From: an uncultured Bacteroidota bacterium
Lineage (GTDB): Bacteria; Bacteroidota; Bacteroidia; Chitinophagales; Chitinophagaceae
Assembly: GCA_903953815.1 (NCBI GenBank)
Contig: CAJBLA010000197.1
Location: forward strand, 1 to 44,983
DNA length: 44,983 nucleotides
Direction of reading: 5' to 3'
Below are positions 1 through 44,983 of the stretch, piece by piece. The notes under the pieces are model-generated. The model ran no database searches and was not told the origin of the DNA. It saw only the letters and a list, made by a program, of their open reading frames with translations. Made by a program: the position numbers and the translations under genes. Position 1 is the stretch's first letter. Every line of letters starts with the position of its first letter.

Positions 1-9161: not shown

Positions 9162-10646
9162 ATGGCAACAAGAAATTCTACAAACAACTCCCGCATTTTT
9201 GGTAAAGGCTTAACTTTTGACGACGTATTGTTAATGCCCGCGTATTCTGAAATTTTACCTTCAGAGGTAATCATTCACGCACATCTTACTAAAAATATTC
9301 AATTACATGTTCCAATTTTGTCCTCGGCAATGGATACCGTTACCGAAGCCAACTTAGCAATTGCACTTGCGCGCGAAGGCGGCATTGGCATTTTGCACAA
9401 AAACATGAGTATTGAAAGGCAGGCTGAACAGGTGCGTAAAGTAAAACGTAGCGAAAGTGGCATGATTGTAGATCCCATTACACTCGAAGTAACTGCAACA
9501 ATTGGAGATGCTTTAAAATTGATGAAGGAAAATAAAATTGGAGGTATTCCAATTGTTGACAAAACAAATAAGTTGGTAGGTATTTTAACCAATCGTGATT
9601 TAAGATTCGAGACCGATCGCAAACGTAAAGTAAGCGAAGTAATGACCAAAGAAAATTTAGTCATCGCTCCTGAAGGAACTGATTTAAAAAAAGCAGAGAA
9701 AATTTTACGCCAATATAAAATTGAAAAATTACCTGTTGTAAATAAACAAGGAAAATTAATAGGTTTAATTACATACCGTGATATTTTACAACTAAGTGCA
9801 TTCCCAAATGCAGTGAAAGATAAAATTGGCCGTTTATTAGTAGGTGCTGCTTTAGGTATCACCAAAGATTTATTAGATCGCGCTGCAGCACTTCAAAGTG
9901 TGGGCGTTGATATAGTTTCATTAGATAGCGCACATGGTCACAGCAAAGGTGTTATAGAAGCACTTAAATTATTGAAAAAAACTTATAAGAATTTACCAGT
10001 CATTGCTGGTAATGTAGCTACTGCTAGTGGCGCATTGGCCTTGGCCAATGCGGGAGCCGACGCCGTTAAAGTGGGTATCGGTCCAGGATCTATTTGTACT
10101 ACACGTATCGTAGCAGGTGCAGGTGTTCCGCAATTAACTGCGATCATGGAAGCAGCAAGGGCATTGAAAGGTAAAAACATCCCCATCATTGCAGATGGCG
10201 GTATTCGTTATACGGGTGATATGGTTAAAGCGTTAGCCGCAGGCGCGAACTGTGTAATGATGGGTAGCATTTTTGCAGGGACAGAAGAAAGCCCTGGTGA
10301 AACTATTATTTACGAAGGAAGAAAATTCAAAGGCTACAGAGGCATGGGAAGTATTGGTGCAATGAGTCAAGGAAGTGGAGATCGATATTTTCAAGAAAAT
10401 GAATCCGACAGCAAAAAATTTGTACCAGAAGGAATTGAAGGTCGCGTTGCTTACAAAGGAAATTTACATGAAATAGTATATCAATTTGTTGGTGGCCTAA
10501 AAGCGGGTATGGGCTACTGTGGTGCTAAAACAGTGAAGGATTTACAAAATGCCACTTTTGTTCAAATCACGAATGCAGGTATGAGAGAAAGCCATGCACA
10601 TGATGTTGAAGTAACAAGAGAAGCGCCTAATTATAGCCGCAAATAA
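9162..10646 (+). CDS. guaB: IMP dehydrogenase (start moved to MATRNS)
   Basis: [19 protein letters not shown] pair, [11 protein letters not shown] catalytic Cys motif. Confidence 0.98.
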
Positions 10647-10714
10647 GTTACAATCATTCAGTTTTAGTAAACGCGTCCATCAAATACGCTAACAACTTTT
10701 AAAAGCAAAATTCA

Positions 10715-11890
10715 ATGTTGAAGAAATATTTATTTATTTGTTTTTTTATTGGATCAAGTTTTTTAATCGCCAATAATTCAAAAGCACAAGCAAACGACAC
10801 ACCTCGTCTACAAATAAGTATACTTACCTGTGATGCAGGTGAGGATATTTATACCGCATGGGGACACACCGCTATTCGTGTGATTGACAGTGTTCAAGGA
10901 AGCGACTATGTTTTCAACTACGGCACATTTGATTTTGAAACACCCTTCTTTATATCAAAATTTGTAAAAGGAAGTTTGGAATATTTTATATCCGCAAATT
11001 ACTATGCCGATTTTTATGCGCAGTACCAATATGAAAAAAGAAATATAAAAGAGCAGGTCCTTAATTTATCTGCAACTGAAAAAATAAGATGGTATCAGGG
11101 ATTGAAAAAAAATATGATTGGAAAAAATAAATACTATTTATATAATTTCATCACAGACAATTGTACCACACGCGTAAAAGATGGGCTGTTTAATTTTTCA
11201 CATTACGTTCCCAATCGAAGTCAGGAAAAATCATTTAGGGAGAAAGTTGTCTTAGCGCCTTATCAAAAAGGTATTCCTTGGATTGGCCTAGGCATTGATT
11301 TATTGCTCGGTTCTTTTTCGGATCAAAAACCAACCGATCAACAAGCAGCATTTTTACCTGATTTACTTTTTGATCAAATAGCAGGAACAAGAAAATTAGT
11401 ACGATCAACCAATGTCTCTAATTTTAACAATGAAACTGCTGCAACTAAACCAAATACAACAGATAATAGCCCATTATTTATCTTAATCGGATTTTTAGCT
11501 TTGTATGCACTTAGCTTGATCTTTAAAAATAAATCTGTGCGTGTGATTGCTAGTGTCACGGATGTTATTTTATTACTTGCATTCACACTAGGCGGTAGTT
11601 TAATTTTTTACATGAGTTTTGTATCCAACCATACCGCCTGCTTTAATAACTTTAATATCATGTGGATGCACCCCTTATATATTATAGGTTTAATTGCTTA
11701 CTTTATAAAAAATGAATGGATTAGTCATATTGGTAAAGTATTTTTAGGTGCAGTTGTAGGATTAGTTATTGCTAGCTACTGGCTACCGCAACATTTTTCA
11801 ATTGAAGTATTTACATTAATCGCAATAGCATTAATTTTAAACTATCGCCTTATTCAAAGAGGGCAAAATAACATACAACATAAAAATTAA
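10715..11890 (+). CDS. DUF4105 protein, Lnb-type lipoprotein N-acyltransferase candidate
   Basis: SILTC, WGHTAIRV, FNYGTFDF and YNF..DNCTTR motifs, then about 5 C-terminal TM helices. Confidence 0.8.
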   Translation: MLKKYLFICFFIGSSFLIANNSKAQANDTPRLQISILTCDAGEDIYTAWGHTAIRVIDSVQGSDYVFNYGTFDFETPFFISKFVKGSLEYFISANYYADFYAQYQYEKRNIKEQVLNLSATEKIRWYQGLKKNMIGKNKYYLYNFITDNCTTRVKDGLFNFSHYVPNRSQEKSFREKVVLAPYQKGIPWIGLGIDLLLGSFSDQKPTDQQAAFLPDLLFDQIAGTRKLVRSTNVSNFNNETAATKPNTTDNSPLFILIGFLALYALSLIFKNKSVRVIASVTDVILLLAFTLGGSLIFYMSFVSNHTACFNNFNIMWMHPLYIIGLIAYFIKNEWISHIGKVFLGAVVGLVIASYWLPQHFSIEVFTLIAIALILNYRLIQRGQNNIQHKN

Positions 11891-11908
11891 CAATTTCAAC
11901 CGTATACC

Positions 11909-12667
11909 ATGTCAAAAATTATATTAATTACAGGCGCTAGTTCAGGATTTGGCAAAGCTATTGCTGAAAAATTTGCAGCTGGTGGTTGGAATTTAATTTT
12001 AACTGCACGTCGCAAGGAAAAATTAGCAGAAGTGGCTACGGCTATTGAAAAAAAATACGGTGTAAAAACCTTAAGCCTGGTATTTGATGTGCAAGATAAG
12101 GAAGCGGTTTTTGCGCAATTAAATAATTTGCCTGCAGCATGGCAAGCAGTTGATATTTTAGTCAATAACGCTGGCCTTGCATTAGGACGCGACTCTTTCC
12201 TGGATGCGAATATAGAAGACTGGGAAACCATGATTGATACCAATGTAAAAGGTTTACTTTATACTTCAAAAGCGGTATTACCATATTTAATAAAACAACA
12301 AGGGCATATCATAAATATTGGAAGTACAGCGGGTAAGGAAGTGTACAAGGATGGTAATGTTTATTGCGCATCCAAACATGCAGTGGATGCAATTAGCAAA
12401 GCACAGAGAATTGATTTGTTGCCTTATAAAATTAAAGTTTCGGTGATTCATCCTGGTGCAGTTGAAACCGATTTTTCATTGGTTCGTTTTAAAGGCGATG
12501 CAACTAAAGCTGCAGCAGTATATGCTGGCTATGAGCCATTAAAAGCCGAAGATGTCGCTGACACTGCTTGGTATGTAGCCAATGTTCCCAAACATGTTTG
12601 TATTAATGATGTGGTGATGACTTGTGTAGCGCAAGCCAACTCCATGCATTTACATAAGGACGCATAA
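11909..12667 (+). CDS. SDR family NAD(P)-dependent oxidoreductase (YdfG-like)
   Basis: TGASSGFG, LVNNAG and YCASK motifs. Confidence 0.93.
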   Translation: MSKIILITGASSGFGKAIAEKFAAGGWNLILTARRKEKLAEVATAIEKKYGVKTLSLVFDVQDKEAVFAQLNNLPAAWQAVDILVNNAGLALGRDSFLDANIEDWETMIDTNVKGLLYTSKAVLPYLIKQQGHIINIGSTAGKEVYKDGNVYCASKHAVDAISKAQRIDLLPYKIKVSVIHPGAVETDFSLVRFKGDATKAAAVYAGYEPLKAEDVADTAWYVANVPKHVCINDVVMTCVAQANSMHLHKDA

Positions 12668-12734
12668 TTTTCTAGTAAAATTTTTAGGTAAGCTGTTATT
12701 AAAACGGCCGGGGTGAAGCAGAGATTAGAAATGA

Positions 12735-13727
12735 TTATCCAAAGTCAATTTCCGTATTGTCTCCAATGTTTAAGCTTCGGCTCAACCCTTTTACTGACGC
12801 GTCACTCCCAATCAATGAATTATCTAAAACCACTTCATCTAGTGTGGTATAGGAGCCAATAATACTATCACGTACAATAGAGCTTTTGATATTGGTATTA
12901 TTACCAATCGTGACATGCGGTCCAATGATGGAATTTTCAATTACACAATCATCCGCAATACTTACTGGTGGAATGATGATGCTATTGGTATATAAATTTG
13001 GGTTCACTGAAATCCCACCCGATTTTTTCAGCAATACTGCATTGGTTTCTAATAAGGACTCTTTTTTACCGCAATCATACCAATGCTTTACTTTAAAGGA
13101 TTTAAACTGCACTCCTTTTTTAATCATACACTCCAAAGCATCCGTTAAATTATATTCTCCCTGAGATTTAATATTATCATTAAATAATTGTTGAAAGCAT
13201 TCAAACAAAATTTCGGATTCTTTGATCTTATACAAACCAACCAAGGCGTTATTACTTTTTGGAATCGCCGGCTTTTCTACAGCATGATCAATAAAGCCAT
13301 CTTCGTTTATTTCAGCAACACCAAATTGACGGGGGTCATCTACTTTTTTTACCCCCAACATGCTAATTGGACTTTCCATCACTTCCTTAATATCAAATTC
13401 GCAAATGGTATCACCTAATGCAATAAACACTTCATCATTATTCACAATGGCCTTGGTTAATTCAATGGCATGTGCCGTTCCTTGACGATCATTTTGATAA
13501 ACAAAATGGGTATTCAAATTTGGATAAGTAGCTTGTACATAATCCTGAATCTTCTCCCCCAAGTAACCAACGATAAAAATAAATTCTTTAATTCCTGCTT
13601 CCCTTAATTGATCAACAATAAAGCTAAGTATGGTTTTACCTGCAATCGGAATGAGCGCTTTGGGTTGCGTATAAGTATGTGGGCGTAATTTTGCACCTGC
13701 ACCTGCCACTGGAATAATCGCCTTCAT
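12735..13727 (-). CDS. Sugar-phosphate nucleotidyltransferase with C-terminal hexapeptide repeats (start moved to MKAIIP)
   Basis: AGAGAKLRPHT..PK, G.AHA, EKP and WYDCG motifs; left-handed beta-helix repeats. Confidence 0.9.
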   Translation of the reverse strand: MKAIIPVAGAGAKLRPHTYTQPKALIPIAGKTILSFIVDQLREAGIKEFIFIVGYLGEKIQDYVQATYPNLNTHFVYQNDRQGTAHAIELTKAIVNNDEVFIALGDTICEFDIKEVMESPISMLGVKKVDDPRQFGVAEINEDGFIDHAVEKPAIPKSNNALVGLYKIKESEILFECFQQLFNDNIKSQGEYNLTDALECMIKKGVQFKSFKVKHWYDCGKKESLLETNAVLLKKSGGISVNPNLYTNSIIIPPVSIADDCVIENSIIGPHVTIGNNTNIKSSIVRDSIIGSYTTLDEVVLDNSLIGSDASVKGLSRSLNIGDNTEIDFG

Positions 13728-13860
13728 TGTTTGGATTTTAGGGGGTGATAAAAGTAGCAAATAACTGTTAGTAATGACGCAATTTGGGCACCCAAATAGC
13801 CAAATACAATAAAACTTGTTGAAAATGTGGATATTAGGACGCTAACTGTTGAAAGAAAGC

Positions 13861-13891
13861 TTTGCGTAGGGGTTATAATGAATTAATTTTG
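13861..13891 (+). promoter_or_regulatory. -33/-7 promoter for glyA
   Basis: TTTG (13861-13864), 19-nt spacer, TAATTTTG (13884-13891). Confidence 0.75.
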
Positions 13892-13919
13892 CAAAATAGC
13901 ACACTATAAATAAAGAATT

Positions 13920-15200
13920 ATGCAAAGAGATACCCTGGTTTTTGACATCATCAATCAAGAATTACAACGCCAAAGAAGAGGCATAGAATTAATCGCATCT
14001 GAAAACTTTACCAGCTTACAAGTAATGCAAGCAATGGGTGGTGTGATGACCAATAAATATGCCGAAGGATATCCTGGTCGTCGCTATTATGGCGGTTGTG
14101 AAATTGTAGATAAAACAGAGACTTTAGCTATAGACCGTTTAAAGGAAATATTTGGATTGGAATATGCCAATGTACAACCACATAGTGGTGCACAAGCAAA
14201 TGCTGCTTTAATGTTAGCAATTTTACAACCAGGTGATGGCATCCTTGGTTTGGACCTAAGTATGGGTGGTCACTTAACACATGGAAGTAGTGTAAACTTT
14301 TCAGGTAAAACATATACCCCACATTTTTATGGTGTGGTGAAAGAAACTGGCTTGATTGACTATGATACCTTAGAAAGCCAAGCAAGAACACATAAACCTA
14401 AATTAATTATTTGTGGCGCAAGTGCATACAGCCGTGATATTGACTATGCTAGAATCAGAAAAGTAGCAGACGAAGTAGGTGCATTTGTATTAGCTGATAT
14501 TGCACACCCAGCGGGCTTAATAGCAAAAGGATTATTAAGTTCTCCATTTAATCATTGTCATTTTGTAACCTCTACTACCCACAAAACATTACGTGGACCT
14601 CGTGGTGGTGTAATTATGATGGCGAAAGATGGTGAGAATACTTTAGGATTAAAAGATGTAAAAGGAAATTTAAGATTGTGGTCAAACGTGATTGATATGG
14701 CTGTTTTCCCTGGAACACAAGGTGGACCATTGGAGCATGTGATTGCAGCTAAAGCTATTGCCTTTGGTGAAATTTTATCCGATGAATTCACAGTTTACGC
14801 GAAGCAAGTACAAAAAAATGCACAAGCGATGGCTGCAGCATTTGTTGCAAAAGGATATGAAATTATCAGTGGTGGTACTGATAACCATTTAATGTTAATT
14901 GACTTACGTAATAAAAATATTAGTGGTAAAAAGGCAGAACAAGTTTTAGGACATGCCGATATTACTGCGAATAAAAATATGGTGCCTTACGATGACAAAT
15001 CTGCATTTGTAACATCAGGTATCCGTTTTGGTGTTGCTGCAATAACAACTCGTGGCATGACTGAAACACATATTCCATTTGTAGTTGAATCCATTGACAC
15101 CGCTTTAATGAATGCTGATAACGAAACAGTTTTAACAAATACTAAGAAAGAGGTGAATAAGTTCATGGAGCAGTTTGTTCTGTATCCCGAACTAGGATAA
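13920..15200 (+). CDS. glyA: Serine hydroxymethyltransferase
   Basis: [28 protein letters not shown] and [12 protein letters not shown] motifs. Confidence 0.99.
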
Positions 15201-15217
15201 TAGTTTAACTTTATACT

Positions 15218-15619
15218 ATGATACAAAGAATACAATCCATTTGGTTATTGCTAGCAAGCGCAGCTGCTTTTTCAGTATTGCGCTTCCCTTTTTACTATAC
15301 TCCAACGCCATTTGCATTAGAAATTAATGGCAGTGCACAATATAGCACCCTTATATCATTGGCATTTAGCGCATGCTTATCATTCATCACCATTTTTTTA
15401 TATGGCAATCGTATGCTGCAATTAAAAGTGGTACTTGTAAATTTCTTACTCTCTATTTTAATTGGCTATTTTATTTATACCACTGTAGTGGCGAATCCAG
15501 GCGGTGGCTTCACCCTGCCATCTATCGCATTATTTATCATCCCTGTATTTCAAATACTAGCAATGATCAAAATTTACCAAGATGAAAAATTGGTGAAAAG
15601 CACTGATCGATTAAGGTAG
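15218..15619 (+). CDS. DUF4293 family membrane protein
   Basis: MIQRIQS N-terminus, DEKLVKS.DRLR C-terminus, 4 TM segments. Confidence 0.85.
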   Translation: MIQRIQSIWLLLASAAAFSVLRFPFYYTPTPFALEINGSAQYSTLISLAFSACLSFITIFLYGNRMLQLKVVLVNFLLSILIGYFIYTTVVANPGGGFTLPSIALFIIPVFQILAMIKIYQDEKLVKSTDRLR

Positions 15620-15625
15620 TTTGAT

Positions 15626-15964
15626 CTAAGCCGCCTCTAGCTCCTTCTCTATTGCATTTTGCACCAATTGATTTAGACTAATGCCTTTCATGATTGCAAG
15701 CATTGCCGCCTTTTTATGCATATCTGGTTTTACGCGTACATTAAAAGATCCCTTAAAACTTTTTAACAAAGGCTTCTTGAAATGCTTACAAGACTCAATA
15801 TATTCATTTACGGCCTCTTTAAACATCTCTTTTATTTCTGTAACTGAAGTACCCTCATACATAATAGTATCATAAATGCCTTCAATTTTTCCAAATAAGA
15901 CCTGGTCTTCATCACTATAACTTACTGATCCCAGAAATCCTTTATAGCTTAATGTGTTTTTCAT
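15626..15964 (-). CDS. hicB: Type II antitoxin HicB
   Basis: L.YKGF.GSV.YS.ED..LFGKI.GI, F..AV..Y and C-terminal RHH (GSFNVRV...H...SLN). Confidence 0.93.
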   Translation of the reverse strand: MKNTLSYKGFLGSVSYSDEDQVLFGKIEGIYDTIMYEGTSVTEIKEMFKEAVNEYIESCKHFKKPLLKSFKGSFNVRVKPDMHKKAAMLAIMKGISLNQLVQNAIEKELEAA

Positions 15965-16218
15965 ATAATTTCAAATGATTTTAAATCCTCAATAATTATT
16001 TTTAAATAAAAGTGTTTTACAATTTTTCCTGGATGCGGTTTATGGATTTTGAATTTATGGTAATTGATTTCATTATAAAATTCAACCCTTGATCCAGAAG
16101 TTTTTCCAAGATTACTTTCTTCATATCCTAAACTTCGTAACAATGTTTTCAATTCATCATAAGTGAAATCCTTAGGAACACTTAAGAACCTTTCTAGTAG
16201 TTTGTTTTTCTTTGTCAT
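15961..16218 (-). CDS. hicA: Type II toxin HicA (start moved to MTKKNK)
   Basis: PKDFTYDEL..LL..LGY, GKTSGSRV.F and HKPHP motifs; ATGA overlap with hicB. Confidence 0.92.
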   Translation of the reverse strand: MTKKNKLLERFLSVPKDFTYDELKTLLRSLGYEESNLGKTSGSRVEFYNEINYHKFKIHKPHPGKIVKHFYLKIIIEDLKSFEII

Positions 16219-16224
16219 ACAAAA

Positions 16225-16255
16225 TTGCAACTATTTTTTAGTTACAACAAAAATA
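16225..16255 (-). promoter_or_regulatory. hicAB -7 element (TATTTTTG, 16248-16255) with an adjacent operator-like palindrome (16225-16247)
   Basis: TTGCAACTA-N5-TAGTTACAA inverted repeat (8/9 match) covering the predicted transcription start. Confidence 0.7.
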
Positions 16256-16324
16256 ACACAAGAAATTTAGATGTAGCTACTTTATTTTACATAATAGCTT
16301 GATTTTAAATAAGTTACATAGAAT

Positions 16325-19180
16325 CTAGTCTAAGTACTTCCCAGTTTGGGAGGCCTTGCATTTGGATAATCCTTTGGGGATTCCGGCATAAACAACGGTT
16401 CCGCCATCCACGCCTGCTTCTGGGCCCATATCTATTACCCAGTCCGCCACTTTAATCACATCGGTATTATGTTCCACTACGATGAGTGAATGTCCTTGCT
16501 CAATTAAAGCATTAAATGCTTTTAATAATTTATGGATATCATGAAAATGTAAACCTGTGGTTGGTTCATCAAAAATGAATAACATTTTATTGCTTGCTTT
16601 TCCTTTGCCTAAAAAGCTGGCTAGTTTTACGCGCTGCGCTTCTCCACCACTTAAGGTACTACTACTTTGTCCCAACTTCACATAACCCAATCCTACTTCT
16701 TGTAATGGACTTATAGCAAATACAATATTTTTTTCCTCGCTAAAAAATGCAATGGCTTCGTCCACACTCATCTCCAATACTTCAAAAATATTTTTTCCCT
16801 TATACTGCACTTCTAACACTGCTTCCTTAAATCTTTTTCCATTACAATCCTCACAGGTTAAATGCACATCCGCTAAAAATTGCATTTCTACCAATTGCTC
16901 CCCTTCGCCCTTACAGGTATCACATCTGCCACCATCCACATTGAATGAAAAGTGCTTAGGTAAAAATCCTCTGATTTTTGATAGCGCTTGTTTAGAATAT
17001 AAATCTCTTATGGCATCATACGCTTTAATATAAGTAACTGGATTACTTCTTGATGATTTACCAATAGGATTTTGATCGACCATTTCAATTTGATCTATCA
17101 AATGTAAATCACCACTGATGGCATTATAGCCACCCACAATTTCAGTAGGTAATTGTTTGGCTTTTAATAAGGCATTGTATAAAACTTGTTTAACCAGTGT
17201 TGTTTTTCCGCTACCACTCACCCCGCTTACCACACATAAACTATGCAATGGGAATTGCACATCAATATTTTTTAAATTATGTAAGTAAGCCCCTTCTATT
17301 TTTATAAAGTGTTTTGGCACTCTTGTTTTATCTGGAATAGGTATAGATAATACACCGCTTAAATACTTGCCCGTCAAACTGTTTTTATCCTTGATCAATG
17401 CTGCTGCATTCCCTGCTGCAACTATCTCTCCACCCTGATGTGCAGCGAGTGGCCCCATGTCAATAATATAATCTGCATGTCGCATAATTTGTTCATCATG
17501 CTCCACGACCACCACAGTGTTTCCTAAATCTCTTAGGTTTTGTAAAACTTTAATTAACCTTTCTGTATCCCTTGAATGCAATCCAATACTTGGTTCATCT
17601 AAAATATACAAGGAGTTCGTTAAATTACTTCCCAAACATCTGGTTAATTGTATTCTTTGACTTTCGCCCCCACTCAAACTATTGGCCAAACGTGATAAGG
17701 TTAAATAACCCAAGCCTACATCCATTAAAGTTTGTATGCGCTGTTCAAGTTCTATTAATAATCTTTTGGCTACTTGATTATCATGCGCAGATAATTTTAA
17801 ATCCGTAAACCAAATTTGTAAATCTCTTACTGGCATCGCACACAATTCTCCAATATGCTTACCTCCTATTTTTACATATAATGCTTCCTTGCGGACACGG
17901 TATCCTTCACAATCGGAACAATTGGTTCGGCCTCGATACCTACTTAACATCACCCTAAATTGCACTTTATACAAATGTGCTTTTACATCTTCAAAAAAAG
18001 CATCAATCCCTAACGCTTTACCAATCCCTTTCCATAATTGGGTTTCCTGCGTTTTGGTTAATTTATTAATCGGTTGATGGATGGGGAATCCTAGCTTTCC
18101 TGCTTCTTTCACAAACTGATCCTTCCACCAAACTAATTTTTCTCCTTTCCAGGGTGCCACTCCACCATCATACACCGATAAGTTTGGATTGGGGATGACT
18201 AAATTTTCATCAATTCCTAATACCTGACTATAGCCTTCGCAGGTAGGACATGCCCCATAAGGATTATTGAATGAAAATAAATTAGGACTGGGTTCATCAA
18301 ATTCAATACCATCCAATGTGAACTTATTATTGAATGTTTTTAAGATAGTATCATTTTGCTCCACCCATAATAAGCCTTCTCCTTCGTAAAAAGCAGTTCC
18401 AATAGAATCACTGATTCTGTGAATATCATCCTCATCAAAATCTTTTACAACCACCCTGTCTATTAAAACATATACATCATGTGCCTTTACCAATTTGGTG
18501 ATTTCCGCCTTGGTCATCGCTAATGCATCTTCAATTCTTAAAATGGTCGATGTGGATTCCGCTGATTTTGCTTTTTTATCATTGACAGATGCAGCACCTG
18601 CCCTTAAGTAAATACGGGCGAAGCCTTTTTGTAATAAAATATTTAACTCCTCCTGAATATCTCGTTTCGCTTGTTGCTTGAATGGAACAATAATGACCAT
18701 TTTGTCTCCGGCCTTCCCTTTTTGAATAAACTCCAACACATCCTGCACATCCTGCTTTTTTACTTCCTGTCCACTGATGGGTGAGATGGTTTTACCAACG
18801 CGCGCATAAAATACACGGAGATACTCATAAATTTCAGTCATGCTCCCCACTGTACTTCGCGGGGTACGTGTTACCACTTTTTGCTCAATAGCGATGGCTG
18901 GACACAAACCTTTGATATAATCCACATCTGGCTTGCCCATGCGGGACATAAACTGCCTTGCATAGGAGGAAAGACTTTCCGCATAGCGTCTTTGCCCCTC
19001 CGCAAATAAGGTATCAATGGTTAAAGATGATTTACCGCTGCCTGAGACCCCTGTAACCACAATAAATTGGTTCCGCGGGAATAAAGCGTTTACATTTTTT
19101 AAATTATGCACCCTTGCACCCACAACTTGTATGTCATTACTTACCGATGGGGCTTTTTTCACTTTTTTAGTCTCCAGCAT
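16325..19180 (-). CDS. uvrA: Excinuclease ABC subunit A (start moved to MLETKK)
   Basis: GAR.HNLKN, two GVSGSGK Walker A motifs, EGQRRYAES, FSFN, Zn-finger Cys pairs, two LSGGE motifs. Confidence 0.97.
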   Translation of the reverse strand: MLETKKVKKAPSVSNDIQVVGARVHNLKNVNALFPRNQFIVVTGVSGSGKSSLTIDTLFAEGQRRYAESLSSYARQFMSRMGKPDVDYIKGLCPAIAIEQKVVTRTPRSTVGSMTEIYEYLRVFYARVGKTISPISGQEVKKQDVQDVLEFIQKGKAGDKMVIIVPFKQQAKRDIQEELNILLQKGFARIYLRAGAASVNDKKAKSAESTSTILRIEDALAMTKAEITKLVKAHDVYVLIDRVVVKDFDEDDIHRISDSIGTAFYEGEGLLWVEQNDTILKTFNNKFTLDGIEFDEPSPNLFSFNNPYGACPTCEGYSQVLGIDENLVIPNPNLSVYDGGVAPWKGEKLVWWKDQFVKEAGKLGFPIHQPINKLTKTQETQLWKGIGKALGIDAFFEDVKAHLYKVQFRVMLSRYRGRTNCSDCEGYRVRKEALYVKIGGKHIGELCAMPVRDLQIWFTDLKLSAHDNQVAKRLLIELEQRIQTLMDVGLGYLTLSRLANSLSGGESQRIQLTRCLGSNLTNSLYILDEPSIGLHSRDTERLIKVLQNLRDLGNTVVVVEHDEQIMRHADYIIDMGPLAAHQGGEIVAAGNAAALIKDKNSLTGKYLSGVLSIPIPDKTRVPKHFIKIEGAYLHNLKNIDVQFPLHSLCVVSGVSGSGKTTLVKQVLYNALLKAKQLPTEIVGGYNAISGDLHLIDQIEMVDQNPIGKSSRSNPVTYIKAYDAIRDLYSKQALSKIRGFLPKHFSFNVDGGRCDTCKGEGEQLVEMQFLADVHLTCEDCNGKRFKEAVLEVQYKGKNIFEVLEMSVDEAIAFFSEEKNIVFAISPLQEVGLGYVKLGQSSSTLSGGEAQRVKLASFLGKGKASNKMLFIFDEPTTGLHFHDIHKLLKAFNALIEQGHSLIVVEHNTDVIKVADWVIDMGPEAGVDGGTVVYAGIPKGLSKCKASQTGKYLD

Positions 19181-19355
19181 ATAGCAAATTAACACAATCC
19201 TAGGCAATTGGTTCAAGGATTTGATAGTTTCTTTTCCCACTAAAAATGTGGATAGCTTTTAAGTGATTTTCTTGTTTTCCACAAATGGAATTTCAACCCA
19301 TTTTGCGAGTAATTTTCCAATACTAACCTATCGAACTACTATAAAAAAACAAGGC

Positions 19356-19937
19356 ATGAACAAAACTGTACTCCTAAGCGACTATGAATTAATTGCGTCC
19401 TTTCAACAAGGAAATACCCGCGCCTTTGACACCTTAATTGACCGTTACCAAGAAAAAATTTATAACACCATTTTATTTATGGTGAAAGACAGTTATTTAG
19501 CGGAGGATTTGATTCAGGAAATTTTTATTAAAATTATCGACAACATCAAACAAAAAAAATACGCAGAAGAAGGTAAGTTTTTACCTTGGGCTTTGCGCAT
19601 TTCTCACAACTTTTGTATCGATCATTTTAGAAAAGTAAAGCGTACACCAACCATTAAAACAAGTGATGATCAGGATATATTTGAAGTGATTAAATTTTCA
19701 GACCACGCTGCAGATTATAAAATGACGCGTAGTCAAACACATAAAAATATTCAAGAATTGGTGGACTTACTTCCTGAAGAACAAAGAGAAATTATTGTTT
19801 TAAGACATTATGCCAATTTGAGCTTTAAGGAAATCGCGCAAATGACCAACTGCAGTATCAATACCGCTTTAGGAAGAATGCGTTACGGTTTGATCAACCT
19901 TAGAAAGATGATGAACGAACGTGGCATGAGCCTATAA
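19356..19937 (+). CDS. ECF sigma-70 factor (start moved to MNKTVL)
   Basis: AEDLIQE.FIK, F.PW..RI.HN.CID.FRK and region 4 LP.EQRE...LSFKEIA...INTALGRMRY. Confidence 0.93.
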   Translation: MNKTVLLSDYELIASFQQGNTRAFDTLIDRYQEKIYNTILFMVKDSYLAEDLIQEIFIKIIDNIKQKKYAEEGKFLPWALRISHNFCIDHFRKVKRTPTIKTSDDQDIFEVIKFSDHAADYKMTRSQTHKNIQELVDLLPEEQREIIVLRHYANLSFKEIAQMTNCSINTALGRMRYGLINLRKMMNERGMSL

Positions 19938-19976
19938 ATATATTGCTATCAAGAAAATATAATAGCAATATATTTA
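19935..19976. repeat. Perfect 15-bp inverted repeat with 12-nt loop at the sigma gene stop codon
   Basis: TAAATATATTGCTAT (19935-19949) / ATAGCAATATATTTA (19962-19976). Confidence 0.9.
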
Positions 19977-19993
19977 ATCCTCTTATGATTTTA

Positions 19994-20023
19994 TTAAAAA
20001 AGCGCCTATTGGCGCTTTTTTAA
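19994..20023. terminator. Bidirectional intrinsic terminator between the sigma gene and dsbD
   Basis: TTAAAAAAGCGCC-TATT-GGCGCTTTTTTAA. Confidence 0.9.
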
Positions 20024-20037
20024 ATTCTTTCCTTTAA

Positions 20038-21969
20038 TTACTTGCTCTTATTCGCGCTGCATTGCAACCAAGCTAAATACTCGCTAGCATTGGGCGTATA
20101 ACCCACTGGATTGGATAATAATTTTTCATTTGGACTCATTACTACATATAAAGGTTGTGTAACCTGACTAAAGTTTTCTGCTTGGAATGTAGCCCACAAA
20201 TCACCGACACTATTGATATCCTTGGCCTGTCCTGACTTGCTCGTATAAGTGAATCTTTTATCAATCGGCAACATGGCTTTATCATCCACATATAAGGAAA
20301 CCAAAATAAAATTATTTTGTATGTATGACATCACTGCAGGATCGGTCCAAACATTCTCCTCCATTTTACGGCAGTTCACACAAGCCCATCCGGTAAAGTC
20401 AATCAATATAGGTTTGTTTTGCTGTTTTGATAAAAGCACTGCTTGCGCATAATCATTCATCACATTGGCTTGTAATCCATGCTTACCCTTTTCATGCTGA
20501 AATAAACTATAGTGCATTGGAGGTGGAAATCCACTTAAAATATTAAGGTACTTTGCATTTTGAGGTGCAATACCCACCAATAAAAAGCCTGCAAAAACGA
20601 AAGCCCCAATTGCTAACACTTTTCTAGTCACTGCAATTTTTGCGCCCTTTACATCATGTGGTAATAATAAGATGCCTAATAAATAAAGTGCCAATCCTAT
20701 ACTTATCACCGCCCAAATTCCTAAAAACACTTCGCGTTTTAATAGTCCCCAATGTTCTACCAAATCCGCATTGGATAAAAATTTGAAAGCCAATGCTAAT
20801 TCTAAAAATGCCAATATCTTTTTTACGGTATCCAACCAACCACCTGATTTAGGTAAGCTTTGTAACCATTGTGGAAATATTGCGAATAAAGTAAAAGGTA
20901 ATGCTAATGCAACGCCAAACCCTGCCATACCTTGTGTCAAGGACCATGCTCCGCCTTGTAGTGAGCCCACTAATAAGGTGCCTAAAATAGGTCCCGTGCA
21001 GGAAAAAGATACAATAGCTAAAGTGATGGCCATAAAAAAGATGCCGCCAATACTTCCAAGTCCACTTTTTGAATCCGCTTTATTGGCAATACCACTAGGT
21101 AATGAAATTTCAAAAAATCCAAAAAATGAAATACTAAAAACGATGAATATAATAAAGAAGATAATATTCAACCATGGATTGGTTGAAATACTATTAAAAA
21201 TTTCAGGTTGCACATTTCCGACAATATGAAATGGTACGCTAGCTAAAACATACACCAAGAAAATACTTAATCCATATATTAATCCATTGACAATGCCTTG
21301 TTTTTTTGTTTTAGATCTTTTTGTAAAAAAAGAAACCGTCACAGGTATCATTGGAAATACACAAGGGGTAATAAGTGCAATTAAACCGCCTAAAAATCCA
21401 AGAAGGAATACTTCCCAACCACTAGAATTTGAGGTAGTAACAGCTGCGCTACCACAAGCATCATCGGGTGCATTGGTTGCTGTTGTGGGTAATAATATAT
21501 TAAAACCGGCTACTTTAGTTCCTTTGGATAACGCAACGGTCAAAGGTAGTTCCAATGCGTAAAACTGATCCGCCATGGCCACATTTAATACAACAATTAA
21601 TTTTATACTGTCAGGCTGAAACCCCGTAATCTGTAAGTTTTGATTCACCTCAAAATCACTTTTAAAAACCAAGGCCTGTGTAAACAAAACATCCGATTGC
21701 TTTATCGGTGCAATGGAATACTTTGGAGCTTGTAATAATTTGGCTGACTCGAGTTTACTTTTTATCAATGGCGCGTTAATTCCATCTGGATTTTCACCAT
21801 ACACGTGCCATCCCTTGTCAATTTGCAAATTTATTTTTAAGGCATAACTACTATCATTGATGAGTGTAGCTAAAGCTTTTGCGTGCACAACATTATCCGA
21901 TTGGGATTGAACACCCAAGGAAACCAACAAAAAGCCGATCGTTATAAAAAAAGAGGAAATTTTATGCAA
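20038..21969 (-). CDS. dsbD: Thiol:disulfide interchange protein DsbD family
   Basis: N-terminal GWHVY domain, TM domain with TPCVFPMIP and SCTGP, thioredoxin domain DFTGWACVNC. Confidence 0.92.
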   Translation of the reverse strand: MHKISSFFITIGFLLVSLGVQSQSDNVVHAKALATLINDSSYALKINLQIDKGWHVYGENPDGINAPLIKSKLESAKLLQAPKYSIAPIKQSDVLFTQALVFKSDFEVNQNLQITGFQPDSIKLIVVLNVAMADQFYALELPLTVALSKGTKVAGFNILLPTTATNAPDDACGSAAVTTSNSSGWEVFLLGFLGGLIALITPCVFPMIPVTVSFFTKRSKTKKQGIVNGLIYGLSIFLVYVLASVPFHIVGNVQPEIFNSISTNPWLNIIFFIIFIVFSISFFGFFEISLPSGIANKADSKSGLGSIGGIFFMAITLAIVSFSCTGPILGTLLVGSLQGGAWSLTQGMAGFGVALALPFTLFAIFPQWLQSLPKSGGWLDTVKKILAFLELALAFKFLSNADLVEHWGLLKREVFLGIWAVISIGLALYLLGILLLPHDVKGAKIAVTRKVLAIGAFVFAGFLLVGIAPQNAKYLNILSGFPPPMHYSLFQHEKGKHGLQANVMNDYAQAVLLSKQQNKPILIDFTGWACVNCRKMEENVWTDPAVMSYIQNNFILVSLYVDDKAMLPIDKRFTYTSKSGQAKDINSVGDLWATFQAENFSQVTQPLYVVMSPNEKLLSNPVGYTPNASEYLAWLQCSANKSK

Positions 21970-21995
21970 TGCTATAAAATTAAAATTTGAAACAC

Positions 21996-22445
21996 CTATT
22001 GTAACACCACCTCAAATGGAATAGATATAGGGGGTAAACATTTTTCATCATTACAAACCGTATAGTCTATCGTCCCCGACAATTTTGTTTTGGAAGCTAC
22101 TTTTAGTGCGACCGATTGTACAAATTGCACCTTACCACTAAAATAACTTATTTCAGCATCAAAATTTTTATCAAAACTTTTCTCCAACTTTCCTATTTCT
22201 TTGGCTGCCCCTTTAATTTGCACCAAAGGATTGGTTTTAAATTCAATCGTAGTAGGAATAGGACCTTTTTTTACAAACTGAGAGTATATATGCCAAGGCG
22301 ATTCCACATTTGCAGTCAATATAACATCATACTGCTTATCTGCTTTTTTTACTGCTTGAAAACTCCAGTTGACTGGATTCATTCTTTGCGCTTGCGTTAA
22401 AACTGCACCGAATATAAAAAGGCTTACTAAAATATATTTTTTCAT
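21996..22445 (-). CDS. Secreted DsbD N-terminal (Ig-like) domain protein
   Basis: Signal peptide, PV.W, WHIYS, GPIPT and CNDEKCLPP motifs; adjacent to dsbD. Confidence 0.85.
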   Translation of the reverse strand: MKKYILVSLFIFGAVLTQAQRMNPVNWSFQAVKKADKQYDVILTANVESPWHIYSQFVKKGPIPTTIEFKTNPLVQIKGAAKEIGKLEKSFDKNFDAEISYFSGKVQFVQSVALKVASKTKLSGTIDYTVCNDEKCLPPISIPFEVVLQ

Positions 22446-22468
22446 ATTGTTGCTTGATTAATTCAGGA

Positions 22469-23131
22469 TTAATTTAATAATCCTAATATTTTAAATATTT
22501 CTTTCCCATCCACATTACTTAATGCTTCCGATGTTGCTCGCTCAGGATGTGGCATCATGCCAAATACATTGCGTGCATCATTACAAATACCTGCGATATC
22601 TAAAGTGGATCCATTAGGATTAGCTGCACCACCAATATTTCCATTGGCATCACAATACTTAAATAATATTTGATTGTTTTTTTGCAAATGATCCAAAGTA
22701 GCAGCATCAGCGAAATATCTTCCTTCCCCATGTGCAATTGGAATTTGTAATGCTGTACTATTATCTGTTTTTATAAATACATTTTTACAAATAAATTGTT
22801 GATTGGCATTTTGCAATAATGCGCCAGGTAATAAACCACTTTCACATAAAATTTGAAAGCCGTTACACACGCCTAATACTTTGCCTCCTTTATTTGCAAA
22901 TTCGATAACAGATTGCATCATGGGACTAAATTTCGCAATGGCGCCACAACGCAAATAATCACCGTAGGAAAAACCACCAGGAAGTACAATGCAATCCTCC
23001 GTATTAAAATGGGATAAGTCGCTGTCCTTATGCCATAACATTTCAACAGGTGCGCCAAGATCCTTTTCTAAAGCATCTTGCATGTCTCTATCACAATTTG
23101 ATCCCGGGAATACTAAAACACCAAATTTCAT
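22469..23131 (-). CDS. purQ: Phosphoribosylformylglycinamidine synthase glutaminase subunit
   Basis: [25 protein letters not shown] and MMPHPER motifs. Confidence 0.97.
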
Positions 23132-23170
23132 ATACTAAAGGTTAATATTTTAAGGTAGGTATTGAAGGAA

Positions 23171-23178
23171 CAAAGTTA
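23171..23178 (-). promoter_or_regulatory. -7 promoter element (TAACTTTG) for purQ
   Basis: TAnnTTTG in the intergenic gap. Confidence 0.6.
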
Positions 23179-23215
23179 ACAAATTATGGGTGCTAATTTG
23201 GGGTAAATTCTTCAC

Positions 23216-24187
23216 TTATGCAAGGTGGTTATACACAATAACCAAGGCAGCGGACCAAAATAAAAGGTTGGGAATCAATAGCCTTTTTGGGGTAGCGTAA
23301 GCAAAACTTATAAAACAGGCCAATGGGGTTAATATGATTGCCGAAGCATATAATGCTTGAGAAGAAAAAACAATGGGTTGGAAAAAACAAACCAACAGGG
23401 TCAAGAAAAGGACCCCCCAGTATTTTCGTACCTGTATGATAAAACGGGATTGTTGTTGTTGCCAAAAATAAAACCCAGTTAATAATTGCACCCCCATGAT
23501 TCCTAATGCCAAAATGATATTTAGCTCAGGCTTCACCAATGGATTTTCCCAATCCAATCTTGGTAAAAATTGGGCGAAATGATTTGCTTGATTGGTTAAA
23601 AAAACAAATGCAAATAAGAAATAAAAAGGAAGGATAATACCCATCAATAAAACCAACCACTCTGGCAATCTAAAGGGGCGAATTATAGCAAGTGCAAATA
23701 ATACCACCGGAATTAAAATAGCAATAGGTTCATATAATAAAATAGAAGCCCCCACAATTAACCCGATATTAAATTCAAGTGTTTTGGGTTGCGTTTGATC
23801 ATACAACCTAAAAATTTTAACTAGTATCCAAATCACCAATGAATTTGCTATTAATCCTGCACTAATTTCATCCCAGTAGGGAAATAAAGCGGTTAATATT
23901 ATATAAGCGAATGCTGGTAAATAACTAATGTTTTGAAACATTTTAAATTGACTCAACATTGCATTTAACCTTACAGCTTGACTAACGACAAGTAATTGAA
24001 AAAATAACACCAATGCGATGGGTGGTAGCGGCCTTATATAATGTACTAGTAAATAAGCCAACAAACCATCCGACTCGTTAGCGATTACAATTGGTGGTGT
24101 TATCCATTGATGAAAATGTAGAATTACACTTAATACAAGTATAAAAATTAAATTAATATCAGCCTTGTCCCTAAATAAAAAAACCAC
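23216..24187 (-). CDS. Polytopic membrane protein of unknown function (possibly DUF6427-like)
   Basis: About 9-10 hydrophobic segments; family label is from memory only. Confidence 0.7.
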   Translation of the reverse strand: MVFLFRDKADINLIFILVLSVILHFHQWITPPIVIANESDGLLAYLLVHYIRPLPPIALVLFFQLLVVSQAVRLNAMLSQFKMFQNISYLPAFAYIILTALFPYWDEISAGLIANSLVIWILVKIFRLYDQTQPKTLEFNIGLIVGASILLYEPIAILIPVVLFALAIIRPFRLPEWLVLLMGIILPFYFLFAFVFLTNQANHFAQFLPRLDWENPLVKPELNIILALGIMGVQLLTGFYFWQQQQSRFIIQVRKYWGVLFLTLLVCFFQPIVFSSQALYASAIILTPLACFISFAYATPKRLLIPNLLFWSAALVIVYNHLA

Positions 24188-24193
24188 TTTGTG

Positions 24194-25816
24194 TTATTTA
24201 AATTTAACTTTTGCAAAACCAATTCTACTTTTATATTGATAAGGTAAAATAGCTTCATGATCGCCCACCTGCTTCAACATACGAGGCATCCATTCATAGT
24301 TTTTTTCATTTGCCACAACTACTGCTCCTTTTTCTAGTTGCCCTTGCTTTGTTAAACTATTAAATACAAAAGTATGTTGCCCCTTCCGTTTTTGATGGTA
24401 TAAAAAATGTAACCCATCTTGATTTTCAATGGTGCCATAGCCAATGAACTGATCTACATTTTGATCGTTTTGCGATTTGTCAATTGTTTTAATCGATTGT
24501 AAATTACCTTTTGCATCAAATGACAAAAGCGCAATTTTATTAGCATTGTAAGTGACTGATGGATAACCAAAAGAGGCAAATGGATTACCCCACATAAATG
24601 GATTACCCCAGAAATTAAAGCCCCATGGTCCCATACCCCAAGTATTTAATCCCCACGGCCCCATACCTCCCCAACCAAATCTTGCCCATGGATAAAAACC
24701 AAATGGTCTATTCCAATAATTAAACATAAATGGATTATAAAAAGCGCCGCCCCAATAAAAATCCCATCTTGAAAAATAGTTATTGCGATTTGAATAAGAA
24801 TCAGCGGCTTCCGCAATTACCGTATAACTTCCATCGGCTTGTGTAGTAACTTTATCCAAATAGTAAGTGTCAAAAACATTTTTTAAATTTCGCTTACTTG
24901 AAACTGCACCTCTATTAAAATCAGTAAAGCGATTTGCATTCGTTAACATTTCTTTCTTTGCTGCAATGTCCCATAAGTAAGAATATAAGCCTTCTATATG
25001 CCCCTTTTTTTCGGTGGCATAAAAGGAGTTTAAAATCACTTGTCCTTTTGCATTATCAATTTTAAGCCTGATATCATCTAACTCCAAACTATTGTTTACA
25101 ATCGCAGATTCAATCACTTCTTTTCCATCCGCGGATAAATACAATAAACTCACTGCAGGCGCCATATTGGTCTGTGTGATATTACGCAAACAAAATAAAT
25201 TGCCTTGGTTGTCCAAAGCAAAATCGGATAAAGTGCTTTTTTTATTTTGAGATTGTACGATGATTTCAGCTTCAGTCAGTAATTCAAAATTTTTATTGAG
25301 CGAAATTGTTTTTACCTTAATAGCAGAGGCGTTTGTTTTATTGATACTGAATATTAATATTTTTTCATGATCATCACTTCTCAATAAATTAAAAACCTTC
25401 GTGCCTGAAGCTGGTCTCACCTTATCTGCCGTATCCATTATTTTAGGTTCCCCGATTAATTTACCATCTACATTTAATTTCGCAACTGCTGCATATACGG
25501 TAGTGTTCACTTGGAATTGATAAAAAATAACTACCTGATCATTGGAGGTTATAAACTCTAACCCATTTAATGATTTTGGCAAAAAGGACAAATCATTCTG
25601 CTTAACTATTTGCATTTGTTCATTGTACTGTGCAATCGTTGAAATACCTGCATTATTTTTAAAAATCCAATAATGACTGCCTACTTTACCCAACACTTCA
25701 TACTGCATGGCCTCCTTATCGGTTTTTTCGATGGCAGATGCAATATAAGATTGCGCTTGACACCATTGCCCTCCAATGAATAGGGTGATAAAAAAACTTA
25801 AAATTGACTTTTTCAT
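24194..25816 (-). CDS. Secreted hypothetical protein, beta-rich, with a Trp/Gly/Pro-rich insert (start moved to MKKSIL)
   Basis: Long ORF, Sec signal peptide ending AQ; -7 element TAAATTTG at 25837-25844. Confidence 0.8.
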   Translation of the reverse strand: MKKSILSFFITLFIGGQWCQAQSYIASAIEKTDKEAMQYEVLGKVGSHYWIFKNNAGISTIAQYNEQMQIVKQNDLSFLPKSLNGLEFITSNDQVVIFYQFQVNTTVYAAVAKLNVDGKLIGEPKIMDTADKVRPASGTKVFNLLRSDDHEKILIFSINKTNASAIKVKTISLNKNFELLTEAEIIVQSQNKKSTLSDFALDNQGNLFCLRNITQTNMAPAVSLLYLSADGKEVIESAIVNNSLELDDIRLKIDNAKGQVILNSFYATEKKGHIEGLYSYLWDIAAKKEMLTNANRFTDFNRGAVSSKRNLKNVFDTYYLDKVTTQADGSYTVIAEAADSYSNRNNYFSRWDFYWGGAFYNPFMFNYWNRPFGFYPWARFGWGGMGPWGLNTWGMGPWGFNFWGNPFMWGNPFASFGYPSVTYNANKIALLSFDAKGNLQSIKTIDKSQNDQNVDQFIGYGTIENQDGLHFLYHQKRKGQHTFVFNSLTKQGQLEKGAVVVANEKNYEWMPRMLKQVGDHEAILPYQYKSRIGFAKVKFK

Positions 25817-25882
25817 AGCATTCGAATTTATATACACAAATTTAATACAATATTTAGCTTGAATGGGTATTAGGCGTTAATA

Positions 25883-26785
25883 TTAACGCGTTTTTAAGAT
25901 GCTTCCCTCCTTGGTTACTTCCAATGCGTATATACCTCCTTCCTTAACTGCAAAATTATCCAGTGCATGACTTATCGGAAAATCAAAACAGATGGGATAA
26001 TTGAAATTTGAAATATGTGCATGAATGATTTCATAGGCCGTTGCGCCAAAATCTGTGGTGTTATCCTTTAATTCGGTAAATCCGCCAACCACCAGTCCTG
26101 CTAAATTATCCAATAACCCAGCATTTTTACACTGAATGATTAATCGATCTATATTATAATGCGCTTCGCCCACATCTTCGATAAATAATATTTTACCCTT
26201 CGTATCCATGGCATTTTTAGATCCTATTAAATGGGCAATCATACATAAATTACCGCCAATAAGGTTTGCTGTGGTGGATCCCTGCTTATTTAATAAGTGA
26301 GGTGCTGCATGGATCACTTCATTTTCGCCCACCAAAATATTTTTTAAGGACTGGATATAAATTTCTCCCTCCGCTCCTTTATTAAAAGCTGCAGCCATGG
26401 GACCATGAATACTCATAGTATTTTGCTTTTGAATGGCGGCATGCAAAACAGTAATATCACTAAAGCCAATCACCCATTTGGGATGTTGGTTAAACCCGGA
26501 AAAATTGATTTGATCAATGATTCTACTTAAGCCATAGCCGCCTCGGCCACATAATACCGCTTTAATATTTGCATCGTCCAACATTTGCTGCAATTCCATG
26601 GCCCTTTCAGCGTCAGATGCGGAAAAACAATCCATTTTTGCCCCTACGGTTTTGCCCAATTTTACCTTAAACCCCCATTTTTCAAGGGTCAAGATGCAAT
26701 TTTGCACCTTTTCCAACGGGATGGAACCTGCTGGGCAAGTGATCCCAATAGTGTCTCCAGGAATGAGGATTGGCGGTTGAATCAT
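25883..26785 (-). CDS. LD-carboxypeptidase (peptidase S66; start moved to MIQPP)
   Basis: GDTIGI..PA, RGGYG, IGFSDIT (Ser), GGNL, FIEDV.E (Glu), ISH (His). Confidence 0.94.
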   Translation of the reverse strand: MIQPPILIPGDTIGITCPAGSIPLEKVQNCILTLEKWGFKVKLGKTVGAKMDCFSASDAERAMELQQMLDDANIKAVLCGRGGYGLSRIIDQINFSGFNQHPKWVIGFSDITVLHAAIQKQNTMSIHGPMAAAFNKGAEGEIYIQSLKNILVGENEVIHAAPHLLNKQGSTTANLIGGNLCMIAHLIGSKNAMDTKGKILFIEDVGEAHYNIDRLIIQCKNAGLLDNLAGLVVGGFTELKDNTTDFGATAYEIIHAHISNFNYPICFDFPISHALDNFAVKEGGIYALEVTKEGSILKTR

Positions 26786-26811
26786 AACACAAATTAAGTA
26801 CTTTTGCAGCA
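26786..26811. promoter_or_regulatory. 26-bp divergent promoter gap with back-to-back -7-like elements
   Basis: Plus strand TACTTTTG (26799-26806); minus strand TTAATTTG (26790-26797, one mismatch). Confidence 0.55.
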
Positions 26812-28947
26812 ATGAACACGCCAAAAAGATATTTGATTACAGCAGCCCTTCCCTATGCGAATGGTTTGAAGCATATTGGCCATTTAGCAGGCGCTTATTT
26901 ACCTGCCGATATTTATGTCCGCTATTTAAAAGCGCAAAAAAGAGACGTGGTTTTTGTTTGTGGAAGTGACGAACATGGCACCGCAATCCCCATCCAAGCA
27001 ACCAAGGAGGGAACCACTGCACAAGCTATTATTGATAAGTACCACCCGATCATTGAACAAAATTTTAAAGATCTGGGAATCGCATTTGATGTTTATCATC
27101 GCACCAGCGATGCATTGCATCATGAAACTGCTAGTGCATTTTTTAAAGATCTTGAAGCCAAAGGCGATTTAGAAACTAAAACTTCATTGCAATATTTTGA
27201 CGCCGAGGCAAATACTTTTTTGGCGGATAGATATATTAAAGGCACTTGTCCGAATTGCGGACATCATGAAGCCTATGGAGACCAATGTGAAAAATGCGGC
27301 AAAAGTTTAAGCCCTGAAGAATTAATTAATCCAGTAAGTACTTTAAGTGGTAACGCGCCTATTAAAAAAGAAACCACGCATTGGTATTTGCCTTTAAATA
27401 AACATGAAGATTTTTTACGCGAATGGATTTTAAAGGAGCATGCGAATGATTGGCGAGCTGCAGTCGTAGGTCAATGCAAAAGCTGGATTGATGGTGGCTT
27501 ACAACCTAGGGCTGTGACGCGTGATTTAGATTGGGGTGTTAAAGTTCCAGTGGCAGGTGGTGATGGTAAAGTTTTATATGTTTGGTTTGATGCACCTATT
27601 GGATATATCAGTGCTACTAAGCAATGGGCAAAAGATAATGGTAAAGATTGGACGCCTTATTGGAATGATTCAGAAACAAAATTGGTCCACTTCATAGGAA
27701 AAGATAATATTGTTTTTCATTGTATCATTTTCCCCATCATGCTAAAATTGCATGGTCATATTTTACCGGAAAGTGTGCCTGCCAATGAATTCATGAATTT
27801 AGAAGGTGATAAAATGAGTACTTCAAAAGGTTGGAGTATTGAAATGGATGACTACATTAATAAATGGATTAAAAAAGAAAATGGTGGCACAGGGTTAGCG
27901 GATAGCTTACGCTTTTATTTAACATCGATTGCACCTGAGTCAAAGGATAGTGAATTTACCTGGAAAGGATTCCAAGAATCGGTGAATGGTGAACTAGTGA
28001 GCATTTTCGCCAATTATGTAAATAGAACATGGGTATTAATGCATAAACTATGCAAAGGGAAAGTACCCCCCATTCATCCTGATTTATTAGATGAGGAGGA
28101 CAACGCCATTTTACAAAGTGTGAAAGATAGCAAAGCAAAAATTACTGAATTACTGGAGCAATATAAATTTAGAGACGCCCAATTTGAAGTAATCAACTTA
28201 GCGCGTATTGGAAATCAATACATGCAAAAAAAGGGGCCTTGGATCGTGGCTAAAAATTTAGCGACCGACCCAACTGCACAAGCGAAAATTGACAACTGCA
28301 TGCATGCTTGCTTGCAATTATGCGCGAACCTTGCCATTTTGGTAAACCCTTTTTTACCATTTACTGCTAAAAAAATGTGCTACTTAATGAAAGTAGTGGA
28401 CAAAATGTTGGACTGGGAAAATGCAGGGAACTTTAATTTATTAAAAGTGGGTTATAGCTTACGACCTCCTGAATTATTATTTAGAAAGATTGAGGACGAA
28501 GAGATTGAAGCAGAATTAACCCAATTGCAAACAAATTTAAAAGCAAAAAAAATTACGATGGATACGATTACTACCACTGATACTAGCGCAGCTCCTGAAG
28601 CGAATGACCATGCATTCAAACCTGAAATTGTTTTCGACGATTTTGGTAAAATTGATTTGCGTGTAGGCACGATCATTGATGCGAAGAAGGTGGAGAAAGC
28701 AGATAAATTATTACAATTAGAAGTGGATTTGGGACTGGAAAAAAGAACCATTTTATCAGGTATCGCCATGCATTTTGATCCAGCTGACATTATTGGAAAG
28801 CAAGTAGTGGTAGTGGCAAACCTAGCGCCGCGTAAAATGCGCGGTGTTGAAAGTAAAGGAATGATTTTAATGGCCGAAGATGCACATGGTAAATTATACT
28901 TTGTGCAACCTAGTGAAGCGATTGCTACTGGAAGTAAAATTTCATAA
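26812..28947 (+). CDS. metG: Methionine--tRNA ligase with C-terminal tRNA-binding domain
   Basis: ALPYANG..HIGH, Zn knuckle, YVWFDAPIGY, KMSTS and C-terminal Trbp111-like OB fold. Confidence 0.99.
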   Translation: MNTPKRYLITAALPYANGLKHIGHLAGAYLPADIYVRYLKAQKRDVVFVCGSDEHGTAIPIQATKEGTTAQAIIDKYHPIIEQNFKDLGIAFDVYHRTSDALHHETASAFFKDLEAKGDLETKTSLQYFDAEANTFLADRYIKGTCPNCGHHEAYGDQCEKCGKSLSPEELINPVSTLSGNAPIKKETTHWYLPLNKHEDFLREWILKEHANDWRAAVVGQCKSWIDGGLQPRAVTRDLDWGVKVPVAGGDGKVLYVWFDAPIGYISATKQWAKDNGKDWTPYWNDSETKLVHFIGKDNIVFHCIIFPIMLKLHGHILPESVPANEFMNLEGDKMSTSKGWSIEMDDYINKWIKKENGGTGLADSLRFYLTSIAPESKDSEFTWKGFQESVNGELVSIFANYVNRTWVLMHKLCKGKVPPIHPDLLDEEDNAILQSVKDSKAKITELLEQYKFRDAQFEVINLARIGNQYMQKKGPWIVAKNLATDPTAQAKIDNCMHACLQLCANLAILVNPFLPFTAKKMCYLMKVVDKMLDWENAGNFNLLKVGYSLRPPELLFRKIEDEEIEAELTQLQTNLKAKKITMDTITTTDTSAAPEANDHAFKPEIVFDDFGKIDLRVGTIIDAKKVEKADKLLQLEVDLGLEKRTILSGIAMHFDPADIIGKQVVVVANLAPRKMRGVESKGMILMAEDAHGKLYFVQPSEAIATGSKIS

Positions 28948-28948
28948 A

Positions 28949-28980
28949 TTTCGAGCCCTTATATTTTATAAAGGGCGAAA
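28949..28980. repeat. Hairpin with ATATTTTATA loop just after the metG stop codon
   Basis: GCCCTT-ATATTTTATA-AAGGGC core with outer TTTCG/CGAAA pairing. Confidence 0.8.
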
Positions 28981-28986
28981 GGAAAA

Positions 28987-29030
28987 ATAATAATAAGGCC
29001 CCCCGATAAATCGGGGGGCCTTATTATTAT
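28987..29030. terminator. Bidirectional terminator between metG and the GMC operon
   Basis: Perfect 21-bp inverted repeat ATAATAATAAGGCCCCCCGAT / ATCGGGGGGCCTTATTATTAT. Confidence 0.9.
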
Positions 29031-29046
29031 AAAATCATTAGAGGAA

Positions 29047-29688
29047 TTAGTAACTTATACACTCTTTTAATTCTTTCTCTGTATAGGCTAATCCATGTTG
29101 CTTTAATACTTCATCAGGAACCCCATTCCATTGGTTGGGCACATTCCCCATATAGCCCAAATCCTTCACCCCAATTTCAGAAGTATAAAATCCTGTAGTG
29201 ACCAAGTCGCGAATTTTATTAAAAAAGCTAACGCCTTGCGCTACTTCTGGTTTCGCCTTATTTGGATAGGCAATTTCATCTACAATTTCTAATTGCTGCG
29301 GCTTTGTTAAATCAACAAACGCTTTTTCATGTTTCTTATAACAATGTAAATCCAACCATCTTAAGCCACCACGCATTGGCACTTGATGATCGGGCATATC
29401 CTTTACTATAAACTCAATAAATTCAGGCACTTTAGCGTCCGACGCTGAGCCACTTACTGCATCCTTAGGCATAATGATATCAGCTAGTACCGTAATGGTA
29501 GCCATTTCCTGTGCATCAAAAAAATCAGGCTGTGCTTTTATCTTAACTAAGTAATCCTTTTCTTCCTGCATACGATCGTCCAAGTTCACTTCTGAAACAG
29601 TCGTTTTCGTATTTTTACAAGCTTCAAGTAATACACCTGCGGAAACAGTGCCTAATACCAACGCTTTAATGGAATCTCTTCTATCCAT
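29047..29688 (-). CDS. Gluconate 2-dehydrogenase subunit 3 family protein, predicted Tat lipoprotein
   Basis: MDRRDSIK twin-Arg signal, LEAC lipobox, LADII.P..SA.DA.V..FI and GFYTSEIG..LGY motifs; follows the GMC gene. Confidence 0.9.
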   Translation of the reverse strand: MDRRDSIKALVLGTVSAGVLLEACKNTKTTVSEVNLDDRMQEEKDYLVKIKAQPDFFDAQEMATITVLADIIMPKDAVSGSASDAKVPEFIEFIVKDMPDHQVPMRGGLRWLDLHCYKKHEKAFVDLTKPQQLEIVDEIAYPNKAKPEVAQGVSFFNKIRDLVTTGFYTSEIGVKDLGYMGNVPNQWNGVPDEVLKQHGLAYTEKELKECISY

Positions 29689-29742
29689 GATCAATATTTT
29701 TATTTAATTAAATATTATATTTTACTTATTCTTTTACAGCTA

Positions 29743-31485
29743 CTAGATATTTTTCTTTTGTAACTGATCCAAAATATATTCTGAAGTACGCATTGACAAT
29801 GCCAAAATAGTCCATGTAATATTTTTATCTGCTTGTGAGGTAAATACTGAACCATCCACACAGAATAAATTTTTACAATCATGGGCTTGTCCAAATGCAT
29901 TTAATGCAGATGTTTTTTTATCACTACCCATACGAACTGTTCCAGCTTCATGAATAATATTACCTGGATTTGATAATCCATATTTATTACTTGCATCATC
30001 TTGATCACCCCAAGTAATTACCGCACCCATTTCATGCATAATTTCACGGAAGGTTTCCTTCATATGTTTTGCTTGCTGCACTTCGTAATCTGAATTTTTA
30101 CAATCAAACTTTAATACAGGAATACCATATTTGTCCACTACATCCGGATCAATCTTACAATGATTTTCAAAGGTAGGCACCGCTTCCCCTCTTCCGCCCA
30201 TACCTACACTAGCGCCATAAAAAAAGCGAACGTCCTCTTTCAATGATTCTCCGTATCCACCAGCTTCCTTGGTTCTACCATTTACTTGAAACTTACCATT
30301 CAATCCTTGCTGGCCCATGCCAAATCCGTAACCCGGTTGGCTCATGCCACCCCAATATTCAATATGGTATCCTCTTGGGAAATTTAATTTTTTATTATCC
30401 AACCACCATGGTGTATAAACGTGCATACCACCAACACCATCTTCGTTGTAACGTTTACGTCCAAACAAACTTGGAATTACACCACCCAATGCAGCGCCGG
30501 TTGAATCATGCAAATAATGTCCGACAACGCCTGAACTATTTGCCAAACCATTTGGATGTTTGGATGATTTTGAGTTTAATAATAAACGCGCAGTTTCACA
30601 AGTACTTGCACCTAACACGACTACTTTTGCATTAATTTGATACTCCTGTCTGTCGGCTTTGTTGACATAGGAAATGCCTACTGCTTTACCTTCTCTGTCC
30701 GTAATTACTTCACGCGCCATAGCACCGGTAATTAAATCCACATTTCCTGTTAATAATGCAGGGCGCACTAAAACTGAAGATGAGGAAAAATCACCGTACA
30801 CTTTACAGGAACGATTACATTGACCGCAGTAAAAACAAACACCACGATCATCATTTATTTTTTTAGTTAAAATAGATAAACGGGAAGGAATTACTGGAAT
30901 GTTAATTCCTGTTGCTGCTTTTTTAAACATCAACTCATGCAACCTTGGTTTTGGCGGCGGTAAAAAAATACCATCAGGATCATTCGCTAATCCTTCATTC
31001 GTTCCGTATACCCCAATTAATTTATCAATTTTATCATAATACGGTTTGATGTCCTCATAGCCTATTGGCCAATCGTCACCTAAGCCGTCAATACTTCTTC
31101 TTTTAAAATCTTTGGGTCCGAATCGCAATGAAATACGACCCCAATGGTTGGTACGACCACCTACCATTCTAGCTCTCCACCACTCAAATTTATCACTGCC
31201 TGGCGTTTGGGTATAAGGTTCTCCGTCTATTTCCCAACCCCAATAGGACGCATCAAAATCGCCAAATGGACGCATTTTGGTACTTGCCCCACGACGCGGT
31301 GATTCCCAAGGGTTTTTCATTTGTGATGAGTTTTTAGCTGGATCAAATTCAGGACCCGCTTCTAACAAACAAACTTTAAGACCAGCCTTTGCTAAAACAT
31401 AGGCTGACATTCCCCCTCCTGCACCTGAACCAACAATGACTGCGTCATAATTTTTAGGCGAAACTTTTACTTGAAAATTGGACAT
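29743..31485 (-). CDS. GMC family FAD oxidoreductase (glucoside 3-dehydrogenase-like)
   Basis: GSGAGGG, VGGRTNHWG, C.YCGQC...C Fe-S motif, HEAGTVRMG. Confidence 0.92.
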   Translation of the reverse strand: MSNFQVKVSPKNYDAVIVGSGAGGGMSAYVLAKAGLKVCLLEAGPEFDPAKNSSQMKNPWESPRRGASTKMRPFGDFDASYWGWEIDGEPYTQTPGSDKFEWWRARMVGGRTNHWGRISLRFGPKDFKRRSIDGLGDDWPIGYEDIKPYYDKIDKLIGVYGTNEGLANDPDGIFLPPPKPRLHELMFKKAATGINIPVIPSRLSILTKKINDDRGVCFYCGQCNRSCKVYGDFSSSSVLVRPALLTGNVDLITGAMAREVITDREGKAVGISYVNKADRQEYQINAKVVVLGASTCETARLLLNSKSSKHPNGLANSSGVVGHYLHDSTGAALGGVIPSLFGRKRYNEDGVGGMHVYTPWWLDNKKLNFPRGYHIEYWGGMSQPGYGFGMGQQGLNGKFQVNGRTKEAGGYGESLKEDVRFFYGASVGMGGRGEAVPTFENHCKIDPDVVDKYGIPVLKFDCKNSDYEVQQAKHMKETFREIMHEMGAVITWGDQDDASNKYGLSNPGNIIHEAGTVRMGSDKKTSALNAFGQAHDCKNLFCVDGSVFTSQADKNITWTILALSMRTSEYILDQLQKKNI

Positions 31486-31622
31486 AATGCTATTTTTTTC
31501 TCTAGTTGTATTGAACTATGAATTTAAAGAAAATTATTAATGGTTGCCTAATTTTTACATGAAAGTTTGCGTTTTAGTAAAAGCAAAAGGCCAGGTTTAC
31601 TTTAGGGTAGGTTTAAAGTAAA

Positions 31623-31650
31623 AATCCCCACCCGTTAATGGGTGGGGATT
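31623..31650 (-). terminator. Intrinsic terminator of nrdJ
   Basis: AATCCCCACCC / GGGTGGGGATT stem with T tail on the minus strand. Confidence 0.88.
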
Positions 31651-31667
31651 AAAATCATTAGAGGATA

Positions 31668-31705
31668 TTTTTGGAAATTTTATATTTTATAAAAATTTCC
31701 AAAAA
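31668..31705. repeat. Perfect 14-bp inverted repeat with 10-nt loop at the nrdJ stop codon
   Basis: TTTTTGGAAATTTT-ATATTTTATA-AAAATTTCCAAAAA. Confidence 0.9.
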
Positions 31706-31706
31706 A

Positions 31707-34700
31707 TCAACTGCAGCCCATACTTGTTCCACAGTTCAAGCATTTATAGCAAGTACCGCTTCTGATTGTAATATGTCCACATGTGCTACAAGCTGGCGCA
31801 TCGCTTTGCATGCTCTTCGCAGCTGCTTGTACTTGGTCCATGGATCCACCAGCAGTTGTTTCAACGGCTACCGCTACATTCGCTTTTGCGACTGTTGGCG
31901 CAGTAACACGAATGCTACTTAGCTCAGGCTTTCCCACTAATGTAATATCGCCCTCCTCTCCTAAATTTTCAACTGTCGGCTTGTCTAGTACATGTACTAA
32001 ATCAGTTCTACCTAAATATTCATATGCCAATGAGCGGAAAATAAAGTCAACAATCGAAGTGGTTGTTTTGATATTTGGATGATCCACCATTCCTGAAGGT
32101 TCAAACTTGGTAAATACAAATTTCTCGACAAACTCTTCTAATGGAACACCATATTGTAATCCCACTGAAATTGAAATCGCAAAACAGTTCATTAAACTGC
32201 GAAGTGTTGAACCTTCTTTTGCTAAATCAATAAATATTTCTCCTAAAGTATTGTCATTGTATTCGCCTGTTCTTAAGAATAATACCTGTCCACCAATACG
32301 CGCTTTTTGTGTAAAGCCACGACGCTTAGCCGGTAATGATTTACGCTCAACGATTCTAGAAAGTTGACGCTTAAATTTAGTATCCGTTGAAGCAGACATT
32401 CTTTTTTGAACTTCTTCTAGCAACTCATCTACATTTAATTTACTTAGGTCAACCAACTGAGAACCGCCATCTGCTGCTACTTCTTCTTCAGTTGCCGCAT
32501 CAACTTTTTTCTTTTTATCTGATTTTGTACTTAATGGCTGGCTTAATTTAGAACCATCACGATATATTGCGTTCGCTTTTAATCCTAGAGACCAACTCAT
32601 TAAATAAGAATCAGCAATTTCTTCAACAGTCGCTTCGTTTGGAAGATTAATGGTTTTAGAAATCGCACCCGATAAGAAAGGTTGACAAGCTGCCATCATT
32701 CTAATATGACCATGCGCGTGAATGTATCTTTCTCCTTTTTTACCATTTTTATTCGCACAATCAAATATAGACAAATGCTCATCCTTCAATGCTGGCGCAC
32801 CTTCTACAGTCATTGTACCACAAACATAATCGTTAGCAGCATCAATTTGATCTTCTGTAAATCCTAAAGCTTCTAATAAACTAAAGCTCCAATCAGCAAA
32901 AACTTCTTCCTTAAAACCTAATCTTGTTAAACAAGCATCACCCAATGTGAAACGGTTAAAGATGAATCCAATTTCAAATGCTGATTTAGCAGCACCATTT
33001 AATTTTGCAATTTCTTCTGCAGTAAATCCTTTCGCTAATAATGATTCATTGTTAATGAATGGTGCACCTGCGAAACTTGCATGTCCTACAGCGAAATTTA
33101 CAATTGCATCATTTTCAGCTTGTGTATATCCTAAGTTCTTTAATGCTTGTGGTACCGATTGGTTGATAATTTTAAAGTATCCACCGCCTGATAATTTTTT
33201 GAATTTCACTAAAGCGAAATCTGGTTCAACACCTGTAGTATCGCAATCCATTACTAAACCAATCGTTCCTGTTGGAGCGATTACAGTTGTTTGCGCATTT
33301 CTATAGCCATATTTTTCACCTAATTGAACTGCATCATCCCAAGCCTTCGTTGCAGCTTTCAATAAATAATCAGGGGTATGTTGTGCTTTAATTCCTTGTG
33401 GTTTAATTTCAAGACCTACATAAGCACCTTCTGCATCATAGGCAGCAGCGCGGTGATTACGCATTACACGTAACATATCTTCTTTATTTTCTTCGTATCT
33501 ATCAAAAGCACCTAAGAAAGAAGCTAATTCAGCAGATGTTTTATAAGCCACACCCGTCATGATTGCCGTGATTGATCCTGCAATACCACGTGCTTCTTCG
33601 CTATCGTATGCAATACCGCTTACCATTAACATAGAACCAAGGTTGGCAAAACCTAAACCTGTAGTTCTGTAATCATATGATAATTGCGCTACTTCTTTAG
33701 AAGGGAACTGCGCCATTAAAATAGATACTTCTAATACAGTGGCCCATAATCTTGTCGTATACTCAAAACCAGTTACATCAAAACTATTGTCAGACTCGTT
33801 GAAGAATTTACGCAAGTTGATAGAAGCTAGGTTACAAGCCGTGTTGTCCAAGAACATATATTCTGAACATGGGTTAGAAGCATTAATTCTTCCCCCTTTT
33901 GGACAAGTATGCCACTCATTAATAGTAGTGTCATATTGCGTTCCTGGATCCGCACAACGCCAAGCAGCGTTTGCAATTTGATCCCATACTTCACGTGCAG
34001 GTATTGATTGCATCACACGACCATCAGTACGTGCTTTTAATTCCCAATTGCCATTTTCAGACAAAGCTTTAAAGAAGCTGTTCGGAATACGCACCGAGTT
34101 GTTTGAGTTTTGCCCAGACACTGTTGCGTATGCTTCTCCTTCATAACTATTATCATAACCAGCCGCGATTAAAGCAGCCACTTTATCTTCTTCTTTTACT
34201 TTCCAGTTAATGAATTCCATTACTTCTGGATGATCCAAATCCAAACAAACCATTTTAGCAGCACGACGTGTGGTACCACCTGACTTAATCGCACCTGCCG
34301 CGCGATCACCAATTTTCAAGAAGCTCATTAAGCCACTTGATGATCCGCCACCAGATAATTTCTCGTTAGCCCCTCTGATTTGAGAGAAGTTGGTTCCAAC
34401 CCCAGATCCGTATTTGAAAATTCTTGCTTCTCTTGTCCATAAATCCATAATGCCACCTTCGTTCACTAAATCATCGCTTACGCTTAATATAAAACAAGCA
34501 TGTGGTTGTGGACGCTCATATGCACTCGTTGATCTCTTTAATTTTTTATCAGTTGGATCAACATAATAGTGCCCTTGCGCACCACCTGTGATACCATAGC
34601 TTTCATGTAACCCTGTATTAAACCATTGTGGTGAATTTGGAACACAAGCTTGGTTTAAAATACTATATACTAACTCCTCATAAAATATTTGTGCATCTTG

Positions 34701-35036
34701 TTCAGTTGCAAAATAACCATAACGCTCACCCCACACTCTCCAGCAATTCGCCATACGATGTGCAACTTGCTTTACTGTTGTTTCACGACCTAAGGAACCA
34801 TCTGCTTGAGGTACGCCCGCTTTTCTAAAATATTTTTGTGCAAGAATATCTGTTGCAATTTGACTCCACTGTTTCGGCACTTCCACATTGGTCATCTCAA
34901 ATACTTTTTCTCCGTTTGGATTTTTAATTACGCTATCACGATAGTCGTAATCAAATTGATCAAATGGAGAAACATTTTCTTTTGTAAAGAGGCGTGTAAA
35001 TTTTAAGCCTTTTTTTGTTTTAGGAGTAGTAGCCAT
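31707..35036 (-). CDS. nrdJ: Adenosylcobalamin-dependent (class II) ribonucleotide reductase
   Basis: [45 protein letters not shown] and YRDG motifs, C-terminal Cys-rich tail; no intein seen. Confidence 0.96.
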
Positions 35037-35105
35037 GGTCTTGTTCTATTTAAGGATGTTAGTGGGTTATCCCATTAGGTTTTTGAAAAAACCTTGATGG
35101 GTATA

Positions 35106-35113
35106 CGAAAATA
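35106..35113 (-). promoter_or_regulatory. Variant -7 element (TATTTTCG) for nrdJ
   Basis: One mismatch to TAnnTTTG; a similar TTCG variant precedes rplY (2225-2232). Confidence 0.5.
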
Positions 35114-35453
35114 TCCTTCTGAAACCATAATACAAGCATCGAAATATCAACAGCTGTGGAAAAGAAATGTGAATTAAATCAAACCCTATATCCGGCTTGA
35201 TTTTCGTGATTTATCCCCAAGAGATGTTAGTTTCTGCGAAAAAAAAACCTTGGATGTTTGAAATTTTTAGTATTTGTCAGCACCCCTTATCCCTTGTTGC
35301 AATAAAATCAATATTTTTGGTGATTCCGATAAACAAGCAACTCCTATGACCTAAATGGCGCTGGGAAGTAAATAAAACAGAGAAAAATAATTTTTACCTG
35401 TTTTATTATGTGTTTTTTTGGGAAAAATATTGCACCTTACACGGGCTTATAAA

Positions 35454-36200
35454 ATGAAAAATAAACTTTACGATATTATCACGCAAGGAAAATCAAATGC
35501 CAAAAAAGCATTTGCTGTTTTAATTGACCCTGATAAAATAAATGAGCAAAGTTTAACCCAAACCATTGACATTGCTGTTAAGTCCAAAGTTGATTATTTT
35601 TTTGTAGGTGGCAGTTTAGTAGTGACCGATACTTTGGATACCGTAGTGGCAAGTATCAAAAAACAATGTAACATTCCTGTGATACTTTTTCCTGGATCCC
35701 CTGATCAAATAACACCAAAAGCAGATGCCCTTTTATATTTGTCTTTAATATCTGGACGTAATGCAGAATTACTTATAGGACAACATGTGATCAGTGCGCC
35801 TTTTGTGAAGAAAAGTGGTCTTGAAATTATCTCAGTTGGATATATGCTTATTGATGGCGGCACCCCAACTACCGTTTCCTATATTTCAAATTCAAACCCG
35901 ATTCCTTCGAATAAAAATGATATCGCTTTGTGCACTGCCATGGCTGGAGAAATGCTGGGCCAAAAATTAATTTACATGGATGCTGGAAGTGGAGCTCAAA
36001 AAGCCATCCCTACTGAGATGATTGCAAAAGTGAGTGCACATATTCAAATACCTTTAGTAGTAGGTGGCGGTATTACCACACCTGAAAAAGCAAAACAAAA
36101 CTGTATTGCTGGCGCTGATATTATAGTAGTTGGAAATGCCGTTGAAAAAGATCCGGCATTGATTCAAGCCATCGCTGAAGCGATTCATAGTTTGAACTAA
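35454..36200 (+). CDS. Geranylgeranylglyceryl/heptaprenylglyceryl phosphate synthase (PcrB family; start moved to MKNKLY)
   Basis: LIDPDK, VGGS, LFPG, LSLISGRN, YMDAGSGA, VGGGI and GAD.IVVG motifs. Confidence 0.93.
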   Translation: MKNKLYDIITQGKSNAKKAFAVLIDPDKINEQSLTQTIDIAVKSKVDYFFVGGSLVVTDTLDTVVASIKKQCNIPVILFPGSPDQITPKADALLYLSLISGRNAELLIGQHVISAPFVKKSGLEIISVGYMLIDGGTPTTVSYISNSNPIPSNKNDIALCTAMAGEMLGQKLIYMDAGSGAQKAIPTEMIAKVSAHIQIPLVVGGGITTPEKAKQNCIAGADIIVVGNAVEKDPALIQAIAEAIHSLN

Positions 36201-36224
36201 AACGAAGTAAACAATGATGGCGTT

Positions 36225-36959
36225 TTAGAAACTCATCATTTCCTTGAATTTCACCGTTTGACGTCGGCTAATTTCAATTTTTTCTCCGCCCTTCAATTCC
36301 ACCAACAATCCGCCATTAAAGTAGGGTTCAATTTTTTCAATCCATTGTAAGTTGATGATATGCTTGCGATTGGCCCTAAAAAATACATGCTCATCCAATC
36401 GGTCTTCCAATGCATTTAATGACTTTAATATTAAAGGTTTGTGGCTAGAAAAATATACTTTGGCGTAATTTCCTACACTTTCAAATAACCTTATTTCCGC
36501 CAATTTAACAAACCAACATTTCTCTCCATCTTTTACAAACACTTGATCCGCTTCCGTCAAAGGCCCTCTGGTAGATCCACCCAAGAGGCTAGCTTGTTCT
36601 AATGTTAATTCGGTTTGTAATTTTTGAATGGCATCACTTAATCTATTGGGATCAATGGGCTTTAATAAGTAATCCAATGCATTCACCTCAAAAGCTTTTA
36701 AGGCAAATTCATCAAATGCAGTAGTGAAAATAACCTTGGGTGCTTTTTCTAATTCCCCTAACAAATCAAAACCGGTTTTGCCGGGCATTTGAATATCTAA
36801 GAATATTAAATCGGGACGCGCCAATTCTATTTTTTCTACGCCTTCATCCACCCCACTCGCTTCATCAATTATTTGAATTTCGGTATGTTGTTCTAGTAAT
36901 TTTTTTAGCTCATTTCGCGCTAATCTTTCATCATCAATAATTATGGCTGTTATTGGCAT
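36225..36959 (-). CDS. LytTR family response regulator
   Basis: IIDDE, FLDIQMP and DYLLKP receiver motifs; FFRANRKHIIN LytTR domain. Confidence 0.95.
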   Translation of the reverse strand: MPITAIIIDDERLARNELKKLLEQHTEIQIIDEASGVDEGVEKIELARPDLIFLDIQMPGKTGFDLLGELEKAPKVIFTTAFDEFALKAFEVNALDYLLKPIDPNRLSDAIQKLQTELTLEQASLLGGSTRGPLTEADQVFVKDGEKCWFVKLAEIRLFESVGNYAKVYFSSHKPLILKSLNALEDRLDEHVFFRANRKHIINLQWIEKIEPYFNGGLLVELKGGEKIEISRRQTVKFKEMMSF

Positions 36960-36969
36960 ATACTTTTTT

Positions 36970-38070
36970 TTAAGCTGAAATTGGAATTTTTAATTTGGCT
37001 GTCACTTGATTAGGTGCATCTTGGTAAATCTCAAACTCCGCCATTCCTTTGTATAAAATATTTAATCGCTCTCTGGTACTTTGTAATCCAAAACCATCCT
37101 TCTCCACCTTTTCTAAAACACCTGTATTTTGAACGAACAACACATGTTTATCGTCTTCAAATTTTGATATAATTTTTATTTGACAAACCCCTGGCTGCTT
37201 GCTTAGCCCGTGTTTAATAGCGTTTTCAACTAGTGTTTGCAACATCATTGGCGGTACTTTGTTTTGAAGTGTCGTTGCATCTACTTCGTATATCACCTGC
37301 AATCTATCTTCAAAGCGAATATGTTCCAAGGCTAAGTAATCCTTGACAATGGTTAACTCCTTATCGAGCGTTGTGATTTCAACTTTATCTGCTTGGATAC
37401 TGCTTCTTAAAATATTACTGAGCTCTGTAATCGCTTGCCTAGCCCTGGTTGGGTTTTCATCTACTAATGCACGAATACTATTTAATGCATTAAAAATAAA
37501 ATGCGGATTAATTTGCGACTTGATTGTTTTTAATTCTAATTCCTTGATTAAAGATTCCAGCTTTATTTTATTAATTGCTTCAGAGTTACTGAACTCTATA
37601 AAATGCCAAAGCATATATACCGAAATCCAAATTAATGAAATGGGAGTGTCAAATACAAGACTTATAAAAAAGCGTTTTGTAACCCTAGCCGTATTCCATT
37701 CTGAAACTATACTTTGAATATGTAAACTAGGCAACGTGTATTGTGTCATTCTTCGTCCAGCATCGTACAACTTAAAAATTTCAAAAATGCTGCTAATTAA
37801 AAAACTAAATAAAACAGCATACCCAAAAAATAACAACAAAATTTTCCACCATTGGCCAGATGGCATAGGTGGACGAAGTCCGGCCCTTAAAATAAGTAGT
37901 CTCAATAAATGCGTCAAACTTAGCCCTAACAAAAGATTAATAGCCATTCTCGGATAAAAAACAGGGCTCAATTGCCTTTCTAGTACGTAGGAAAAAAAGA
38001 TCAGGGTTAGCCCATAACTGAGCCATCCTCCAATTTGACACATCCAATACCTAGTTTGATTGTTTTTCAT
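36970..38070 (-). CDS. LytS/YehU-type membrane sensor histidine kinase
   Basis: N-terminal TM helices, KSQINPHFIFNALN, LQTLVENAIKHG, GFGL. Confidence 0.94.
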   Translation of the reverse strand: MKNNQTRYWMCQIGGWLSYGLTLIFFSYVLERQLSPVFYPRMAINLLLGLSLTHLLRLLILRAGLRPPMPSGQWWKILLLFFGYAVLFSFLISSIFEIFKLYDAGRRMTQYTLPSLHIQSIVSEWNTARVTKRFFISLVFDTPISLIWISVYMLWHFIEFSNSEAINKIKLESLIKELELKTIKSQINPHFIFNALNSIRALVDENPTRARQAITELSNILRSSIQADKVEITTLDKELTIVKDYLALEHIRFEDRLQVIYEVDATTLQNKVPPMMLQTLVENAIKHGLSKQPGVCQIKIISKFEDDKHVLFVQNTGVLEKVEKDGFGLQSTRERLNILYKGMAEFEIYQDAPNQVTAKLKIPISA

Positions 38071-38075
38071 CTGTT

Positions 38076-38083
38076 CAAATTTA
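38076..38083 (-). promoter_or_regulatory. -7 element (TAAATTTG) 5 nt before the kinase ATG
   Basis: Exact TAnnTTTG match. Confidence 0.65.
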
Positions 38084-38221
38084 CTCCAATTCCTGCTTTA
38101 AATGGGGCCATATTAGTATTAATGGTCGTATAAGTGGTTACACGGCAAGTGATTTTCGTCATTTTAAACTTTTGCTATATTTTTATGTTATTAACTTACT
38201 TTTACATTCCAAATTGTTTTA

Positions 38222-40144
38222 ATGCAAATAACAGCCGGACCTCTTTTAAATACCATCAATACACCTCAGGACTTGAAAAAAGTGAGCAGGGAACAATTGC
38301 ATCAGGTATGTAATGAATTAAGACAATACATCATTGATGTTGTTAGTATTCATGGAGGCCACTTTTCTGCAAGCCTCGGTGTAGTGGAACTTAGCGTGGC
38401 ATTGCATTATGTTTACAATACCCCTTATGATCAGTTGGTTTGGGATGTAGGCCATCAGGCTTATGGACACAAAATTTTAACAGGTCGCCGCGATCAATTT
38501 GTTACTAACCGAAAATACAAGGGTTTAAGTGGGTTTCCAAAACGTAGTGAAAGCGAATATGACACTTTTGGTGTAGGTCATTCCTCTACCTCCATTTCAG
38601 CAGCGCTAGGAATGGCCATGGCTGCCAAATACAAGGGAGAAAATAGAAAGTCGGTGGCGATTATTGGGGATGGCTCTATGACTGCCGGTATGGCTTTTGA
38701 AGCAATGAATCATGCAGGGATTGCAGATAGTGATGTGCTGATTATATTGAACGATAACAATATGAGTATTGACCCCAACGTAGGGGCTTTAAGAGAATAC
38801 TTAACAGATATTAGTACTTCTCCTACTTATAATAAAGTGCGGGATGAAATTTGGAACCTGATGGGTAAATTACCTATTGGTAAAAACTTCACCCGTGAAA
38901 TGGCTTCTAAAATGGAAGCAAGTGTAAAAGGAGTTGTTTCCAAAAGCAGTAATATTTTTGAAGCTTTACAACTTAGATATTTTGGCCCAATTGATGGACA
39001 TAATATTGCCAATTTGGTGGATACCTTGAATGACCTCAAGGAAATTCCTGGCCCTAAACTATTGCATATCATTACCGTGAAAGGAAAGGGTTATGCCTTA
39101 GCTGAAAAAGACCAGACCAAATGGCATGCCCCGGGTTTGTTTGATAAATTAACAGGGGAAATAATTAAGAAAAAAATTGAAACACCACAACCTCCAAAAT
39201 ACCAGGATGTATTTGGACGTAGTATTGTTGAATTGGCAAAAGTGAATCCGCAAATTATGGGCGTAACGCCTGCAATGCCTAGTGGCTCTTCTTTAAAATT
39301 TATGATGGATGAAATGCCGCACCGTGCATTTGATGTAGGCATTTGTGAACAACATGCAGTTACTTTAAGTGCTGGACTTGCAACGCAAGGCATCAAAGTT
39401 TTTTGCAACATTTATTCTTCCTTCATGCAACGCGCATATGACCAAGTCATTCATGATGTTGCTATTCAAAAATTACCTGTTGTATTTTGTTTGGATCGCG
39501 CTGGTTTGGTTGGGGAAGATGGTCCAACACATCATGGTTGTTATGATATTGCTTTTTTCAGATGCATCCCAAATATGATTATTAGCGCACCCATGAACGA
39601 ACAAGAATTGCGCAATTTAATGTACACCGCACAACTTCCTGAAACCAACCTGCCATTTGTCATTCGCTACCCAAGAGGAGAAGGCGTGATGGTGGATTGG
39701 CAAAAACCTTTTGAGAAAATAGAAATTGGCAAAGGCCGCAAACTAAAGGATGGTAAGGATATCGCGATTTTAAGTTTTGGACACCCTGGTAATTTTGTTC
39801 AAACAGCGATTCGCAATTTACGTCCAGAAGGTATTGACCCAGCGCATTATGATATAAGATTTGTAAAACCTTTGGATACCGATTTATTACATGAAGTATT
39901 TCAAAACTATTCCATGATTATCACTGTTGAAGATGCAACAGTAGTGGGTGGTTTTGGTTCGGCTATTTTAGAATTCATGAACGAACATAATTATAACGCT
40001 AAAATTAAAATTTTAGGAATACCGGATACCATTGTGGAGCATGGCACTTTGAAAGAATTACAAAACGAATGTCATTACGATACTAATGCGATTATGGACA
40101 CTGTAAAATCTTTATTAGGAAAAACATTGCTTACAGAGGTGTAA
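38222..40144 (+). CDS. dxs: 1-deoxy-D-xylulose-5-phosphate synthase
   Basis: GGH..ASLG, WDVGHQAY.HKILTGR, GHSSTSIS, GDG...LNDN and DRAGLVGEDGPTH motifs. Confidence 0.98.
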   Translation: MQITAGPLLNTINTPQDLKKVSREQLHQVCNELRQYIIDVVSIHGGHFSASLGVVELSVALHYVYNTPYDQLVWDVGHQAYGHKILTGRRDQFVTNRKYKGLSGFPKRSESEYDTFGVGHSSTSISAALGMAMAAKYKGENRKSVAIIGDGSMTAGMAFEAMNHAGIADSDVLIILNDNNMSIDPNVGALREYLTDISTSPTYNKVRDEIWNLMGKLPIGKNFTREMASKMEASVKGVVSKSSNIFEALQLRYFGPIDGHNIANLVDTLNDLKEIPGPKLLHIITVKGKGYALAEKDQTKWHAPGLFDKLTGEIIKKKIETPQPPKYQDVFGRSIVELAKVNPQIMGVTPAMPSGSSLKFMMDEMPHRAFDVGICEQHAVTLSAGLATQGIKVFCNIYSSFMQRAYDQVIHDVAIQKLPVVFCLDRAGLVGEDGPTHHGCYDIAFFRCIPNMIISAPMNEQELRNLMYTAQLPETNLPFVIRYPRGEGVMVDWQKPFEKIEIGKGRKLKDGKDIAILSFGHPGNFVQTAIRNLRPEGIDPAHYDIRFVKPLDTDLLHEVFQNYSMIITVEDATVVGGFGSAILEFMNEHNYNAKIKILGIPDTIVEHGTLKELQNECHYDTNAIMDTVKSLLGKTLLTEV

Positions 40145-40174
40145 CTACAGAAAAATAAATTACAGAAAGAAGTG

Positions 40175-41029
40175 TTATAGTTGGTAAAATAAAGTGGCAT
40201 TTTTAAAATACACTTTCTCTTGATCTATTACAGGTAAACAATTTTCAATAACTTCTCGGTAGGCATTGATGGATTTAACAAACCCGCCCGCCAATAATGA
40301 AACAGGCCAATCACCCCCACAAAAACAACGGTCAGTGCCAAACTGGTCCAGCGCATACTCAATACTAGCTTGAATATCAGCGGATGTCCAAGTTTCAAAT
40401 TTGCCCGTAGCTAAAGCTAACCCTGAAATTTTTGCATATATATTTTTATGCGCTGCCGCCATCTTCATATTGGTGCGCCAGGTGTCCATTTGTGATTGGT
40501 CGGGAATTGGTGGATTATTCAAATGATCCAATACTAAATTTAAACTAGGGATTTTTTCAGCAATGGTGATTGCCGCTTTTAAATGCGCTTCCTTCACGCC
40601 CACAATATCATAGGTGATATGATGGTGTGCTAAAATTTTCAAGCTTTCAATCACCTTATCTTGCAACAACCAATGATCATTGGCTTCGTTATGAATTAAG
40701 TGCCTGATGCCTTTTATATAAGGCTGGGTGGCTTTCCAATTTTCAATAAGTGTTTGGGTTTTTGATGGGTCTTCTAAGGGCACCCAACCCACAACGCCTT
40801 GGATCCAATCATTATGCGCTGCAGCGCTTAACATTAATTCAGTATCGGCTAGATTATTTGCAGCTTGCACTAAAACGGCACTCGTCACATTGACCTTTGA
40901 TAATTGCGGATATAATTCGTCAGGTAGATAATTGCGGGCTAAAATGGAGGTGTCTCCTTGCAACCAACTATAATGAACTTTGATCAAGTCCCAAATATGT
41001 ACATGGGTATCAATAATGGGTATCGACAT
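40175..41029 (-). CDS. Amidohydrolase_2 family protein (sugar lactonase-like)
   Basis: IDTHVHIW, AVLVQA, GIRH, VLDH, KISG and DWPV motifs. Confidence 0.88.
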   Translation of the reverse strand: MSIPIIDTHVHIWDLIKVHYSWLQGDTSILARNYLPDELYPQLSKVNVTSAVLVQAANNLADTELMLSAAAHNDWIQGVVGWVPLEDPSKTQTLIENWKATQPYIKGIRHLIHNEANDHWLLQDKVIESLKILAHHHITYDIVGVKEAHLKAAITIAEKIPSLNLVLDHLNNPPIPDQSQMDTWRTNMKMAAAHKNIYAKISGLALATGKFETWTSADIQASIEYALDQFGTDRCFCGGDWPVSLLAGGFVKSINAYREVIENCLPVIDQEKVYFKNATLFYQL

Positions 41030-41071
41030 AATTAAAATAAATTTATATCGCTGAAATTCAAGTGCACACTA

Positions 41072-41953
41072 CTAATTTAAACTTGGATCAAAATCACCTT
41101 CATCCAAAGTTGACTCATCTACTGCTTCATCCTTGAATGCTTCTAAATTAGGGGTTTCATAAGAATCAAAGGTATCAACATGTCCAGGTTCTAAATCTTC
41201 TTCGCGATTTTCATTCCATTCAATAATGAAATTATTACGTCCTTCCCCCACTAGTAACTTCATATATTTTTGTTGCGCTAATTCAAGGATAGATAAGAAA
41301 AAGAACAAGGCTTGAACACGGTCCTGACAAACATCAAATACTTTTTCAAAAGCGACTGTCTTCCCTTCTTGCACTGTTTTCAATAAATACTCCCTACTAC
41401 TTTCCATCGTATAGTTATACCTAACAACAGTATGTACAGGACGATTTTGTCTTTCTTGCAAACGGGTCATTACTTTTTCAAATGACTTCATCAATTTAAA
41501 TAAAGTAACTGTTTGCAACTCGGTTCCTTCTGCAGCTTCCTCCCCTACAATAGACATTTCTTGTTTGATATTTCCGCGCTTCATCATCAACATCCTTAGG
41601 GATTCCAAATCAGCCATTTGCACTGCTGCTTCCTTATATTTTTTGTATTCAAGGATTTTGTCAATCAATTCTTGTCTTGGATCAATTTCATTCCCTGAAG
41701 CATCTAACTCCTTTCTTGGTAATAATAATTTTGCCTTAATACGCATTAAGGTAGAAACGAACAAAATGAACTCGCTACTTAATTCGATATTCAACTTTTC
41801 CTCTTGATGGATAAAGTCCAAAAAATCATTGATAATTTTAGTGATTTGGATATTATAGATATCCATTTCGTCACGCTCAATAAAAAAAAGCAATAAGTCA
41901 AATGGCCCCTCAAATTGGTCCACTTTGATCGAATAATTAGTATGCTGGCTCAT
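41072..41953 (-). CDS. scpA: Segregation and condensation protein A
   Basis: FEGPFDLLL.FI, IKAKLLLP, DPR.EL...LEYK.YK and FLSILEL motifs. Confidence 0.95.
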   Translation of the reverse strand: MSQHTNYSIKVDQFEGPFDLLLFFIERDEMDIYNIQITKIINDFLDFIHQEEKLNIELSSEFILFVSTLMRIKAKLLLPRKELDASGNEIDPRQELIDKILEYKKYKEAAVQMADLESLRMLMMKRGNIKQEMSIVGEEAAEGTELQTVTLFKLMKSFEKVMTRLQERQNRPVHTVVRYNYTMESSREYLLKTVQEGKTVAFEKVFDVCQDRVQALFFFLSILELAQQKYMKLLVGEGRNNFIIEWNENREEDLEPGHVDTFDSYETPNLEAFKDEAVDESTLDEGDFDPSLN

Positions 41954-42053
41954 ACCTACAAAGAAAAGGAATCGTCATTAAATTAGCGTTAATTGATAGA
42001 TTATTTATCCACTTTTAATCAAATTATTAGCATCTTTGCCCAAATTTTACTTC

Positions 42054-42944
42054 ATGAACAAAAAGTTGATCAATTGGGGCATTTTTATACTACTTTCTGT
42101 TATTTGGGGAAGCTCCTTTTTATTGATGAAGATTGGAATGCAAGCCGGTACCGTGCAATTGAGTCCCTACCAAGTTGCATCATTAAGGATGGTATTTTCA
42201 GGTATTGTATTACTCCCTTTCGCTTTTAAAGCACTACAACAAATCCCTAAAAATAAATTAGGGCTCGTTATTTTATCTGGCATTATTGGCAATTTTATCC
42301 CTGCCTATTTATTTTGTATTGCAGAAACAAAAATTGATAGCGCTTTGGCTGGCATACTCAACTCACTCACCCCATTATTCACCATTATCGTAGGAATGGT
42401 TGTTTTTAAAATCAGTATTGACCCAAAGAAAATGGGTGGCATATTATTGGGATTAGTTGGATTATGTATTTCGGTGGTGGCCGGAAAAACGCTACACTTT
42501 GAAAACATTTCCTTTAGTATTTTTATCATCCTAGCTACTATTTGCTATGGCTTCAATGTGAATATGGTAGGTAAGCATATGCAAAATATTAGTGCAATCA
42601 ATATTGCTTCACTTGCATTTTCATTTTCTATTATACCAGGCATGGTCATTTTATATACGACAGGTTATTTTAGTAATGATTTCACTAACCCTGCTTTATT
42701 AAATGCAACTTTAGCAAGTGGTACCTTGGGCGTAATCAATACCTCCATTGCCTCTATATTATTTTATGTTTTAGTGAAACGTGCAGGTATTTTATTTGCA
42801 TCAACAGTGACCTATGCAATTCCATTTGTTTCCTTAGCCATGGGTTTGTTATACAATGAAGCAATACATCCAATGCGCCTATTGGGCCTAGCTATTATAC
42901 TTTGTGGCGTTTATATTGTAAATAAAAGAAGTACAGCCAAATAG
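42054..42944 (+). CDS. DMT/EamA family transporter (start moved to MNKKLI)
   Basis: IWGSSF, AET.I.S.LAGILNS.TPLF; about 10 TM segments in two repeats. Confidence 0.92.
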   Translation: MNKKLINWGIFILLSVIWGSSFLLMKIGMQAGTVQLSPYQVASLRMVFSGIVLLPFAFKALQQIPKNKLGLVILSGIIGNFIPAYLFCIAETKIDSALAGILNSLTPLFTIIVGMVVFKISIDPKKMGGILLGLVGLCISVVAGKTLHFENISFSIFIILATICYGFNVNMVGKHMQNISAINIASLAFSFSIIPGMVILYTTGYFSNDFTNPALLNATLASGTLGVINTSIASILFYVLVKRAGILFASTVTYAIPFVSLAMGLLYNEAIHPMRLLGLAIILCGVYIVNKRSTAK

Positions 42945-42945
42945 C

Positions 42946-43509
42946 TTATACGGTCATCATTTCTTTTTCCTTGGCTTCCAAATGTTTTTCAACCAAAGCA
43001 ATATACTTATCTGTCAATGATTGAATGGTATCTTCCGCGCCTTTACAAATATCTTCACTCATACCGTCCTTTTGTAATTTTTTTACTTGTTCAATATGAT
43101 CTCTTCTAATATTGCGAATAGCTACTTTACTTACTTCGCCTTCACCACTTGCCTTTTTAAATAATTCCTTTCTACGCTCTTCTGTAAGTGGCGGCATAAA
43201 TAAACGAATATTGATACCATCATTTTGTGGCGTAATTCCAATATTAGCCGCCATAATTGACCTTTCAATTAAAGGCAACATGTTTTTTTCCCAAGGTTGA
43301 ATACTGATGGTTCTGGAGTCCAACACCTGCACATTCGCAACTTGACTAATCGGTGTAGGTGTGCCATAATAGTCAACATTAATTCCTTCTAAAATGGAAG
43401 GTGTTGCCTTTCCAGCCCTAATCTTAGTTAATTCAATTTCTAAGTGATTAATGGCCTTTTTCATAGCCAATTCCGCTTCCCCACTAATTTTTTGTAATTC
43501 GTCCGACAT
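42946..43509 (-). CDS. frr: Ribosome recycling factor (start moved to MSDELQ)
   Basis: IRAGKA, VDYYG, QPWEK, PPLTEERRKEL and AIRNIRRD motifs; -7 element TAGCTTTG at 43530-43537. Confidence 0.98.
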   Translation of the reverse strand: MSDELQKISGEAELAMKKAINHLEIELTKIRAGKATPSILEGINVDYYGTPTPISQVANVQVLDSRTISIQPWEKNMLPLIERSIMAANIGITPQNDGINIRLFMPPLTEERRKELFKKASGEGEVSKVAIRNIRRDHIEQVKKLQKDGMSEDICKGAEDTIQSLTDKYIALVEKHLEAKEKEMMTV

Positions 43510-43642
43510 ATTAGAATGATTTGAGTAAACAAAGCTACGCAAATCATCGTATTGTTCATCCCCCTTTTTAAGCATTTTTTAAAAGTTTTCGCCAACATTT
43601 AGGGGATGAATTCTATCTTTGTGCCCTACTGATACAAATATT

Positions 43643-44482
43643 ATGGCAACTACCGATTTAACAAAAATTGCATCTCAAATTAGAAGAGATATCGTAAGAA
43701 TGGTTCATGCACAACAAAGCGGCCACCCAGGTGGTTCTTTAGGTTGTACTGATTTTTTAACTGCCTTGTATTTTAAGGTGTTGAAACATGATAGTAGTTT
43801 TTCAATGGATGGGAAAGGAGAGGATCTTTTCTTTTTATCCAATGGTCATATTTCACCCGTTTTTTATTCTGTACTTGCAAGATCTGGTTATTTTGATGTA
43901 AAAGAATTAGCTACTTTCAGAAAAATAAATTCTCGTTTACAAGGTCATCCAACTACGCATGAGCATTTACCAGGTATTCGTATTGCGAGTGGATCTTTAG
44001 GACAAGGCATGAGTGTTGCCATTGGTGCAGCATTATCTAAAAAATATAACAATGATAATCGCACTGTTTATTGTTTACATGGCGATGGCGAATTACAAGA
44101 AGGACAAATTTGGGAATCGATCATGTTTGCTGCGCATAATAAAGTAGATAATTTAATTGCAACTGTAGATGTGAATGGCCAACAAATTGATGGCCCATTA
44201 AGTAAAGTATTATCACTAGATAGTTTAGAAGATAAATTCAAAGCATTTAATTGGACCGTATTACATATGGACGGTCATAATATGGAAGAAATTGTTGCCA
44301 CTTTAGATAAAGCGAAAGCTTTAACTGGACAAGGCAAGCCAATTTGCATATTAATGAAAACTGAAATGGGTAAGGGTGTTGACTTTATGGAAGGCAGCCA
44401 TGAATGGCATGGTATTGCGCCTAACGATGAGCAACTTGCAAAAGCATTAGGTCAATTAGAAGAAACCTTGGGCGATTATTGA
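43643..44482 (+). CDS. Transketolase N-terminal (TPP-binding) subunit (start moved to MATTDL)
   Basis: SGHPGGSLG, LSNGH, LQGHP, GSLGQG and GDGELQEG motifs; -7 element TATCTTTG at 43614-43621. Confidence 0.94.
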   Translation: MATTDLTKIASQIRRDIVRMVHAQQSGHPGGSLGCTDFLTALYFKVLKHDSSFSMDGKGEDLFFLSNGHISPVFYSVLARSGYFDVKELATFRKINSRLQGHPTTHEHLPGIRIASGSLGQGMSVAIGAALSKKYNNDNRTVYCLHGDGELQEGQIWESIMFAAHNKVDNLIATVDVNGQQIDGPLSKVLSLDSLEDKFKAFNWTVLHMDGHNMEEIVATLDKAKALTGQGKPICILMKTEMGKGVDFMEGSHEWHGIAPNDEQLAKALGQLEETLGDY

Positions 44483-44493
44483 TTTTATTGGGA

Positions 44494-44640
44494 GATTTTT
44501 ATAAAATATAAAATCGCTATTAAATCCTCTTTTATATTCTTTTTACTTCCTACCATCACTATATCTCATTAATGAGATATAGTGTCAGTTGTAAGCGATT
44601 TTTATAAAATATAAAATTGCTATTAAATCCTTTTTTATAT
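44494..44640. repeat. 44-bp direct repeat pair (44494-44537 and 44597-44640; 42/44 identical) flanking a perfect 28-bp palindrome (44557-44584)
   Basis: GATTTTTATAAAATATAAAATYGCTATTAAATCCTYTTTTATAT twice; CACTATATCTCATTAATGAGATATAGTG between them. Confidence 0.92.
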
Positions 44641-44983
44641 CTTTTCTTGAAAGGAGTCTGCTGCGCGTTTGGCAGGAATCCAACCTGCTAGTATTGAAAT
44701 AAATAATACCAAACTAATAATGGCGATATAATCAATCAACATTGGTTTTACTGGATAGTAGTCAATGACAAATGAATTGCCTTCCAATTTAATTAAGTGG
44801 TATTTTAATTGTAGCCAACAAAATAAACTGGACAACAGTCCTCCGATAAGCGCGCCAATGAAAGCCATGATTCCGGACAAGAGTAAAAATATTTTTTGAA
44901 TATCCCAGGACTGCGCCCCCATTGCCTGCAATACATGAATGTCTTTTTGCTTTTCTAAAACCAACATAGTTAATGCCCCGACT
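44635..44983 (-). CDS. LolC/LolE (FtsX-like) ABC permease, C-terminal part only; truncated by the window edge
   Basis: Frame open to the edge (VGALTMLVLEK..DI..L.AMGA...I.KIF); YYPV and PA.RAA motifs. Confidence 0.88.
   Translation of the reverse strand, partial: VGALTMLVLEKQKDIHVLQAMGAQSWDIQKIFLLLSGIMAFIGALIGGLLSSLFCWLQLKYHLIKLEGNSFVIDYYPVKPMLIDYIAIISLVLFISILAGWIPAKRAADSFQEKI

What the first reader, a model, noticed from the sequence alone, without database searches (positions are those of the whole stretch)
19935..20023. Shared 3'-end architecture: stop codon, loop-motif hairpin, TCCTCT box, terminator
Seen: after the ECF sigma gene come a 15-bp hairpin (loop contains AAGAAAATAT), TCCTCTTATGATTTTA (19978-19993) and a terminator. 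After nrdJ (minus strand, 31623-31705) come a 14-bp hairpin (loop TATAAAATAT), TCCTCTAATGATTTTA and a terminator. After transketolase come a hairpin with the same loop and then TCCTCT (44525). Stems and terminators differ in sequence while loop, box and order are kept, which points to selection on structure rather than recent duplication. Inferred: a 3'-UTR regulatory module, such as an RNA-binding-protein or RNase site or a family of 3'-derived sRNAs. I know of no named element like it. This is the best candidate for a new system here.
Basis: partly seen in the sequence, partly recalled or inferred. Interest (0 to 1): 0.75.

Follow-up and report, generated by a model that had tools for sequence, protein, structure and literature searches.

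The report
Hairpin repeat that copies gene ends
One lineage of freshwater bacteria carries mostly 8-20 copies per genome of a short repeat just after stop codons, whose stem is an inverted copy of the neighbouring host DNA, often the gene's own last codons, and which likely works as a DNA hairpin on the template strand rather than as the mRNA signal first proposed.

Summary
The feature is real and larger than reported. The unit is host sequence X, a 10-nt loop, an inverted copy X' (14-20 bp stem), the box CTCTWATGATTTT 17-21 nt after the loop, then hairpin B, usually a sense terminator. A covariance model finds 13 copies in this genome and 1-26 in 42 of 67 same-genus genomes (likely Sediminibacterium), 0 of 13 in other genera. 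It follows about 40 unrelated housekeeping genes, often in tandem, and is often lost.

The stem is re-copied locally: X' matches each lineage's own gene end (15.3/18 vs 10.0/18 at lysS). Loop, spacing and box persist where synonymous sites are saturated. Stem mismatches are A-C 27 vs G-T 6 on the mRNA strand; ordinary terminators show 15 vs 54. So the stem pairs better on the template strand, as attC does, and a sense-RNA structure is disfavoured.

No Rfam family or mobilising enzyme was found, and the RNA data were uninformative. This scan noted similar gene-end-copying hairpins in other bacteria (unchecked notes).

Verdict: a new variant of REP/BIME-type mosaic repeats. The mechanism is inferred.

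The parts
19935..19949 (+). Copy 1, arm X (begins at the stop codon of the ECF sigma gene 19356-19937)
19950..19961 (+). Copy 1, conserved loop (core RAAATNTA)
19962..19976 (+). Copy 1, arm X' (perfect inverted copy of X)
19980..19992 (+). Copy 1, box CTCTWATGATTTT
19994..20023 (+). Copy 1, hairpin B (terminator-like; convergent dsbD-like gene ends at 20038)
31668..31705 (-). Copy 2, hairpin A (14-bp stem, 10-nt loop) after nrdJ (31707-35036, -)
   Evidence: model E=1e-8 (near-identical orthologues were in the training set)
31651..31663 (-). Copy 2, box
31623..31650 (-). Copy 2, hairpin B of the CCATAAACG type, intergenic only next to a box in this genome
28987..29043 (-). Partial copy: box (29031-29043) plus CCCGA-N4-TCGGG hairpin B after gene 29047-29688; hairpin A deleted
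28955..28976 (-). Box-less hairpin A remnant with the consensus loop, next to the metG stop (28947)
44481..44533 (+). Copy 3, decayed unit after the transketolase N-terminal gene (43643-44482)
   Evidence: E=0.07
44557..44584 (.). Perfect 28-bp palindrome between copies 3 and 4, in the position of hairpin B
44595..44639 (+). Copy 4, decayed direct repeat of copy 3, reaching the stop of the convergent lolE-like gene
   Evidence: E=0.46

Best explanation
It is a lineage-specific interspersed repeat at gene 3' ends whose 14-20-bp stem is an inverted copy of the adjacent host DNA, likely re-written by replication template switching, and whose conserved loop, 17-21-nt spacing and 13-nt box likely form a protein-recognition site on a DNA hairpin of the template (antisense) strand. 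Shown: the anatomy, clade restriction, tandem arrays and losses, tracking of the local gene end, conservation of loop, spacing and box across saturated synonymous divergence, and the strand asymmetry of mismatches. Inferred: (1) X' is re-templated from X in single events that stop at the box because the box is under selection; (2) a protein reads loop and box on the folded template strand, as integrases read attC and RAYTs read REPs; (3) that activity, or plain recombination between the X...X and B...B repeats, duplicates, deletes, inverts and occasionally moves units; (4) hairpin B gives the host a ready-made terminator, which would explain why most surviving copies face the upstream gene. 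The protein is not identified.
For: Tracking: at the M19 dipeptidase locus (11 carriers of 27) X' matches its own gene end at 15.4/18 vs 12.4/18 for other orthologues; at lysS (9 of 26) 15.3 vs 10.0 (kin are not independent). 28 of 130 units hold 6 or more coding nt, stop included, in the stem. Geometry: loop to box 17-21 nt in 125 of 130 units (search window 15-23), and the stem ends 0-5 nt from the box in 124 of 130. 100 of 172 distinct stems are perfect. Selection on the box: fourfold sites are mostly 0.3-0.5 identical (range 0.26-0.71) between orthologues that both keep it. Strand: A-C 27 vs G-T 6 (p=3e-4; isolated mismatches 24 vs 6); 15 host loci lean A-C and 2 lean G-T. Co-directional terminators of the same genome give 15 vs 54, and sense-strand substitution rates predict 52% A-C (p=7e-4). 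The antisense strand folds better in 80 vs 31 of 127 units with DNA parameters. G:T excess on the active strand is described for attC (PMC5027507, passages). DNA dynamics: arrays of 1-4 units; X repeated after B in 18 of 122 units vs 2.2 expected; old gene ends kept in distal units; the same X at sucC and metK 9.5 kb apart with synteny intact; antisense units at three loci. Template switching perfects inverted repeats in bacteria (PMC5941160, PMC6357072, passages). SbcD_C and ExoVII-L were found in 0 of 46 genomes of the genus.
Against: No mobiliser was found. Y1/RAYT occurs in 66 of 201 genus genomes but none of the 43 pattern carriers. IS110, reverse transcriptase and Nop were in 0 of 5 carriers each, TnpB weakly in 1 of 5, and a small GIY-YIG in 3 of 66, always at tRNAs and away from the box. 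No mobile gene flanks any unit in the visible output for 94 metagenome loci (middle of the table cut, list of unmatched neighbours seen whole). Orientation follows the gene, not the replichore (both orientations lie within this window), which is what an RNA element would show. Empty sites look like deletions of an old unit, not pre-insertion sites, so no new insertion is shown. The mismatch asymmetry could also mean that G-T is removed from the sense strand rather than tolerated on the antisense strand. Mismatch events are de-duplicated by context but share ancestry. RNA parameters give the same strand preference as DNA parameters (83 vs 42). No clear within-genome homogenisation of the box W position (p=0.057). 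The SbcD and ExoVII absence is genus-wide, so it does not separate carriers from non-carriers.
Confidence: 0.5

Rival explanations
1. Sense-strand 3'-UTR RNA module: the box, and perhaps the loop, is bound by an RNA-binding protein or cut by an RNase, or box plus terminator is released as a FopS-like family of paralogous small RNAs; the stem is a by-product or a loose processing site.
For: 284 of 292 units lie behind a same-strand stop, 217 of them with the box 23-53 nt after it. B has a sense U-tract in 77 of 99 vs 35 of 99 antisense. The copy number resembles FopS (12-15 per genome, single-stranded seed plus terminator; PMC11697453 section 8). An RRM protein is present in 3 of 3 carriers tested.
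Against: G-U is depleted, not enriched, in stem A. Antisense units occur at three loci. Host genes share no evident pathway. Units are often lost or tandemly multiplied between close relatives. The box is not enriched at start codons (1.09% vs 1.05% at internal ATG). The RRM protein is also in a non-carrier.
Confidence: 0.2
2. A self-guided homing mini-element: loop, X' and box form a single-stranded donor whose 18-20-nt X' arm acts as a guide pairing with the target gene end, so a trans-acting enzyme inserts it at empty alleles; guides that no longer match are lost.
For: Ruler-like 18-20-nt arm ending at the box, match to the resident gene end, wobble tolerated on one strand only, and X repeated after B like a target duplication.
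Against: No enzyme found. Empty sites look like deletions. No copy in viral contigs: 6 pattern hits, none with the hairpin. Template switching explains X' without a guide.
Confidence: 0.12
3. A neutral relic of an old mobile repeat: template switching keeps the stem perfect and gene conversion keeps loop and box alike; only terminator B matters.
For: Frequent loss and decayed copies; 72 of 172 stems carry mismatches; no partner gene.
Against: The box is intact at the same locus across saturated synonymous divergence. The spacing is fixed. Mismatches are strand-biased. There is no significant homogenisation of the box W position.
Confidence: 0.1
4. The template-strand motifs are a promoter (box and loop 18 nt apart) or part of an antisense RNA running into the 3' end of the host gene.
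For: Two conserved motifs at promoter-like spacing; the antisense loop reads TAnATTTY; the strand bias fits an antisense RNA as well as DNA.
Against: The genome's promoter element is enriched only with G or A at the last position, and the element has G there in 0 of 86 loops. The convergent gene's transcript would mostly stop at B. The bias also holds where no convergent gene exists (10 vs 3).
Confidence: 0.08

Closest known systems
REP/BIME mosaics and CGTC-1 (dRS3-type) repeats (PMC2817692 abstract; PMC3733652 passages)
   Same: Short palindromic units in alternating tandem mosaics, downstream of genes, often touching stop codons, lineage-specific. One class of hairpin B (CCCGA-N4-TCGGG, 28 copies in this genome) resembles CGTC-type REPs, which also lack a dedicated transposase.
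   Different: REP stems are the conserved part; here the stem is locus-specific and copied from the host, while loop, spacing and box are conserved. No GTAG/CGTC tag on hairpin A, no RAYT in carriers, and 8-20 copies rather than over 100.
Integron attC sites (PMC5027507, passages)
   Same: Sequence-variable hairpins at gene 3' ends whose antisense ('bottom') strand folds better, through G:T pairs.
   Different: No RYYYAAC/GTTRRRY ends and no regular extrahelical bases. Host genes are core genes, not cassettes. Only two tyrosine recombinases (XerC/D-like by score) are shared by the carriers tested.
FopS paralogous sRNAs of Bacteroides (PMC11697453, passages and section 8)
   Same: Same phylum, 12-15 copies per genome, conserved single-stranded motif before a terminator.
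   Different: FopS are mostly intergenic genes with their own promoters (1 of 14 from a 3' UTR) and have no host-copied stem. No Rfam match at gathering score in the window; the best Bacteroides sRNA hit in 8 array loci was 27 bits vs a cut-off of 80.
Pneumococcal BOX and SPRITE repeats (PMC3184786, passages)
   Same: Modular tandem intergenic repeats; a terminator-like element biased to 3' ends of convergent genes.
   Different: Those have fixed sequences; the passages read describe no inverted copy of the flanking gene.
TIGR arrays (PMC12045711, passages)
   Same: Two alternating short repeats separated by variable spacers.
   Different: Spacers here are 18-20 nt, complementary to each other and taken from the adjacent gene. 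Arrays are 1-4 units and dispersed. No Nop-domain gene in 5 carriers.

Membership tests
REP/BIME (RAYT-mobilised) | Conserved stem sequence with a GTAG or CGTC tag | tested here: not met
   Stem A differs at each of 42 host-gene clusters and copies the flank
REP/BIME (RAYT-mobilised) | Cognate RAYT (Y1) gene flanked by the repeat, correlated with its abundance | tested here: not met
   None of the 66 genomes with PF01797 is among the 43 carriers; 12 Y1 loci show no exact B-type repeat
REP/BIME (RAYT-mobilised) | Extragenic tandem mosaics of alternating hairpins downstream of genes | tested here: met
Integron attC | Bottom strand folds more stably, with G:T excess | tested here: met
Integron attC | RYYYAAC ... 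GTTRRRY ends and extrahelical bases | tested here: not met
   Stem ends are variable in alignment A1
Integron attC | Arrays of mobile cassettes and an IntI integrase | tested here: not met
   Neighbours are housekeeping genes; two carriers hold only two tyrosine recombinases; IntI itself was not searched by a dedicated model
FopS sRNA family | Match to the Rfam-deposited family | tested here: not met
FopS sRNA family | Discrete transcribed small RNA bound by an RRM protein | not testable with these tools
   Only assembled RNA contigs were available; none covered the unit
MITE | Fixed terminal inverted repeats shared between copies | tested here: not met
MITE | Target-site duplication against an empty site | tested here: inconclusive
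   X repeated after B in 18 of 122 units, but empty alleles look like deletions
TIGR-Tas / IS110 guide arrays | Nop-domain Tas or IS110 transposase in the genome | tested here: not met
   0 of 5 carriers each
TIGR-Tas / IS110 guide arrays | 8-12-nt spacers flanked by box C/D motifs | tested here: not met
   Spacers are 18-20 nt and self-complementary
dif/pdif (XerCD) site | 11-6-11 arrangement matching the genome's dif arms | tested here: not met
   A dif candidate on contig C134 shares only five bases with the T form of the box

The most novel reading that the evidence does not exclude
A natural nucleic-acid-guided insertion system reduced to about 45 bases: the element carries an 18-20-nt guide copied from the end of the gene it sits behind, an unknown host or passing enzyme reads loop and box on single-stranded DNA, and the guide is re-written whenever the gene end changes, so the element homes to empty alleles of core genes.
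Probability: 0.15. Interest if true: 0.9.

Novelty: new variant of a known kind. Interest (0 to 1): 0.62.

Why it matters
Known small bacterial repeats are inherited as sequence. This one keeps a fixed frame (loop, ruler, box) and refills its stem from the host, including protein-coding ends, again and again across a clade. That gives a natural, many-times-replicated record of template switching with a known donor arm and a fixed boundary, and the process can be read in population data. It points to an unidentified structure-specific, strand-selective activity in an abundant streamlined freshwater lineage. It also shows that covariation in a 3' hairpin need not mean RNA selection; the G-T versus A-C test used here separates the two. 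If the guide reading holds, it would be a minimal programmable insertion system.

Tried and rejected
Rfam: only a tRNA at gathering score in the window. In 8 array loci, generic hairpin-terminator hits only, one GcvB hit at 42.9 bits vs a cut-off of 42, taken as spurious.

RNA evidence: 24 metatranscriptome runs, all contigs. Two lays could not show ends or strand, and no contig covered the nrdJ unit, so they are not used as evidence.

Cargo or island hypothesis: the 9.5 kb between two like units is syntenic with this genome. Extra genes after some units show no flanking pair of units in the 1.5 kb read.

Mobilisers: RAYT, IS110, RT, Nop, TnpB, small GIY-YIG and extra integrases were absent or unlinked.

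Other rejected readings: dif-like site, antisense housekeeping promoter, start-codon mimic or anti-AUG seed. The anti-Shine-Dalgarno idea could not be tested because no 16S end was found in the assembly. Concerted evolution of the box was not significant.

Outside the clade: 4 of 300 other family genomes have single box+B pattern hits (control 1; not followed up beyond the match text). Six viral hits have no hairpin. Non-Chitinophagaceae hits of the all-genome scan lack the long stem or hairpin B; 10-11 such loci, the Y1, viral and family loci and, two rplT loci with a broken frame were left out of the counts.

The covariation score (87.9% paired vs 51.7% shuffled) is circular, because rows were chosen for pairing.

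Literature: ten searches found no description of this element. The library lacks most subscription papers, and no supplements were read.

Full report
Setting. The window is contig C197 of a 2.62-Mb, 35% GC genome. Public records carrying the same pattern are titled Sediminibacterium or Chitinophagaceae freshwater MAGs, so the genus is most likely Sediminibacterium. The host genes in the window are an ECF sigma factor, nrdJ and a transketolase N-terminal gene.

Observation. Copies 1 and 2 are as described and fold far better than shuffles (z -7.8 and -6.1). Copy 3 is decayed (z -0.3). The window also holds a decayed direct repeat of copy 3 around a 28-bp palindrome, a box plus terminator without the first hairpin, and a first hairpin without a box. 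The box is intergenic in 11 of 14 genome hits and peaks 40-59 nt after stops (8 of 15 hits; reversed control 0 of 7). A covariance model built from 17 units finds 13 copies at E<0.01 in this genome, plus copies 3 and 4 weakly.

Distribution. The loop+box pattern occurs in 43 of 201 genus genomes, the reversed control in none. The model hits 42 of 80 chosen genomes: 42 of 67 in the genus and 0 of 13 outside it, with 1-26 copies, 8-20 in 33 of the 42. Carriers are small genomes (1.2-2.6 Mb). Other family genomes give only isolated pattern hits (4 of 300, control 1), and viral hits have no hairpin. In metagenomes, 94 of 119 pattern hits have the hairpin; five more with a mismatched stem are visibly the same element. 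Across all loci held, 292 units fall behind 42 clusters of upstream genes. These include rplT, rplY, efp, tsf, typA, lysS, rho, sucC, icd, aconitase, aceF, thiolase, nrdJ, bcp, nfu and peptidases. 284 units face the upstream gene. Eight, at metK, glgP/ubiX and sucD, are antisense.

Anatomy. Read along the mRNA: X, loop (core RAAATNTA), X', box CTCTWATGATTTT, hairpin B. The loop-to-box distance is 17-21 nt in 125 of 130 units, and the stem reaches to within 5 nt of the box in 124. B starts 1-3 nt after the box. It is absent or weak in 20 of 146 units and has a sense U-tract in 77 of 99 distinct forms, an antisense one in 35. One B class is a CCCGA-N4-TCGGG hairpin that has 28 copies in this genome, mostly without a box. 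The other class (CCATAAACG loop) is intergenic only after a box here. Arrays of up to four units with like or unlike stems are common. Convergent genes can each carry their own unit (L338, L092).

The stem is copied from the host. In 28 of 130 units the 5' arm includes six or more coding bases. I fetched 27 lysS and 30 dipeptidase orthologues. X' is the reverse complement of each lineage's own gene end, through synonymous and C-terminal changes, perfect in some and lagging by one to three bases in others. Self-match exceeds match to other orthologues: 15.4 vs 12.4 of 18 (11 carriers of 27 scored) and 15.3 vs 10.0 (9 of 26 scored) (three and one loci with divergent or broken ends were left out). 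Distal units preserve older gene ends (L249, L289, L291). X recurs after B in 18 of 122 units against 2.2 expected. Many orthologues lack the unit, and several keep a remnant of X or a box-less hairpin, so these empty sites are losses. Template switching is the known process that perfects inverted repeats in one step (PMC5941160 and PMC6357072, passages). It is linked to high transcription in yeast (PMC3820800, abstract) and is raised by trapped topoisomerases (PMC7202029, passages). No SbcD_C or ExoVII large-subunit match was found in 46 genomes of the genus, carriers or not. That these nucleases limit palindromes and template switching is recalled, not read.

The frame is selected. Orthologues that both keep an intact box are mostly 30-50% identical at fourfold sites. 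The W position varies among genomes only marginally (p=0.057), so homogenisation does not clearly explain the conservation.

The stem favours the template strand. An RNA helix under selection accumulates G-U over A-C, and 102 hairpins between co-directional genes of this genome do (54 vs 15). Stem A does the opposite on the mRNA strand: A-C 32 vs G-T 6 and 15 vs 2 host loci, and 27 vs 6 in a stricter pooled set of 172 stems, 100 of them perfect. A crude neutral expectation from fourfold sites is 52% A-C. Folding energies favour the antisense strand with DNA (80 vs 31) and RNA (83 vs 42) parameters in 127 units. B shows no such bias (10 vs 6). The same signature marks attC bottom strands (PMC5027507, passages). 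Limits: events share ancestry, and the data cannot tell tolerance on the antisense strand from removal on the sense strand, nor DNA from antisense RNA.

Against my reading. Orientation follows the gene, and B is a sense terminator, so loop and box are probably transcribed. A FopS-like role of box plus terminator remains open (PMC11697453, passages and section 8), and an RRM protein is present. No mobilising enzyme was found among RAYT, IS110, RT, Nop, TnpB, small GIY-YIG or extra integrases. No new insertion is documented. RNA contigs were uninformative. Promoter, start-codon and dif readings failed their tests.

Comparison and novelty. It behaves like REP/BIME, BOX and SPRITE mosaics (PMC2817692 abstract; PMC3733652 and PMC3184786 passages) and shares attC's strand logic, but it fails the defining tests of each, and of TIGR arrays (PMC12045711 passages). 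Rfam has no convincing match. Ten paper searches found no description. This scan has no note on this genome. Unchecked notes describe hairpin repeats extended by inverted copies of gene or tRNA ends in small-genome bacteria, so the copying behaviour may recur in other lineages; I did not test those notes.

Verdict. Real, undescribed in what I could search, and a new variant of intergenic mosaic repeats. The best reading (0.5) is a template-strand DNA hairpin site with a host-templated stem; sense-RNA module 0.2, guided homing 0.12, neutral relic 0.1, antisense promoter or RNA 0.08. Interest 0.62.

Noticed in passing
L306:1400-1900; L462:1400-1850: An 85-aa GIY-YIG gene flanked by duplicated 5' halves of a tRNA gene, each carrying a CCCGA-N4-TCGGG hairpin; looks like a tiny mobile nuclease element that uses the same hairpin class as B but no box.
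   Followed up: partly
L463:1-560: Tandem tRNA 5' fragments with CCCGA-type hairpins in front of an intact tRNA gene and a GIY-YIG gene.
   Followed up: no
G000, 28 intergenic sites (one at window 28987-29030): A family of CCCGA-N4-TCGGG terminator-like hairpins with variable, mostly perfect outer stems, resembling CGTC-type REPs.
   Followed up: partly
46 genomes of the genus: No match to SbcD_C or the ExoVII large subunit, although Bacteroides thetaiotaomicron has both.
   Followed up: no
G000 contig C134: Candidate dif site with an 11-6-11 layout.
   Followed up: no
L302 after the dipeptidase stop; also L289, L249: Three near-exact tandem units of about 100 nt with an extra GC-rich hairpin before B; possibly a longer ancestral form of the element.
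   Followed up: no
L288, first 70 nt after the dipeptidase stop: The ATG inside a degenerate box opens the reading frame of the downstream lipoprotein gene.
   Followed up: no
L085:1680-2280 (G000 contig C280): A broken gene after sucC that is intact in L061.
   Followed up: no
window 28978-29047: An RNA contig of run X3 skips the box and terminator, so a co-occurring strain may carry an empty allele (one contig, low depth).
   Followed up: no
L249-L275: The last four to six residues of LysS are highly variable among close relatives, next to the element; back-copying from X' into the gene is possible but untested.
   Followed up: no
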